DNA of 64,000 nt from Candidatus Rokuibacteriota bacterium. GTDB taxonomy: Bacteria; Methylomirabilota; Methylomirabilia; Rokubacteriales; CSP1-6. The position numbers were made by a program, and so were the translations under genes. Of this stretch, positions 1 to 64,000 are shown one piece after another (positions within the stretch are counted from its first letter, which is position 1; each line of letters starts with the position of its first letter). Under the pieces are notes generated by a model that ran no database searches, had not been told where the DNA came from, and was given only the letters and a program-made list of their open reading frames with translations. Location of the stretch: positions 246,863 through 310,862 of the forward strand of contig QHSU01000057.1 of the NCBI GenBank assembly GCA_003220535.1. Direction: 5' to 3'.

Positions 1-828
1 CTGGTGTCCAGGCTAGCCCGGCGGCACGTCAAGGTCGTGCTGTCGGGGGACGGTGGCGACGAGCTGTTCGCGGGCTATGACCGCTATGTCGTCGACCACC
101 GGCGACGCCACCTGGGCCGCCTCGGCGACGCTGGGCTCGGCGGGGCGCTGCGCGTCCTCAGTGGGGCTCTTCCGGAAGGAGCGCCCGGGAAGAACTACCT
201 CTACAACCTGTCGCTGCCCCGACTGGAGCGATACCTCGACTCCATCTCACTGTTCCCGGGGCGCGCGATCGGAGATCTTCTCGAGCCGGCGGTGGTCCGT
301 CATCGTGAATCGTGCTTCACGACCGCCCTGACCGCCGGGAACGGCTTGGACCCGCTCTCTCGGATCCAGGATCTCGACATCAACACCTACCTCCCCGGAG
401 ACATCCTGACCAAGGTCGATCGGATGAGCATGGCGAACTCCCTCGAGGCTCGTGTGCCGCTGCTCGACCATCCGCTGGTCGAGTTCGCCTGCCGTCTCCC
501 GGCCCGCCTCCGCCTCCGATCCGGGCAGACGAAGCACCTCCTGAAATGCGCCCTGCGGGGGCGGGTGCCTGCCGAGGTCTTGACGCGGCCCAAGCACGGA
601 TTTGGCGTGCCGTTGGAGGTCTGGTTGACGCAACGCCTCCCCGGGTTCTTCCAGGATCATCTCGGAGACGGCCGCCGGCTTGCCAGTGTCGGGGTCAGGC
701 CCGCATCGGTTCGGAGGCTCATCGAAGCGTTGGCGCGGTGGCATCGGCCCGAGCACTGTTACCGGCTCTGGGCACTGGTAGTACTGGACCGGGCGCTTGG
801 CCGGCTTGGTGAGATCGGCGCCGCATGA
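1..828 (+). CDS. asnB: Asparagine synthase (glutamine-hydrolysing)-like amidotransferase, C-terminal part (5' end outside window)
   Basis: Motifs VVLSGDGGDELFAGY, LTKVDRMSMANSLEARVPLLDH and RPKHGFGVP; the frame is open from the window edge. Confidence 0.9.
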   Translation: MVSRLARRHVKVVLSGDGGDELFAGYDRYVVDHRRRHLGRLGDAGLGGALRVLSGALPEGAPGKNYLYNLSLPRLERYLDSISLFPGRAIGDLLEPAVVRHRESCFTTALTAGNGLDPLSRIQDLDINTYLPGDILTKVDRMSMANSLEARVPLLDHPLVEFACRLPARLRLRSGQTKHLLKCALRGRVPAEVLTRPKHGFGVPLEVWLTQRLPGFFQDHLGDGRRLASVGVRPASVRRLIEALARWHRPEHCYRLWALVVLDRALGRLGEIGAA

Positions 829-1931
829 TCATGACACGTCCCGGAATTCTCCTCATCGGCGACTCGCTGAACGTCGGCGGAACCGAGGGCCAGTTCGTCG
901 AGATCGCCTGCGGGCTGGATCGATCCAGATGGGATGTTCACCTGACGTGTAACCGCGCCGTCGGGCCGCTTGGAACCAGGATCGCGGCGACCGGGCTGCG
1001 CGTCTGGAGCTGCGGGTCGGGGTCGTTCAAGTCCCCGCGCTTTGCCCTGGCCCTCTGGGGGCTCGCCCGCTATCTTCGTACTCACCGGATCCGGCTCGTT
1101 CACGCCTTCGATTTCTACAGCGACATCCTTGGCGTCATCGCCGCGCGCCTGGCGGGCGTTCCGACGGTCATCGCCAGTCAGCGCGAGCTCGGCGATCTGC
1201 GGACGCCACTGGAGCGTCGCTTCTATCGCCTGGCCATGCGTCTGGCCGACTACGTCGTGGTCAACGCCCAGGTAGTCGCCGAACGGCTCACGCGCGCGCG
1301 CGCCGTCGTCCCCCGGCGGATCGTGGTGATTCCGAACGGCGTGGACACGGTCCGATTCTCGCCCGCGCCGAGCCTACCCCGACGCCTGGCCGGGCATGTG
1401 ACCGTGGGCACACTGGCGAACCTGCGTCCGGAAAAGGGACTCGAGCATCTCGTGCGGGCGATGGCGCTCGTTCGCGATCACAGCGCCGGGGAGCAGCTCG
1501 CGATCTGGGGCGATGGGCCGCTTCGCGCCGACGTCGAGCGGCTGATCGGTGAGGTCGGCCTGAGCGCGAGCGCCCGGCTCCGTGGCGCGACCATCGAGCC
1601 GGAGGCGGCGCTCAGGACGATGGACATCTTCGTGCTGCCCTCCCTCAGCGAGGCGTGCTCGAACGTGCTCCTGGAAGCGATGGCGAGCGGACTTCCCGTG
1701 GTGACGACGCGGGTGGGCGGCAACCCCGCATTGGTCGACGACGAGGTGACCGGGTTGCTGGTGCCGCCCGGCGACCCGGCCGCGCTGGCCAAGGCGATCA
1801 TCCGGCTCGTGGAAGACCCGGTACTGGCCGAGCGCCTGGGCGCCGGCGCGCGCGAGGTGGCCTGCTCGCACTTCGGTCTCGACCGGATGCTGTCCCGAGT
1901 CCAGGCGCTCTACGACCGGGCGCTCGCGTAA
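825..1931 (+). CDS. Glycosyltransferase family 4 (GT-B)
   Basis: N-terminal GGTE motif, IPNGVD, EX7E motif (SEACSNVLLEAMASG); ATGA overlap with the upstream stop. Confidence 0.9.
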   Translation: MIMTRPGILLIGDSLNVGGTEGQFVEIACGLDRSRWDVHLTCNRAVGPLGTRIAATGLRVWSCGSGSFKSPRFALALWGLARYLRTHRIRLVHAFDFYSDILGVIAARLAGVPTVIASQRELGDLRTPLERRFYRLAMRLADYVVVNAQVVAERLTRARAVVPRRIVVIPNGVDTVRFSPAPSLPRRLAGHVTVGTLANLRPEKGLEHLVRAMALVRDHSAGEQLAIWGDGPLRADVERLIGEVGLSASARLRGATIEPEAALRTMDIFVLPSLSEACSNVLLEAMASGLPVVTTRVGGNPALVDDEVTGLLVPPGDPAALAKAIIRLVEDPVLAERLGAGAREVACSHFGLDRMLSRVQALYDRALA

Positions 1932-1936
1932 AGCCC

Positions 1937-3814
1937 ATGTGTGGCATCGCCGGTAAATTCACCCTCGATGATCGGCCGATCGACGCCGGCCTGATCACGC
2001 GAATGGCCGAGCGCCTGTCGCACCGCGGGCCGGACGACGCTGGGTATCACGTGTCCGGGCCGATCGGCCTGGCGAGCCGGCGCCTGTCGATCATCGATCT
2101 CGCCACCGGACGGCAGCCCATCTCCAATGAAGACGGCACGGTATGGGTTGTCCTGAACGGCGAGATCTACAACTTCGTCGAATTGCGCGCCACGCTCGAG
2201 CGTCGGGGGCACTGCTTTCGGACACGGACCGACACCGAGGTGATCGTGCACCTCTATGAAGACGAGGGCCCCGGGCTCCTCGAACACCTGCGCGGGATGT
2301 TCGCCTTCGCCCTCTGGGATGTCCGCCGGCGGCAGCTCTTGCTGGCCCGCGATCGGTTGGGGGAGAAGCCACTTTTCTACGCTCATCGCCCCGGACGCGC
2401 GCTCCTCTTCGCTTCGGAGCTGAAATCGCTGCTGGTGGATCCGGACCTCCGGCCGAGCATCAACCTGAGCGCCGTGGATCAATATCTGAGCCTCCTCTAC
2501 ATTCCGGCGCCGGCCTCGATCTTCAGCGAGGTCAAGAAGCTACCCGCCGGTCACTATCTGATCTGCAGCGAGCGGGGTCTCACGATCCACGAATACTGGG
2601 ACGTGCCCCTCACGCCCGAGGGCGAGGAAGACCGGCTCGACGAGGAGGCGCTTCACGCCCAGCTGCGCGAGGCCGTCCGCATCCAGCTCCGGAGTGACGT
2701 GCCCCTGGGGGCCTTCCTGAGCGGCGGGATCGACTCGACGACGGTCGTGGCCACCATGGCCGAGAACCTGGGACCCGAGATCATGACCTGCTCCGTGGGG
2801 TTCCCGGAGAAGGGCCACAACGAGCTCGCCTATGCGCAGACCGTGGCCACGTGCCTCGGCAGCCGTCATCGCTCGCGCGTCGTCGGTCCACCCTCTCGGG
2901 AGCTGATCGAACGGCTGTCCTGGCACTTCGACGAGCCGTTCGGCGACTCGTCCGCGGTGCCGACGTGGGAGGTGTCAAGCTTGGCGAGGGAGCGCGTGAA
3001 GGTCGCGCTGTCCGGCGACGGCGGCGACGAGCTGTTTGGCGGCTACCGTCGTCATGCGATGGAGAAGTGGGAGCACGCCCTCCGGCGCTGCGGGCAGGTC
3101 GCGTCTCGAGCGTTGTCCCAGGTCGCCGCGGCGCTGCCCGGCCGGTTCAGGGGGCGCAACGCGCTCACGCGCCTGGGCGGCCCGCCCGATCAAGCCTGCG
3201 CGGTGAAGTTCCAGTTCGGCAGCGATGCCCCGCAGTTGAAGGCGCGGATCTACGCGGCGGGATTCCGGGAGCAGATCGCCACGACCGATCCGCTCGCCCC
3301 GTTCAAACAGGCGTACGTACGCGCCGGGCAGGTCGACCCCCTCAACCGCATTCTCTACGTGGACCTCAAGATGTACCTCGCCGACGACATCCTCGTGAAG
3401 GTTGATCGGATGAGCATGGCCCATGGGCTCGAGGTACGGGCGCCGTTCCTGGACCACCGCCTCGTGGAGATGGTCGCGCGTCTGCCGGGCCGAACCAAAG
3501 TTCCGGGACCGGCCACGAAGCCACTGCTTCGCGCCGCCCTCGACGGCCGGGTCCCGCGCACCGCCTGGGATCGGCCGAAGCACGGGTTCACGGCGCCGAT
3601 AGGCCAATGGCTGCGCGACGGGCTTCGGGACTGCGTCGAGGAGCGGCTCTTCTCGCGATCGAGCCTGGGACGCGATCTGTTCGACGGGAAGAGCCTGCGC
3701 CAGCTCTGGGAGGATCACCTCACCGGCCGCGGAGATCACTCCCACGAGATCTGGATGCTGCTCATGCTCGAGACGTGGTACGGGCTGCACGCGCGCGACC
3801 GGGCGGCGGCATGA
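1937..3814 (+). CDS. asnB: Asparagine synthase (glutamine-hydrolysing)-like amidotransferase
   Basis: True start MCGIAG at 1937 (Ntn Cys2); HRGPD, NGEIYNF, LSGGIDS, SGDGGDE and KVDRMSM motifs. Confidence 0.93.
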   Translation: MCGIAGKFTLDDRPIDAGLITRMAERLSHRGPDDAGYHVSGPIGLASRRLSIIDLATGRQPISNEDGTVWVVLNGEIYNFVELRATLERRGHCFRTRTDTEVIVHLYEDEGPGLLEHLRGMFAFALWDVRRRQLLLARDRLGEKPLFYAHRPGRALLFASELKSLLVDPDLRPSINLSAVDQYLSLLYIPAPASIFSEVKKLPAGHYLICSERGLTIHEYWDVPLTPEGEEDRLDEEALHAQLREAVRIQLRSDVPLGAFLSGGIDSTTVVATMAENLGPEIMTCSVGFPEKGHNELAYAQTVATCLGSRHRSRVVGPPSRELIERLSWHFDEPFGDSSAVPTWEVSSLARERVKVALSGDGGDELFGGYRRHAMEKWEHALRRCGQVASRALSQVAAALPGRFRGRNALTRLGGPPDQACAVKFQFGSDAPQLKARIYAAGFREQIATTDPLAPFKQAYVRAGQVDPLNRILYVDLKMYLADDILVKVDRMSMAHGLEVRAPFLDHRLVEMVARLPGRTKVPGPATKPLLRAALDGRVPRTAWDRPKHGFTAPIGQWLRDGLRDCVEERLFSRSSLGRDLFDGKSLRQLWEDHLTGRGDHSHEIWMLLMLETWYGLHARDRAAA

Positions 3815-4875
3815 AACTCCGCATCGCCTTCATCGCGCCGACTCTGGGGATCCTGGGAGGCCAGGGCGTCCAGGCCGCCACGCTGGCCGGCGCGTTGCGA
3901 AAGGACGGCTGGGCGCTGGACTTCATTCCGATCAACCCAAGCTTTCCCAGGGGGCTCCGGTGGCTCCGCCGAGTCCCCTATGCGCGGACACTGCTGAACG
4001 AGGCGCTCTACCTCATGCGACTCTCTGCTCTGCGCCGGGCCGACGTCGTGCACGTGTTCTCGGCGTCGTACTGGTCGTTCCTCCTCGCCCCGGCGCCCGC
4101 CATCCTGGTCGCGCGCTGCCTGGGCAAACGGATCGTGCTGAACTATCGGAGCGGCGAGGCCGACGACCATCTGGCGCGCTGGGGCGTGCTCGTGCACCCG
4201 CTATTGCGCGTCGTCGACGAAATCGTGGTTCCGTCCGAGTACCTCAGGACGATCTTCACGCGGCATGGCTATCGGGCCCGCGTGATCCCCAATGTCGTCG
4301 ACCTCTCGCGCTTCCGCTATCGTGAGCGCGGCGCTCCCGAGCCCCGACTGGTCTCGACCCGGAATCTGGAGCCTTACTACCGGGTAGACAACACGCTCGA
4401 AGCCTTCGCGCTTCTCAGGGCCCGGTACCCCGAGGCGACACTGACGCTCGCGGGATTCGGCAGCGGTGAACGACAGCTACGCGGTCTCGCTGCCTCCCTC
4501 GGCATGGGCGGGATCAGGTTCGTGGGGCGGGTCGAGCCGACGGCAATGCCCGGCGTGCTCGACACGGCCGACATCTTCGTCAATTCCTCTGTCGTGGACA
4601 ACCAGCCCGTTTCCGTCCTGGAAGCGTTCGCCTCCGGACTTCCGGTGGTGTCCACCGGCACCGGCGACATCGCCGCGATGGTCCGCGACGGAGAGACCGG
4701 CCTTATCGTCCCTCCGGACGATCCGACGGCAATCGTCAAGGCTGTGATCAGCCTGCTCGACGATCCGGAGCGCGCGGCGCGCATCGGCCGTCAGGCGGCG
4801 ACCGAGGTCGAAAAATACACGTGGGCGCGCGTCAAGGCGCTCTGGGCGAGCGTGTACTGGGGGCTCGCCGCATGA
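3811..4875 (+). CDS. Glycosyltransferase family 4
   Basis: ATG 3811 overlaps the upstream TGA; IPNVVD, NSSVVDNQPVSVLEAFASGLPVV. Confidence 0.88.
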   Translation: MKLRIAFIAPTLGILGGQGVQAATLAGALRKDGWALDFIPINPSFPRGLRWLRRVPYARTLLNEALYLMRLSALRRADVVHVFSASYWSFLLAPAPAILVARCLGKRIVLNYRSGEADDHLARWGVLVHPLLRVVDEIVVPSEYLRTIFTRHGYRARVIPNVVDLSRFRYRERGAPEPRLVSTRNLEPYYRVDNTLEAFALLRARYPEATLTLAGFGSGERQLRGLAASLGMGGIRFVGRVEPTAMPGVLDTADIFVNSSVVDNQPVSVLEAFASGLPVVSTGTGDIAAMVRDGETGLIVPPDDPTAIVKAVISLLDDPERAARIGRQAATEVEKYTWARVKALWASVYWGLAA

Positions 4876-6968
4876 AGCTGCGCCGGCTGCTGAACATGAC
4901 GGTCTCCGAGGTCGCTTGCCGCGGGCGGCAGGAGACGGCGAAATGGTGGGATCGGCTCGAGATGACCGGGAGGACGGCCAGCGCGTCCGACGCGATCGCC
5001 GGGAAGTCGCTCGAGCACTGCTGCCGCGCCGCTCCCGCCCGGTTCTTCGAGGGCGTCGTGGACGAGGCTACACCGCGCCACATCGGTCAGCGCATGCGCG
5101 AGAGCTACGACGAGACCGTGGCGGTGGCCGACGCGGCTTGTCAGCTTCGCTTCGATCTTCTGGGCCACCGGGGCCTGACGTTCGGCGACCCGGTCGACTG
5201 GCACCTGGACCCGATCGCCGGGCGCCGCGCGCCGTGTGTGCACTGGAGCCGGCTCAACCCGCTCGACCCGGCGAGCGTGGGGGACAGCAAGGTCATCTGG
5301 GAGCTGAACCGCCACCAGTGGCTCGTTCGTCTCGGAGCGGCGTACCGGTTGACGGGAGACGAACGATACGCTGAGACCTTCGCCGCGAATGTCCGGGCGT
5401 GGATGCGGGCCAACCCGCCCGGAGTGGGGATCAACTGGACGAGCAGCCTGGAAGCCGCCCTCCGACTCATCTCCTGGTGCTGGGCCCTGTTCCTCTTCCG
5501 GGGATCGAACGCGCTGTCGGAGGAACTTTTCGTCGAGATGCTCGGAAGCGTTCAGGTTCACGCGTCCCGCGTGGAGAAGTATCTCTCGTATTACTTCGCA
5601 CCGAACACCCACCTCACCGGTGAGGCGCTCGGCCTGTTCTACGCCGGGACCGTGTTCCCCGAGCTACGCCCGGCTCGGCGCTGGCGCGCCTTGGGCGCGC
5701 GGATCTTGATCGAGCAGCTCGAACGGCAGGTGCTGCCAGACGGCGTCTACTTCGAGCAGTCGACCTGTTATCAGCGGTACACGGTCGAGACCTATCTCCA
5801 TTTCATGATCCTGGCAGACCGCAACGGAGTGGCGATCCCCCCCACGGTGAGAGAGCGCGTCCAGCGGCTGGTCGACGTGCTCGTCGCGCTCCGCAATCCG
5901 GACGGATCGATCCCATCGATCGGGGATGCCGACGGTGGATGGCTTCTTCCGCTCGCGACCCGGGCGCCGGATGATTTCCGAGGGATGTTCTCGACCGCCG
6001 CGGCCCTGTTCGGCCGCCAGGACTACGCGTGGGCAGCCCGGGGCCTGGCGCCGGAGACCGTGTGGTTGCTCGGAGCCGATGGTGTGAAGGCGTTCGATGG
6101 CCTGCGTCCCGCGCCGCCGGGCGCGCCCGCCTCCCGCCTTTTCGCTGACGGCGGCATCGTCGTGATGCGGAGCGGATGGGACGAGGGCGCTCACCAGCTC
6201 ATCTTCGACGTGGGTCCTCTGGGCTGTCCGTTCAGCGCGGGGCACGGCCACGCCGATCTCCTCAGTATCCAGTGCTCCGTCTTCGGACAACCCTGTCTCG
6301 TCGATGCGGGAACCTATGGCTACGCCGCCGAGCCGAGATGGCGCGATTTCTTCCGTGGCACGACGGCCCACAGCACCGTCGTGGTGGACGGCCTCGGGCA
6401 GACGGTCCCCGCCGGGCCGTTCCAGTGGGACGCGCGCCCCCGAGCGCGGCTGCACCGCTGGCAATCCACCGAGGCCTTCGACTGCGCCGAGGCCTCTCAC
6501 GATGCTTACAGCCGTCTCGCCGATCCCGTCGTCCATCGGCGTCGCGTGGTCTTCGTCAAGCCAGGTTACTGGGCGGTCGTCGACCTCCTCGACGGGCGAG
6601 CCGAACACGCCGTCGAGCTCCGCTTCCAGTTCGCGCCGATCGAGGTGACGGTGGGTCCGGACCTGTGGGCTCGCGCTCGCGTGTCCGAAGGCCGCGGGCT
6701 TCTCATCAAACCGTTCGCCGCCGTGTCGCTCAAAGGCGAGGTTCACGAGGGGGACCTCGCCCCGATCCAGGGCTGGATCTCTCCGGTGTACGGCCGGCGG
6801 GGGCCGGCGCCGGCGTTGATCTACTCGACCGTGGCGCGCCTGCCGCTGTGCATCATGACGCTTCTCCTGCCCACGGAGCGCCTGTTCGCGGCCCCCCCGG
6901 CCGTCATACCGCTTCTGGGCGCCGCCACCGCTCTCCTTGGAATCGTTCCCTTCGAGGGGGCCGAGTGA
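4872..6968 (+). CDS. Heparinase II/III family (alginate-lyase-like) protein
   Basis: WELNRHQW, NTHL, EQSTCYQ, GHGHADLLS, VDAGTYGY and AHST motifs; ATGA overlap. Confidence 0.88.
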   Translation: MKLRRLLNMTVSEVACRGRQETAKWWDRLEMTGRTASASDAIAGKSLEHCCRAAPARFFEGVVDEATPRHIGQRMRESYDETVAVADAACQLRFDLLGHRGLTFGDPVDWHLDPIAGRRAPCVHWSRLNPLDPASVGDSKVIWELNRHQWLVRLGAAYRLTGDERYAETFAANVRAWMRANPPGVGINWTSSLEAALRLISWCWALFLFRGSNALSEELFVEMLGSVQVHASRVEKYLSYYFAPNTHLTGEALGLFYAGTVFPELRPARRWRALGARILIEQLERQVLPDGVYFEQSTCYQRYTVETYLHFMILADRNGVAIPPTVRERVQRLVDVLVALRNPDGSIPSIGDADGGWLLPLATRAPDDFRGMFSTAAALFGRQDYAWAARGLAPETVWLLGADGVKAFDGLRPAPPGAPASRLFADGGIVVMRSGWDEGAHQLIFDVGPLGCPFSAGHGHADLLSIQCSVFGQPCLVDAGTYGYAAEPRWRDFFRGTTAHSTVVVDGLGQTVPAGPFQWDARPRARLHRWQSTEAFDCAEASHDAYSRLADPVVHRRRVVFVKPGYWAVVDLLDGRAEHAVELRFQFAPIEVTVGPDLWARARVSEGRGLLIKPFAAVSLKGEVHEGDLAPIQGWISPVYGRRGPAPALIYSTVARLPLCIMTLLLPTERLFAAPPAVIPLLGAATALLGIVPFEGAE

Positions 6969-6986
6969 GGGCCGGCATCCTCGGGC

Positions 6987-7898
6987 ATGACCCGGCCAGC
7001 CCTCGCAACGCTAACTGAGCTCGCCATCCGGAACGGCTTCGAGGCACCAAGGATGCGAACGGGGATCATCGGTGGACGGCTCGGATACCGGTTGCTTGGC
7101 TGGCTGGGCGAGCGGACGCGGCACAAGGATTGGTGCAGCGGCGCCAACTACCGAGACTGCAGCAAGCTCGAAGCCTTGTTCGGCCCTGGAATCTGGAGCC
7201 GGCTCCGCGGCAAGGTCGTCATCGACTTGGGATGTGGAATCGGCGCCGAGGCGATCGAGGCCGCGCAGCACGGGGCGAAGACGGTCATCGGCATCGACAT
7301 CCGACCGAAGGTCCTGGAGGCCGCCCGCGCGGCCGCGGCCGCCGCGGGCGTCTCGGATCGCTGCGTCTTTTCGACCCACACGGACGAACGAGCTGACGTC
7401 ATCCTGTCGATCGACGCGCTAGAGCACTATGACGACCCCGAACAAGCCCTGGTCATGATGCGGCGACTCGTCGCCGACGATGGACTGGTCTTGATCGCGT
7501 TCGGACCACCCTGGTTCCATCCGCTCGGTGGCCATCTGTTCTCGGTGTTCCCCTGGGCCCATCTCATCTTCACGGAGGCCGCGCTCATCCGGTGGCGGTC
7601 GGATTTCAAATCCGACGGAGCCACCCGGTTCTCCGAGGTCGAGGGCGGGCTCAACGGGATGACGGTGAGCCGCGCCCACCGGCTGATCGAGAAGAGCGTA
7701 TTCACGATCGAAAGCTTCGAGCCGGTGCCGATCAAGCGCGTGCGGCGGATCGCGCGCTGGCTGCCCCGGGAATTCTTCACGTCGATTGTTCGCTGCGCGT
7801 TGATCCCGGCCGGAGCACGCCAGGCCGGCCGGGAGTTCGTCGGGTCGGCCGCACCGGGGCGGCGCGTGATCACCGCGGGCTCGATGCGTAACCGCTGA
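6987..7898 (+). CDS. Class I SAM-dependent methyltransferase
   Basis: VIDLGCGIG motif I, GIDI, DALEH; start uncertain (alternative ATG 7053). Confidence 0.8.
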   Translation: MTRPALATLTELAIRNGFEAPRMRTGIIGGRLGYRLLGWLGERTRHKDWCSGANYRDCSKLEALFGPGIWSRLRGKVVIDLGCGIGAEAIEAAQHGAKTVIGIDIRPKVLEAARAAAAAAGVSDRCVFSTHTDERADVILSIDALEHYDDPEQALVMMRRLVADDGLVLIAFGPPWFHPLGGHLFSVFPWAHLIFTEAALIRWRSDFKSDGATRFSEVEGGLNGMTVSRAHRLIEKSVFTIESFEPVPIKRVRRIARWLPREFFTSIVRCALIPAGARQAGREFVGSAAPGRRVITAGSMRNR

Positions 7899-7908
7899 GG
7901 ATTCACCT

Positions 7909-9819
7909 ATGTGTGGCATCGTCGGCATTGTCAACCTGGACCCCCGCGAGAGCGTGGACGAAGCGCTGCTCAAGCGCATGCGGGATGTGCTCCGTCATCG
8001 GGGGCCCGACGGCGAGGGCCTGTGGACGGAAGGACCGGTGGGGCTCGGCCACCGGCGCCTCGCCATCGTCGACGTCGCGGGCGGTCAGCAGCCCATGCCC
8101 AACGAGGACGAGTCGTGCTGGATCGTCTACAACGGCGAGATCTACAACCACGCCGCCCTCCGTCCCGGCCTCGAGGCGCGTGGCCACCGGTACCGCACCC
8201 GAAGCGACACCGAGACGATCGTCCACCTCTACGAGGAGGAGCAGGAGCTCTGCGTCGAGCGTCTCCGGGGCATGTTCGCCTTTGCTCTGTGGGACCGCGC
8301 CCGCGAGCGACTGCTCCTCGCCCGCGATCGGCTGGGCATCAAGCCCCTCTACTACGCCGTCACTCCGCGAGAGCTACTCTTCGCGTCGGAGATCAAGGCG
8401 ATCCTGGCGGCCGAGAGCATCCGCCCCAGGCTCAACGAGACCATCCTGCCGGAGTTTCTGGCCACGCGTTTCGTCGCCGGCGAGGAGACCTTCTTCCGGG
8501 GAGTGCGGAAGCTCCTCCCGGGCAGGACGCTCACGTGGTCGGCCAGCGACGGAGTCCGGACGCGCCGCTACTGGAAGCTGACCGTTGGGGAGGATGACTC
8601 CGGAGCCGGGCTCGAGGCCCGCGCCGGCGAGTTGCGCGCCCGCCTGGAGGCGGCGGTGCAGAGCCACCTGATGAGCGACGTGCCGCTCGGTCTGTTCCTT
8701 TCCGGTGGCCTCGACTCCAGCGGACTGGCCGCGCTCATGGCGCCGATGGTGAAGACGCCGATCCGCACCTTTGCCGTGGGGTTCGCCGAGCGCGAGGCCA
8801 ACGAGCTCGCCTACGCCCGGCTCGCGGCACGCGCGGTGGGGGCCGAGCACCGCGAGGTGGTCGTGTCGCCCGGCGAGTTCTTCCAGGCGCTGCCCCGGAT
8901 GATCTGGCACGAGGACGAGCCGATCGCCTGGCACTCGAGCGTCCCGCTGTACTTCGTCTCCCGTCTCGCGCGCGAGCACGTCAAGGTCGTGCTCACCGGT
9001 GAAGGGGCCGACGAGCTCTTCCTCGGCTACAACCGCTACCGAGTGACGGCCTGGAACGACCGTCTCGGGGCCGTCTACGGCGCTGTCGTGCCTCGGGCGA
9101 TCCGCGAGAAAATGAGCGTGCTCACGGGCCGGTTGCCCCGATCGGTGCGACGCTACGCCGGGCGGTCTTTCCTCGCGGTGCCTCCGGGGCCGCGAGCGCT
9201 CTTCTTCGACAACTTCGCCACGTTCACGGAGTGCCAGCAGCAGGAGCTGCTGGCCACCCCGGGACTCCTCGCCACTCGAGACCCGCACGGCGAAGGCCTT
9301 CGCGCCTACGAGGAGGCCGCCGGGGGCGCTCTCGATCGGATGAGCCAGGCCGAGCTCCAGACGGGCCTGGTCGAGCTCTTGATGAAGCAGGACCAGATGA
9401 GCATGGCGGCTTCGCTCGAGAGCCGGGTGCCCTTCCTGGATCACGAGTTCGTGGAGCACGCCGCTGGCATCCCGGCGCAATTCAAGCTGCGCGGGTGGCG
9501 GACGAAGGCGGTCCTACGCGAGGCGCTCTCCGGCCGGGTGCCTCGACCGATCCTCACGCGGAGCAAGATGGGCTTCCCGGTCCCTGTCGGAAGGTGGCTC
9601 CGCGGGACCTTCTGGCCGCTCGTCGAGGAGTTCGTGCTCGGCCCGCGGGCTCTCGCACGCGGTCTGTTCCAGCCCGAGCCGCTCCGGCGGCTGGCGCACG
9701 AGCACAGACAGGGCGCCTGGCGTCACGGCGACCGGCTCTGGCTTCTCATCAACCTAGAGATCTGGCAGCGGATCTTCATCGACGGCGAGGATCCAGCCGA
9801 CATCGGGAGCAGGGCATGA
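7909..9819 (+). CDS. asnB: Asparagine synthase (glutamine-hydrolysing)-like amidotransferase
   Basis: GAGG RBS, MCGIVG start, HRGPD, NGEIYNH, LSGGLDSS, TGEGADE. Confidence 0.93.
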   Translation: MCGIVGIVNLDPRESVDEALLKRMRDVLRHRGPDGEGLWTEGPVGLGHRRLAIVDVAGGQQPMPNEDESCWIVYNGEIYNHAALRPGLEARGHRYRTRSDTETIVHLYEEEQELCVERLRGMFAFALWDRARERLLLARDRLGIKPLYYAVTPRELLFASEIKAILAAESIRPRLNETILPEFLATRFVAGEETFFRGVRKLLPGRTLTWSASDGVRTRRYWKLTVGEDDSGAGLEARAGELRARLEAAVQSHLMSDVPLGLFLSGGLDSSGLAALMAPMVKTPIRTFAVGFAEREANELAYARLAARAVGAEHREVVVSPGEFFQALPRMIWHEDEPIAWHSSVPLYFVSRLAREHVKVVLTGEGADELFLGYNRYRVTAWNDRLGAVYGAVVPRAIREKMSVLTGRLPRSVRRYAGRSFLAVPPGPRALFFDNFATFTECQQQELLATPGLLATRDPHGEGLRAYEEAAGGALDRMSQAELQTGLVELLMKQDQMSMAASLESRVPFLDHEFVEHAAGIPAQFKLRGWRTKAVLREALSGRVPRPILTRSKMGFPVPVGRWLRGTFWPLVEEFVLGPRALARGLFQPEPLRRLAHEHRQGAWRHGDRLWLLINLEIWQRIFIDGEDPADIGSRA

Positions 9820-11039
9820 GGCAGATGCGGATCCTCTGGCTGAAGGTGGGCGGCCTGTGGCCGCCGCATACCGGCGGGCGCCTGCGGACCTTGCACATCA
9901 TCTCGGAGTTGGCGAAGACCCACCGCGTGACGGTGATGACCACACACGGTCCCGCCGACGATCCGGATGGGCTCTCCGCCCGGCTCGAGCACTGCGAGCG
10001 CGTCACGTCGTTCTGCCATGCGGCGCCCAAGCACACGAGCGCGGGCTTCGTCCGGGCGCTGGCCGGGTCGTGGCTCTCGCCGCTGCCGGTCGACCTCTGG
10101 AAATGGCAGGTCCCGGCCCTCCGCGAGGCCGCCGAGAGGATGGTTTCGGCCGGGCAGGTCGATCTGTGCGTGGGCGACTTCCTGTACACGACGCCGAACG
10201 TTCCGTTCGGGGGCCCGGTGCCGGTGGTCTTCTTCGACCACAACGTCGAGCACGTCATCTGGAAACGCCTGAGCCAGGTCGAGAGGCGTCCCTGGAGACG
10301 CGCGCTGCTCGAGATGGAGTGGCGCAAAGTTCGGCGGGCCGAGGCCCGGGCGTGCGCGCGCGCGCGCCTCACGATCGCGGTGTCGGAGATCGACCGCGCG
10401 CTGCTCGCCCAGCTCGCGCCCGGCGCCGCCATCTGCTCGATTCCGACAGGCGTGGACACGGCCCTCTTCGCCCCGAACGGCTCGCGGTCAGGGTCCGCGT
10501 CGCTCGTCTTCGTCGGGTCAATGGATTGGTACCCCAACGAGGACGGGATCCTGCACTTCATCGAGGCCACCCTCCCCGGCATCCGGCGGCGCGTCCCGGC
10601 GGCGTCGTTGACTGTGGTCGGCCGCGATCCGTCGCCCAGGCTGCGCAGCGCGGCGGCGGACGCCGGCGTACGGGTGACCGGTACTGTCGAGGACGTCCGA
10701 CCATACCTGTCCGAGGCCGATGTGGTCGTCGTGCCGCTGCGAGTTGGTGGGGGCACGCGCCTCAAGATCTTCGAAGCGCTGGCCATGGGCAAGCCGGTGG
10801 TCGCGACGGGGGTCGGGGCCGAAGGCCTTCCGCTCGTGTCCGGGACGCATTACCTCCGACGCGATGAGCCCGACGAGTTCGCGTCCGCCGTCGCGTCGCT
10901 CCTCGAGGATCCCGATCGGCGCCGGGCGCTGGGCGGAGCCGGCCGCCGACTGGTCGAGGAGAAGTTCGCCTGGCCGCAGGTGGCTCGCGAGTTCGCGGCT
11001 CGGCTCGAGGCGGCCGTTGCCGCAGGAGGGGCGTCATGA
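9816..11039 (+). CDS. Glycosyltransferase family 4
   Basis: HNVEH, IPTGVD, GSMDWYPNEDG and GGGTRLKIFEALAMG motifs; start ATG 9816 (or 9825) overlaps the upstream stop. Confidence 0.9.
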   Translation: MRQMRILWLKVGGLWPPHTGGRLRTLHIISELAKTHRVTVMTTHGPADDPDGLSARLEHCERVTSFCHAAPKHTSAGFVRALAGSWLSPLPVDLWKWQVPALREAAERMVSAGQVDLCVGDFLYTTPNVPFGGPVPVVFFDHNVEHVIWKRLSQVERRPWRRALLEMEWRKVRRAEARACARARLTIAVSEIDRALLAQLAPGAAICSIPTGVDTALFAPNGSRSGSASLVFVGSMDWYPNEDGILHFIEATLPGIRRRVPAASLTVVGRDPSPRLRSAAADAGVRVTGTVEDVRPYLSEADVVVVPLRVGGGTRLKIFEALAMGKPVVATGVGAEGLPLVSGTHYLRRDEPDEFASAVASLLEDPDRRRALGGAGRRLVEEKFAWPQVAREFAARLEAAVAAGGAS

Positions 11040-12295
11040 CGCTCACGGGGAGCGACGGACTCTTCGCGGTGATCACCCTGGGCTCGCTCACCCTGCTGGC
11101 GTACGCCTACGGCGGGTACCCCATCGTGCTGTGGCTCCTCAGCAAGGTCACGCGCGCCCGCCCCGGTCGAGCCGGAGAGCCGACCCAGTGGCCGAGTGTC
11201 AGCGTCATCGTCTCGGCCTATAACGAGGAGCAGGTCATCGCCGATCGCGTGCGAAACCTCCTCGAGCTCGACTACCCGACCGAGCACCTCGAGGTCGTGA
11301 TCGGATCCGACGGATCCACGGACCGCACGGCGACGATCGTCCATGGCTGCGGAGGCGAGGCGACGCGCTTCGTCGATTTCGCCGAGCGCCGGGGGAAAGC
11401 CAGCGTCGTGAACGACCTCGTGGCGCAGGCCCGGGGCGACGTCGTGGTCCTCACGGACGCGAACACCTTCTTCGATCCCGGCGCCGTGCGCGCGCTGGTC
11501 ACGGCGCTGTGGCGCCATCCAACGGCCTGCGCGGTCGTCGGGTATCTCGATCTACGCTCGTCCTCGGCCGGCGGCAATCTCGACGGCACGTACTGGCGCT
11601 ACGAGACATGGCTCAAGTCCCTCGAGTCGCACTTCGGCGCCGTGCTCGGGGCCAACGGGGCCATCTACGCCTTCCACCGTGCGCGGTATCGGCCGCTGCC
11701 GGCCTGTACCGTCTCCGTGGATGACTTTCTCATCCCGATGTTCATGCGCCTGCACGGCGGCGGCGAGATCTTCTTCGTGCCCGCGGCTCGCGCGTACGAG
11801 ACCTCGCCGACGCAGGTGCGCCACGAGTTTCGTCGGCGCGTGCGCATCGGGGCCGGCGATCTTCAGGCGCTGCTGTGGACATGGCGGCTGCTGCTGCCCG
11901 GCAAGGGCATGGTGGCGTTCTCGTACTTCTCGCACAAAGTGCTGAGGTGGCTCGGGCCGTGGCTCATGCTGGCCGGTTTCGCCGCCAACCTCTTTCTGCT
12001 CGGACGCCCCGTCTTCAGGTGGCTCTTTCTCGGTCAACTGGCGTTCTACGGTCTCGGCGCCCTCGCCCCAGTCGTCCGGACCGCGGCATCCGCAGCCCGG
12101 TATTTCGTCACCCTCAATGCGGGCCTGGGCCTGGGCTTCGTGCGTCTCGTCCTTGGCCTGCAGCGCCCGTTCTGGAGCACGGAGCCGAGGAGCGACGGGC
12201 CGATTCAGGCGAAGACATCGACCGGGCTCTCGGAGTCTCCGTCTGCCCCGGCCGCGCCCGGCTCCGCCACCGCAGCGCGGCGGAACGCTGCGTAG
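11036..12295 (+). CDS. Membrane glycosyltransferase family 2 (CesA/IcaA-like)
   Basis: N-terminal TM, SAYNEE, SDGSTD, TDAN (DxD-like), VDDF, RRRVRI and C-terminal TM segments. Confidence 0.88.
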   Translation: MTLTGSDGLFAVITLGSLTLLAYAYGGYPIVLWLLSKVTRARPGRAGEPTQWPSVSVIVSAYNEEQVIADRVRNLLELDYPTEHLEVVIGSDGSTDRTATIVHGCGGEATRFVDFAERRGKASVVNDLVAQARGDVVVLTDANTFFDPGAVRALVTALWRHPTACAVVGYLDLRSSSAGGNLDGTYWRYETWLKSLESHFGAVLGANGAIYAFHRARYRPLPACTVSVDDFLIPMFMRLHGGGEIFFVPAARAYETSPTQVRHEFRRRVRIGAGDLQALLWTWRLLLPGKGMVAFSYFSHKVLRWLGPWLMLAGFAANLFLLGRPVFRWLFLGQLAFYGLGALAPVVRTAASAARYFVTLNAGLGLGFVRLVLGLQRPFWSTEPRSDGPIQAKTSTGLSESPSAPAAPGSATAARRNAA

Positions 12296-12313
12296 CCGAA
12301 TGGGAGATACGCG

Positions 12314-13444
12314 ATGAACACGACGGACTTGCTCACAGCGTCGCGGACGAGCTCGCGGGCGGGGAGCGCGCGCGGTGATGGAGCGGCGCTCGCCTTGTCC
12401 AAACCCCTCGTGTCGGTGGTCGTCCCTGCATTCAACGAGGCGGCCATCGTGGAGAAGAACCTGGCCGCCCTCTGCCAGTACATGGCATCGCTCGAGGACG
12501 AGTACCGCTGGGAGATCGTCGTCGTCAACGACGGAAGCAGTGACGGCACCGGCCGACTCGTCGAGGCCTTTGCCGGGACTCGGAGCAACATCACGGTCCT
12601 GCACCACCATGTGAATTTCGGGCTCGGCCAGGCGCTCAAATTCGCGTTCAAGCACTGCCGGGGAGAGTACATCGTCACGATGGATCTGGACCTGAGCTAC
12701 TCGACTGACCACATCCGCCGACTGCTGACGAGGATCAGGGAGACGAGGGCCAAGGTCGTGGTGGCATCCCCCTACATGAAGGGCGGTGACATCTCGAATG
12801 TCCCCTGGCTGCGACGGACGCTGAGCGTTTGGGCCAACCGGTTTCTGTCGGCGACGGCCAAGGGCACGCTGTCGACGCTGACGGGCATGGTCCGGGTCTA
12901 TGACGCCCGATTCCTGAAGACCCTCGACCTGCGGGCCATGGGCATGGAGATCAACCCGGAGGTGATCTACAAGGCCATGATGCTGCGCGGCCGGATCGAG
13001 GAGATTCCTGCGCACCTGGATTGGCGGCTGCAAAACGCCGCCGGCCCGAAGCGCAAATCGAGCATGCGGGTCCTCCGGCACACCATGTCCACGCTCTTCT
13101 CCGGCTTCCTCTTCAAGCCGTTCATGTTCTTCATCATTCCCGGCCTCGGGCTGCTCCTCTTTTCCCTCTACGTCAATGCCTGGATGCTCGCCCACTTCTT
13201 CGCCGCCTACCAGAGGTTTCCCGAGTACGCGTGGTTCTTCGACCGGGCCTCGGCGGCGGTGGCCACTGCCTATCATCAGGCGCCCCACACCTTCTTCGTG
13301 GGTCTCATGAGCCTGACGCTCGCGATCCAGTTCATCAGCCTGGGGATCTTGGCACTGCAGAGCAAGCGCTATTTCGAGGAGATCTTTCACCTCGGTACGA
13401 CCATATACAAAACGAACCGTGACGACGGGAGAACCAGACCATGA
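12314..13444 (+). CDS. Glycosyltransferase family 2, DPM1/ArnC-like polyprenyl-phosphate glycosyltransferase with two C-terminal TM helices
   Basis: VVVPAFNE, VNDGSSDGT, NFGLGQA, MDLDLS; hydrophobic C-terminal helices. Confidence 0.85.
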   Translation: MNTTDLLTASRTSSRAGSARGDGAALALSKPLVSVVVPAFNEAAIVEKNLAALCQYMASLEDEYRWEIVVVNDGSSDGTGRLVEAFAGTRSNITVLHHHVNFGLGQALKFAFKHCRGEYIVTMDLDLSYSTDHIRRLLTRIRETRAKVVVASPYMKGGDISNVPWLRRTLSVWANRFLSATAKGTLSTLTGMVRVYDARFLKTLDLRAMGMEINPEVIYKAMMLRGRIEEIPAHLDWRLQNAAGPKRKSSMRVLRHTMSTLFSGFLFKPFMFFIIPGLGLLLFSLYVNAWMLAHFFAAYQRFPEYAWFFDRASAAVATAYHQAPHTFFVGLMSLTLAIQFISLGILALQSKRYFEEIFHLGTTIYKTNRDDGRTRP

Positions 13445-14673
13445 CGAATGCCACGCTGTCGGAGACTACACGGCTCGCGCTGCCCTCGGACCAGGAGGCC
13501 TCGGGCCGAACGCTCGGAGACGAGGAGATCGCGCTGGCCGCCGAAGCGATCCGAAGCGGCACCCTGACCAGCACGAAGGGCACGTTCGTGAAGCGGCTCG
13601 AACGGCGATTCGCCGAGCTCCTGGGCGTCAGGCATGCCTGGGCGTGCGCCTCGGGGACAGCGGCCGTCCACACGGCCGTCGCCGCGCTCGATCCGGAGCC
13701 CGGCGACGAGATCATCACCTCGCCGATCACGGACATGGGGGCGCTGGCGCCAATCCTCTACCAGGGCGCCATCCCCGTCTTTGCCGACGTCGATCCTCAT
13801 ACCCTCAACGTCACGGCCGCGACCATCGAGGCTCGCCTGAGCCCGCGCACGCGGGCGATCATGGTGACGCATCTGTTCGGGAATCCCTGCGACATGGACG
13901 CGATCCTGGCGCTCGCGCACGCGCGCGACATCGCCGTCATCGAGGACTGCGCGCAGGCGTTCGGGGCGCGGTACGACGGCCGCCCGGTGGGCACGCTCGG
14001 CGCCGTGGCGTCCTTCAGCCTGCAGCAGGGCAAGCACGTGACGACCGGCGAGGGCGGCCTGGTGGCGACGAACGACGACGCCCTCGCGCGCCGCATGGTG
14101 CTCTTCATCAACAAAGCGTGGGGTTACGGCGACCCGCAGCCGGACCACTACTTCCTGGCCCTGAACTACCGGATGAGCGAGTTGCACGGGGCGGTGGCCG
14201 TCGCCCAGCTGCCCAAGCTCGACGCAGTGGTGCAGAGCCGGATCACCACCGCGGCTCGCCTCACCGAGCGGCTACGCGGGCTTCGCGGCATCGTCACGCC
14301 GCGGATGAGCCCGCGGAGCGTCCACACCTACTGGAAGTATTGCCTTCAGGTCGACGGCGGTTGCGTGGCGGGCGGGGCGGTCGAGCTGGGCCGGCGGCTG
14401 AAGGAGCGAGGCATCGCCTCCTCGCCGCGCTACATCCAGAAGCCGGCGTTCATGTGCGAGGTTTTCCAGAAACAGCGCACGTTCGGCACCAGCCGCTACC
14501 CCTTCACCCTGGCGCGGCCGGAGGCGGTCGACTACGACCGCGCACGCTTCCCCGGGACCTTCGCCGGGCTCGAGGAGGTCCTGGTGCTGCCGTGGACCGA
14601 GCGCTACACCGACGAGCACGTTGACTACATCGCCGACTCCGTCCGTGAGGCGGTAGGACGGCTGACGAGGTGA
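13441..14673 (+). CDS. DegT/DnrJ/EryC1/StrS PLP-dependent sugar aminotransferase
   Basis: [30 protein letters not shown] (PLP lysine), NYRMSE. Confidence 0.92.
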
Positions 14674-15725
14674 GAGCCCTGATGGATCAAAAGGTCCGAT
14701 TCGGCCTGGTGGGGGCGGGAGCCATCGCCCAGTCGTATGCCCAGGCGTTCCAGAACTGTGAGAGCGGCCGGGTTGTGGCCGTCGCCGACGTCCGCGAGGA
14801 CGCGGCCCGAGCGCTGGCGGAAGGCCTCGGATGCCAGAGCTATGACTCGTATCAGACGATGGCCCGGAAGACGAAGCTCGACGCCGTCATCGTGTGCACG
14901 CCACCGGTGACCCACCCGGAGATCTGCGAGTATTTCCTGGGGCGTTTGACCCACGTCCTCTGCGAAAAGCCCTTCACCATCGACGTCAAGAGCGCACGCA
15001 GGCTGGTGGACATCGCCGCCAGGGTCGGCGTGAAGCTCACGATGGGGTCGAAGTTCCGGTATGTGGACGACGTGATCCGCGCCAAGAGCATCGTCATGTC
15101 GGGCATCCTCGGGGAGATCATCCTCTTCGACAACGCCTTCACGGCCCGGGTCGACATGTCCTCGCGGTGGAACTCCGACGCCGCCATCAGTGGCGGCGGC
15201 GTGCTGATCGACAACGGATCGCATGCCGTCGATCTCATGCGCTACTTCCTGGGACCACTGGCCGACGTCCAGGTGGTGGAGGGTAAGCGAGTCCAGGCGT
15301 TGCCCGTCGAGGATACGGTCCGCATCTTCGTGCACAGCGCCAGCGGCGTGATGGGCAGCATCGATCTGTCCTGGAGCCTCAACAAGGAACTGGACAGCTA
15401 CCTCAACATCTACGGCTCGCGCGGCACGATCGCGATCGGCTGGAAGGAATCGAGGTACCGGCAGTCGTCCAGCAGTGACTGGATCGTGTTCGGCAAGGGC
15501 TACGACAAGGTGCAGGCGTTCCGGAGCCAGATCAACAATTTCGCGCGGGCGATCCTCGGCAAGGAGATGCTCCTGATCACCGCCGAGGACGCGCTGGCCT
15601 CGGTGGAGGCCATCGAAGCGGCCTACAACTCCCTCCGCCGGCTGCACTGGACAGCCGTTCGCCGTGGATTCCCGAGGGCCGCCAGGACGAACGGCCACCC
15701 AGCCCCCCTGGCGGCCGCGCGATGA
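14670..15725 (+). CDS. Gfo/Idh/MocA family NAD(P)-dependent oxidoreductase (WbpB-like)
   Basis: [29 protein letters not shown]. Confidence 0.9.
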
Positions 15726-16378
15726 GCGCTCGCATCCACCCGACCGCAATCATCGAGGAGGGCGTGGAGATCGGCGCCGGCACGTCGGTATGGGACCACG
15801 TCCACATCCGGCACTCCACCCGGATCGGCGAGCAATGCGTCGTCGGGGAGAAGACCTACATCGCCTACAACGTGCGCATCGGCGACCGAGTCAAGATCAA
15901 TGCCTTCGTGTACGTGTGCACGGCGGTGACGATCGAGGACGGCGTCATGATCAGTGCCGGGACGATCTTCACCAACGATCGGTTTCCGCGGGCCACCACG
16001 CCGGACCTGAAGCAGCTGAGGCCGTCGGAGCCCGACGAGCACACCCTGCCCACGCGGGTGCGAGCGGGCGCGACGATCGGAGCTGGCAGCGTCATCGGCA
16101 ACGATCTCGTCATCGGCCGCTTTGCGATGGTCGGGATGGGCTCGCTCGTCACGAAGTCGGTCCCGGATTTCCATCTGGCCATCGGGAGCCCCGCGGCCTC
16201 CGTCGGCTGTGTTTGCCGCTGCGGGCACCTGCTCCGCCGCTTCGCCCCGCCAGGCGCCGCGTCGGTCGAGCAGATCGCCTGTGTCGCCTGCCGCCGCCGA
16301 TACGGGGTCAAGGGCACTGTGGTCACGGAGCTCACGGCCCCGGACGTCGACCGGGCGCTGGCGCTTCCCCGGGCCTGA
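15722..16378 (+). CDS. Hexapeptide-repeat sugar N-acetyltransferase (WbpD/WlbB-like) with C-terminal Cys motif
   Basis: IHPTAIIE, hexapeptide repeats, [13 protein letters not shown]-terminal CRC...CVAC. Confidence 0.87.
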
Positions 16379-16381
16379 ACC

Positions 16382-17773
16382 ATGCCGCACGGATCGCAAC
16401 GATGGGGCATCGTGGGCGGCGGCTTCCTCGGGATGACGCTCGCCCACCGGCTCGCCCAGCACGGCCAGGACGTCACCCTCTTCGAGGCGGCCCCGCAGCT
16501 GGGCGGCCTCGCGAGCGCCTGGAATCTCGGCGACGTCGTGTGGGACCGCCACTATCACGTCACGCTGCTGTCCGACACTCATCTACGCGCGCTGCTGGCC
16601 GAGCTGGGCCTGGAGCAGGAGATGGCCTGGGTCGAGACCCGGACCGGGTTCTACACCGATGGCACTCTCTACTCCATGTCGAACACCCTCGAGTTCTTGC
16701 GCTTTCCTCCGCTGAGTCTGTTCAGCAAGCTGCGGCTCGGCGCGACCATCCTGTATGCCTCGCAGCTCAAGGATTGGAAGAAGCTGGAGAAGATTCCGGT
16801 GGCCGACTGGCTCAGGCGATGGTCGGGCCGCGCCACCTTCGAGAAAATCTGGCTGCCGCTGCTCCGCGCCAAGCTGGGCGACAACTATCGAAAAGCCTCG
16901 GCCGCCTTCATCTGGGCCATCATCGCCAGAATGTACGCCGCCCGCCGAACGGGACTGAAGAGGGAGATGTTCGGCTACGTGCCGGGAGGATACGCGCGAG
17001 TCCTCGAGCGCTTCGCCGACCGGCTGGCGGGCGAGTGCGTGCGTATCGAGCTGCGTCAGGCGGCGACGAAAATCGAGTCCACCGCGGACGGCGTGGCGAT
17101 CGAGTTCGCCGGCGGTAGCCGGCAAACGTTCGACCAGGTCGTGGTGACCCTGGCCGCGCCCCTCGCCACCCGGCTGTGTCCCGGACTCTCGAGCGACGAG
17201 CAGGCCCGGCTGCAAGGGATCCAATACCAGGGAGTCGTGTGTGCCTCGTTCTTGCTGAAGCGACCGCTCGCTGACTTTTACGTGACGAACATCACCGATC
17301 GCGGGGTCCCCTTCACGGCGGTCATCGAGATGTCGGCGCTCGTCGATCGTGCCCACTTCGGCGGTCGCGCCCTCGTGTACCTCCCGAAATACCTGAAGCC
17401 CGACGACCCGGCATTTTCGCACTCCGACCGGGAGGTGCAGGACATGTTCATGGACGGGCTGGCGCGCATGTATCCCAATTTCCGCTGCGCCGACGTCGAA
17501 TGCTTTCGCGTCTCTCGTGTGAAGTACGTGCTCGCCATCTCCACGCTCGGCTACTCTGATCGTCTCCCGCCGATGACCACCTCGCTGCCGGGTCTGCACA
17601 TCGTGAACTCCGCTCACATCGTCAACGGGACGCTCAACGTGAACGAGACCATCCAGCTTGCCGAAAAGGCCGCCGCCCGACTCCTGACCCTGCCCGGTAA
17701 GGTGGCCGCGGTCCCTGCCGAGGACGAATATGACGACCAGAAAGCCCATCGCCAGCTTGTCGCTCGACCTTGA
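16382..17773 (+). CDS. FAD/NAD(P)-dependent oxidoreductase (amine oxidase/protoporphyrinogen oxidase-like)
   Basis: IVGGGFLG Rossmann motif, FEAAPQLGGLA, WDRHYHV. Confidence 0.85.
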   Translation: MPHGSQRWGIVGGGFLGMTLAHRLAQHGQDVTLFEAAPQLGGLASAWNLGDVVWDRHYHVTLLSDTHLRALLAELGLEQEMAWVETRTGFYTDGTLYSMSNTLEFLRFPPLSLFSKLRLGATILYASQLKDWKKLEKIPVADWLRRWSGRATFEKIWLPLLRAKLGDNYRKASAAFIWAIIARMYAARRTGLKREMFGYVPGGYARVLERFADRLAGECVRIELRQAATKIESTADGVAIEFAGGSRQTFDQVVVTLAAPLATRLCPGLSSDEQARLQGIQYQGVVCASFLLKRPLADFYVTNITDRGVPFTAVIEMSALVDRAHFGGRALVYLPKYLKPDDPAFSHSDREVQDMFMDGLARMYPNFRCADVECFRVSRVKYVLAISTLGYSDRLPPMTTSLPGLHIVNSAHIVNGTLNVNETIQLAEKAAARLLTLPGKVAAVPAEDEYDDQKAHRQLVARP

Positions 17774-18746
17774 CAACAAGTGGTCGTACCTAAAAACGCA
17801 CGGGGACCCGGGGTGGGAGCGGCTTCCGTCCTACCTGGACCTCGTGGTGCCGCGGGTCCTCGACTTCCTCAAGGCGCGAAATCTCACCATCACGGTGTTC
17901 GTCGTCGGCCAGGACGCCGCGGTGGCCAAGAATCGGGAGCTCCTTCGCGCGATCGCGGCGGCGGGGCACGAGATCGGCAACCATTCCTTTCATCACGAGC
18001 CCTGGCTGCACCTTTATTCCGAAGCCAGGACCGAGACCGAGCTCGAGCGGGCCGAGGAGCACATCGAGCGGGCCACCGGGCGGCGCCCCCTCGGCTTTCG
18101 CGGACCTGGCTTCAGCCTCTCCGCGGCGAGCGTACGCGTCCTGGCGCGGCGAGGCTACCGGTACGACGCCTCCACTCTTCCCACGTTTCTGGGGCCGCTG
18201 GCGAGGGCCTACTACTTCATGCGTACCCGGTTGAGCCCGGAGCAAAGAGAACAACGCAAAGTGCTCTACGGCACCTTCGCCGAGGGGTGGCAGCCCCTCC
18301 GGCCCTATCGCTGGCGGACGGATGCCGGCGAGATCCTCGAGATCCCGGTGACGACCATGCCCATCTTCAAGGTTCCGATCCACGTCAGCTATCTCCTGTA
18401 TCTGAGCGCGCTCGCTCCGAGCCTCGCCGTCCCCTACTTCAGCGCCGCTCTCAGCCTCTGCCGGTGGACGGCGACCCAACCGTCGCTGCTCTTGCACCCG
18501 CTGGATTTTCTCGGCTGCGATGATACGCCCGATCTTGCCTTCTTCCCGGCGATGAACCTTCCCCGTGAGAGGAAGCTCGAGCTCGTGGGCCGGGTCCTCG
18601 ATGTCCTGTCCGCCCGCTTCGCCGTGTGCACCATGGAGGCGCACGCCGAAGCGGCAGCGCGGACGCCACACCTTCCAGTGCGGGAGCCCCGCCTGACCCG
18701 GCCCGCCCAGACCCGGTGGGCCTCCTGGCGAGCCACCACCAACTGA
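17730..18746 (+). CDS. Polysaccharide deacetylase (NodB/CE4-like)
   Basis: SLDLD, TVFVVG, HEIGNHSFHH, GFRGPGFS, YDAS, LLHPLDF. Confidence 0.87.
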   Translation: MTTRKPIASLSLDLDNKWSYLKTHGDPGWERLPSYLDLVVPRVLDFLKARNLTITVFVVGQDAAVAKNRELLRAIAAAGHEIGNHSFHHEPWLHLYSEARTETELERAEEHIERATGRRPLGFRGPGFSLSAASVRVLARRGYRYDASTLPTFLGPLARAYYFMRTRLSPEQREQRKVLYGTFAEGWQPLRPYRWRTDAGEILEIPVTTMPIFKVPIHVSYLLYLSALAPSLAVPYFSAALSLCRWTATQPSLLLHPLDFLGCDDTPDLAFFPAMNLPRERKLELVGRVLDVLSARFAVCTMEAHAEAAARTPHLPVREPRLTRPAQTRWASWRATTN

Positions 18747-18758
18747 ACGAGGTGACCG

Positions 18759-19055
18759 ATGAAACCAGAGCTCGTGTCCCTGATCGTGAAGGCCGCCCGA
18801 GAGTTCGGCGAGCATAGTCGCGTGGCGCTTCCGGCAACCATCGACGACGACACGCCTCTGTTCGGCCGGGAGGGCTTTCTGGATTCCATGGCCCTGGTCT
18901 CGCTCGTCGTGGCCGTGGAACAGGCCATCGAAGACGAGCTGGGTGTCAGCGTGAGCCTCGCCGACGAGCGAGCCCTGTCGCAGCGGACCAGCCCCTACCG
19001 CACCGTCGGGGCGCTGGCCGATTACGCCGACACGCTGGTCCGGGCCGCCGCCTGA
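18759..19055 (+). CDS. Acyl carrier protein
   Basis: 98 aa, acidic; LDSMALV phosphopantetheine Ser motif; GAGGTG RBS. Confidence 0.85.
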   Translation: MKPELVSLIVKAAREFGEHSRVALPATIDDDTPLFGREGFLDSMALVSLVVAVEQAIEDELGVSVSLADERALSQRTSPYRTVGALADYADTLVRAAA

Positions 19056-19056
19056 G

Positions 19057-19755
19057 ATGGATACCCCGGTCACCCTGATCACCGGCACTCGCAAGGGGAT
19101 CGGCCGATACCTGGCCGAGCACTACGTCCGTCTCGGCCACCGCGTGGTCGGCTGCAGTCGGGGCGACGCCGACTGGGCCGTGGATGGCTACGTGCACTAT
19201 GTCGCCGATGTCTCCGACGAACGGACGGTGAAAAGGATCTTCACCGACGTGCGAAGGAAATACGGCCGGCTCGACCACTTGATCAACAATGCGGGCATCG
19301 CCTCGATGAACCATTCCTTGCTCACTCCGCTCTCCACCGTGAACGCTGTCCTCGATACCAACGTCGTCGGGACGTTCCTCTTTTGCCGCGAGGCGGCCAA
19401 GCTCATGAAGGTGGCCGGGTACGGCCGCATGGTCAATGTCACCACGGTGGCCGTACCGCTCAAGCTGGAGGGGGAGGCGATCTATGTCGCCTCCAAAGCC
19501 GCGGTCGTATCCCTGACCGAGGTCCTGGCCAGGGAGCTGGCGGGCTTCGGCATCACGGTGAACGCCGTGGGACCGGTGCCGGTGGAGACGGATCTGATCC
19601 GCTCCGTGCCGCGGGAGAAGATCGAGCGCCTCGTGTCCCGCCAGGCGATCGCGCGTCTGGGGACCGTCGAGGATGTGGCCAACGTGATCGATTTCTACCT
19701 GAAGAAGGAAAGCGCCTTCGTCACCGGTCAGACCCTGTTCCTCGGCGGCGTCTGA
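19057..19755 (+). CDS. SDR family oxidoreductase (FabG-like 3-oxoacyl-ACP reductase)
   Basis: TGTRKGIG, NNAG, YVASK, VNAVGP, FVTGQ. Confidence 0.9.
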   Translation: MDTPVTLITGTRKGIGRYLAEHYVRLGHRVVGCSRGDADWAVDGYVHYVADVSDERTVKRIFTDVRRKYGRLDHLINNAGIASMNHSLLTPLSTVNAVLDTNVVGTFLFCREAAKLMKVAGYGRMVNVTTVAVPLKLEGEAIYVASKAAVVSLTEVLARELAGFGITVNAVGPVPVETDLIRSVPREKIERLVSRQAIARLGTVEDVANVIDFYLKKESAFVTGQTLFLGGV

Positions 19756-21399
19756 ATGCGCGCGCTCCACCCAGCGCGTCCCGCCGTCGGCCCGGCAGTG
19801 CTGATCGCCCTCGGGAGCATCGCCATCGTGATCTTCGCGAGCCTCTTCGACGGATCGTTCGTCCAGAACGACACGGCGCAATACGTGAGCATGGCCGAGA
19901 ACTTGATGGCGGGGCAGGGGTTGGCGACCAGCCTGGTCTGGACGGCGGAGCACCATCTGCTGGGCGGCCTGCCCGTCGCACAGACCAACATGCCTCCGGG
20001 CTATCCGATGCTCATCGCGCTCGTCAGCCAACTCGGCGTCGAGCCCCTGCGGGCGGCCCTGCTCGTCTCCGTGGCGTGCTTCAGCGTGATCCCTCTCGTC
20101 CTGTATCAGATCCTCAGGGCCGGCGGGCAGCCCGCGGTCCGGTGCCTCGCGATGAGCGGCGTCTGGCTCGTCCTTCCCGTCGTCTGGTTCAATGTCCTGG
20201 CCTGCCTCAGCGAGATGAGCTACACGCTGCTCACCGTCCTGAGTCTGGCCTGCGTGACGCGGAGTGATCGTGACCCGGCGAACAGGCACGCATGGCTGTT
20301 CGCGGCCGGGACGCTCGCCGGGCTGTCCTTCATCGTGCGCTATGCCGGGATCGTCTTTATCGCGAGCCTGGGCGGGCTGTTCCTCCTTCGGGCGGCGCAC
20401 CGACGAGAGGCGCGTTCGGTTTGGAACCTGCTCCTGGTGGCGAGCCCGTCGGCGGCGCTCGCCCTGATGCTCCTCGTCAGGAACTATTGGCTAGCCGGGA
20501 GGCTCGCGGGTGGCCTCCGCGGCGATGAGGGCAACTCCACGTCGGCGGTGCTTCAGAGCGTGTACTGGTCGCTGAGTGAGGTGTCCGGATTTTCAAAGGC
20601 CGGACTCCTGCGTGGTGACCTGCCGGAGTGGGTGTTGGTCCTCTTCGTAGTGAGCACCCTCGGGTGTCTCACCCTCGGGTTGCGCCTGACCGTCAACTGG
20701 TCCGTGCTGCGGGCGCCGGGGCCCCAGTCGCACGCCTGGCTGGCGTTGGTCTACGTGGCGGGCACGCTCGGCGCGATCATGATCGCAGCGAAGGCTCACG
20801 CGTCGGGCGTGGTGTCGTCCCGCTACCTCGTGCCGCTGGTCCCGTTCGCTCTCCTGCTGGTCGCGTCCGGTCTGGACCTGATCCACTGTGACCCCCGGAG
20901 CCGACGCCAGAGGACAATGGCCGCGGCGCTTCGCTGGGGCGCGTTCGCCGTCTTCCTGGTCGGACAGGTCAACGTGGCGGGGTATCAACGAGGTGTCCTG
21001 CTCGAGCGCCCGTACCGCCAGATCGATAGCGCATTGCAACAGCCGTTCGGCTCGGGAACGCTCCGCGATTTCTTGCGCCAACGGGTGGCCCAGGGCGCCC
21101 CCCTCCTGGGCAACGAGGCGCAGCTGACGGGAGCGGTGCTGGACAGGCCGGCGGTGGGGCTGCCCGGCCCCGGGTACACGCACACGATCTGGACTGAAGA
21201 CGAAGCCCGGCGCGTGGTGGGGAAGTACCGGATCGCCTACGTGCTCTTCTTTCCCCATCTGTTCGACCTGTCCTCGCCCGACGCGGTCAACCAGACCTTC
21301 TTCAGGGACCTCAAGCAGGGGAGAGTCCCGCCGTGGCTTGAGCCGACCTTCTCCTCGGCCAGCGTTCGCCTGTACCGGGTGAACGCCTCCGGTGCATGA
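19756..21399 (+). CDS. Polytopic membrane protein, probable GT-C (ArnT/PMT-like) glycosyltransferase
   Basis: First loop NDTAQYVSMAENL, PPGYP, LSE, VRYAG, SRYLVP; many TM helices and a soluble C-terminal domain. Confidence 0.7.
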   Translation: MRALHPARPAVGPAVLIALGSIAIVIFASLFDGSFVQNDTAQYVSMAENLMAGQGLATSLVWTAEHHLLGGLPVAQTNMPPGYPMLIALVSQLGVEPLRAALLVSVACFSVIPLVLYQILRAGGQPAVRCLAMSGVWLVLPVVWFNVLACLSEMSYTLLTVLSLACVTRSDRDPANRHAWLFAAGTLAGLSFIVRYAGIVFIASLGGLFLLRAAHRREARSVWNLLLVASPSAALALMLLVRNYWLAGRLAGGLRGDEGNSTSAVLQSVYWSLSEVSGFSKAGLLRGDLPEWVLVLFVVSTLGCLTLGLRLTVNWSVLRAPGPQSHAWLALVYVAGTLGAIMIAAKAHASGVVSSRYLVPLVPFALLLVASGLDLIHCDPRSRRQRTMAAALRWGAFAVFLVGQVNVAGYQRGVLLERPYRQIDSALQQPFGSGTLRDFLRQRVAQGAPLLGNEAQLTGAVLDRPAVGLPGPGYTHTIWTEDEARRVVGKYRIAYVLFFPHLFDLSSPDAVNQTFFRDLKQGRVPPWLEPTFSSASVRLYRVNASGA

Positions 21400-22745
21400 T
21401 GCACATCGATTTCCTCCTCGACGTGTTCCGGCGGAACTCGGACAGAGACGCCGTGGTCTGGCGGGACCAGACATCCTCGTATGCTTGGCTGGCGGACGCG
21501 GTGGAGGCGTGGACCCGGTTCTTGCGAGACCGAGCGGTGGCGCCGGGCACGGTGGTGAGCCTGGAAGCCGATTTTTCTCCGACCTCGATCGCCCTTCTCC
21601 TCGCTCTGGTGAACCAGAGCTCCATCATCGTTCCCCTGACTCCCTCAATCGAGGCGAAGAAACCCGAGTTCCGCGAGATCGCCCAGGTCGAAGCCACGGT
21701 CTCCGTCGCTAACAACGATCGCGCGCACCTGGAAAACACCGGCGTCGAGGCGACGCACGAGCTCATCGCGGGTTTTCGGAGCGCGGGCCGTCCCGGGCTC
21801 GTCCTCTTCTCGTCCGGCTCCACCGGGACGAGCAAAGCGGCGGTCCACGACTTCATTCCGCTCCTGGAGAAGTTCAAGGTTCCCCGGCACTCGCTGCGCA
21901 CGCTCACGTTTCTGCTCTTCGACCACATCGGGGGCGTGAACACGCTCCTCTACGTTCTCTCCAACGCGGGTTGTGTCGTGACGGTCCCGAACCGCTCGCC
22001 CGATCTGGTCTGCGCCGCCATCGAGAAGCACCGGGTGCAGCTCCTCCCCACGTCGCCCACCTTCATCAACCTGCTCCTGGCGAGTGAGGCGTATCAGCAC
22101 CACGACCTCTCCAGCCTGGAGTTGGTGACGTACGGGACCGAGGTCATGCCCGAGAGCACCCTGGAGCGGTTCCACCGGCTGTTTCCCCGGGTGCGGCTGC
22201 AGCAGACGTACGGCCTCTCGGAAGTCGGGATCCTCCGGGCGCAGTCCAAGTCCGCCGACTCCCTCTGGGTCAAGGTGGGCGGGGATGGATTCGAGACGCG
22301 GATCGTCGATGGGATGCTCCAGATCCGAGCGCGGTCGGCGATGCTCGGCTATCTGAACGCCCCGAGCCCGTTCACCGCCGACGGGTGGCTACCGACGGGC
22401 GATGCCGTGGACGTGGACGGGGAGTACCTCCGCATAAGAGGGCGCCAGTCCGAGCTCATCAACGTCGGGGGGGAAAAGGTCTATCCGGCGGAAGTGGAGA
22501 GCGTGCTGCAGACCATGGAGGGCGTGAAGGACGTCACCGTCAGTGGCGAGGCGAATCCCATCACCGGGCAGATGGTCACGGCGAAGATCAAGCTCTCGAC
22601 CGCGGAAACACTCTCCGAGTTCAGGAAACGGATGCGGCTCTTCTGCGCGGACAAGCTTCCGGCTTTCAAGATCCCGCAGAAAGTCGCTCTCGTGAACGAC
22701 GCGATGCACGGTGAACGGTTCAAGAAGATGCGGAGGGTGTCGTGA
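21396..22745 (+). CDS. Adenylate-forming (ANL) acyl-CoA/acyl-ACP ligase
   Basis: P-loop FSSGSTGTSK, YGLSE, TGD, GRQSELINVGGEKVYPAEVE. Confidence 0.9.
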   Translation: MMHIDFLLDVFRRNSDRDAVVWRDQTSSYAWLADAVEAWTRFLRDRAVAPGTVVSLEADFSPTSIALLLALVNQSSIIVPLTPSIEAKKPEFREIAQVEATVSVANNDRAHLENTGVEATHELIAGFRSAGRPGLVLFSSGSTGTSKAAVHDFIPLLEKFKVPRHSLRTLTFLLFDHIGGVNTLLYVLSNAGCVVTVPNRSPDLVCAAIEKHRVQLLPTSPTFINLLLASEAYQHHDLSSLELVTYGTEVMPESTLERFHRLFPRVRLQQTYGLSEVGILRAQSKSADSLWVKVGGDGFETRIVDGMLQIRARSAMLGYLNAPSPFTADGWLPTGDAVDVDGEYLRIRGRQSELINVGGEKVYPAEVESVLQTMEGVKDVTVSGEANPITGQMVTAKIKLSTAETLSEFRKRMRLFCADKLPAFKIPQKVALVNDAMHGERFKKMRRVS

Positions 22746-23434
22746 TCCGTGAGATCGATCCCGCCAACCGGGGGGACGTCGCGGCGATCAGCGGTCTGCA
22801 CCTCAGGCTGCTCGGGCACGGGCCCATGGCGCGTCTGGGCGAGATGTTTCTGCGACGGTTCTGCTACGGCGTCCTCCTGCGCGACGACCTCATGCGGGCG
22901 GCGCTCTTCGAGGTGGACGGCCGCCAGGCGGGCTTCGTGGCCTACACGAGCGGCTCCATCACCTTTCACCGCGAGGCCGTCAGACGCCACTGGGCCTACG
23001 TGGCGTGGCTGATCGCCCTGTCCATGGTCCACGATCCGCGGCTGGTGGCGCGCGTGCTCAAGGCCGTCCGGCTGATGTTCTCGCGGCGCGCCGAGCTCGA
23101 CCTGGGCCGCGACCCACTGGGAGAAGTCCTCGCGATCGGGGTGCTACCCGAATACCTGACCCCGCAGTTCGTGCGCCGGACCGGGGTCCGGATCGGGGAC
23201 GAGCTCGTCGCGCACGCGGCCGCCTACTTGCGGCGGACGGGAGTCGACCGGATGCGGATGGTCGTCGAGGCCCACAACAAGCCGGCGCTGCTGTTCTACC
23301 ACCGCCTGGGTGGGCGGTTCGAGCCGTACGAGCACGCCGGCGAGCCGATGGTGCACGTGTGGTTCGACCTGCAAGGACCGGCCGACCGCGCGGCGGAGGC
23401 CGAGGCGTCGCTACCCTGTAACGCGGCGAGGTGA
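22742..23434 (+). CDS. GNAT family N-acyltransferase
   Basis: EVLAIGVLPEY...GDELV, VEAHNKPALLFYHRLG. Confidence 0.75.
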   Translation: MIREIDPANRGDVAAISGLHLRLLGHGPMARLGEMFLRRFCYGVLLRDDLMRAALFEVDGRQAGFVAYTSGSITFHREAVRRHWAYVAWLIALSMVHDPRLVARVLKAVRLMFSRRAELDLGRDPLGEVLAIGVLPEYLTPQFVRRTGVRIGDELVAHAAAYLRRTGVDRMRMVVEAHNKPALLFYHRLGGRFEPYEHAGEPMVHVWFDLQGPADRAAEAEASLPCNAAR

Positions 23435-23439
23435 GGCGG

Positions 23440-24108
23440 ATGTCAAGTCAGGCGGCCAGCACGATCGAACACGGTCGATACTCCGACGTCGAGTATCTGC
23501 AATACCGGGCTCCGCGGTGGATCGAGGTCGCGCGGACTGTCGCCGGGCTTCTGACCTGGCCTGTGGTCTGGCCCCTCGCCATGCTCAGCCGGACCTCGGA
23601 CATGCTCTTCCGCACCGTGTCCGAGCTCCTGAGCCTCGTTCCCTACGTCGTCGGTGTCGTTGTGAGAGCAGAGTTCTATCGCTTCGCCCTCGCGCACTGT
23701 GGCCGGAACGTCGTCATCGAGCTTGGTGCGGTCTTCATCTACCACGACATCTCGATCGGGGACAACGTGACGATCAACCGGTACAGCGTCATCCATCACT
23801 GCGACATCGGCAGCTACGCGCTCGTGGGTGAGCACTCGGTGTTGCTGAGCGGCTCTCGGCAACACGACATCGACCGCACCGACATCCCCATGGCTCTGCA
23901 GCGAGGGCGCAAGAAGCGCATCGCGCTCGGCGACGACTGCTGGATCGGCGCCCACGCGGTCGTGATGGAGGATGTGGGTCGCGGGGCCATCGTGGGCGCC
24001 GGCGCCATCGTCACGAAGCCGGTGGGGGAGCTCATGATCGTGGCTGGCAATCCCGCTCGACCGATCCGCCGGCGCGGCGAGCCGGCGCCCGCCATCGATC
24101 CGCGTTGA
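23440..24108 (+). CDS. Hexapeptide-repeat O-acyltransferase (WcaF/MAT-like)
   Basis: LbH repeats, DDCWIGA, GAGAIVTK, VAGNPAR; start ATG 23440 or GTG 23431. Confidence 0.85.
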   Translation: MSSQAASTIEHGRYSDVEYLQYRAPRWIEVARTVAGLLTWPVVWPLAMLSRTSDMLFRTVSELLSLVPYVVGVVVRAEFYRFALAHCGRNVVIELGAVFIYHDISIGDNVTINRYSVIHHCDIGSYALVGEHSVLLSGSRQHDIDRTDIPMALQRGRKKRIALGDDCWIGAHAVVMEDVGRGAIVGAGAIVTKPVGELMIVAGNPARPIRRRGEPAPAIDPR

Positions 24109-24112
24109 GCCC

Positions 24113-24877
24113 GTGGCGATGAGTCACGTCCACGGTGACACATGCGAGCGAGCCCGCGAGCCCGGCGGACCGACCCGGCCCCCAATGGAGGACCACTGGG
24201 ACGCGTACTGGAATCGACTGGAAGAGCACGTCATCTTTCGTGTGGAGGCGGCCGATTACGTCGCCCGTCTGGAGGCCGCGATTGGCTTCGACACCAGCAC
24301 GCGGGTGCTGGACTTCGGCTGCGGGTTCGGATTCGTCGCCGAGCTCCTCGCGCCGAGCGTCGCGACACTGTTCGCGTTCGACGCGTCGGATCACATGCGG
24401 CGTCGGGCGCGGCTCCGGCTCGCCGGCTACGCCAACGCACGAGTTCTGGGCGCGCTCGCGGGGTGGCCGTCGGCGCTCCGGTTCGACCTCATCTTGGTCA
24501 ACAGCGTCGTGCAGTACATGGCGCGAGAGGAGTTTCACCGATGGCTGGAGCAATGGCGCCCGATGCTCGCTCCCGGGGGACGCCTCGTGCTCTCGGACCT
24601 CGTCACCCACAACGTCGAGCCACTCCGCGAAGTAGTCGACATGCTGGCCCTGAGCGCTCGACGCGGGTGCCTGATGCGCGTCGTGCGGAAGGCGCTCGGA
24701 GAGCTTCGCCACTACGCCAGGACGCGGCGCGTCCGGCCACTTTTCCGGATCGCCTTCGGCGAGCTGCGTGAGCGAGCCGGCCAGCTGGGGCTGGCGGTAG
24801 ACATCCTGCCAACGAACCTGACATACCGGAACACGCGGGCCACCGCGATTCTCTCAATACCGGCGGCCGACCGTTGA
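24113..24877 (+). CDS. Class I SAM-dependent methyltransferase
   Basis: VLDFGCGFG, NSVVQY, LAPGGRLVLSD; start uncertain. Confidence 0.8.
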   Translation: MAMSHVHGDTCERAREPGGPTRPPMEDHWDAYWNRLEEHVIFRVEAADYVARLEAAIGFDTSTRVLDFGCGFGFVAELLAPSVATLFAFDASDHMRRRARLRLAGYANARVLGALAGWPSALRFDLILVNSVVQYMAREEFHRWLEQWRPMLAPGGRLVLSDLVTHNVEPLREVVDMLALSARRGCLMRVVRKALGELRHYARTRRVRPLFRIAFGELRERAGQLGLAVDILPTNLTYRNTRATAILSIPAADR

Positions 24878-25743
24878 TGCGGACGTTCGCTTTCCGGCTA
24901 CTGCCGGCGATGCTGCTGCTCCCGCTCTTCCTGGGATTGGCGGCTAGCTCGGAGCCGGCCGACTACGCCCGGGCGCCTGTCTTGTTCGTCCACGGCCACG
25001 GCCTGTCCTCCGCCGACTGGCGACCGCTGATCGAGTACCTGGCTGCGAACGGGTATGCGCGCGAATACTTGCACGGTGTGGACATCGTCCCGAACACGAT
25101 GGCCAACGCGCAAGCCGCCACGTCGGTGATCGCGCCGGCGGTCGACTCGCTGCTCGCCAGGGCGAAGACCGCCGCCCAGAGGGCCGGGTACCGCGGTGAG
25201 GTGCCGCGCCGGCTCGACATCGTCTCGCACAGCATGGGCGTGGTGAGCAGCCGGTGGTACGCGGCCAAGCTCCGTCCCGAGCGCGTCCGCACCTGGATCG
25301 GCCTGGCCGGAGCGAACCACGGCACGCAGGCGCTCTGCCCCTTCCAAGATGAGGCGTCCCGAGAAATGTGCCCCGCCTTCGCGAGCAATGCGCGGACGCA
25401 CGCGCTGCAGGTGGCTCTCAATGGCACGGAGAGAGAGCGGGTCGACGAGACACCCTATGGTCTCGGACCCGACCGACCGGCCGTCCCGCGCATCCCTCCC
25501 GATGGCACGCGCAGCATCCTCTATCTCACTGTCCGAGTCGAGCCGGACGACTGGATCCAGCCCGAGCGCAGTGCGCTCCTGGATGGAGCCGGAGGCGTGC
25601 CGATCCGGGTGCCGGCCGGCGTACCGGTTCGGCAAACCAGCCCGGGTAACTTCCTCTTTCAGGAGCCGGTCGGGCACGATCCTCTGCTCCTGCATCCGGA
25701 CCTGCTCCGTCTCGTTGCCGCCATGCTGGCCGCCCGCGACTGA
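24877..25743 (+). CDS. Secreted alpha/beta hydrolase (lipase class 2-like esterase)
   Basis: Signal peptide, PVLFVHGHG, nucleophile elbow SHSMG, GANHGT, C-terminal GH. Confidence 0.8.
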   Translation: MRTFAFRLLPAMLLLPLFLGLAASSEPADYARAPVLFVHGHGLSSADWRPLIEYLAANGYAREYLHGVDIVPNTMANAQAATSVIAPAVDSLLARAKTAAQRAGYRGEVPRRLDIVSHSMGVVSSRWYAAKLRPERVRTWIGLAGANHGTQALCPFQDEASREMCPAFASNARTHALQVALNGTERERVDETPYGLGPDRPAVPRIPPDGTRSILYLTVRVEPDDWIQPERSALLDGAGGVPIRVPAGVPVRQTSPGNFLFQEPVGHDPLLLHPDLLRLVAAMLAARD

Positions 25744-25938
25744 CGTCGGCGGGCGCGGTGAAGAGCAAAGCGAGTCTGTGCGGACCGGGCCAGCGGCGGC
25801 CGCACTGTTCGTAGTGGCGCACGGGTTACCGTCTCGAGCTTTCAGGGAGTTTCGCCATGCTTCATACGGGTCGGCCTGATTGCGTTCCCCCCCGATTCCA
25901 GGATCTCGTCGCAGGATGACCGTACCGAGGAGTCGGCG

Positions 25939-28398
25939 ATGAACAGCAAAACGAAACTGTCCGTGGCGACAATGGTCGTTGCGCTCGCCTGCGCTCTGAC
26001 CGCCGGCGAGGTCGCCGCGCAGACGATCACCGTCGCGCCGGCGAGTCCCACCATCGCGGTGGGGCAGACCCAGCAGTTCACGGCGACGGGAGTGGGCACG
26101 GCTACGGCCATCGACATGGGCGCCTTTCACTCCTGCGCCCGGTTTCAGGACGGCACGGTGCGCTGCTGGGGGAACAACGTCTCGGGCCAGCTCGGGGACG
26201 GGACCCAGACCGATTCCTCGATGCCGGTGGCGGTCGTTGGGATCACCGGCGCTGCGGCGGTCACCGGCGGCGGCTTCCACACGTGTGCACGCTTTCCCGA
26301 TGGCACGCTGCAATGCTGGGGACGGAACAACGCCGGCCAGCTCGGCGACCCGGCCACCCTGCGCGAGGCCGTCACCACCCCGGTGCGGGTCACCGGAATC
26401 ACCACCGCCACTGCGGTGAGCGCCGGCGGGTTCCACACGTGCGCGCTGCCGGGCGACGGCACGGTGCGCTGCTGGGGCCAGAACGACTACGGGCAGCTCG
26501 GGAACGGGACCAGCGATCCGGTTCCCGACAGCCCCTCGACCTTCAACCCCACGCCGGTGACGGTCAGCGGCATCACCACCGCGGTGGCGATCTCGGCTGG
26601 CGGTTGGTACACCTGCGCCCTGCTCCAGAACGGCACGATTCGGTGCTGGGGGGACAACACCTACGGCCAGCTCGGCGACGGCGCCACCATTGCGCCGCCC
26701 ACCGTCCGCATTGCGTCCACGCCCGTCACCGTCAGCGGGATCACGACCGCGGTCGCGATCGACGCGGGGATCTTCCACGTGTGCGCGCTCCTTCAGGACG
26801 GCAGCGCGCGCTGCTGGGGCCGCAACGGGGACGGCCGGCTCGGCAACGGGAGCACGGCGAATTCCTCCACGCCGACGGCAGTCCCGGGCGTCAATCCCGT
26901 CGCCCTCGGGGCTGGCGCCGAGCACGCGTGCGCCGTGCTCGGAGACGGCACGGTGCGCTGCTGGGGGGACAACAACTGGGGTCAGCTCGGCAACGGGTCC
27001 CCAGAAGGCACAACGTCCACGATCCCGGCGGCGCCGGCCACGGGGATCACCACCGCCATCGCCACCTCCGCCGGGGCCGAGCACAATTGCGTGCTCCTTC
27101 GGGACGGCACCGTGCGCTGTTGGGGGAACAACAATTTCGGTCGGGTCGGGGTTGGGACCACTGCGGCCGGTACGCGACCCTGCCTGAACAGTCCCTCCTG
27201 TGCGTTCAGCCCGGTGGCGGTCGACGGGATCGGTGGGGTGGTGTGGACGAGCAGCGACACGACGGTCGCGACCATCGATGCGAACGGGTTGGCCACGGCG
27301 CGTGGCCCCGGATCCACCACGATCACGGCCGCGTCTGGCGGCCGCAGTGGGAGCACCGTCCTCACCGTCGCGACTCGCCCCACCCTCTCGGTGGTCCGCG
27401 AGGGCACGGGCGGCGGTACCGTGAGATCCGGTGACGGGAGGATCGTGTGCGGGGCCACTTGCGCGGCCGACTACGCGAGCGGCAGCTCGGCGACCCTGAC
27501 GGCAACCGCCGACCCCGGCTCCACCTTTGAGGGCTGGCGCGGCGGCGGCTGTGCTGGCACCGGTGCCTGCACCGTCACCCTCTCGGCCTCCACCACCGTC
27601 TTCGCCAGCTTCGGCGTCTTCCGCCCCGCCACCTTCACCCTGACGGTGACGGTCAACAACGCGGGCACCGGCAGCGGCACGGTGACCTCCAATGACGGCG
27701 GGATCAACAACTGCGGGACCAGTTGCTCGGCGTCCTACGATAGCGGCACGCCGGTGACCCTGACGGCGAGGCCGGCCACCGGATCCATCTTCACTGGCTG
27801 GAGCGGATGCGACGCGGTCTCTGGCACGACCTGCACCGTGACCATGAACGCGGCGAGGTCGGTCACCGCCAGCTTCGCCCGGCAGCGCTTCACCCTCACG
27901 GTCGCGGTCAACAACGTGGGCACTGGCAGCGGCACGGTGACCTCCAATGACGGTGGGATCAACAACTGCGGGGCCAGTTGCTCGGCCTCCTACGATAGCG
28001 GCACGCCCGTGACCCTGACGGCGAGGCCGGCCACCGGATCCATCTTTACCGGCTGGAGCGGATGCGACACGGTCTCTGGTACGACCTGCACCGTGACCAT
28101 GAACGCGGCGAGGTCAGTCACCGCCATCTTTGCCCCGCAGACGTTCACCCTCTCGGTGACCCGTCAGGGCAACGGCACCGTGACCTCCATCTCCCCTGAC
28201 GGCAGGATCGACTGCGGGAGCGCTTGCTCGGCCTCCTACAACAGCGGCACCGTCGTGACCCTCAGGGCGACGCCGGGCTTGCTGTACGCCTTTGCAGGCT
28301 GGAGTGGCGGTGGCTGTTCTGGCACCGGCGACTGCGTCGTGACTCTGCGGGCGAATACGACAGTCACCGCCAGGTTCTCGTTCTTAGGGCTGTTCTAG
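25939..28398 (+). CDS. Secreted RCC1-repeat protein with split Ig-like (Big_2) domain and four InlB-B-like repeats
   Basis: GAGGAG RBS, signal peptide ending AAQ, seven RCC1 units (CWG motif), WTSSD..VATI Ig strand and four GxGxVxS..IxCG..C..FxGW repeats. Confidence 0.88.
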   Translation: MNSKTKLSVATMVVALACALTAGEVAAQTITVAPASPTIAVGQTQQFTATGVGTATAIDMGAFHSCARFQDGTVRCWGNNVSGQLGDGTQTDSSMPVAVVGITGAAAVTGGGFHTCARFPDGTLQCWGRNNAGQLGDPATLREAVTTPVRVTGITTATAVSAGGFHTCALPGDGTVRCWGQNDYGQLGNGTSDPVPDSPSTFNPTPVTVSGITTAVAISAGGWYTCALLQNGTIRCWGDNTYGQLGDGATIAPPTVRIASTPVTVSGITTAVAIDAGIFHVCALLQDGSARCWGRNGDGRLGNGSTANSSTPTAVPGVNPVALGAGAEHACAVLGDGTVRCWGDNNWGQLGNGSPEGTTSTIPAAPATGITTAIATSAGAEHNCVLLRDGTVRCWGNNNFGRVGVGTTAAGTRPCLNSPSCAFSPVAVDGIGGVVWTSSDTTVATIDANGLATARGPGSTTITAASGGRSGSTVLTVATRPTLSVVREGTGGGTVRSGDGRIVCGATCAADYASGSSATLTATADPGSTFEGWRGGGCAGTGACTVTLSASTTVFASFGVFRPATFTLTVTVNNAGTGSGTVTSNDGGINNCGTSCSASYDSGTPVTLTARPATGSIFTGWSGCDAVSGTTCTVTMNAARSVTASFARQRFTLTVAVNNVGTGSGTVTSNDGGINNCGASCSASYDSGTPVTLTARPATGSIFTGWSGCDTVSGTTCTVTMNAARSVTAIFAPQTFTLSVTRQGNGTVTSISPDGRIDCGSACSASYNSGTVVTLRATPGLLYAFAGWSGGGCSGTGDCVVTLRANTTVTARFSFLGLF
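27634..28143 (+). repeat. Intragenic tandem duplication, 2 x 255 bp (85-aa InlB-B-like repeat)
   Basis: Units start at 27634 and 27889 and are nearly identical at DNA level. Confidence 0.9.
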
Positions 28399-28598
28399 GG
28401 ACAGCGTACGCCTGTCTCTCGAGCACCCGGCGCCGCGGCCGGAGGCTGCCCTGACTTTCCGTGGTGGCGTGAGAGTTCGCCACATCCAGTGTTCAGCGTT
28501 TCTCCGTGGCTGATTCAGGGCTCGGCCTGATTGATCTGTCACGCTCGAGACTCCAGGATGGTTCACGAAGAGCTGAACGTGGAGGGGAAAGGTTGGAG

Positions 28599-30470
28599 AT
28601 GAACAGAAAGGCGAAGCTCCTCGTTGTCTTGGCCGTCCTTGCGCTGGTCTGCGCCTTGGCCAAGGCCGAGGTGGCTGCGCAGGCCATCACCGTGTCTCCC
28701 GCCAATCCCACCATTTCCGTCGGTCAGAATCAGCAGTTCACGGCGACCGGAATCACCTCGGCCATCGCCGTCGACGCCGGGAGCTTCCACACTTGTGCGC
28801 TCCTTCAGGACGGTGCGCTGCGGTGCTGGGGGCTGAACGACTCGGGTCAGCTCGGCAACGGGACCACAACCAGCTCCTCGACGCCGGTGGCGGTCGCTGG
28901 AATCACGGGAGCCGCTGCCGTCACGGGCGGTGGCTATCACACCTGCGCGCGCTTTACGGACGGCACGCTGGAATGCTGGGGACGGAATGACGCCGGCCAG
29001 CTCGGCGACCCGGCCACTACGACAGACGTCTCCGGAATTCCGGTACGGGTCACCGGCATCACCACCGCGACCGCTGTCACGGCCGGTGGCTTCCACACCT
29101 GCGCGCTACTTCAGGACGGCACGGTGCGGTGCTGGGGGCAGAACACCTTCGGTCAGCTCGGCAACGGGACAATCCTCAATTCCTTCACGCCGGTGGCGGT
29201 CAGCGGAATCACCACCGCCGTGGCCGTCTCAGCCGGCGGTTGGCATACCTGCGCGCTCCTGCAGGACGGCACCGTACGCTGCTGGGGGCGGAATGAGGAC
29301 GGGCAGCTCGGCAACGGGACGATCATTCCTTCTCTCACTCCGGTGGCGGTGAGCGGAATCACCACCGCTGTCGCCGTCGAAGCCGGGATCTTCGACACCT
29401 GCACACTCCTGCAGGACGGCACCGTGCGCTGTTGGGGACGGAACACTGAAGGCCAGCTCGGCAACGGGACCACCACCAGCTCCTCCGTCCCCGTAACGGT
29501 CAGCGGCATCACCCCCGCTGCCCTCGCACCCGGTGCCGAGCATAGCTGCGCGCTCTTCCGGGACGGCACGGTGCGCTGTTGGGGTGACAATAACTTCGGC
29601 CAGCTCGGCAACGGGACCGCGCCACGCACGATCTCCACTATCCCTTCGGCACCGGTCACCGGAATCGCCACCGCTACTGCCCTCGCATCGGGTGCCGTGC
29701 ACAGTTGTGCGCTCCTTCCGGACGGCTCCGTGCGCTGCTGGGGGCAGAACAACTTCAGCCAGCTCGGAAACGGGACGACGACCGATGCGTTCACCCCCGT
29801 GGTTGTCACCGGCATCGGCGTGACGTGGACGAGCAGTGACACGACCGTCGCAGCAATCGATGGAGCCGGGTCGGCCACGGGCCGTGGCCCTGGATCCACC
29901 ACAATCTCCGCCACCTCTGCCGGCCGGAGCGGGAGCACCACGCTCACGGTGGTGACTCGGCCCAGCCTCACGGTGGTCCGTGAGGGCACCGGGAACGGCA
30001 CGGTGACCTCCAGTCCCGCGGGGATCGACTGCGGCACCACCTGCTCAGCCTCCTACGACAGTGGCACCGCGGTGACCCTCACGGCGACGCCCGCCAGCGG
30101 CTCGACCTTTGAGGGCTGGACGGGCGGCGGCTGCGCCGGGACCGGTCCCTGCACCGTGACCCTCACAGCCAGCACGACCGTCTTCGCCCGCCTCGCCGTC
30201 CCCCGCGTCAGCCTCACGGTGACCCGTGAGGGCACCGGGAGCGGCACCGTAACCTCCAGTCCCGCGGGGATCGACTGCGGCGCCGTGTGCTCGGCCTCCT
30301 ACGAGAGCGGCACCGTCGTGACCCTCACGGCGACGCCCGCCACCGGCTCGACCTTTGAGGGCTGGACAGGCGGCGGCTGTGGCGGCACCGGTACCTGTAC
30401 CGTCACCGTGACCGGAAACACCGCCGTCTCCGCCCGGTTTTCGGTCCTGGGGCTGAGAGGGTTGCTATAA
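28599..30470 (+). CDS. Secreted RCC1-repeat protein, paralogue with split Big_2 and two InlB-B-like repeats
   Basis: ATG 28599 (MNRKAKLL, aligns with the paralogue start), seven CWG RCC1 units, two C-terminal repeats. Confidence 0.88.
   Translation: MNRKAKLLVVLAVLALVCALAKAEVAAQAITVSPANPTISVGQNQQFTATGITSAIAVDAGSFHTCALLQDGALRCWGLNDSGQLGNGTTTSSSTPVAVAGITGAAAVTGGGYHTCARFTDGTLECWGRNDAGQLGDPATTTDVSGIPVRVTGITTATAVTAGGFHTCALLQDGTVRCWGQNTFGQLGNGTILNSFTPVAVSGITTAVAVSAGGWHTCALLQDGTVRCWGRNEDGQLGNGTIIPSLTPVAVSGITTAVAVEAGIFDTCTLLQDGTVRCWGRNTEGQLGNGTTTSSSVPVTVSGITPAALAPGAEHSCALFRDGTVRCWGDNNFGQLGNGTAPRTISTIPSAPVTGIATATALASGAVHSCALLPDGSVRCWGQNNFSQLGNGTTTDAFTPVVVTGIGVTWTSSDTTVAAIDGAGSATGRGPGSTTISATSAGRSGSTTLTVVTRPSLTVVREGTGNGTVTSSPAGIDCGTTCSASYDSGTAVTLTATPASGSTFEGWTGGGCAGTGPCTVTLTASTTVFARLAVPRVSLTVTREGTGSGTVTSSPAGIDCGAVCSASYESGTVVTLTATPATGSTFEGWTGGGCGGTGTCTVTVTGNTAVSARFSVLGLRGLL
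29964..30441 (+). repeat. Intragenic tandem duplication with 246-bp period (82 aa)
   Basis: AGCCTCACGGTG..CCGTGAGGGCACCGGG at 29964 and 30210, followed by near-identical sequence. Confidence 0.85.
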
Positions 30471-31661
30471 ATGCTGTCGCAGTCTCTCGGGACGAGCAGC
30501 CAGCGTGACAAGAAGGTTCTGACCCTCTTCGGCACCCGACCCGAGGTCATCAAGCTTGCCCCGGTCATCGAGCAGCTCGAGGCTCGGCGAGGTGCGATCC
30601 AAACCGTCAACGTGACCTCGGCGCAGCACACCGATCTGCTCTATCCCTTCATCCGGATGTTCGGCATCCGGGTCGATCACGATCTGCACATCATGGAACC
30701 GCATCAGAGCCCCAACCAGGTGTGCGCGCGGCTGCTTACCCGGCTGGACAGCCTCCTGACCGAAGAACGACCGGACCTGATCCTCGTCCAGGGCGACACG
30801 ACGACGGCCATGACGGGCGCACTCGGGGGATTCTATCGCCGCATTCCGATCGGCCATGTCGAGGCCGGCTTGAGGTCGGGAAACGCCTACAGTCCCTATC
30901 CCGAGGAGATGAACCGGCGACTCATTACCCGTCTCGCCACTTACCATTTTTCGGCGACGCGTCGCAATCGCGCCACGCTTCTTTCCGAGGGCGTGCCTGA
31001 GGAGACCGTGTTCGTCACGGGCAACCCCGTCGTCGATGCCCTGCATGCCATCCTCGAACGCGCAGGAGTCTCGCCCGTTGTGGCGAGACTGCTCGGGGCG
31101 ACGAGCGGCTTGAAGCGGATCGTCCTGACAACCCATCGCCGCGAGAGCTTCGGCGAAGTGATGGCCGGAAACCTGAAAGTCCTCCGCAATTTCGTCGCGC
31201 GTCGCAACGATGTCGCCCTTCTCTTCCCCGTGCACCCCAATCCGGACGTCCTCGTTCCGGCCACGGAAATTCTCTCCGGACACCCGCGGATTCACCTCGT
31301 TCCTGCGCTCGGGTACGAGGACTTCATCGTCCTCCTCTCGCGCGCCTGGCTGCTCGTCTCGGATTCGGGCGGTGTACAGGAAGAGGCGCCGACGCTGGGC
31401 AAGCCCGTGCTCATACTCCGGGAAAACACGGAGCGGCCGGAAGCGATCGAGGCGGGCGTCGCACGCCTCGTTGGGGGGGAGCCAGGGCATTTGGCTCTCA
31501 TGCTCGAAGAGGCGTACGAGGACGGAAGCTGGATTCACCACGTCGGCAAGGGCGAGAATCCCTTCGGCCAGGGAGACGCTGGGAAGCGGATCGCGCAGAT
31601 CATCGTGCGCGTGCTGGCCGAGTTGCCGGTCCTGAGGCCGCTCGTGGCGGTTCCGGGGTGA
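30471..31661 (+). CDS. wecB: UDP-N-acetylglucosamine 2-epimerase (non-hydrolysing)
   Basis: FGTRPEVIK, QGDTTT, HVEAGLRS, PEEMNR, HRRES, DSGGVQEEAP, TERPE. Confidence 0.95.
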   Translation: MLSQSLGTSSQRDKKVLTLFGTRPEVIKLAPVIEQLEARRGAIQTVNVTSAQHTDLLYPFIRMFGIRVDHDLHIMEPHQSPNQVCARLLTRLDSLLTEERPDLILVQGDTTTAMTGALGGFYRRIPIGHVEAGLRSGNAYSPYPEEMNRRLITRLATYHFSATRRNRATLLSEGVPEETVFVTGNPVVDALHAILERAGVSPVVARLLGATSGLKRIVLTTHRRESFGEVMAGNLKVLRNFVARRNDVALLFPVHPNPDVLVPATEILSGHPRIHLVPALGYEDFIVLLSRAWLLVSDSGGVQEEAPTLGKPVLILRENTERPEAIEAGVARLVGGEPGHLALMLEEAYEDGSWIHHVGKGENPFGQGDAGKRIAQIIVRVLAELPVLRPLVAVPG

Positions 31662-31729
31662 GCGGAACATTGGTGAGCCGGCTCCGGACGTCCCCCGCGC
31701 TTGCCACGCCCGGGCGGGGGAAACGCTCC

Positions 31730-32728
31730 ATGCGGGCGCTCGCGAAGGCGCTGCTCTGCGGGTGCTTCTACTACAGCGGCCTGACGGGCCTGATCGCGCG
31801 GTGGTTTCCCCGGCACCATCCCATCATCCTCTGCGCTCATCGAGTAGTTTCCGGGGAAGATCCATTCTTTCCGGGGATCCTTCAGGAGCGGTTTGCGGCC
31901 GAGCTCGCCTACCTGACCCGCCACCACCGGGTGCTGCCGCTGGGCGAGGTCGTCGAGGCCATTCTGAACGAGCGCCCCTTGCCGCCCGGCTCGGTCGCGA
32001 TCACGTTCGATGACGGCTTTGCCGACAACTTCCACCTGGCGTATCCGATCCTCCAGCGCTATGGAGTATCGGCGACGATCTTCATCGTCTTCGCGAGCGT
32101 GGAGACGGGATGCCTTCCGTGGCCCGAGCGAGTCGCATACCTGCTTCAGCACACTCAACGAACGAGGCTGGAAATCAGCCTGCCAGAGCCGAGAGTGTTC
32201 TCTCTGGCCAGTCAAGGGGAGAGGGTCGAGGCGCTCGCGACCCTCCAGACGCTGCTCAAGACGTGCGGAACCGTGGTCAGGCGCCGGGCTGTCGAGGAGC
32301 TCGAGGAGAGCCTCTCGGTCGAACGGGATCAGGGAATGATGCTCACCTGGGAGCAGTGCCAGCGCATGGCGCAAACCGGCATCGGCTTCGGTTCCCATAC
32401 GCTCACCCATCCGATCCTCGCCCGAACCGAGACTGCCGAGGTGGAGCATGAGATCGCGACGTCCAAGGCTCTGATCGAGAGCCAGATCGGTCGGCGAGTG
32501 GACTATTTTACGTACCCGGACGACAACGTCTGCCGCGCGGCCCTCGATGCAGTAGAGGCCGCCGGCTTCGAGGCCGCGTTCGCGGGGGCCCGCCACGTCG
32601 GCCAGACGCCGGTGGATCGCTTCGCGATTGGTCGGACCCCCTGGGATCTCGGTCCGGTCAGCGTCTTTGCTGCCGAAGCGAGCGGTCTTCTCAACGGACT
32701 TCGCGACCTCCTCACGTTCCTTTGCTGA
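31730..32728 (+). CDS. Polysaccharide deacetylase (PgaB/IcaB-like CE4)
   Basis: HRV, ITFDDG, GSHTLTHP, FTYP; start ATG 31730 or GTG 31658. Confidence 0.87.
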   Translation: MRALAKALLCGCFYYSGLTGLIARWFPRHHPIILCAHRVVSGEDPFFPGILQERFAAELAYLTRHHRVLPLGEVVEAILNERPLPPGSVAITFDDGFADNFHLAYPILQRYGVSATIFIVFASVETGCLPWPERVAYLLQHTQRTRLEISLPEPRVFSLASQGERVEALATLQTLLKTCGTVVRRRAVEELEESLSVERDQGMMLTWEQCQRMAQTGIGFGSHTLTHPILARTETAEVEHEIATSKALIESQIGRRVDYFTYPDDNVCRAALDAVEAAGFEAAFAGARHVGQTPVDRFAIGRTPWDLGPVSVFAAEASGLLNGLRDLLTFLC

Positions 32729-32753
32729 ATCTCTCGTGCGGATCCCTCCGTTG

Positions 32754-33806
32754 ATGTGGCGGACACGAGCCTACCGCGTGGAGGATCTCGGGCCTCTGGC
32801 GGAATTCCTCGTCCCGCTGGGGGACGAGAGCTTCAGCTCTCGGCTTCGCGGCAAGGTGAGCGCCTACTATCGCTGGAAGTACGGGAACGGACCCGGCGAA
32901 TCCGACCGCGTCCGTCTGGCGATCGGCGTCGATGGACTCATCGGCGTGGTGGCGATGCTGCCGCGACGGATCAAGCTGGGAGGGCAGGTTCTCACCGCGT
33001 TCGAGTTCGGCGACCTTTTGACGGGTCCCGGCTATCGGCGTCAGGGAGTCTTTTCGACGTTAGGGCGGGAAGCGTGCGAGGCGTCAGCCGCGATGGGAGC
33101 CCTCAGCTACGTCAAGCCCAACGCCGACGCCGCCCCCGCGCTCTTGAAGCACCTCGGCTTCAGGCCCTTGCTCGAGCTCGAAACGCTGGCACGTCCCATC
33201 CGAGTTTCTCGCATCCTCGCCCAGCGCTTCGGACGCTGGCCCTTCGGCGCCTGGGGTCGGCCACTCGACAAGCTCTTCGCCGTTCGCGCATCGAGCGGCC
33301 CACCTTTCCTGACTCGCGAGGCGATCTTCGGCGAGGAGTTCGACGGCCTCTGGGAGGCGGTAGCCGGCGACTACCCGGCCATCGTCGTCCGCGACCGGAC
33401 GTATCTCGAGTGGCGGTACCGGCAGAATCCCACGGACTACACGGTCCTGGCCGCTCGCGACGGGAGCGGTCGGCTTCGAGGATATGCGGTCGGGCTCGTC
33501 GTGCAGTGGGGCGCACGGCGGATCGGTTACCTGGTGGACATCCTCGCCCGACGCGAGGATCGGGCCACCCAGGTAGCTTTGGCCAGGGGAATTCTTCGGT
33601 CGTGCTCAGATGAAGGGGCCCAGACCGTCCACACGTGGATCGCGAAGGAGTCCGCCTCGGTACAATCCACGCTGCGATCCGCTCTCCGGTCGGTCGGGTT
33701 TTTCCATCGCGGCAGCGACTGGGTTCTCTGGCGGCCGAGCCTCGACGATCTCCCGAGCGATCAACGGGCCTGGTATCTCACCATGGCGGACTTCGACGGG
33801 ATCTGA
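32754..33806 (+). CDS. GNAT family acyltransferase (tandem GNAT-like)
   Basis: YYRWKY, DLLTGPGYRRQGVF, RDRTYLEWRY..NP, C-terminal ADFD. Confidence 0.78.
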   Translation: MWRTRAYRVEDLGPLAEFLVPLGDESFSSRLRGKVSAYYRWKYGNGPGESDRVRLAIGVDGLIGVVAMLPRRIKLGGQVLTAFEFGDLLTGPGYRRQGVFSTLGREACEASAAMGALSYVKPNADAAPALLKHLGFRPLLELETLARPIRVSRILAQRFGRWPFGAWGRPLDKLFAVRASSGPPFLTREAIFGEEFDGLWEAVAGDYPAIVVRDRTYLEWRYRQNPTDYTVLAARDGSGRLRGYAVGLVVQWGARRIGYLVDILARREDRATQVALARGILRSCSDEGAQTVHTWIAKESASVQSTLRSALRSVGFFHRGSDWVLWRPSLDDLPSDQRAWYLTMADFDGI

Positions 33807-34636
33807 TGATGCCCGTCCAGGCTCCGCCAGTGTCCTCCGACAAAGACCGCGTCACGGAACTCTTCCGCGTGATGCTGCCCTATTACCTCCACGAACGAGC
33901 CCACGACTGGCGGTTCCTGGCTCAGCAGCGTCGGGTGTGCGCCATGCTCAGCGGGCGTGCCGGCCGGGCTCTGGACATCGGATGCGGCTCGGGTCTCATG
34001 ACCGAAGCGCTCGTCGAGCGGGGATGGGAGGTGTGGGGCCTGGACTTGCTCGAGTCGGCCGTGGCGTGGGCGAGCGCGGAGGCCGAGAAGGCTTCCTGGG
34101 GTGATCGAGCTCATTACGTCGTCGGGGACGCCGAGGCGCTGCCCTTCTCCACGGCGACCTTCGACACGGTGATCGCGATGGGAGTGCTGGAATATCTGCC
34201 CGATGTGCACCGATTCGTCTCCGAAGTGCGCCGCGTGCTGCGGCCGAGCGGGCTGCTCGTCGTCAGCGTTCCCTCGAGCATCGCGCCCTATCACCTCGCG
34301 CAGAGCGTGCTCGACCGGTTCGTGGGACCCCCCTACCGCGGCATCCGTCGCCTCGTGACCGGATCGGTTCGGCGAAGCCAGATTCCCGATCACCCCCGGC
34401 ATCCTCTCGCTCCCTGGCGACTCGACCGCGTCCTCGCTCGTGCGCGATTCCGAAAACAGGCGTGGGCATTTTCGCATTTCTGCTTCTATCCGCTCGACCG
34501 GTTCCTTCCGGGTCTCTCGCGTCGGATCGACCGCCGCTGCACAGTGCTGGAGGAGTCATCGCTCTTGGGGTGGCTGGGGACGCAGTACATCGTTGCGGCC
34601 GTGAGACGCGGCGAGCTCAGCCCCGAGGCGGGATAG
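33806..34636 (+). CDS. Class I SAM-dependent methyltransferase
   Basis: ALDIGCGSG, GDAEALPF...FD, RRVLRPSG. Confidence 0.85.
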   Translation: MMPVQAPPVSSDKDRVTELFRVMLPYYLHERAHDWRFLAQQRRVCAMLSGRAGRALDIGCGSGLMTEALVERGWEVWGLDLLESAVAWASAEAEKASWGDRAHYVVGDAEALPFSTATFDTVIAMGVLEYLPDVHRFVSEVRRVLRPSGLLVVSVPSSIAPYHLAQSVLDRFVGPPYRGIRRLVTGSVRRSQIPDHPRHPLAPWRLDRVLARARFRKQAWAFSHFCFYPLDRFLPGLSRRIDRRCTVLEESSLLGWLGTQYIVAAVRRGELSPEAG

Positions 34637-34653
34637 GGAGGAGGAGCGCACGC

Positions 34654-35391
34654 GTGGAGCTCAGGGCCGATCTTCATCTCCACACTTGGGAGCGCGAGAG
34701 ATTCATCGCATACGACGCGCAGGGCATGATCGACCGGGCGGCGCGTTCCGGCTTTCACGTCCTCAGCATCACCAATCACGACACCGTCACCTTCAGTGCA
34801 CGCCTGCAAGACTATGCCCGGGAGCGGGATATCCTGCTGATCCCCGGGGTCGAGGCGACCATCGAGGGCAAACACGTCCTCCTCTACAACATCGACGTTC
34901 CCCTCGAACGGATCGAAACCTTCGCCGACCTGCGCCGGCTCCGTCGCCCGGAGTGGCTGGTGGCGGCGCCCCACCCGTTCTTTCCGGGCTCCATCTGTCT
35001 CCGGGACCGTCTTCTCCAGGAGATCGACCTCTTCGACGCGATCGAATTCAGCCATTTCTACACGCGGAGGATCGACTTCAACCGCCCTGCGGTCCGCCTG
35101 GCCAAGGAAGCCGGCTTGCCGCTCCTCGGGACGTCGGACAGCCACGTCATCCGGCAGTTCGGGACGACCTATTCTCTGATCGAGGGATCGCCGACGGTCG
35201 AATCGGTGCTGGGTGCCATCCGAAAGGGCCAGGTCCGGGTCGAGAGCCGCCCGCTGACCCTTCGCGAGTGCGCCGGGATCTTCCGCGAGATGGTCGTCGC
35301 CGATTACCGCGAACGCGCGCGGTCCCTTGGCTCCAGGGCCGTCACTGTTAGCGAGCGTACGTCGAGAATCCGCGAGGACTCGAGAGTCTGA
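34654..35391 (+). CDS. PHP-domain phosphoesterase
   Basis: GGAGGAGG RBS then GTG; DLHLHT, ITNHD, PGVE, PHPF, SDSH. Confidence 0.87.
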   Translation: MELRADLHLHTWERERFIAYDAQGMIDRAARSGFHVLSITNHDTVTFSARLQDYARERDILLIPGVEATIEGKHVLLYNIDVPLERIETFADLRRLRRPEWLVAAPHPFFPGSICLRDRLLQEIDLFDAIEFSHFYTRRIDFNRPAVRLAKEAGLPLLGTSDSHVIRQFGTTYSLIEGSPTVESVLGAIRKGQVRVESRPLTLRECAGIFREMVVADYRERARSLGSRAVTVSERTSRIREDSRV

Positions 35392-35413
35392 ATGACGAGC
35401 GGGGAGGCTCATC

Positions 35414-36751
35414 ATGCGCGTCAACATCTTCGGGATGGGATATGTGGGCTGCGTGACCGCGGCTTGCTTGGCCAGGGCCGGGCACGAGATCGTCGGCGTG
35501 GATGTCAGCAAGGAAAAGGTGGACATGATCAATGCCGGCGCGTCACCGGTCGTTGAGCCGGGCCTGACCGAGCTCCTGGCCGAGGTGGTGGGCGCGCGGC
35601 GGCTCAGGGCGACGACGTCGCCTCGGGACGCGGTGGCGAGCTCGGCGCTCTCGCTCATCTGTGTCGGGACCCCCGGGCGCGTCAACGGGCAACTGGACCT
35701 GCGCGCCATCGAGCGCGTCGGACGGGCGATCGGCGAGGCGCTCACGGCCCGCAGCGAGATCCACACCGTCGTGCTCCGGAGCACCGTGCTGCCCGGAGTC
35801 ACAGAGAAGGTTCTCGTCCCCGCGATTCTTTCCGGGGCTGGGCCAGACTATCGGCCCCGCCTGCGCGTCGCCGTGAACCCCGAGTTCATGCGTGAGGGTT
35901 CGTCGCTGCGAGACTTCGCGACGCCGCCTCTCACCCTCGTGGGATGCGACGATCCCGAAACTGCCGGGCTGCTCCGGTCACTCTACGCCGGCGTGGACGC
36001 CCCGTTCGTGCACGCTGGGGTGAAGACCGCGGAGATGGCCAAGTACGTGGCGAACGCCTTCCACGCGCTCAAAGTGAGCTTTGCCAACGAGATCGGCGAT
36101 TTGTGCGCGGCGCTCGGCGCCGACGCGCAGGAGGTCATACGAATTTTCCTGATGGACCGAAAGCTCAACGTGTCCGAGGCCTATCTCCGCCCGGGCTTCG
36201 CGTTCGGCGGCTCGTGCCTCCCGAAGGACCTCCGGGCGTTACTGTATGCCGCTCGAACAGCTGATGTGTCGCCGCTGGTGCTCTCCGCGATCCTGCCCTC
36301 CAACGAGGCGCAGATCCACCGGGGAATCGACGCCGTGCTGGAAACTCGCAAGCGCCGGGTGGGCGTCGTGGGCCTGTCCTTCAAGCCGGGGACCGACGAC
36401 CTCCGGGAGAGTCCGATGGTCCCGCTGGTCGAGGCACTCATCGGCAAGGGATGCGACGTACGAATCCTCGACCCGAACGTCTCGTTCGCACGCCTGGTCG
36501 GCGCCAATCGTCGCTACATCGTAGAGGAGATTCCCCACATCGCGTCGTTGATGTGCGAGGACATCCAGCGGTTCCTCGACCACGCGGAAGTCCTGGTGAT
36601 CGGAAGCGCGAGCCGGGAGGCGACGCTCGTCCTCGCCGCGATCGGCCCCGATCACATCGTCGTCGATCTGACACGCGGCGCCGTGCGGCCGCTCTCGACG
36701 CCAGGTCTGGAAGCCCAGTCCGATGGCGGCCACGCACCTCGAGTCACGTAG
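35414..36751 (+). CDS. Nucleotide-sugar 6-dehydrogenase (GDP-mannose dehydrogenase AlgD-like / Ugd family)
   Basis: IFGMGYVG, CVGTP, RSTVLPG, NPEFMREG, PGFAFGGSCLPKD, FKPGTDDLRESP. Confidence 0.92.
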   Translation: MRVNIFGMGYVGCVTAACLARAGHEIVGVDVSKEKVDMINAGASPVVEPGLTELLAEVVGARRLRATTSPRDAVASSALSLICVGTPGRVNGQLDLRAIERVGRAIGEALTARSEIHTVVLRSTVLPGVTEKVLVPAILSGAGPDYRPRLRVAVNPEFMREGSSLRDFATPPLTLVGCDDPETAGLLRSLYAGVDAPFVHAGVKTAEMAKYVANAFHALKVSFANEIGDLCAALGADAQEVIRIFLMDRKLNVSEAYLRPGFAFGGSCLPKDLRALLYAARTADVSPLVLSAILPSNEAQIHRGIDAVLETRKRRVGVVGLSFKPGTDDLRESPMVPLVEALIGKGCDVRILDPNVSFARLVGANRRYIVEEIPHIASLMCEDIQRFLDHAEVLVIGSASREATLVLAAIGPDHIVVDLTRGAVRPLSTPGLEAQSDGGHAPRVT

Positions 36752-36763
36752 CTCGTCGCCAGG

Positions 36764-38292
36764 CTAGAGGGCGCGCACGGCGGCACGGAGCTCGTTCAGG
36801 TGGATGGCCTTGATGACGCTGAGCCCGGTGGGATCGGTGTAAGTCGGGGCAACCTGGCCGGCCGCTTGATAGGCTTGGTTCAGGGCGGTCCGCAGCTCGG
36901 TCAAGTGAACGCCTCTGACCCAGGTGCCCCCAACCGCGAGCGTGGGATCGGTCCAGGCAAAGGGCGCCAGCCCGCGTGCGACGCGAACGCTATCGATGGC
37001 CGCCCGAAGCTCCATGACGTGCACCACCTTGATGGGCGTGCTCTGTGCGGCGAGCGGATCGTCGGTGAACGTGAGGGTGGCCGAGAGCGTCACTGTGACG
37101 CTGGCCGTGGCGGTGTTGGCGGCGGCGTCGCGCGCGGTGACCGTCAGCACGTTGGTGCCGGGCTCGAGGACGATCCCGCTGGCCGTCCAGCTGGTCGTCC
37201 CGGTCGCCGTTCCGCTGCCGCCCCGATTGTTGGCCCACGTCACCTGAGTCACCCCGACGTTGTCGGCCGCGGTCCCGCCGAGTGTCAGGGAGGAGCTGCT
37301 CGTTGTGTAGGTCGGATTGGAGGTGGGCGAGGTAATGGTCGCGGTGGGCGGCGTCAGATCGAGATTGCTGACGGTCACCGCGACGGCGGCCGACGTCGTG
37401 ATGTTTCCGGCGGCGTCATAGGCGCGGGCGGTGAGACTGTGGGAGCCATTGCTCACGCTGGTGGTCGACCACGGGTAGGTGAAGGCGGGCGGGGCCAGGG
37501 CGGCGATGAGCTGGCCGTCCCGCGTCACTCGTATCGATTACCACCACGCCCGACACCGTCTGCCCGGTGGTCGGTGAGGAGATGGTCACGGTCGGCGGCG
37601 TCGTGTCCTCAGCCGGCTCCGTTGGGGAAACCACACCCGCCGTCGCCGCCTCGAGGGCGTCGATGTCGGCGCCGATATCGGTGCCATCGGTGGCCGCGTT
37701 CTTGTATGGACTGGACGAGGCCAGGCGGTAGTTGCGCTGGCGAGATCGACGAAGCCCACAGCGGCGAGCGAGGGGGGGAAATAATTCTCCGGCGGGTAGA
37801 TCAGCGCGCCGGCCAGGGGGTTGACCTCGATGCCGATGAACCGAAAGTGGTGAGCCTGCGCGGCCGTCTGGATGGCTCCACCCACGCCCGTCCCGACGAC
37901 GAGCTTCGGCATGACGGCGGCATACGAGGGACTCACTCGGTTCCTGGGGGCGGGAGGCTGCTGTCGGGGGCGCTGGTCCGGACCGTGATCCAGCCCAGTC
38001 CGGCCTTATTGGGCAGCGTGAACGGGCCGCGGAAGGTCGCCCCCGCCTGTAGCGTGATCACATCGCCCGGTTGCGCGGCATTGAGCGCGGCCTGGAGATC
38101 CCCTCCCGCCGGCACGATGATGGTCTGGCCCGACGGTGGCACGAGCGTGGTGTCGAGAAATGCGCGCGGGAGCTCGGGAGGTTGCGCCTCGGAACTCGCG
38201 ACCATCGCCGTAGGCAGGAGCAGCAGACCAATCGCGATTCCGCCAACAGGGAGAAGAACGAGCGCGCGGCGAACGCTCGCTCCCGAGTGCAT
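36764..38292 (-). pseudogene. Disrupted secreted protein gene (beta-helix-type N-terminus, Ig-like domains, C-terminal triple-repeat domain)
   Basis: Signal peptide from 38292; frame breaks near 37940, 37740 and 37530; the central beta-helix present in the 38773-40509 paralogue is missing. Confidence 0.82.
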
Positions 38293-38345
38293 CGAAGTTC
38301 CTCTCCGTGCGGAGTACCCGATGTTTCCCGGGGCCGCGAAGTGTG

Positions 38346-38419
38346 CCCTCCCTCGGTAGCGCGGCCGTCAGATGCGTGCGGCCCGTCTCACGACGGGGGT
38401 GTGCCCTTACCTGGGAGGG
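38346..38419 (-). ncRNA. Degenerate c-di-GMP-I (GEMM-I) riboswitch copy
   Basis: UAAGGGCACACC, P2 CCCGUC-GUGA-GACGGG and CUACCGA retained; the GCAAAGCCACGGGCC segment of the intact copy is lost. Confidence 0.65.
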
Positions 38420-38444
38420 TCTTTTCCTCTGGAAGACTAAGGGA

Positions 38445-38462
38445 TTGCACGGGGGGTGCCAA
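38445..38462 (-). promoter_or_regulatory. Sigma-54 -24/-12 promoter
   Basis: Minus strand TTGGCACCCCCCGTGCAA (GG-N10-GC), identical in the second copy. Confidence 0.78.
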
Positions 38463-38560
38463 GGAACGATCACGACGGGTCAGGCGCATCAAGATCTGGA
38501 AATCGCAGGAGCTTGAGCGGCTGTGTGGGAATCCGATCGGCGTATCTATGCTGAACGGCT

Positions 38561-38581
38561 ACGTGACACAAAGTGTCACGT
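38561..38581. promoter_or_regulatory. Palindromic candidate enhancer (bEBP binding site)
   Basis: Perfect inverted repeat ACGTGACAC-AAA-GTGTCACGT about 100 bp upstream of the sigma-54 motif. Confidence 0.62.
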
Positions 38582-38772
38582 TTCACAGTAATGTGCGCTT
38601 TCTGATATCTCTGCTTCGGGCGTCTTCCCGCAAGTCCCGGAGATGCTGAAGACGATCAACGCGATCGTCGAGCTCGACAAGGCGGCGAAGGCGGCCCCGA
38701 AGGCACCGTAGTGGGGACGTACGACGCCTTCGGCCGGTGGGAGCGTCGCGGCAGTGATCGCAGCGGTCGCCT

Positions 38773-40509
38773 CTATTCTTGCCAGCTGAAGGACAGCGTC
38801 AACCCGAAGGGAGCTGCCGGCGCCGCGGCCGGGCTGCAGACGCCCGAGATCGTGCAGGCTTGCCGGGCGTTCAGCGTATCGACGTTCACGCCGATGTCCG
38901 TCCCATCCGTCGCGAGGTTGCGATAGATCGACGTGGCAGCGAGATGGTAGTCCCCCGCCGCGAAGTTCACGAACCCCACAGCCAAGACCGTGACAGGGAA
39001 GAAGTTGTTGGCGGGATAGCTCAGGGAGCTTCCTCCGATCATCAGGTTGCGCGTGAACGGCGCCGCGGCGAAGCGCCCGTTCAGGGTTGGCGTGCCCTCG
39101 CCGAAGGACCCGGACACGAGTCCGAAGCTGCCGCGCTGGAAGATATTATTCTGGAACGTATTCGCCCCAGGCTCGAAGACCTGGTTCGTACTATCCTGCG
39201 CGTTGATGGGCGCCATGTTGGAGAACACGGTGTTGTGGTTGAAGACCATCTCTTGGGCGCTGTTGGGTTCGGGTGAGCCCGGGGAGTAGCTCGCGAAGGT
39301 CCAGGCGTTGCCGAGCCCACCCCAGGTCACCGAGTTGATGTCGTCGAAGAGGTTATTCTCAAAGAGGCCCCGCGCCATGTTGGACGAGGCGTTCGGGTCG
39401 TCATGCACGAGGAACTGGATGCCCGTTCCGCCGCTCTTGACGATGTTGTTCCGAAAGGTGATGTCTTGGACCCGCGATCCCGGATCAGTGCCGTTCTGGT
39501 TTCGGACGTTCAAGCGGATCAGTTGGCCCCCGTCCCCATTCGCGGGCACCCACGCGGTCTCGAAGCGGTTCCCCTCGATCAAGACGCGGGCCATGTTCTT
39601 CAGCTCGAAAGTTGTTTTCGCGACGACGCTCGTGCCGCGCCACCGGGCGGCATCCTTCGGGACGTAGTTATTGCGGAAGTCCAGGTCGGCCGGCCGGAGC
39701 GCGGCAGCGCTGGCGTCCGAGCCGCCGAACAGCACATTGATCGCCGCCGCCTGGATGAAGTTATTGACGATCTTGAAGGGGCCCGATCCATTCCACGCGA
39801 TCACGCCCTTGGACTCCCCGTCATCCCCCGAGAGGATTTGGTTCGGAGCGGCTTTCATGTCGTCCACGTAGGAGTCCAGCAGCGCGATCTTCGCACCATT
39901 CATCTGCACGCCGAACTTGAGCCCCGCCGAGAGCGCGGTCGAGAACGAATGCAGATACACACGGTCGAGCACGATGTTCGTCGCCAGCTGGCCGACGGTC
40001 GTCTCGGCGCCGCTGCCGATTCGGATCAGGGTGGCGTGCGGGGAGCCATTCGAGATGGTCACTTCGAGGCCGACGAGCCGCCACTGGCGGGCGCCGGCCA
40101 GGATGTCGATGATTGGGGTAAAACTCGCTCCCGTCCCCGGCCCCTGGATCTTCGGCATGTTCGTGGCGTTCGCAGGCCCGACGCGTGTCCCGGCGGCTGG
40201 CAGGGACGCAAGGGCGCTGCTCCGGATGATGATCCAGCCCGTCCCAGCCGCCCGCGCGGGGATCGTGAGAGCCCCGGTGAACGCGCTGCCCGCCTGGACG
40301 ACGATCTCGTGGTTCAGGTTCGGGTTCGCCACGGCCGCGGCGTTGATCGCCGTTTGGATGCTGCCCCCCGCATTGACGGGGAAGGTCGATCCGGTAACCG
40401 CTGGAAGCGTGGTGTCGAAAGTGGTCGGAGGTGTTTGTGCCGAAGCGGGGGCGTGGACCCAGAGAAGCAGTCCGACGGTGACGGCGAACAGCCGGAACGC
40501 CGTCCTCAT
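38773..40509 (-). CDS. Secreted right-handed parallel beta-helix (pectin-lyase-fold-like) protein
   Basis: Signal peptide MRTAF...ASAQ; Asn-rich repeats (IVNNFI, FRNNYV, IEGNRF, FRNNIV, FENNLF, FNHNTV, FQNNIF); C-terminal DYHL...DGTDIG. Confidence 0.8.
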   Translation of the reverse strand: MRTAFRLFAVTVGLLLWVHAPASAQTPPTTFDTTLPAVTGSTFPVNAGGSIQTAINAAAVANPNLNHEIVVQAGSAFTGALTIPARAAGTGWIIIRSSALASLPAAGTRVGPANATNMPKIQGPGTGASFTPIIDILAGARQWRLVGLEVTISNGSPHATLIRIGSGAETTVGQLATNIVLDRVYLHSFSTALSAGLKFGVQMNGAKIALLDSYVDDMKAAPNQILSGDDGESKGVIAWNGSGPFKIVNNFIQAAAINVLFGGSDASAAALRPADLDFRNNYVPKDAARWRGTSVVAKTTFELKNMARVLIEGNRFETAWVPANGDGGQLIRLNVRNQNGTDPGSRVQDITFRNNIVKSGGTGIQFLVHDDPNASSNMARGLFENNLFDDINSVTWGGLGNAWTFASYSPGSPEPNSAQEMVFNHNTVFSNMAPINAQDSTNQVFEPGANTFQNNIFQRGSFGLVSGSFGEGTPTLNGRFAAAPFTRNLMIGGSSLSYPANNFFPVTVLAVGFVNFAAGDYHLAATSIYRNLATDGTDIGVNVDTLNARQACTISGVCSPAAAPAAPFGLTLSFSWQE

Positions 40510-40796
40510 CAGCCGCTCGCTTGCGCGGGCGGGCGCGGCGTCGATGCGCCGGCCGCAGACAGGATCTCGATGCCGTTGAACCGGAAATGATGGGCCCCTG
40601 AGGCGGTCTGGATTGCCGATCCCACGCTTGGGCCGGCGACGAGCTTCGGCATGACGGCGGCGTACGAGAGGGTTGCGCGCGTACCCGGCGAGGGGAGGCT
40701 GCTGTCGGGGGCGCTGGTGCGGACGGTGATCCGGCGCCCGCCAACGGGGAGAAGAACGAGCGCGTGACGTACGCTCGAACCCGCTCCTGAAAACAT
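40509..40796 (-). pseudogene. 95-codon internally deleted remnant of a paralogue of the 38292 gene
   Basis: Matches the 38292 gene (VRxALVLLPVGG, ITVRTSAPDSSLP, HHFRF) but lacks about 250 bp; its stop overlaps the next ATG (TGATG). Confidence 0.78.
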
Positions 40797-40843
40797 CCTG
40801 GTCTCCCTTCGCGGAAGACCCGGTGTTCCCGGGGACGAGCGCG

Positions 40844-40933
40844 CCCTCCTTCGGTAGCCCGGCCGTCAGGCGCCTTGCCTGGCCCGTGGCTTTGCAGCCC
40901 CGTCTCACGACGGGTGTGCCCTTATCGGGAGGG
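40844..40933 (-). ncRNA. Cyclic di-GMP-I (GEMM-I) riboswitch
   Basis: Minus strand CCCUCCCGAUAAGGGCACACCCGUC-GUGA-GACGGGGCUGCAAAGCCACGGGCC...GACGGCCGGGCUACCGAAGGAGGG: P1, GNRA-capped P2, GCAAAG junction, P3 and UACCG 3' end. Confidence 0.85.
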
Positions 40934-40957
40934 TCTTCCCTCTGAAAGACCAAGGAT

Positions 40958-40975
40958 TTGCACGGGGGGTGCCAA
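40958..40975 (-). promoter_or_regulatory. Sigma-54 -24/-12 promoter
   Basis: TTGGCACCCCCCGTGCAA; predicted +1 near 40948, just 5' of the riboswitch. Confidence 0.8.
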
Positions 40976-41065
40976 GGAGCGATCACGACATGTCAGGCGC
41001 ACCAAGATCTGGAAATCGCAGGGGCTTGAGCGGCTGCGTGGAATCCGATCGGCATATCGGGGCGA

Positions 41066-41082
41066 GTAACACGCAGTGTCAC
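41066..41082. promoter_or_regulatory. Second copy of the candidate enhancer palindrome
   Basis: GTAACAC-GCA-GTGTCAC at the position equivalent to 38563-38579. Confidence 0.55.
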
Positions 41083-41189
41083 ATTCGACCTCCATATGTG
41101 CTTTCTGGCACCTCTAGTTCGCGATGGGTCGCCAGCGTTGCCGAGTCCCTTGATCTGAGCCCCGACTTCGTTTCTTCCCGGGCGGTTGT

Positions 41190-41520
41190 GAACTTGACTC
41201 CGACGTCGGCGCCGTCGAGTTCGAAGTGGCCCCCGACGACGCCGACGTTGTCAGCCCGGTTTCCCTTCTACGGCGCGATTGGCGTGTTCATATCGGTCTG
41301 GACCTCCGTCTGCGCGAGGGCACGGGTGTAGACCCGCATCTCGTCGATTCGCCCGCCGAAGAAGTCGTAATTCGCGGATCCCATGGTCCACGCGCCGGCG
41401 GAGAGTTCCAATGACGGCACCGAGCGAACCGACTTGCGGTGTGCCGCTGGGGGCTCCGTCGACAAGGACGCGAAGGGTCGAGCCGTCCGAAACGATGGCC
41501 ACATGGTGCCACGCCGGCCG
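41190..41520 (-). pseudogene. Remnants of a LamG/concanavalin-like domain and an Ig-like domain
   Basis: WHHVAIVSDGSTLRVLVDG, then after a frameshift FFGGRIDEMRVYTRALAQTEVQTDMNTPI; separate DNVGVVGGHFELDG fragment at about 41200-41252; no start. Confidence 0.7.
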
Positions 41521-41818
41521 CCGCAGCGCCCACGAAGTGCTCAGAGGCATGATGTACCTGAGCCCCCGCGTCTCGCGCACGCTGGTCCAGGCGTACCTGG
41601 CGAAGTCGGAGCTTCCGCCCGACCCGCTGACGCCGCGCGAGCGCGAAGTCCTGTAGCTCGTCGCGGAAGGCAAGACCACGAAGGAGGTCGCCGAGGCCCT
41701 GGGGATCAGCGTTAAGACCGCCGAGTCCCACCGGGCGCACATCTTGAGGAAGCTCGACACGCCGAACATCGCGGGCATCGTCCGGTACGCGATCCGCCGG
41801 GGCCTGGTCAAGATCTGA
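41521..41818 (+). pseudogene. NarL/LuxR-type response regulator, C-terminal fragment with an internal stop
   Basis: YLSPRVS...LTPREREVL*LVAEGKTTKEVAEALGISVKTAESHR; TAG at 41654-41656; receiver domain absent. Confidence 0.85.
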
Positions 41819-42301
41819 GACTGCGAGACGGCGCGCACGATCGTCACCGACCAGCCGGTACCCGTCATCCTCCTCACCGGCTATGCCGGCGCCGAGCTCG
41901 TCCGCCGCGCGCGGGCGGCGGGTGTCGTCGCGTACCTCACGTCCGTGGACCGGAAGCCGCTCATCTCGGCCATCGAAATCGCGCTGGAACGCTTCGGAGA
42001 GTTCCGGATCCTCCGGAGGGAAGGGAGCGACCCGAGCGAAGCGCCGGTGACCCGGCAACTCGTAGAACACGCCAAGAAGGTGCTGATCGCGCGGCTCGGG
42101 CTCTCCGAGGCCGAGGCCTTCCGGCACATCCTTGAGCGCAAGCTGGACACGCGTCGGAGCCTTCGTGACACCGCCCGGACAATCCTCGGGGCGGAGGGGG
42201 TGCTGGCCCGGCCCGACTTCGCCCGCTCCCTCGAGCTGATCTTTCACGCCGTTCGTGGCGACCTGAGGCCGCGTCGGCGCGCCGCCCTGAGCCGGCGATG
42301 A
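41819..42301 (+). pseudogene. ANTAR-domain response regulator (PdtaR/NasT-like), 5'-truncated
   Basis: PVPVILLTGY...ARAAGVVAYL receiver end, then RQLVEHAKKVLIARLGLSEAEAFRHI ANTAR helix; N-terminal receiver half missing. Confidence 0.75.
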
Positions 42302-42617
42302 CGGAGTCGATCCCTGCATTCGTCTTGCGGATGCTCAGCGTGACGGAGGGGCTGAAGCACAACCCCGGGCGGATGCTCCTGATCGTCCGCCGACCGTACG
42401 CCCAGCTCAAGGTGCCCGTGAGCACGAGCACTCATCGTTCCTGGGCCTGCGGCGAATTTCTGGAAATTGTGCTGGTTCTTCGGGGGATTTCCTGACGACT
42501 TATTGGGGATTCCCCGAGTGGAGCGCCACCGGCGCGGATTCTACTGTAGCAGTGCCGTGAGGCAAGCGGGGGCGATGAGTCCGTAGCAGGGCCGGTTTCG
42601 GCCCGGAGGGCTCGGCA

Positions 42618-43196
42618 ATGATGACGACGGTGAGGTGGGCGGGTGCTGCAGTCGCAACGGCGGCGCTGGTGCTCGGGCCTGGGCGTCCTCTGGCCGCCCC
42701 TCCGGTCCCACCAAGCGGGTACACGATCGGCCCCGAGGACCTCCTCGACGTCACGGTGTGGAACAACACGGGGATCAGCCGGACGGTGCCCGTCCGGCCC
42801 GACGGCAAGATCTCGCTGCCGCTGCTCGACGACGTGCAGGCCGCCGGCCTCACCCCCAAGCAGCTCAAGGATGACCTGACCAGAAGGTTGGCCAAGTACA
42901 TCTCCGCACCCGAGGTGTCGGTCATCATCCGCGAGATCCACAGCCTCCGGGTTGCGGTGCTCGGTGAGGTGAACAAGCCCGGCCGCTACGACCTCAAGAG
43001 CCGCGCCTCCGTCCTCGATGCCATCGCCCTCGCCGGGGGGTTCAACCCCTTCGCCCGTCGGTCGAAGATGGTGATCGTCCGGGTGGAGGGCTCGACCGTC
43101 ACGCGCATCCCCTGCGACTACAACAAGGTCGTCTCCGCCGACGGCCAGCAGGAGAGCTTCTTCCTCCGACCCGGCGACACCCTGATCGTGCCCTGA
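42618..43196 (+). CDS. Polysaccharide biosynthesis/export protein (Wza-like Poly_export + SLBB)
   Basis: YTIGPEDLL, VRPDGKISLPLL, GEVNKPG, AIALAGG, LRPGDTLIVP. Confidence 0.92.
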   Translation: MMTTVRWAGAAVATAALVLGPGRPLAAPPVPPSGYTIGPEDLLDVTVWNNTGISRTVPVRPDGKISLPLLDDVQAAGLTPKQLKDDLTRRLAKYISAPEVSVIIREIHSLRVAVLGEVNKPGRYDLKSRASVLDAIALAGGFNPFARRSKMVIVRVEGSTVTRIPCDYNKVVSADGQQESFFLRPGDTLIVP

Positions 43197-43197
43197 C

Positions 43198-44253
43198 ATG
43201 GCGATGGCCCAGCGAGAGCACGGCGAGACCATCGTGGCCGGCCCAGGGCACGATGGCGGCTTCACGGTCACGTGGGCGCTCGCCGTCTTGCGACGGCACG
43301 CCCGGCTGGCGACCGTGGTCTTCAGCGTGGTGCTCGCGGGCGCCGCGACCTCCGCGATGTCGCTCCCCGACATCTATCGCTCGACGGCCACGGTGCTGGT
43401 CGAGCACCCCGGGACCACGGAGGGAGTCGGGAAATCGCTGATCGCCGGTGAGCTCGAGACCCGGCTGCAGACGATCGGGCAGGAGGTGTTGAGCCAAGCC
43501 CGGCTCACGGCCCTCATGGACCGGTTCGATCTCTATCCGGAGCTCAGGGCGCACGGAGCACACGCCGCCGCCGTCGAGCGCCTGCGACGCGATATCCAGG
43601 TGAAGCTGACGAAGGCAGAGCCGGGGGCGGGCCGGCCGACCACCGTCGCCTTCAGCATCATGTTTCGCTGGCGGCATCCCGAAACGGTCGCGCGCGTCGC
43701 CAACGCTCTGGCGGCCTTCTACGTCGAGGAGAACGGTAAGATCCGCGAGCGCCAGGCGAGCGCCGCCCGGCTCACCCGCCTGACCCAAGAGCTGGCCCAG
43801 ATGCAGGAGGTCTACACCTCCCAGTACCCGGACGTCATTCGGCTCAAAGCGGAGATCGCCGCGCTCGAGCGCCTGCCCAGGGCGACCGCTGCGGTGGGGG
43901 AAGAATTCCGCATCCTGGATCCCGCAAGCCCCGCTCGGAGCCCGGCCGCGCCGAAGCGCTTCGGATTCGTCCTGCTCGGGATCGGTCTCGGCCTCGGCGC
44001 GGCGGTGGCGGCGGTGCTCCTCGCCGATCAGTTCGACGGATCGTTCCACACGCTCGAGGAGCTCCGGGCGTTCACGAACGTGCCCGTCCTGGCGAGCATT
44101 CCCCGCATCGGCGTCGCCCGCCCGAACCGGCAGCCGCGCTGGCTGACTGCGGCGCCGATCGCAGTCGGCCTGGTGCTGGTGGTGCTCGTCTCCTACCATC
44201 TCGCGAGCGGCAACGACCAGCTGGCCTTTCTCTTCTCGCGAACCACGCCGTGA
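43198..44253 (+). CDS. Polysaccharide chain-length determinant/co-polymerase (Wzz/Wzc N-terminal-like, no kinase domain)
   Basis: TM, LPDIYRSTATVLVE, YPDVIRLK, FRILDPA..P, second TM, PVLASIP. Confidence 0.82.
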   Translation: MAMAQREHGETIVAGPGHDGGFTVTWALAVLRRHARLATVVFSVVLAGAATSAMSLPDIYRSTATVLVEHPGTTEGVGKSLIAGELETRLQTIGQEVLSQARLTALMDRFDLYPELRAHGAHAAAVERLRRDIQVKLTKAEPGAGRPTTVAFSIMFRWRHPETVARVANALAAFYVEENGKIRERQASAARLTRLTQELAQMQEVYTSQYPDVIRLKAEIAALERLPRATAAVGEEFRILDPASPARSPAAPKRFGFVLLGIGLGLGAAVAAVLLADQFDGSFHTLEELRAFTNVPVLASIPRIGVARPNRQPRWLTAAPIAVGLVLVVLVSYHLASGNDQLAFLFSRTTP

Positions 44254-44260
44254 GCGGCCG

Positions 44261-45790
44261 TCAGATCCCCCGCTCCGCGAGGAACTTGGCGTAGTCGCGC
44301 TGGCCTTCCTTCGCTTTCCGGATCTGCTCGGGCGAGTAGAACTTCGCGAGATCGACGACCTCGACGTTGTACCGGGCGCGCTCGAAGGCGTCCTTGTGGA
44401 TGAACGGCCGCGTGGCGTCGATGCCCATGGCGCCCGAGAATCGGATATTGCTCTGCGTCCACTGGCGGTCGCCGGCCGAGCTCCGCTCCGCCGGCTGAAA
44501 GGTCTGCCCGAAGCCGCCCTCGCAGATCGTCAGGACGTCCTCCTTCGGGTTCACCCGCGTCGTGAGCGCCCAGAGGACGTCTTCGATGTTGTAGATGTCG
44601 ACGTCCTCATCGACCACGATGCCGAGGCGCGCCCCCAGCGAGATCGAGAGCGCGGCGGTCAGGATGTTGCGCTGGAGTCCCTCGTCGCGCGCGCGCCGCT
44701 TCTTCACCTGGAAGATTACGCCGCCCCAGTCGGTCATCCCCATCGGGATGTGTGTGTCGACGCAGAGGCCCGGCACGATCCGCTCGGCCAGCTCGAGGAA
44801 GCACGCCTCGCGGACGATCCCGTCGATGAAGTGCTCGTCCATGCCGTGCACGATAAGGCCGTAGTAGAGCGGCCGGTCCGCCCGATGGGTGATCGCCGTC
44901 GCCTGGAACTTGTAGGTCCGGTACGATTTGCCCATGTACCCCGACCACTCCGGGTGGAACGGGTGCACCCCTTGCACGTCATCCTTCTCGGCGAGCGGGC
45001 TCTCCCACACCTTCTGGGTGGTGTCGATGTAGCCCTCGATGACGTACTCCGCGCTGGCGATCGACCAGGCGTCCTGGGTCCGCGCGCGGACGAGCTCCAC
45101 GGGGGCGCCCTGGAGCGCGCCCGCGACGCCGAGCTCGTCGCAGCCCCGCGGCAGGATCACGTAGGTGAAGCCCGAGCCGGCCATCATCGTGCAGGTCGGC
45201 GGGATGCCGATGTTGATCGTGACCGGGATCGGCCCCTTGCGGTACCAGTGCGTGACCACCTGGTCCATGTGGGAGCCGGGAGAGATCTGGAAGCTCGAGT
45301 AGTCCGGCCCTCGGAAGTTCATCCGGTTGTAGCCGATGTGTGAGCCGCCCCAGAAATGCTTGCCGCGGACGACCGTCGTGCCGGCGCCGAGCGTGCGCCC
45401 GGGATCGCTGTCGGAGTGCGAGATCATGGGGACGACGTCCCACACGTCGAAGCTCCGCGTGAGCACCACTTCCTGGCAGGGTCCGTCCTTCACTTCCACG
45501 GGCGGCAAGGGATCACGCAGGGCCTCGACGACCTTGTGCTTGAGGTTTCGCGGGTCGTCGACGTCCAGGAGCTTGGCGATGCGCTGGGCGTTCGCGAAGA
45601 TGTTGTTGCAGATGCGCGCGTTCGGGTAGCCCTTCACCTTGTTGAAGAGCAGGGCCGCGCCGCCGTCGAAGTGCTTCTGGATCGCCGCGACCTCCAGGTG
45701 CGGATCGACCTCCACGTCCGTGGTGACCAGCTCGCTGACGGCCTCGAGGTACTCGAGCGTCGAGCGAAGGCTCCCGATATCCTTCTTCAT
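44261..45790 (-). CDS. UbiD family (prFMN-dependent) decarboxylase
   Basis: EVDPHLEV, LLFNKVKGY, EYVIEG, EWSGY, IVVDEDVDI, WALTTR, MGIDAT. Confidence 0.88.
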   Translation of the reverse strand: MKKDIGSLRSTLEYLEAVSELVTTDVEVDPHLEVAAIQKHFDGGAALLFNKVKGYPNARICNNIFANAQRIAKLLDVDDPRNLKHKVVEALRDPLPPVEVKDGPCQEVVLTRSFDVWDVVPMISHSDSDPGRTLGAGTTVVRGKHFWGGSHIGYNRMNFRGPDYSSFQISPGSHMDQVVTHWYRKGPIPVTINIGIPPTCTMMAGSGFTYVILPRGCDELGVAGALQGAPVELVRARTQDAWSIASAEYVIEGYIDTTQKVWESPLAEKDDVQGVHPFHPEWSGYMGKSYRTYKFQATAITHRADRPLYYGLIVHGMDEHFIDGIVREACFLELAERIVPGLCVDTHIPMGMTDWGGVIFQVKKRRARDEGLQRNILTAALSISLGARLGIVVDEDVDIYNIEDVLWALTTRVNPKEDVLTICEGGFGQTFQPAERSSAGDRQWTQSNIRFSGAMGIDATRPFIHKDAFERARYNVEVVDLAKFYSPEQIRKAKEGQRDYAKFLAERGI

Positions 45791-45862
45791 CCTCTCCCTC
45801 CCGAGAGGGATACTGCTCCGGCGACGCTCGCGGCGTCAAGTGAGCCCCGCGGGCGCGGGTGC

Positions 45863-46381
45863 TCATCGCGCGGGCGGAGGGGCGACGGCGAGCTCGACGA
45901 TTTCGGCGCGGGGACCGGCCGGCCCGATATAGAGTCGCGCCACCGCGACCGGCAGCGTGAAGCGACGCGGCCCGGCGCTGCCGGGATTGAGCAGCAGCAG
46001 GCGCGCCCGGCGCGCGACGCTCGGCCGATGCGAGTGGCCGGAGATGACGACGTCGACACCCTCGCTCGCCGGGTCGCCGCGGAGCTCCTTGAGGTCATGG
46101 ACGACGCACAGGCGCACGCCGCCGACTTCCGTCCTCGCGACGTCCGGCAGCGCTGCCGCCCAGGCGTCGCGGTCGTTGTTGCCGCGCACGGCGATGACCG
46201 GGGCGATCGCCCGGAGCGCCTCGAGGATCGCGGCGCCGCCGATGTCGCCGGCGTGGACGATCACATCGACTCCGGCCAGCGCCGCGACGGCCTCCGGCCG
46301 CAAGAGTCCGTGCGTGTCGGCGATGACGCCGACGACGGCTCCCGACATCGTGGTGCGCGCCCGCTTGCCGACACGCCGCAT
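45863..46381 (-). CDS. YfcE-like metallophosphoesterase
   Basis: ADTHG, HAGDI, VRGNND, GHSH, NPGS; start ATG 46381 or 46348. Confidence 0.9.
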   Translation of the reverse strand: MRRVGKRARTTMSGAVVGVIADTHGLLRPEAVAALAGVDVIVHAGDIGGAAILEALRAIAPVIAVRGNNDRDAWAAALPDVARTEVGGVRLCVVHDLKELRGDPASEGVDVVISGHSHRPSVARRARLLLLNPGSAGPRRFTLPVAVARLYIGPAGPRAEIVELAVAPPPAR

Positions 46382-46466
46382 CGTCGTCGAGTGTAGCCGC
46401 GACAGTCTTCGCTTGCCCAGGGGTCGCTCCGGGACTAGCATCGCGCTCATCGAAAGGGAGGGTGAC

Positions 46467-47609
46467 ATGCGCTACACCAGGATCTCGGCCGACTGCCACA
46501 TCGACATGCCCTGGCTCCCACCCGACCTCTTCACCGCGAACGCCTCCGCGCTCATGAAGGACCGCATGCCCTACGTCGTGGAAGGGCCCGACGGCCTGCA
46601 GTGGACGACGAAGAAGGGCGCGCCGTTCGGGCTCGTCGGCGGGATCGGCTCGACGGGTACGAAGTACGTGCCCGGCCAGAACCACCGGGTGGACGTCATG
46701 GCGTCGACCGGCCTCTACGACGACGGTAAGAAGGGGATCCGCCGGCCGGGCGATCCGCACCTGCGCGTCACGGACATGGACCGGGACGGCGTCCAGGCCG
46801 AGGTGCTCTTCGGCATCCTCGGGGCCGCGACGCGGCTGGGCGACCACGAGGCGGCCGGCGAGATGTTCCGGATCTACAACGACTGGCTCGTCGAGTTCTG
46901 CAAGCACTATCCCGACCGCCACATCGGCCTGGCCTGCCTGCCGTACGGCAACCTCGACGCGGCCGTCAAGGAGATCTACCGCGTGGCACGGCTCGGACTC
47001 CGGGGCCTGGAACTGTCGTGCTCCTGGGACATGGAGCCCATGTGGCACCCGATGTGGGAGCCGCTCTGGCAGGCCGTGAACGACGTAAACCTCCCGCTGC
47101 ACTTCCACACCTTCCCGTCGCTGCCGCCCGGCGTGCGCGAGCGGCAGACGGGCCAGACCCGCCGCGCCGCGTTCTTCACGAGCGTGGCGGGCTTCCAGAT
47201 GAACCTCGTCAACATCCTGGCGGCGGTGATCGGCGCCGCGGTCCTCGAGCGCTACCCGAACATCCGGATCTCGTTCGGCGAGAGCGGCATCGGCTGGATC
47301 CCGTACGCGCTCGATCGAATGGACTTCGAGTGGGAGGACCGCTTCCGCGATCTCGGGCTCACGATGAAGCCGAGCGACTACTGGCGGCGCCAGTGCCGGG
47401 CGACCTTCCAGTTCGATCCGATCGGCACCAAGCTGATCGACGACATGGGCGTCGAGACGCTGATGTGGGGCTCCGACTATCCGCATCCCGACGGCGTCTG
47501 GCCGCAGTCGTCGAGGTACATCCAGGAGCAGTTCGGCCACCTGCCGCCAAACGTCATCCACAAGATCACGTGCGAGAACGCGGGCAAGTTCTACGGCTTG
47601 ATGAGCTAG
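46467..47609 (+). CDS. Amidohydrolase family protein (Amidohydro_2)
   Basis: GGGAGG RBS; SADCH, DMDRDGV, YNDWL, HFH, ESGIGW, WGSDYPH. Confidence 0.9.
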   Translation: MRYTRISADCHIDMPWLPPDLFTANASALMKDRMPYVVEGPDGLQWTTKKGAPFGLVGGIGSTGTKYVPGQNHRVDVMASTGLYDDGKKGIRRPGDPHLRVTDMDRDGVQAEVLFGILGAATRLGDHEAAGEMFRIYNDWLVEFCKHYPDRHIGLACLPYGNLDAAVKEIYRVARLGLRGLELSCSWDMEPMWHPMWEPLWQAVNDVNLPLHFHTFPSLPPGVRERQTGQTRRAAFFTSVAGFQMNLVNILAAVIGAAVLERYPNIRISFGESGIGWIPYALDRMDFEWEDRFRDLGLTMKPSDYWRRQCRATFQFDPIGTKLIDDMGVETLMWGSDYPHPDGVWPQSSRYIQEQFGHLPPNVIHKITCENAGKFYGLMS

Positions 47610-47698
47610 CGGGCTACGCGTCGGCCGTCGACGAGATCCGCCGCGCGCTGTCCCCGCGCTCCTAGCGACGCGCCGGCTGCGTCTTTTTCAGCAGCCGG

Positions 47699-49756
47699 CT
47701 ACGAGCCGGGACGGAGCTGTCGCAGGGCCGCGTGCGGGAGCGCGCGGATGAGCTCTTCGAGGTTCGTCCGACCCTGACGGAGCTTCTCGGCGACGTCGTC
47801 CGCCATCGGTAGGGTCGTCTTCTCCGCGCTCTTCCGGATCTCCTCGAACGTCGCGCCCCGGTTGATCAGCATCACGTCCGCGTCGTTGGGGGACCAGAGC
47901 TCGGCGAGAATCATCCGACCGCGGTACCCGGTGTAGTTGCAGCCACTGCACCCCGGGCCCCGGTACCACTGGAAGTCGGCCGACGGCAGCCCGGGCAGCT
48001 CGGCCAGGAGCTCATCGGGCGGCAGGTAGGGCTCTCGACACTCCATGCACACTTCCCGCACCAGACGCTGCGCGAGCACACCCAGCAGCGACGACGCGAT
48101 GAGGTTCGAATCGACGCCGAGGTCGACCAGCCGCGGCAGCGCGCTGATCGCGTCGTTCGTGTGGAGCGTGCTGAGCACGAGGTGGCCGGTCTGGGCCGCG
48201 CGGAACGCGAGGTCCGCTGTCTCGCTGTCCCGGATCTCGCCGACCATGATCACGTCCGGGTCGTGCCGCAGGAAGGAGCGCAGGTACTTGGCGAACGTGT
48301 TCCCGAGGCGCTCGTCGACCTCGTGCTGACGGAAGACGTCGCAGACGTACTCGATCGGGTTCTCGGCGGTGAGGATCTTGATCCCGGGCTGGTACACGCT
48401 CTTGAGCGCGCCGAAGAGGGTCGTGCTCTTCCCGGAGCCGGTGGGGCCCGTGACCAGAATGATCCCAGTGGACGATCGGAGGAGCTGGCGCAGCTTCGCG
48501 GCGACGGGCTCACGCAAGCCCAGCGCCTCCACGGACTGCGGCAAGCCGCGCGGGTCGAGAATGCGGATGACGGCGCTCTCACCGTAGTAGCTGGGAATGA
48601 GCGAGATGCGGAAATCCACCGTGGTGGTCTGACCGTCTCGCTCCAGACGCGCGCGGAAGCTTCCGTCCTGAGGACGCCGCCGCTCCGCGATGTCGAGCTT
48701 GCTCAAGATCTTGAGTCGCGACATCAGCTTGCCCCGGTGCTGATTCACCAGCTCGTCGAGGTCGGCGAGCTCGAGCTCCTGCAACACGCCGTCGATGCGG
48801 AACCGTGTCTGGATCCGACGATCGACCGCTTCGAGATGAATGTCGGAGGCGCCCTGCTCGACGGCCAGGCTCAGGAGCCGACGGACCATCCCGGCCGTGC
48901 CCTCGGTCTCGCGCTGGACATCGAGGTAGGTCGATCGCTCGTCCGAGAGCCGGTCGAGCTCCTCGAAGGTCATGATGTGCGGCTCACCCGCGATCATGAA
49001 CGGCACCCGTCCGTTAGGCTCCGGCGCGGGCGCGTCCGAGCCCGACGCCGCGAGACTGGGATACATCTGCCCGAGCGCCCGGCGGATGCTAGCCGTCGTG
49101 GACGTGATCACTTCGATCTCGAGCCCCGTGCTCGACTTGAGATCGTCGACGACCGCCGTGCGCGTCGGATCGTCCATCGCCACGACCAGGGTCTGGCCGA
49201 CCCGCGCGATCGGGACGACGAGCCGCTTCTTGGCGAACCGCGGATTGATCAGGGCTTTCAGCGATCGGTCCAGGACGATCGTGTCGAGGTCGAAGAAATT
49301 GATGTGGAGCTGGAGACATAACGCGCGCCGCATCTGCTCTTCGGTGACGAACTTCAGCCGGATGACGACTTCGCCAAGCGACTGCTTCCAGCGCCGCTGC
49401 TCGGAGAGCGCCGTCGCCAGCTGGTCGGCGGTGAGCGCATTCGTCTTGACCAGGAGCTCGCCGAGCTTCGAGCGGCGCCGGTAGCGCTCGAGGACCGACA
49501 GGAGCTGGGTCCGCGTGATGACCTTCTGGGCGACCAGGATGTGGCCGAGCGGCATGTAGGTCTTCGACTGACCCTGCACGCGCAGGGCCTTCTGCACCTG
49601 GGCCTGTGTCGCGAGACCCTCGGCGACGAGCAGGTCACCAAGCCGCAGAGCGGCCGCCTGGCGGCGGGAGGTGCCGCTGCCGATAGTCAGATGCCCGGCG
49701 CTGTCCGATGGGATCAGGCGGGCCGACTCTACCTCGTCCCGAGGCTCAGAATTCAC
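47699..49756 (-). CDS. GspE/PilB family secretion ATPase with tandem N-terminal MshEN motifs
   Basis: ASDIHLE, RRPQDG, GPTGSGKST, DPDVIMVGEIRD, TGHLVLSTLHTND, CxxC...CxxC; start uncertain. Confidence 0.92.
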   Translation of the reverse strand: MNSEPRDEVESARLIPSDSAGHLTIGSGTSRRQAAALRLGDLLVAEGLATQAQVQKALRVQGQSKTYMPLGHILVAQKVITRTQLLSVLERYRRRSKLGELLVKTNALTADQLATALSEQRRWKQSLGEVVIRLKFVTEEQMRRALCLQLHINFFDLDTIVLDRSLKALINPRFAKKRLVVPIARVGQTLVVAMDDPTRTAVVDDLKSSTGLEIEVITSTTASIRRALGQMYPSLAASGSDAPAPEPNGRVPFMIAGEPHIMTFEELDRLSDERSTYLDVQRETEGTAGMVRRLLSLAVEQGASDIHLEAVDRRIQTRFRIDGVLQELELADLDELVNQHRGKLMSRLKILSKLDIAERRRPQDGSFRARLERDGQTTTVDFRISLIPSYYGESAVIRILDPRGLPQSVEALGLREPVAAKLRQLLRSSTGIILVTGPTGSGKSTTLFGALKSVYQPGIKILTAENPIEYVCDVFRQHEVDERLGNTFAKYLRSFLRHDPDVIMVGEIRDSETADLAFRAAQTGHLVLSTLHTNDAISALPRLVDLGVDSNLIASSLLGVLAQRLVREVCMECREPYLPPDELLAELPGLPSADFQWYRGPGCSGCNYTGYRGRMILAELWSPNDADVMLINRGATFEEIRKSAEKTTLPMADDVAEKLRQGRTNLEELIRALPHAALRQLRPGS

Positions 49757-49771
49757 CGAGCAATTTCAGGA

Positions 49772-49787
49772 AGCAATGAATCTGCCA
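49772..49787 (-). promoter_or_regulatory. Sigma-54 -24/-12 promoter of the GspE/PilB gene
   Basis: Minus strand TGGCAGATTCATTGCT (GG-N10-GC with TTGC). Confidence 0.75.
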
Positions 49788-49932
49788 CTCCAGGGGTGGG
49801 GGCTAAGCCACTGAAAAGGTGAGCGCGTCGTTTTGCGCGCTTCGCGTCGAAGCGGGGAATCCTGGCTCAGAACCTACCGGACTGGCCGGTTCTTCACGCC
49901 GCGAGTCAACGCTGTCTTATCATCGCGGTCTC

Positions 49933-51145
49933 ATGTCCGACATCCCCCGCCGGCAGGGCTGGGTGGTGGTGGGCGCCTGCTCGCTCGTCATGTTCGGCGT
50001 GTGGAACTCGCACGCCGGGTTCGGTGTGTTCCTTCCGGTGCTGGTGAAGGAGTTCGGGTGGAGCCGCGGCGCAATCTCCATCGCCCCCTCGCTGAACTTG
50101 ATCGTTGGAGGCCTCATCGCGTTCATGGTCGGCGCCGCCAGCGACCGCTATGGTCCCCGGCGCATCCTCATCGTCAGCGCGATCCTGGTGGGGGCGCTCT
50201 ACGCGCTCGCATCGCTGATCGACGCGTTGTGGCACCTGTACCTCGTGCTGGGCGTCTTCCTCGGGATCGCGATGGCCTCGGTCTATCTGGTGCCGACCAC
50301 GACCGTGTCGCGCTGGTTCGTCGACCAGCGGGGCCTGGCGCTGGGCATCCTGCTGGCCGGGCTCAATCTGGCGTTCGTGACCGGCCCGCGGCTCTCCGCC
50401 TACCTGATCGAGCGGCTGGGCTGGCGGAACACGTATCTCGTCCTCGGTGCGCTCGTGTGGCTCATCGCGATCCCCGGGAGCATCTTCACCAGGTTTCCTC
50501 CCCCCGAGCGGGACGCCGGGACGCGCAGCGGTCGAGCCGCCCAGCCCGGAGGATCGACGTTCGGCGAGGCGCTCGCTGATCGCCGATTGTGGCTCCTCGT
50601 GACGGCGTGGCTCCTCCTGGGGTTCAACCAGATGATGATGTCGGTTCACCTGGTCTCGTACGTGAGCGACCAGGGCGTCACGCTGGAGCGCGCGTCGCTG
50701 GCCTTGACCATCCTGGGCACGGGGACCATCGCGGGCAGGATTCTGTTCGGCATGGCGGCGGATCGGGTCGGGACGAAGCCCACGTTCTGGTTCTGCCTGG
50801 CTCTGCAGATCGTCACGCTCGTCTCGATCGTGGCCGGGCCGTCACTGCAGGTGCTGGACGTTCTGCTCTTCTGGCTCGGGCTCTCGGGCGCGGGGAGCGA
50901 CACCGCGCTGGTGAAAGGCGCGGTCGAAACCTTCGGCGTGCGAGCGATTGGCGCGGTCATGGGGATCTTGAGCTTCGGCTGGCGCTGCGGCGCTGCGCTG
51001 GGACCGACCGCGGCCGGCTTCCTCTACGACGCGACGGGCTCCTACACGCTCGCGGTTCAGCTTCGCCGCGGGCGGGCTGGCCGTGAGCTGCGCGTTCTTC
51101 ACCATCGGGACCTCGGCGCCCCGAAGCCGGTCCGGCTACTTGTAG
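49933..51145 (+). CDS. MFS transporter with a +1 frameshift near the 3' end
   Basis: SDRYGPRR and ADRVGTK motif A; removing one G at about 51055 restores the final TM (SYTLAFSFAAGGLAVSCAFF) and the TAG at 51143-51145. Confidence 0.82.
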
Positions 51146-52161
51146 AGGATGTCCTTCAGCTTGGCGATGAGTGTTTGATCCAGCGTGAACACCTCGGCGA
51201 TCAGTTTCTCGAGCTCCTCGGCGGTCGCCGGCTCGAGCGTGAGCTTGGCCTTTTCCGCTTCGGCCTGGAAGGCCTGGTCCTTCAGCGTTTCCTGGAATGC
51301 CTTGCGCAGGAGGATGACCCGATCCTTGGGAGTGCCCGGGGGCAGGGCGAAGGGACGGGCGAAGGCGCTCGGGTTCTGGATGCCGACCTTGATGAGCTGA
51401 CGGGCTTCCTCGGTCTTCGCGAGGCTGAGCGCCAGCGGGACACCCGGGAGATCGGGAAACGCGCGGGCGCTCGTCTGCAGCACGGCGACGACTTCACCGG
51501 TGTCGAGGGCGCCACGCCAGGTCGATCGCATCGACTCCCACGACCAGCAGGCGCCGGCGAGCTCGCCGGACGACGCGGCTAGCCGGATCTCGGCGGTTCC
51601 CTTGTAGCCCGACACGAGCTGGATCGGAAGCCCGAGGGCCGCCTTCAAGACCCGGGCGTTACTGTCGGGTGAGCCGCCGGGCGCGACGCCGCCGACCTTC
51701 ACCGGCGTCTTCGCGGCCATCCATTTCTCGACGGACGTGATCCCGCTCGCCTTGGTCATCGCGCAGACCGAGTCTTCCTTGATCGCAGCCCCGATCATCT
51801 CGAATTTCCGTGCGTCGAACTCGACGCCCGGCTGGCCCAGGACCTGTCCCAGAAACAGGCCGCCGTTGAAATGCCCGATGGTGAGCCCATCGGGCTTCGC
51901 GACCCGATAGAGGTGATTCGCCGCGATGAGGCTCCCGGCGCCCGGCATGTTCTCGACGACGATGGTGGGTGTGCCGGGGATGTGCTTCCCCATGTGCCGC
52001 GAGATGACGCGGGCGTACGTGTCGAAGCCGCCTCCGGGAACGAAGCCGACGACGACGCGCAGAGTCTTGCCCTCGAAGAAGGACTGGGCATGAACCCCGC
52101 TGCCGCCGCCCACGGCGAGCACGATGACTGCGGTCGAGAGCGCGAGAAGTCGTCTCTTCAC
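51136..52161 (-). CDS. Tripartite tricarboxylate transporter substrate-binding protein (Bug/TctC-like)
   Basis: Signal peptide, VGFVPGGGFD, VENMPGAGS, KPDGLT, GYKG, PPGTP; start GTG 52161 or ATG 52209. Confidence 0.88.
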   Translation of the reverse strand: MKRRLLALSTAVIVLAVGGGSGVHAQSFFEGKTLRVVVGFVPGGGFDTYARVISRHMGKHIPGTPTIVVENMPGAGSLIAANHLYRVAKPDGLTIGHFNGGLFLGQVLGQPGVEFDARKFEMIGAAIKEDSVCAMTKASGITSVEKWMAAKTPVKVGGVAPGGSPDSNARVLKAALGLPIQLVSGYKGTAEIRLAASSGELAGACWSWESMRSTWRGALDTGEVVAVLQTSARAFPDLPGVPLALSLAKTEEARQLIKVGIQNPSAFARPFALPPGTPKDRVILLRKAFQETLKDQAFQAEAEKAKLTLEPATAEELEKLIAEVFTLDQTLIAKLKDILYK

Positions 52162-52353
52162 AAGGCGGGAATGTAGGCCGCCCCACGAAGCGATGTCAAT
52201 CAGTGGCATCGCGGGGACCTCGATCCGATTGTGTCGACAGATTTTACGATTTTGTCCGCGCGTATCCGGGGTGACGCTTCAGTGCTCTCCAACTTCCGAA
52301 AAAAGGCGTGCGTTGCTAGGGTGGCATGAGATCCTGACGTTCCGCCGCCAGCC

Positions 52354-53366
<1,013 letters not shown>

Positions 53367-53370
<4 letters not shown>

Positions 53371-54404
53371 CGCTCGGCGGCCTCGTCCCGGTGATAGAGG
53401 AAGCAGCTCGCGCGCTGCTCGCGCCCGACCGGCTTGAGCGCCGGCACCCGCTCGGTGCAGACCCCTGGAATCGCGTCCGGACAGCGCGGGTGGAAGGGGC
53501 AGCCGCGCGGGCGTCCCAGGGGATGCGGGATCGACCCGGCGATCGTCGGCAGGAGCGTCCGCGGCGTGGCGTGGACGCTCGGGATGGACCTCAGCAACGC
53601 GCGCGTGTACGGGTGCTTCGGCGCGTGGAAGATGTCCGCGACCGAGCCCTGCTCCATCACACGCCCGAGGTACATGACGACGACGTGGTGGGCCATCTGG
53701 GCGATCACGCCGAGGTCGTGGGTGATGAACACGATCGCGGTGTCGTGCCGGCGCTGCAGGTCGCGGAGGAGATTCAGGATCTGGGCTTGTGTCGTGACGT
53801 CGATCGCGGTGGTCGGCTCGTCGGCGATCAGGAGTCGCGGTCGACACGAGAGAGCCATCGCGATCATGGCGCGCTGCCGCAGCCCGCCCGAGAGCTGCCA
53901 CGAGTAGGCGTCGACGCGCGCCTCGGGCATCGAGATGCCGACGCTGCGGAGCAGATCGACGGTCATCCCGCGCGCTTCGCGCCGGGAGAGCCGCGGTCCG
54001 GCCCCTCGCCACTGGCGCTCGTGGAGCCGGAGCGCCTCGGTGATCTGATCGCCGACCGTGTGGACGGGGCTGAAGGCCGCCATCGGCTCCTGGGGAATCA
54101 GCGCGATCTCGGCGCCCCGAATGGCGCGCATCGCGGTGCCCTTCGGCGAGAGCCGGGCCAGGTCGACGGCCGGGGCCGCATCCTGACGAAAGAGGATCTG
54201 GCCCGCGACGATCCGACCGGGCGGCTCGACGATCTGCAAGATGGCCTTCATGGTCACGCTCTTCCCGCACCCGCTCTCGCCGACGATTCCGACCACCTGG
54301 CCGGGACGAACATCGAAGCTCACGCCGTCGACCGCCCGCACGACGCCCTCGTCGAGGAAAAAATGGACCCGCAGATCCTTGACCTCGAGAACGGGCGTCG
54401 TCAC
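53367..54404 (-). CDS. Peptide/nickel ABC transporter ATP-binding protein (OppD/DppD-like)
   Basis: [39 protein letters not shown]. Confidence 0.92.
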
Positions 54405-55525
54405 TGGCTGTAGGGGTCGGCGGCGTCGCGCAACCCGTCGCCCACGAGGTTGAAGGCCAGGACCGAGAGAATGACCACGAGCCCGGGCACGAGGAGCCAG
54501 GGAGCGAGCGCCACCGTCTGGATGTTCTGCGCTTCCTGCAGGAGCACGCCCCAGCTGATCGCGGGCGGCCGGATCCCGAGGCCCAGAAAGGAGAGGGATG
54601 TCTCGTTGATGATCATGGCCGGAATGGCGAGCGTGCTGGTGGCGATGATGTGGGACAGGAACGTCGGAACCATGTGGCGGGCGATGATGCGACCCTGGCT
54701 CGCCCCGGCCAGCTCGGCCGCCAGCACGAAGTCCTCGTCGCGGAGCGTCAGGAACCGCCCGCGGACTTCTCGGCCGAGCGTCGTCCAGCCCACCAGGGAC
54801 AAGATCACCGTGATGGCGAAGAACACCTGCGGGGGCGACCAGTCACGGGGCAGCGCCGCCGTGAGCGCGAGCCAGATCGGGATCGTCGGCAGGGACTGCA
54901 GGAGCTCGATCAGCCGCTGGATCACGACATCGGCGAGCCCGCCGAAGTAGCCGGAGATGCCGCCGAGCAGCACCCCCAGGACGACGGAGAAGGTGACGGC
55001 GGTGAGGCCGATCGTCATGGAGGTACGCGTGCCGTGCACGAGGCGCGACCACTGATCGCGCCCGAGGCGATCGGTGCCCAGCAGATAGAGCCGCTCGCGG
55101 CCATCCGCGGTCGCCGCGCCGAGGAGATGGGTCCGGGTCTGCACGATCCCGAGCAGGCGGTACGAATAGCCCGTGACGAAGAACCGGACCGGGATCTTGC
55201 GGCTCTCGTCGACGCGCCATTCCATGCGGAGCGTGGTCGGGTTGCGCTTGCCCACGACGTCGGGGACCCATGGACTCGGGCGCCCGCCGTCGAGGACGTG
55301 GAGCCGCTGGAGGGGAATGAACGCCAGGCGGGCGTCCGTCGCCTCGGGGTCCTGGGTGCTGAAGAAATCGGGGCACAGCACGACCACGTAGAGGGCGAGC
55401 AGCAGGAGCGCGCTCAGGAGCGCCAGGCGGTGCTTTCGGAACCGCCACCACACGAGCCGCCAGTTCGAGGCGACCGAGACGCGGTCCTCGGCCGTGTCCG
55501 GGGTCGCGGGCGCGGGTTCGGTCAT
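54401..55525 (-). CDS. Peptide ABC transporter permease (OppC/DppC-like)
   Basis: [12 protein letters not shown]-like loop [28 protein letters not shown]. Confidence 0.92.
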
Positions 55526-55526
55526 C

Positions 55527-56516
55527 TCATCCCTCTTCGAGCCGGATCCGCGGGTCGAGCCAGGCCAGGAGGATGTCGGAGATCAGCGTGCCCACGATGG
55601 TGAGAAAGCAGTAGATGAGGAGAATGCTCCCGGCCAGGTACATGTCCTGGTTGATGAGCGCCCTGAGCAGAAGGGGGCCGATGTTGGGGAGATTCATGAC
55701 GGTCGCGACGATCAGGCTCCCGGAGAAGAGGGCGGGCAGGTACCAGCCGATCGTGCTCACCAGCGGATTCAGCGCGAGACGGGCCGGGTAGCGCAGCACG
55801 AGCCGCCATTCCGGTAGCCCCTTCGCGCGCGCGGTGGTGACGTAGGGCTTGTTCAGCTCGTCTAGCAGGTTGGCGCGCATCACCCGCGTGAGCCGCGCCG
55901 TCCCGGCGACGCCGAGCACGACCGCCGGGAGCCAGACGTGCCGCAAGAGGTCGACCACGCGCGCCCAGTTCCACGGCGCCTCCACGAAGTCGGGCGAGAA
56001 GAGTCCGGTGACGGAGAGACCGAAGTATGCGAAGGCACCCCACATGAGCACGAGCGCTAGCATGAAGTTGGGCGTCGCGACTCCGACGTAGTTGAGAACG
56101 GTGAGCAGATAGTCGACCGCCGACCGCGGGTGCATGGCCGAGTAGATGCCGGCCGGAATCGCGACGACCCAGGTGAAGACGAACGAAAACAACGCCAGCA
56201 CCATCGTCAGCACGAGCCGCTCGCCGATCAGCTCGGCATTGGGACGCTGGTACTCGAGCGAGAGGCCGAGGTTGCCCCGCGCCAGATTCTCCATCCATCG
56301 GAGGTACTGGACCCAGACGGGTCGATCGAGACCGTATTCTCGTCGGAGCGCGTCGATCTGCTCGGCATTGATCGAGCTTCCCGACGACGCGAGCGTCGCC
56401 ACGTAGGTGGTGAGAAAGTCCCCCGGCGGCGCCTGGACGATCGCGAAGACGGTCACCGAGAACAGGAAGAGGAGGATGGGGAGCAGGATGAGGCGCTTCA
56501 GGACGTATCGGGTCAT
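55527..56516 (-). CDS. Peptide ABC transporter permease (OppB/DppB-like)
   Basis: PPGD, YGLDRP, YVTTARAKGL, SDILLAWLDPRIR. Confidence 0.92.
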   Translation of the reverse strand: MTRYVLKRLILLPILLFLFSVTVFAIVQAPPGDFLTTYVATLASSGSSINAEQIDALRREYGLDRPVWVQYLRWMENLARGNLGLSLEYQRPNAELIGERLVLTMVLALFSFVFTWVVAIPAGIYSAMHPRSAVDYLLTVLNYVGVATPNFMLALVLMWGAFAYFGLSVTGLFSPDFVEAPWNWARVVDLLRHVWLPAVVLGVAGTARLTRVMRANLLDELNKPYVTTARAKGLPEWRLVLRYPARLALNPLVSTIGWYLPALFSGSLIVATVMNLPNIGPLLLRALINQDMYLAGSILLIYCFLTIVGTLISDILLAWLDPRIRLEEG

Positions 56517-56551
56517 CGGCGCCCTATCTTCGCACGGCTCCAGAAGCCGGC

Positions 56552-56580
56552 TTGACAGATCCGAACGATCGTACTATTTT
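56552..56580 (+). promoter_or_regulatory. Sigma-70 promoter of tetR overlapped by a palindromic operator
   Basis: TTGACA (56552-57)-N17-TATTTT (56575-80); CGAACGATCGTACTA at 56562-56576. Confidence 0.78.
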
Positions 56581-56587
56581 ATGAGCC

Positions 56588-57274
56588 ATGCGGTCAACGG
56601 CGAGAGGCCCGGCGAAGCCGCGGCCGGCGTCAAAGGGCGAGCAGACGCGCGAGGCGATCCTCACGCACGCCCTCGGGCTCGCGACCCGGATCGGCTTCGA
56701 GGGGCTGACGATCGGCCGGCTGGCCGAGGACCTGCGCATGTCCAAGAGCGGCCTGTTCGCCCACTTTCGCTCGAAGGAGGCCCTGCAGCTCGAGATCCTC
56801 CGGATGGCGGGCGCCCGAATGGTCGAGACCGTCGTGAAGCCCGCCCTGAGCGTCCCGCGCGGCGAGGCGCGCGTCCGCGCCCTGTTCGAGCGCTGGCTCG
56901 CGTGGGAGCAGTCGCCGAGCCTGCCCGGGGGCTGCCCGTTCATGGCGGCCTCGTTCGAGCTCGACGACCGGCCGGGCCCGGTGCGCGACTTCGTCGTCCA
57001 GAACCTGCGCGACTGGATGGACACGCTGGGCGGCGCCGCTCGCATCGCGGTGCAGGAAGGCCACTTCCGCGCCGACCTCGACTGCGAGCAGTTCGCCCAC
57101 GACTGCCAGGGGATCGGTCTGGCGTTCGTGCACGCCTCGCGCCTCATGCGCGACCCCAAAGCCCGTACTCGTGCCGACACCGCGTTCGCCGCCTTGCTTC
57201 GTGCCTGCCGCGCGCCCTCGCGCACGGCTTCGGCCACGTCACCCGCCGCCGCCTCGAGCGGACGGCGCCGCTAA
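56588..57274 (+). CDS. TetR/AcrR family transcriptional regulator
   Basis: HTH GFEGLTIGRLAEDLRMSKSGLFAHFRSKE; GGCPF; ELDDRPG. Confidence 0.93.
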   Translation: MRSTARGPAKPRPASKGEQTREAILTHALGLATRIGFEGLTIGRLAEDLRMSKSGLFAHFRSKEALQLEILRMAGARMVETVVKPALSVPRGEARVRALFERWLAWEQSPSLPGGCPFMAASFELDDRPGPVRDFVVQNLRDWMDTLGGAARIAVQEGHFRADLDCEQFAHDCQGIGLAFVHASRLMRDPKARTRADTAFAALLRACRAPSRTASATSPAAASSGRRR

Positions 57275-57295
57275 GACCCGCAGAGGAGATCAGCT

Positions 57296-58255
57296 ATGAC
57301 TGACGCCGACTACATCGCGATGGAGAAAAGCACGATCGTTCGATCGGGTCGACGGGCTCGCCTCCTGCCCCTCGCTCGGCAGGGGAACCGCGCGCTCTCG
57401 GCGCTGGCACCGGCGCTCGCGGCGCGACTCGCGGAGCGCCTGTTTCTCACGCCGCCGCTGACACGCCGTCCCGCCGCGGAGATCGATCTGCTCGCCACCG
57501 CTCGCGCGCGGCCGATGCACGTGGGCGCGCGTCGGATCGAGACGTGGGTGTGGGGGAGCGGACCGCGCGTGCTCCTCGTGCACGGCTGGGGTGGCCGCGG
57601 CGCACAGCTCGGCGCCCTGGTTGGGCCCCTGGTCGCGCGCGGCTTTTCGGTCGTGACGTTCGATGCTCCGGGCCACGGCGCCTCCGACTCGGGTCTGGTG
57701 ACGATTCCCGAGATGATCGGCGCGATTCGCGCCGTCGCCGCCTCGCGCGGGCCTCTCGCCGGGCTCATTGCGCATTCGGTTGGCGCCACGGCGGCGGTGA
57801 GGGCGCTCTACGAGGGCCTCGAAGTCGGCGCCGCCGTGTTCGTTGGCGCCGCCGCCGAGCTGACTGGGCCCGCGGTACGATTCTCCGAGACCCTGGGGTT
57901 CTCGCGCGCAGTGCGCGATCGGATGCACCGGCTGATCGAGGAGCGCGTCGGTCGGCCCTGGTCGGCCTTCGACGTGACCACGCTGGCGCCGGCGCTGGCC
58001 GCGCCGCTTCTCGTGATCCACGACCGGGGCGATGCCGAGGTGCCCTGGCAGCACGGCATGATGATCACCCGGGCCTGGCGCGGAGCCGACATGCTGATGA
58101 CTGAGGGGCTGGGACATCGTCGAATCCTGCGCGATCCAGATGTGGTGGCGGCCGCGGTGGCGTTCCTGACCGCCCGCGTCCCCGAGCGCGGCGTCGCCGC
58201 GACGGACGTCGAGGCTCCGCAGGGCACGCCCCTGGAGATTCTGATGGCGGGCTGA
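57296..58255 (+). CDS. Alpha/beta fold hydrolase
   Basis: GAGGAG RBS; LVHGWGG, DAPGHG, AHSVG, IHDRGD, GLGHRRIL. Confidence 0.9.
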   Translation: MTDADYIAMEKSTIVRSGRRARLLPLARQGNRALSALAPALAARLAERLFLTPPLTRRPAAEIDLLATARARPMHVGARRIETWVWGSGPRVLLVHGWGGRGAQLGALVGPLVARGFSVVTFDAPGHGASDSGLVTIPEMIGAIRAVAASRGPLAGLIAHSVGATAAVRALYEGLEVGAAVFVGAAAELTGPAVRFSETLGFSRAVRDRMHRLIEERVGRPWSAFDVTTLAPALAAPLLVIHDRGDAEVPWQHGMMITRAWRGADMLMTEGLGHRRILRDPDVVAAAVAFLTARVPERGVAATDVEAPQGTPLEILMAG

Positions 58256-58297
58256 GCTCCGCAGTCGGTCAGGCGCTTGCGGTGCGCAGAGTTCTCC

Positions 58298-60223
58298 TCA
58301 CTTGGTGAAGAAGAACTGCTCGGCGCGCGCGTTGCCGGGGCTGCGGAGCGGCCAATCGTTCCCGAGGGTCGTCGGGACGTTCCGGAACCGCGTGCCGGTG
58401 ACGACGACGCCCTGCACCATCGGGGTCAACCCCACCGTCCCGACCTCCCAGAGGTTGTCGACCCAGATGCGGAAGAGCTCCTGCGCGAGCTTCGCTTGCT
58501 GCTCGGGCCCGACCGTCTTGGCCTGATCGACGATCTCCATGATGCGCTTGACCGAGGCCGGCGGCTCGACGCCCTCGGCGCCCCTGGTCTGGACCCAGCG
58601 CCCGTAGAGCGGCCCGAGCGTGAGGATCGGCGAGTTGCGCGGGTCGAACTTCGCGTTGCCGGTGAACGGAAAGCCCGTGGTGTCCTCGTTCCACATCTCG
58701 GTCATGAGCTCGTTGTTGTCCCGCATCTTGAAGTGCAGCGCGCGCTCCCGGAGCTGGACGACCGTCTTCACGCCGACCTTCTCCCAGTCCTTGGCGACGA
58801 GCTGGGCGACGTCGGGCCAGGCGGCGAAGGCCGGCACCACCGAGAGCTCCAGCACGACCCGCTTGCCGGACGGCATGAGCCGGATCCCTTCGGCGTCGCG
58901 CCTGGTGAGCCCGAGCTGGTCCAGGAGCTTGTTGGCCTCGTCGGGCTTGTATTGCGTGTACTTCTTCGCGTACTGATCGCCCGGGAAATAGGGATGGCCC
59001 GGGGACGGCACGCCCTGCCGGGGCTCGCCCAACCCGAGGAACACCGACTCCTTGATCTGGTCGCGGTTGATGGCCTCCGAGAGCGCGATGCGGAACTCCT
59101 TGGCGGCCATGAGCTTGCCGAGCTCCGGGTCGGCCTTGTAGGTCTGGTTGAACATGATGACCGCGTCGGCCCCGCCGAAGGTCGGCCACGTGATGACGCG
59201 GTACTTCCCCGTCTTCTCGGTCTCCTTGAAGACGGGATAGTTCGTCATCTGGATGTGGCGCTCTTGCATGTCGAACTCGCCGGCGATCGCCGCCAGGTTC
59301 AGGGCTTGGATGTCGGCGAAGAACGTGAAGCGGACCTCGTCGAGGTACGGCAGCTGGTTGCCGCTCGGATCGACGCCGACGAAGTAGGGGTTTCTCCTCA
59401 GCGTGAAGACCTGGTCACTGACCCGCGTCGCGGGCGCCCACGCCGCCATCGTCGGGCGCTCGGGATTCTCCGGCGGCGCGTTGCGCGCGGCGAAGAGCTC
59501 CGTCCACGTCTTGAAGCCCGCCGCGGCGACGAGCTTGTCCAGCTCTTCCTTCTTGGTGTAGGTCGGATGGAACCTCTTGAGGTAGTGCGCGGGAAGGAAG
59601 ACGGCGTAGGTCCGGTCGCCGCCGTCCTGGTTCGCGAGCGCGGTGAGCAGCAGCGTATTGGGCTGCTTGTAAGTCCAGCGCACGGCCGTCGCGCTCGCCT
59701 TTTCCACGCTGGCGGGCGTGCCGTCGGCGTTGCGCATCCAGGACGGTAGGGCCGGAACCAGATCTTTGTTCAGGAGGACGTCTTGATACCAGAAGACGAT
59801 GTCGTCGGCGGTGAAGGACGCGCCGTCCGACCACCGCGCGCCCTGGCGCAGCTTGATCGTCCAGGACCGAAAGTCCTTGGACGACTCCCACCCCGCGGCG
59901 ATCTTCGGCTCGATCTTCGCCCCGTCCGGCGAAAAGCGCACGAGCGCGTCGTAGACGACTCGGATGTAGTTGTTGGCGTCGGCCGGGCCCAGGAATGCGC
60001 GACGCCATACGCCGCCGTATTGTCCCGTCCGCTCGGCGACCGGTACCACGAGCGGGTCGGCGGGCAGGCGCTTGTCCACCGGCGGGAGCTTGCCGGCCTT
60101 CACCTGCTCGGCCAGGACGGGCGCTTCCTGGAACTTCGTCGGCTGAGCGGCGGCGGTGCCGGCAGCGACGGTGAGGAGCAGCGCGACGGGCATCGTCGAG
60201 CGTAGCCAGCGGTCGAAACGCAT
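58298..60223 (-). CDS. ABC transporter substrate-binding protein, family 5
   Basis: AGGAGG RBS, signal peptide, GKLPPVDKRLP, LRQGARWSDG..FTADD, RNPYF, GNQLPYLD. Confidence 0.92.
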   Translation of the reverse strand: MRFDRWLRSTMPVALLLTVAAGTAAAQPTKFQEAPVLAEQVKAGKLPPVDKRLPADPLVVPVAERTGQYGGVWRRAFLGPADANNYIRVVYDALVRFSPDGAKIEPKIAAGWESSKDFRSWTIKLRQGARWSDGASFTADDIVFWYQDVLLNKDLVPALPSWMRNADGTPASVEKASATAVRWTYKQPNTLLLTALANQDGGDRTYAVFLPAHYLKRFHPTYTKKEELDKLVAAAGFKTWTELFAARNAPPENPERPTMAAWAPATRVSDQVFTLRRNPYFVGVDPSGNQLPYLDEVRFTFFADIQALNLAAIAGEFDMQERHIQMTNYPVFKETEKTGKYRVITWPTFGGADAVIMFNQTYKADPELGKLMAAKEFRIALSEAINRDQIKESVFLGLGEPRQGVPSPGHPYFPGDQYAKKYTQYKPDEANKLLDQLGLTRRDAEGIRLMPSGKRVVLELSVVPAFAAWPDVAQLVAKDWEKVGVKTVVQLRERALHFKMRDNNELMTEMWNEDTTGFPFTGNAKFDPRNSPILTLGPLYGRWVQTRGAEGVEPPASVKRIMEIVDQAKTVGPEQQAKLAQELFRIWVDNLWEVGTVGLTPMVQGVVVTGTRFRNVPTTLGNDWPLRSPGNARAEQFFFTK

Positions 60224-60387
60224 GAGAGTCCTCCTGTGGGAGTCGGAGGTGACTCTAGCGAAGAACCCGGACACCACGCAAGCGTCCGCATCGAATCGGC
60301 CGGCGCGAAGCGCGTGAACGCGCGCCAATCCGGCCCGCAATCTCAGAAGTGAGTCGACGCGCCCGGCCAGTGCGATACTGCGGGCCG

Positions 60388-61095
60388 GTGGAGACAGAGG
60401 CGCTGCTCCGGGGCCTTCTGTGGTTCGTGGCGTTTCTGTTCTCCACGACCGTGCACGAGGCGCTGCACGCGGTGGCCGCGCTCCGCGGCGGCGATCCCAC
60501 GGCGTATCTCGGCGGCCAGGTGTCGTTCTCGCCGCTGCCGCACATTCGCCGCGAGCCGGTCGGCATGCTGATCGTCCCCCTCCTGACGACACTCACCAAT
60601 GGCTGGGCGGTGGGCTGGGCGAGCACCCCGTACGATCCGCTCTGGGCGGCTCGCCATCCCCGTCGGGCCGCCGCCATGGCCGCGGCCGGCCCCGCCGGCA
60701 ATCTCGTCATCGCGCTCCTGGCCTTCGCGACTATCAAGGCGGCCCTGGCGGCGGGGATTTTCGTGTCCCCGGAGCACGCCAGCTTCAATCACCTCGTCGA
60801 AGCCGCGCGTGGCGGCGACGTCGTGGCCGGGCTGGGCGACCTCTTGACGGTGCTGCTCGTGCTCAACACCCTGCTCTTCGTCTTCAACATGCTGCCGTTC
60901 CCGCCGCTCGACGGCGCCTCGGCGATCGGTGGCATCCTGCCGGAGCGCACGGCAGTCGCCCTTCGTGGATTCACCTCGAGCCCGATGTTCTCGCTCCTCG
61001 GTATCCTCGTCGCGTGGCAGATCTTTCCGTACTTCGTGCGCCCCCTCTTCCGCGCCCTCCTGACGCTCGTTCACCCGGGCGACACCTACTCCTGA
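60388..61095 (+). CDS. Site-2 protease (peptidase M50) family protein
   Basis: HEALH zinc motif, AAGPAGN, FNMLPFPPLDG; start GTG 60388 inferred. Confidence 0.9.
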   Translation: METEALLRGLLWFVAFLFSTTVHEALHAVAALRGGDPTAYLGGQVSFSPLPHIRREPVGMLIVPLLTTLTNGWAVGWASTPYDPLWAARHPRRAAAMAAAGPAGNLVIALLAFATIKAALAAGIFVSPEHASFNHLVEAARGGDVVAGLGDLLTVLLVLNTLLFVFNMLPFPPLDGASAIGGILPERTAVALRGFTSSPMFSLLGILVAWQIFPYFVRPLFRALLTLVHPGDTYS

Positions 61096-61120
61096 TTTGC
61101 GCCCGTGCTATAAAACGCGC

Positions 61121-61966
61121 GTGCAGCTCCGCGTCAACGGAACAACCCTCTACGGCGAGTCGGTCGGCGATGGCGCGCCGTGCCTCTGCCTGCACGGCGG
61201 GCCGGGGACCGATGCGTCGGGGCTGGCGCGCACGCTGGCGCCGCTGGGCGCCGCGCTCGGACTCCGTCTGATCTTCTACGATCACCGCGGTCACGGCCGG
61301 TCGGAGTGGGTGCCGGTCGAGCAGTGCACCCAGGACCAGCTGGTGGCCGACGTCGAAGGCGTCCGGCAGGCGCTCGGGCTCGGTGCCGTACACGTGCTGG
61401 GGATCAGCTGGGGGGGCTTCATCGGCCTCATGTACGCGGCGCGCTATCAGGCCTCCGTGCACACGCTCGCCGTCGTCGGGGCCTCGGCCAGTCGCGACTT
61501 CATGCGCCGCGCCGACGACAACGCCCGCCGCCGCGCGACGGCCGAGCAATGGGCAGCGTATCGCGCGCTCTGGGATGGCACGCTGTCCGACGACGCGAGC
61601 TTCCACCGCGCTTTCGACACGATTCGCCCGCTGTACTTCTTCGATCCCCGCCGCGCCGCCGAGAACCTCGGCGCGCGGGCGGACATCCGGTACCGGCTCG
61701 CTGTCAGAAAATTCGTCATCGAGCACGAGTACGCGCGCTACGACTGTCGGGCCGAGCTCGCGCGCATCGCGTGCCCGACCCTGGTCGCCGTGGGGCGGCA
61801 CGACTGGATCTGCCCGGTCGACCAGGCCGAAGAGATCGCCAAGCTCGTCCCTGGCTCCGAGCTGGCCGTCTTCGAGCAGAGCGGCCACTCGCCCCAGGTC
61901 GAGGAGGGGCCCGCCTTCACCCGCCGTCTGGCCGCATTTCTCGGCTTCCCGGCGCGATCGATCTGA
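61121..61966 (+). CDS. Alpha/beta hydrolase (proline iminopeptidase-like)
   Basis: LHGGPG, YDHRGHGRS, GISWGG, GRHD, SGHSP. Confidence 0.88.
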   Translation: MQLRVNGTTLYGESVGDGAPCLCLHGGPGTDASGLARTLAPLGAALGLRLIFYDHRGHGRSEWVPVEQCTQDQLVADVEGVRQALGLGAVHVLGISWGGFIGLMYAARYQASVHTLAVVGASASRDFMRRADDNARRRATAEQWAAYRALWDGTLSDDASFHRAFDTIRPLYFFDPRRAAENLGARADIRYRLAVRKFVIEHEYARYDCRAELARIACPTLVAVGRHDWICPVDQAEEIAKLVPGSELAVFEQSGHSPQVEEGPAFTRRLAAFLGFPARSI

Positions 61967-61969
61967 GCG

Positions 61970-63595
61970 TCACTTCCCGCTCCAGCGCACGCTCTTCAGC
62001 GACTGGTAGATGCCGGCGAACGTGGGAATCGGCACGAAGCCGTCGTAACCCTGCCGCGTGACGTACACCTGCTGCGGGAAGTAGAGGAACACGTACGGCG
62101 CATCGTCCATGAGGAGCTTCGAGAACTCCGCGTAGTGCTTCTTGCGCTCGGCCTGCACCGCGGTGCGCCGGGCGGCCTCGAGCGCCTCGTCCGCTCGCAC
62201 ATTCTTGTAGTGGGCGAAGTTGCGCCCCTTCCACTGGCTCGAATGCCAGATGGTGTAGGCGAAGGGGTCGGGATCGTGGTGATTGGTCCAGCCGACCGCG
62301 ATCCCCTCGAAGTCCGAGGCGAAGAGCTTCTTGACGAAGGTGGGCCAGTCGAGCGGCTCCAGCTGGACGTCCACCCCGACGCGCTTGAGGTACTCCTGGA
62401 TGATGACGGCTGTGTCCTTCACGCTTTGATTCGCCTGGTCGTGGCGCACCGAGAAGCTGAAGCGCTTGCCATCCTTGACGAGCACACCGTCGGGGCCGGG
62501 CTTGAAGCCGGCTTCCGCCAGGAGCGCCTTGGCGCGGCCGGGATCGTAGGCGTACGGCTTGACGCTCGGATCGAAGGCCCAGCTGCCCGGCGGGAACTGG
62601 CCGGTCGAGACGGCGGCGTAGCCCTGGAGCACCTCGCGGACGATGCTGGGCACGTCGACCGCGTGATAGAGCGCGCGCCGAACGCGGACGTCCGTGAAGG
62701 GCGCCAGGTCCTGGCGCCAGCCGAAATACGTGTACGAGGTGTTGTCGGCGACGAGCACCTTGAGGTTGGGGGTCTGCTTGAGACGCGCCACCTCCGTTAG
62801 CGGTGGGTTCTCGATGAAGTCGACTCCGCCGGCGCGCAGCTCCTGGAGCAGGACGACGCTGTCGGGGATGATCCGGAAGATCAAGCGGTCGAGCGCGGGC
62901 CGGCCGGCGTGGTACTGGTCGTTCGCCTCCATGACCAGACGTTCACCCCGCCGCCACTCGACGAACTTGAAGGGCCCGGTGCCCACCGGCTTGCGGTTGA
63001 ACTCCGCGGTGTTGAGGTCGGCGCCCTTGAGCAGGTGCTCGGGGACGATGCCGGCGCGCGGGTTGACGAGCACGGCCAGGAACGAGCCCGACGGGTAGCG
63101 CAGGCGGAAGCGCACGGTGTGGTCGTCCACGACCTCGACGGGCCGGACGGCCAGCTCTTCCGGCCGCTTCGGATTTTCCTTGGCGGTGAGCTCGGGGAAT
63201 CCGGCGAGCGCGTCGAAATAGGCGCGATGCGGCGTCGTCACCTTCGGGTCGAGGACCGAATAGAACGTGAACGCGACGTCGCGCGCCGTGAACGGCTTAC
63301 CGTCGTGCCACTTCACGCCCCGCTTGAGCTTGAACGTGTACGTGAGGCCGTCCCGCGACACCTCCCACGACTCGGCCAGCAGCGGCCGGACGTTGAGGCC
63401 CTGGTCGAGCTCGAGCAGGCTGTCGAAGAGCGGCCACTCGGCGATGTACGACTGCCCGTCGGTGGCCACCACCGGGTTGAGCGACGTGGCGTCGCCGCTC
63501 ATCCCGATGACGAAGTCCTTGCCGGCGGCGAGACCGGTCGGGGGCGTGAGGCCCGTGAGGATGAGCGCGAGTACCAGCAGGATGGCGTGAATCAT
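61970..63595 (-). CDS. ABC transporter substrate-binding protein, family 5 (AppA/OppA-like)
   Basis: GGAGG RBS, signal peptide, LAESW, VKWHDGKPFTARDV, PVGTGPFKF. Confidence 0.92.
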   Translation of the reverse strand: MIHAILLVLALILTGLTPPTGLAAGKDFVIGMSGDATSLNPVVATDGQSYIAEWPLFDSLLELDQGLNVRPLLAESWEVSRDGLTYTFKLKRGVKWHDGKPFTARDVAFTFYSVLDPKVTTPHRAYFDALAGFPELTAKENPKRPEELAVRPVEVVDDHTVRFRLRYPSGSFLAVLVNPRAGIVPEHLLKGADLNTAEFNRKPVGTGPFKFVEWRRGERLVMEANDQYHAGRPALDRLIFRIIPDSVVLLQELRAGGVDFIENPPLTEVARLKQTPNLKVLVADNTSYTYFGWRQDLAPFTDVRVRRALYHAVDVPSIVREVLQGYAAVSTGQFPPGSWAFDPSVKPYAYDPGRAKALLAEAGFKPGPDGVLVKDGKRFSFSVRHDQANQSVKDTAVIIQEYLKRVGVDVQLEPLDWPTFVKKLFASDFEGIAVGWTNHHDPDPFAYTIWHSSQWKGRNFAHYKNVRADEALEAARRTAVQAERKKHYAEFSKLLMDDAPYVFLYFPQQVYVTRQGYDGFVPIPTFAGIYQSLKSVRWSGK

Positions 63596-63617
63596 GAGAG
63601 TCGAACCTCCGTGTGAC

Positions 63618-64000
63618 TCACGACGAGCGCCCGCGCAAGGTCGGGTCCGACGCATCGCGCAGGCCGTCGCCGAACAGGTTGAATCCCAGCACCGTGACGA
63701 AGATCGCCAGCCCGGGGAACGTCGCGACCCACCAGGCCGAGGCGAGGAACTGCCGGCCTTCGACCACCATGTTGCCCCAGCTCGGGAGCGGCGGCCGGGC
63801 CCCGAGTCCGAGGTAGCTCAGACCCGACTCGATGAGGATCGTCTGGCCGAGCAGGAGGCTCGCCTGAACGATGACGATCGGCAGCGCGTTGAGGAGCAGG
63901 TGGCGCCCGAGAATGCGCGCGTGACTGGCGCCCAGCGCCTGGGCGGCGTGGACGAAGTCGCGATTCCGAAGGCTCAGACACTCGCTGCGCACGACGCGCC
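63618..64000 (-). CDS. Peptide ABC transporter permease (OppC-like), C-terminal part
   Basis: FVHAAQALGAS, LSYLGLG, SWGNM, GDGLRD; runs off the window end. Confidence 0.9.
   Translation of the reverse strand, partial: RVVRSECLSLRNRDFVHAAQALGASHARILGRHLLLNALPIVIVQASLLLGQTILIESGLSYLGLGARPPLPSWGNMVVEGRQFLASAWWVATFPGLAIFVTVLGFNLFGDGLRDASDPTLRGRSS

Follow-up and report, generated by a model that had tools for sequence, protein, structure and literature searches.

The minus-strand segment 40794-41082 of the window (the whole 64,000-nucleotide stretch that was analyzed) is, taken as a whole, probably best explained as belonging to a recurrent type of regulatory cassette, here in an uncultured soil bacterium. 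All coordinates of cassette elements given below are read on the minus strand. A palindrome at 41066-41082, a -24/-12 motif, a c-di-GMP aptamer, and a hairpin ahead of ATG 40796 had been picked out in a sequence-only reading of this DNA, and all four are present there; the three-layer control that this reading had proposed reduces to two inputs, namely c-di-GMP and an enhancer-binding activator that works together with sigma-54. The gene behind such a cassette would be expressed only if the activator's signal came together with a particular level of c-di-GMP. The 7.18-Mb genome contains four GEMM-I copies, and our survey of relatives covered 33 copies from 41 genomes. As had been suggested, the locus adjoins a polysaccharide cluster, with synthesis and export genes flanking it on both sides. 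Additional gene fragments flank the locus as well. In related genomes the cassette stands directly ahead of full-length secreted beta-helix or Ig/FN3-like proteins.

The aptamer (40849-40930, with a GUGA tetraloop) can be assigned from its match to the Rfam models. RF01051 (c-di-GMP-I) matched positions 40850-40930 with 60.3 bits against a gathering score of 35, and RF03167 (c-di-GMP-I-GGC) matched positions 40849-40929 with 63.4 bits against a gathering score of 59 (E = 1.3e-12). That the best Rfam match is nominally the GGC variant had not been foreseen. Alignment to the model consensus identified the contact bases as G20 (AAGG-GC), A47 (GC-AA-AGCC), and C92 (UA C CG), which bears out the G20/C92 assignment made earlier and adds A47, a base (in Vc2 numbering) that we take to contact the ligand. 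RF03167 is the highest-scoring family, but the window lacks what we presume to be its defining feature, a G instead of an A between P1b and P3 (consensus GCGAAG): the window reads GCAAAG, with an A at model position 37, and an A stands there in all 33 local copies. If GGC denotes positions 20/47/92, as we assume, the window is GAC and of the canonical type. Judged by its bases, the window aptamer is thus a genuine c-di-GMP-I riboswitch of the canonical G20/A47/C92 type. In PMC6140456, G20/C92 is the rule for c-di-GMP, and the 3',3'-cGAMP riboswitch (GEMM-Ib, Geobacter), whose fold is homologous, carries an A at position 20 where the window has a G. The meaning of “GGC” is absent from the main text of PMC5737381, and the name is listed in PMC12452182. 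Compared with the type c-di-GMP-I riboswitch of RF01051 (Vc2, Vibrio cholerae), the window shares the three-helix fold, the GNRA tetraloop, G20/A47/C92, and the placement within a 5' leader whose downstream genes encode secreted or surface proteins. It differs in having a sigma-54-type promoter, a 5' mimic of the Shine-Dalgarno sequence (SD) together with a switching strand that has two partners, and a gene relic as the immediate open reading frame.

Downstream of the aptamer, the leader contains elements that would suit translational control. The hairpin GGTCTTCC-GCGAA-GGGAGACC at 40820-40800 covers the SD sequence AGGGAG, six bases before the start codon ATG at 40796-40794. In the leader alignments A3 and A4, which were fitted to a model (MAFFT misplaced the leader and SD arms) and hence lean towards the given structure, the 10 pairs of this SD-masking hairpin (helix 5) were paired in 90.7% of cells, with 2 pairs changed on both sides, and the aptamer helices of the 15 homologous leaders in 91.1 to 100% of cells per helix, with 4 pairs changed on both sides. 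The hairpin, whose SD-masking role had been proposed earlier, is accordingly conserved. A second complementarity involves the 5' leader element GGGAAGACCC (40931-40940), an SD mimic that is complementary to the anti-SD arm; in the window it pairs with GGGTCTTCC over 9 positions without a mismatch. This complementarity was kept in 16 of 16 leaders, which are mutually homologous so that counts across them are not independent, with compensatory changes in two (L007 and L029). The pairing comprised 8 to 12 bp at -12.7 to -20.3 kcal/mol, and energies this low were reached by at most 3% of 500 leader shuffles in all 16 leaders.

A middle switching strand, CCGGGAACACCGGGTCTTCC (40813-40832), contains an anti-P1 element and the anti-SD arm, and pairing energies yielded two alternative partners for it: the 5' leader together with the 5' strand of P1 (-25.8 kcal/mol), and the region of the SD and start codon (-27.4 kcal/mol). 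In all 15 leaders, these two long helices were of similar energy. We propose that the riboswitch controls how translation begins at ATG 40796, with the SD and start codon either masked or exposed. With the switching strand (CCGGGAACA...GGUCUUCC) on the 5' leader and P1 5' strand, the SD would be free and the aptamer unfolded; with the same strand on the SD and AUG region, the SD would be masked. Since ligand binding would lock P1, c-di-GMP would most likely turn translation off.

Modeling slightly favored this OFF direction. In ensemble calculations on 15 leaders, enforcing the aptamer made opening of the SD more costly in 10, equally costly in 2, and less costly in 3, a lean that was small, reaching at least 1 kcal/mol in just 5 of the 15. 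In the window itself the SD hairpin was closed with or without the enforced aptamer (unpaired probability ~0.001, opening cost 12.8 to 14.5 kcal/mol). Nearest-neighbor equilibrium folding with and without the enforced aptamer thus gave no real switch, with the SD masked both ways, and the direction of control therefore rests on the architecture. According to PMC9262584, GEMM aptamers that are homologous to one another may serve in ON switches or in OFF switches. For the opposite direction, a possible though doubtful reading, the scheme would be that GGGAAG folds onto the P1 5' strand in the absence of ligand and the SD hairpin forms, while ligand binding leads to P1 formation and releases the leader element, which then captures the anti-SD arm in a helix stacked on P1 and so leaves the SD accessible. 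The conserved leader/anti-SD pairing with its two compensated leaders is consistent with this scheme, as are a small 5' hairpin seen in several minimum-energy folds and one leader (L012) for which the enclosing helix is the predicted fold when the SD is held open and the aptamer enforced. The remaining cassettes, moreover, stand before Ig/FN3-like secreted proteins, and matrix and adhesin genes are commonly induced when c-di-GMP is high. However, the 5' hairpin has only 5 to 6 pairs, the cost of opening the SD fell in just the 3 leaders mentioned, and CGGGA, a conserved element with complementarity to the 5' strand of P1, would have no role if c-di-GMP turned translation on.

The open reading frame that the leader immediately precedes turned out to be a relic. 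The sequence-only reading had placed the start of a secreted beta-helix protein gene at ATG 40796; a secreted beta-helix protein is encoded here, but its gene starts at ATG 40509. Comparison with paralogues indicates that ATG 40796 opens the remnant of a deleted paralogue, a 95-codon frame (40509-40796) that retains about the first 20 codons and residues ~85 to 170 of the parental beta-helix protein and whose stop codon TGA overlaps the ATG of the next gene (TGATG). The 95-residue product aligned with residues 73-156 of the next gene's protein at 35% identity (E = 6e-7) and with another paralogue at 64.5% identity, and its opening ~20 codons correspond to the N-terminal part of the gene behind a duplicate cassette described below. 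Full-length homologues lie behind the cassette in two related genomes (G005 and G007), and in a third (G008) the match extends to the contig end. An assembly artifact is ruled out for the stretch around the relic: unitigs from four other soil-metagenome studies reproduced it with 0 differences (X3 and X4, 40357-40870; X5, 40550-40870; X6, 40471-40806). Joints within unitigs, such as that from 40500 to 40836 in X6, were set aside, their sides being short (23 to 34 nt) and other organisms being possible sources.

The gene downstream (38773-40509) has its own ATG at 40509 and its own signal peptide, and it encodes a 578-residue protein predicted to fold as a secreted right-handed beta-helix of glycan lyase/hydrolase-like type. 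Its AF2 model had a mean pLDDT of 83.6 and a pTM of 0.87, and Foldseek matched the model to GH136 lacto-N-biosidases, PL6 alginate lyases, tailspikes, and RbmB at E values from 2.7e-8 to 1e-3, with identities of 9 to 13% and TM-scores of 0.3 to 0.5. The recognizable top matches were all beta-helix enzymes or tailspikes. A PDB profile search gave a weak PL6 lyase match that covered profile positions 16-68 of 496 only, and Pfam and NCBIfam returned no match, that is, no family-level sequence signature. By its predicted fold the protein thus resembles PL6 alginate lyases, GH136 lacto-N-biosidase, phage tailspikes, and Vibrio cholerae RbmB, although identities and TM-scores are low, and its gene sits in a polysaccharide locus. 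The gene model is corrected accordingly: a 737-aa open reading frame (38773-40986), which had been called spurious, consists of this real 578-aa gene and a 159-codon in-frame run through the riboswitch, so that the charge applies to the latter part only, and the leader precedes a 578-aa secreted beta-helix protein. The beta-helix gene has its own ATG, and any control by the riboswitch would have to reach it via coupling or read-through. The original target gene was cut down to the 95-codon frame, with its stop overlapping the start of the intact gene, and the riboswitch now probably acts on the beta-helix gene via translational coupling and co-transcription.

A second copy of the cassette, which had gone unmentioned in the sequence-only reading, lies ~2.5 kb downstream (38351-38579) and is dead. 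Alignment and the genome scan recovered a perfect palindrome, GTGACAC-TTT-GTGTCAC (38563-38579), and a second sigma-54-type promoter, TGGCAC-CCCCC-GTGCA (38446-38461), followed by an aptamer remnant (38351-38414; 13.4 bits, E = 2.1) that has lost 19 nt including A47 and the P3 5' strand. The paralogue behind it (37586-38292) is broken, with an N-terminal part, a frameshift, a large internal deletion, and a C-terminal part in frames of 119 and 116 aa. The locus and its relatives offer a natural series on the death and reuse of a riboswitch, with an intact cassette before an intact gene, an intact cassette before a stump, and a dead cassette before a broken gene.

The lineage of the cassette in the window may thus be decaying, and one could go further and regard the window cassette as an orphan whose promoter and aptamer persist only through the recency of the deletions in its target gene, with a 40509 gene running on its own signals and a riboswitch that regulates nothing useful. 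The target frame has indeed been reduced to 95 codons through two deletions, the sister copy has lost part of its aptamer and its reading frame, and further gene fragments surround the locus. Among the 33 copies, the aptamer of the window deviates most, and it is the lowest-scoring of the genome's four: it alone has a C for the middle A of GCAAAC and a U for the C before GCAAAG, whereas the 32 other copies show no variation at either position, and its P3 contains one C-A mismatch. A related aptamer (G008:C740), located ahead of the intact gene that is most similar to the parent of the relic, scored 34.7 bits, below the cutoff of 35. Yet the functional elements of the window cassette are all intact although the adjoining coding sequence has been gutted. 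The promoter is identical to that of the duplicate at 16 of 16 positions, none of the three ligand-contact bases or of the 9 leader/anti-SD pairs is missing, both SD and ATG are in place, and the relic is open right up to the stop that overlaps the next ATG. Inspection by eye found no good SD before ATG 40509, and the stretch recurred unchanged in the four other studies. On balance, we consider the orphan scenario unlikely. A more ambitious interpretation, which we put forward tentatively and with considerable reservation, would be a regulon built by this lineage, where secreted glycan-active or adhesin-like genes are each gated by a sigma-54 activator and then by a GEMM-I riboswitch for c-di-GMP whose platform relies on the SD mimic in the 5' leader and on the switching strand with its two partners, and where, in the window, the riboswitch outlasted its own gene and a 95-codon stump was co-opted as a leader frame with stop-start coupling to a different beta-helix gene.

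Transcription of the cassette would start at the sigma-54-type -24/-12 promoter TGGCAC-CCCCC-GTGCA (40959-40974), with its GG at 40973/40972 and its GC at 40961/40960, and would require an enhancer-binding activator; the motif position predicts a start near 40948, in agreement with the sequence-only reading. A search of RNA runs found none that contains 38700-41300. The -24/-12 motif noted earlier proved to recur: TGGCAY-N5-NTGCA was found 40 to 46 nt before the aptamer in all four GEMM-I copies of the genome, and with a looser regular expression a sigma-54-type motif was found within 90 nt upstream of the aptamer in 17 of the 33 copies from the 41 genomes. Across copies the promoter spacer is variable but GG and GC stay in place, and the strict motif is infrequent in the genome. 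The genome has one rpoN locus (PF04552, 205 bits) and 30 Sigma54_activat (PF00158) loci at 199 bits or more. As far as motifs can tell, this is a conserved sigma-54-type promoter. It shares the GG-N10-GC core and is near the consensus TGGCAC-N5-TTGCW, from which it departs in having GTGCA rather than TTGCA as its -12 element, and it differs further in feeding a riboswitch leader. Sigma-54 promoters and this riboswitch class are each well known, and their recurrent hard-wiring would be new in practice; a limited literature search, which does not prove absence from print, found no description of the pairing.

Could TGGCAC-N5-GTGCA be something other than a promoter, such as a hairpin in the transcript (GCAC/GUGC) or a sequence bound by some other protein, with the start farther upstream? 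GCAC and GTGC are mutually reverse-complementary in most copies, and the strict motif is just modestly enriched genome-wide, with 68 occurrences on both strands of the 7.18 Mb against 43 expected under a mononucleotide model. The divergent copies argue otherwise: C2 reads TGGCAT-CCGCA-CTGCA, and distant copies, examined by eye, read TGGCGC-N5-TTGCT, GGGCAC-N5-TTGCA, and TGGTTA-N5-TTGCA, all of which lose the self-complementarity and keep GG-N10-GC. The presence of rpoN and many activators in the genome also speaks against a non-promoter site, which we therefore consider very unlikely.

At the other end of the leader, an intrinsic terminator formed by the 40820-40800 hairpin and AGGAUGUUUU, by which the riboswitch would act on transcription instead of translation, is highly improbable: a terminator scan did flag the hairpin (8 pairs, 5 of them G-C, with AGGATGTTTT after it and a UUUU run in the tail), but it found 3 sites where shuffles led us to expect 2.6, the U run starts six bases past the stem and inside codons 1-3, only L006, among the 14 complete homologous leaders besides that of the window, has such a run at the hairpin, and all 15 complete leaders carry the SD in the 3' arm with a start codon (GUG in L006) 6 to ~11 bases later. 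The earlier statement that a U-tract terminator is lacking accordingly holds for the leader family, even though the scan picks out the hairpin of the window.

The activator probably binds the dyad GTGACAC-N3-GTGTCAC ~100 bp upstream of the promoter. In the window this candidate site reads GTGACAC-TGC-GTGTTAC (41066-41082), with arms symmetric at 13 of 14 positions and a center ~126 nt upstream of the predicted transcription start, and a dyad ~100 bp upstream is likewise found at sigma-54 promoters served by enhancer-binding proteins of the NtrC/FleQ type. A genome scan, which had been proposed as a check, tied the palindrome to sigma-54-type motifs: with up to one mismatch it occurs at 3 sites in the 7.18-Mb genome, all of which begin 108 to 121 nt upstream of a TGGCAC-N5-NTGCW motif. 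The significance of the palindrome derives from this location of its copies; a 7-nt palindrome carrying one mismatch has no significance by itself, with ~1 site expected by chance in the genome from its composition. The site on contig C139 precedes a paralogue of the riboswitch-controlled proteins, and no match to the cassette DNA of the window was found there. In the duplicate cassette and in G016:C38 the palindrome arms are kept and the spacer is changed. The palindrome, with up to two mismatches, was not found upstream of the genome's other three riboswitch copies or in most loci of the relatives, and the 41 genomes contain 3 exact sites, one of which adjoins a cold-shock gene and has no sigma-54 motif in its vicinity.

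The palindrome provides a concrete candidate enhancer motif for one of ~30 orphan activators. A search with the Sigma54_activat profile found no activator gene on the contig of the window or on C139. By synteny, a divergent activator gene ~1 kb upstream of the C89 copy was considered as the cognate activator and rejected, being absent from the 1.5-kb flanks of the C89 relatives. Between palindrome and promoter lies the block GCGATTTCCAGATCTTGG (41002-41019), for which inspection by eye gave no convincing match to an IHF site. This block is almost invariant in the four-sequence alignment A5, and a related block is found in other copies.

Re-reading the minus strand bore out all coordinates that the sequence-only reading had given for the elements of the control cassette, and the observation of the cassette itself is confirmed. 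In 5′ to 3′ order on this strand, it comprises a dyad, GTGACAC-TGC-GTGTTAC (41082-41066, read from the sequence), a conserved block (41019-41002) between this dyad and the promoter motif TGGCAC-CCCCC-GTGCA (40974-40959), a leader that starts with GGGAAGACCC (40940-40931), the aptamer (40930-40849), a small hairpin between the aptamer and 40832, and the sequence CCGGGAACACC-GGGTCTTCC (40832-40813), which is separated by the loop GCGAA from GGGAGACC (40808-40800), the strand that bears the SD, before the start codon ATG 40796. The cassette is not an assembly artefact, because its sequence was reproduced with 0 differences in unitigs of four other soil-metagenome studies: X3 and X4 (40357-40870), X5 (40550-40870), and X6 (40471-40806), with X3 also covering 40846-40938 and 40909-41290 at 0 differences. 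The earlier interpretation was right in kind and wrong on the gene that starts at 40796, and what it had described as three layers of control are really two inputs.

The aptamer is of the c-di-GMP-I type, as had been proposed: An Rfam scan of the whole window at the gathering threshold returned a single match, full-length, to RF03167 (c-di-GMP-I-GGC; 63.4 bits, cut-off 59, E = 1.3e-12), and the standard c-di-GMP-I model, RF01051, scored 60.3 bits (cut-off 35). The GGC variant label is not to be taken literally, since the window carries an A (GCAAAG) where the RF03167 consensus shows a conserved G (GCGAAG); this A is found in all 33 collected copies. We take "GGC" in the family name to denote positions 20/47/92. 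The main text of PMC5737381 contains no statement that it names these positions. The alignment supports the earlier reading of G20 and C92, with A47 also present. According to PMC6140456, G20 contacts one ligand guanine by pairing and C92 the other, whereas cGAMP-sensing relatives carry A at position 20, unlike the G20 of the window aptamer. With RF01051 scores of 75, 71.6, 69.1, and 60.3 bits for the four GEMM-I copies of the genome, the window copy is the weakest; it alone among the 33 copies has a C at the middle of GCAAAC and a U before GCAAAG, and its P3 contains a C-A mismatch.

The promoter motif accompanies the aptamer elsewhere as well. All four GEMM-I copies in the genome (7.18 Mb, 162 contigs; 93.8% complete, 8.2% contamination) are preceded, 40-46 nt 5′ of the aptamer, by TGGCAY-N5-NTGCA, which retains GG and GC across differing N5 spacers (TTCCG, TTCCT, CCGCA, and CCCCC). 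In absolute number the strict motif is rare, and its enrichment is not strong (68 occurrences on both strands of the genome versus 43 expected from mononucleotide composition). Across 41 genomes (the window's own and 40 relatives), GEMM-I was present in 28, and a regular-expression search found the motif at most 90 nt upstream in 17 of the 33 copies whose flanks were read; inspection by eye, which was uncontrolled, assigned GG-N10-GC variants such as TGGCGC-N5-TTGCT to five further copies, TGGCAY-N5-TTGWA to five, and a sigma-70-like appearance to four. The genome holds one rpoN copy and strong Sigma54_activat matches at 30 loci. Judged by these motifs, the pairing of a putative sigma-54 promoter with GEMM-I is recurrent in these genomes, and a superficial literature search, which leaves absence from print unproven, found no published description of it. 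Transcription of the window cassette is predicted to start near 40948. At another riboswitch copy of the genome (contig C89:22790-25233), the -24/-12 motif is tandem, TTAGCAC-N5-GTGCG standing directly before TTGGCAC-N5-GTGCA, and a response-regulator-type sigma-54 activator gene lies divergently ~1 kb upstream; among relatives of that copy, a search of 1.5 kb of flanking sequence did not find this gene.

To characterize the expression platform, we used 16 homologous leaders, which are mutually non-independent because they were chosen for aligning with the window leader, to construct a covariance model and fitted alignments (A3 and A4) to the structure. In the 15 complete leaders, the whole structure was 95.7% paired, versus 30-45% when partners were slid by 1-3 columns, and the 10 pairs of the SD hairpin were paired in 90.7% of cells, with two pairs changed on both sides and six on one. 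In addition, all 16 leaders show complementarity between the 5′ element GGGAAGACC and the anti-SD arm (8-12 bp, -12.7 to -20.3 kcal/mol); in each of them, the pairing energy ranks at or below the 3rd percentile of 500 shuffles of the leader, and compensatory changes in this pairing occur in L007 and L029. A conserved CGGGA is likewise complementary to the P1 5′ strand UCYCG, pairing as C-G in the UCCCG copies, as U-A in L006 and L008, and as U-G in most others. The middle strand thus has two alternative partners, in an arrangement that involves GGGAAGACC, CGGGA, and GGUCUUCC, and the two alternatives have similar duplex energies in 15 of 15 leaders. Paired with the leader and the P1 5′ strand (window, -25.8 kcal/mol), the middle strand would exclude the folded aptamer and free the SD; paired with the SD and AUGUUY region (window, -27.4 kcal/mol), it would mask the SD.

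This two-partner architecture favors an OFF switch. Ensemble calculations lean weakly the same way: With the aptamer enforced, opening of the SD was predicted to be costlier in 10 of 15 leaders, equally costly in two, and less costly in three, with a difference of at least 1 kcal/mol in only five of the 15, and the SD was predicted to be closed both with and without the enforced aptamer. Because this lean is weak and the SD is closed in both states, the direction is one that we infer: That c-di-GMP turns expression OFF seems to us a shade better than an even call, and that it turns expression ON, less likely. Around the predicted transcription start (40944-40953, minus strand) lies GGTCTTTC, complementary to GGGAAGACC and found also in L007 and in the second cassette, a decayed duplicate ~2.5 kb downstream; if transcription begins a few bases before the prediction, the two would form a hairpin capping the SD mimic at the 5′ end.

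The palindrome, a candidate enhancer, is on its own not significant. In a genome-wide scan, which the sequence-only reading had proposed, GTGACAC-N3-GTGTCAC with at most one mismatch occurred at three sites, all of which begin 108-121 nt upstream of TGGCAC-N5-NTGCW. Two of the three belong to the pair of cassette copies in the window, which duplicate one another. The third lies on contig C139 (6400-7530, minus strand), where a DNA search found no match to the window cassette; there, GTGACAC-TTA-CTGTCAC is followed by TGGCAC-TGACT-TTGCT and a ~390-nt leader that has no GEMM-I match, and the gene behind it is a paralogue of secreted proteins controlled by other riboswitches. In the duplicate (TTT) and in a relative (G016:C38; CCA), both perfect palindromes, the arms persist with a changed spacer. 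A general role is argued against by the absence of the palindrome (at up to two mismatches) from the other three riboswitch promoters of the genome and most relatives' loci, and by one of the three exact sites in the 41 genomes, which adjoins a cold-shock gene and has no sigma-54 motif in its vicinity. Riboswitch promoters without the palindrome have other conserved upstream blocks. A different conserved module, consisting of the near-palindrome TCTCAAATTTGAGA, then ATGTCAGAAT, then GTGAC-N6-GTGACAC, is located ~100-200 nt before the -24 element at L002, L008, L010, L011, L012, L014, L016, L019, and L026, which suggests that other activators may serve other cassette subfamilies.

The beta-helix gene had been taken to start at ATG 40796, the same place as the start codons of other cassettes, but this codon opens an ORF of 95 codons without a signal peptide, and the 578-amino acid protein, with signal peptide MRTAFRLFAVTVGLLLWVHAPASA, starts at ATG 40509. 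The 95-codon ORF is a relic: It shares 35% identity with residues 73-156 of the next gene and 64.5% with a paralogue at another place on the contig. When aligned to the second cassette, it retains the initial ~20 codons of the ancestral gene, resumes near residue 85, and terminates shortly past a GIE motif, its stop TGA sharing an A with ATG 40509. The 737-amino acid ORF, dismissed earlier as spurious, is partly so, being the 578-amino acid gene extended through the leader. Low-depth contigs from other soil runs join ~40836-40841 directly to 40500 or 40245, which could represent relatives whose cassette abuts a beta-helix gene without the relic, a reading that is unreliable because the sides of the joint measure only 23-30 nt. 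From an alignment of 22 rows (20 of 25 related loci, L015, and the query; L046 was left out for a stop codon, and L055, L057, L058, and L059 by choice), the 578-amino acid protein was modeled as a right-handed beta-helix (pLDDT 83.6, pTM 0.87). Foldseek matched this model to GH136 lacto-N-biosidases, PL6 alginate lyases, tailspikes, pectate lyases, and RbmB; a profile search gave a weak match to PL6 lyases, and Pfam and NCBIfam yielded none. Full-length homologues stand behind the same cassette in two relatives (G005 and G007), and in a third (G008) only the N-terminal half is seen because the match runs to the contig end.

The second cassette was found by DNA search as a copy of 41058-40738 at 38546-38240 (78% identical). 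Its palindrome is perfect and its promoter motif identical to that of the window cassette; its aptamer lacks 19 nt (13.4 bits left, E = 2.1), and its gene is broken into an N-terminal part, a frameshift, a large internal deletion, and a C-terminal part. At 37058-37640 and 41274-41529 there are further pieces of related genes. The former falls within an Ig-like-domain ORF (36764-37640, minus strand; Big_13 and Big_7) containing fragments 63% identical to the middle of a riboswitch-controlled protein on contig C2; this ORF could represent a further remnant, or else encode a short surface protein that ends the same transcription unit. The latter (minus strand), with an open frame of only 78 codons, matches C-terminal repeats in the proteins flanking the C2 riboswitch copy at 40-64% identity and ends 186 nt before the palindrome.

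On one flank, the neighborhood contains genes for a UDP-GlcNAc 2-epimerase, a polysaccharide deacetylase, a GNAT acetyltransferase, and a UDP-glucose dehydrogenase, and on the opposite flank, a Poly_export gene and a Wzz-like gene. At 47699-49756 (minus strand), a type II/IV secretion ATPase carries an MshEN domain (Pfam T2SSE, 373 bits; MshEN, 61 bits). MshEN is a c-di-GMP-binding domain; if it binds the ligand here, this ATPase would add a second receptor for c-di-GMP close to the polysaccharide locus.
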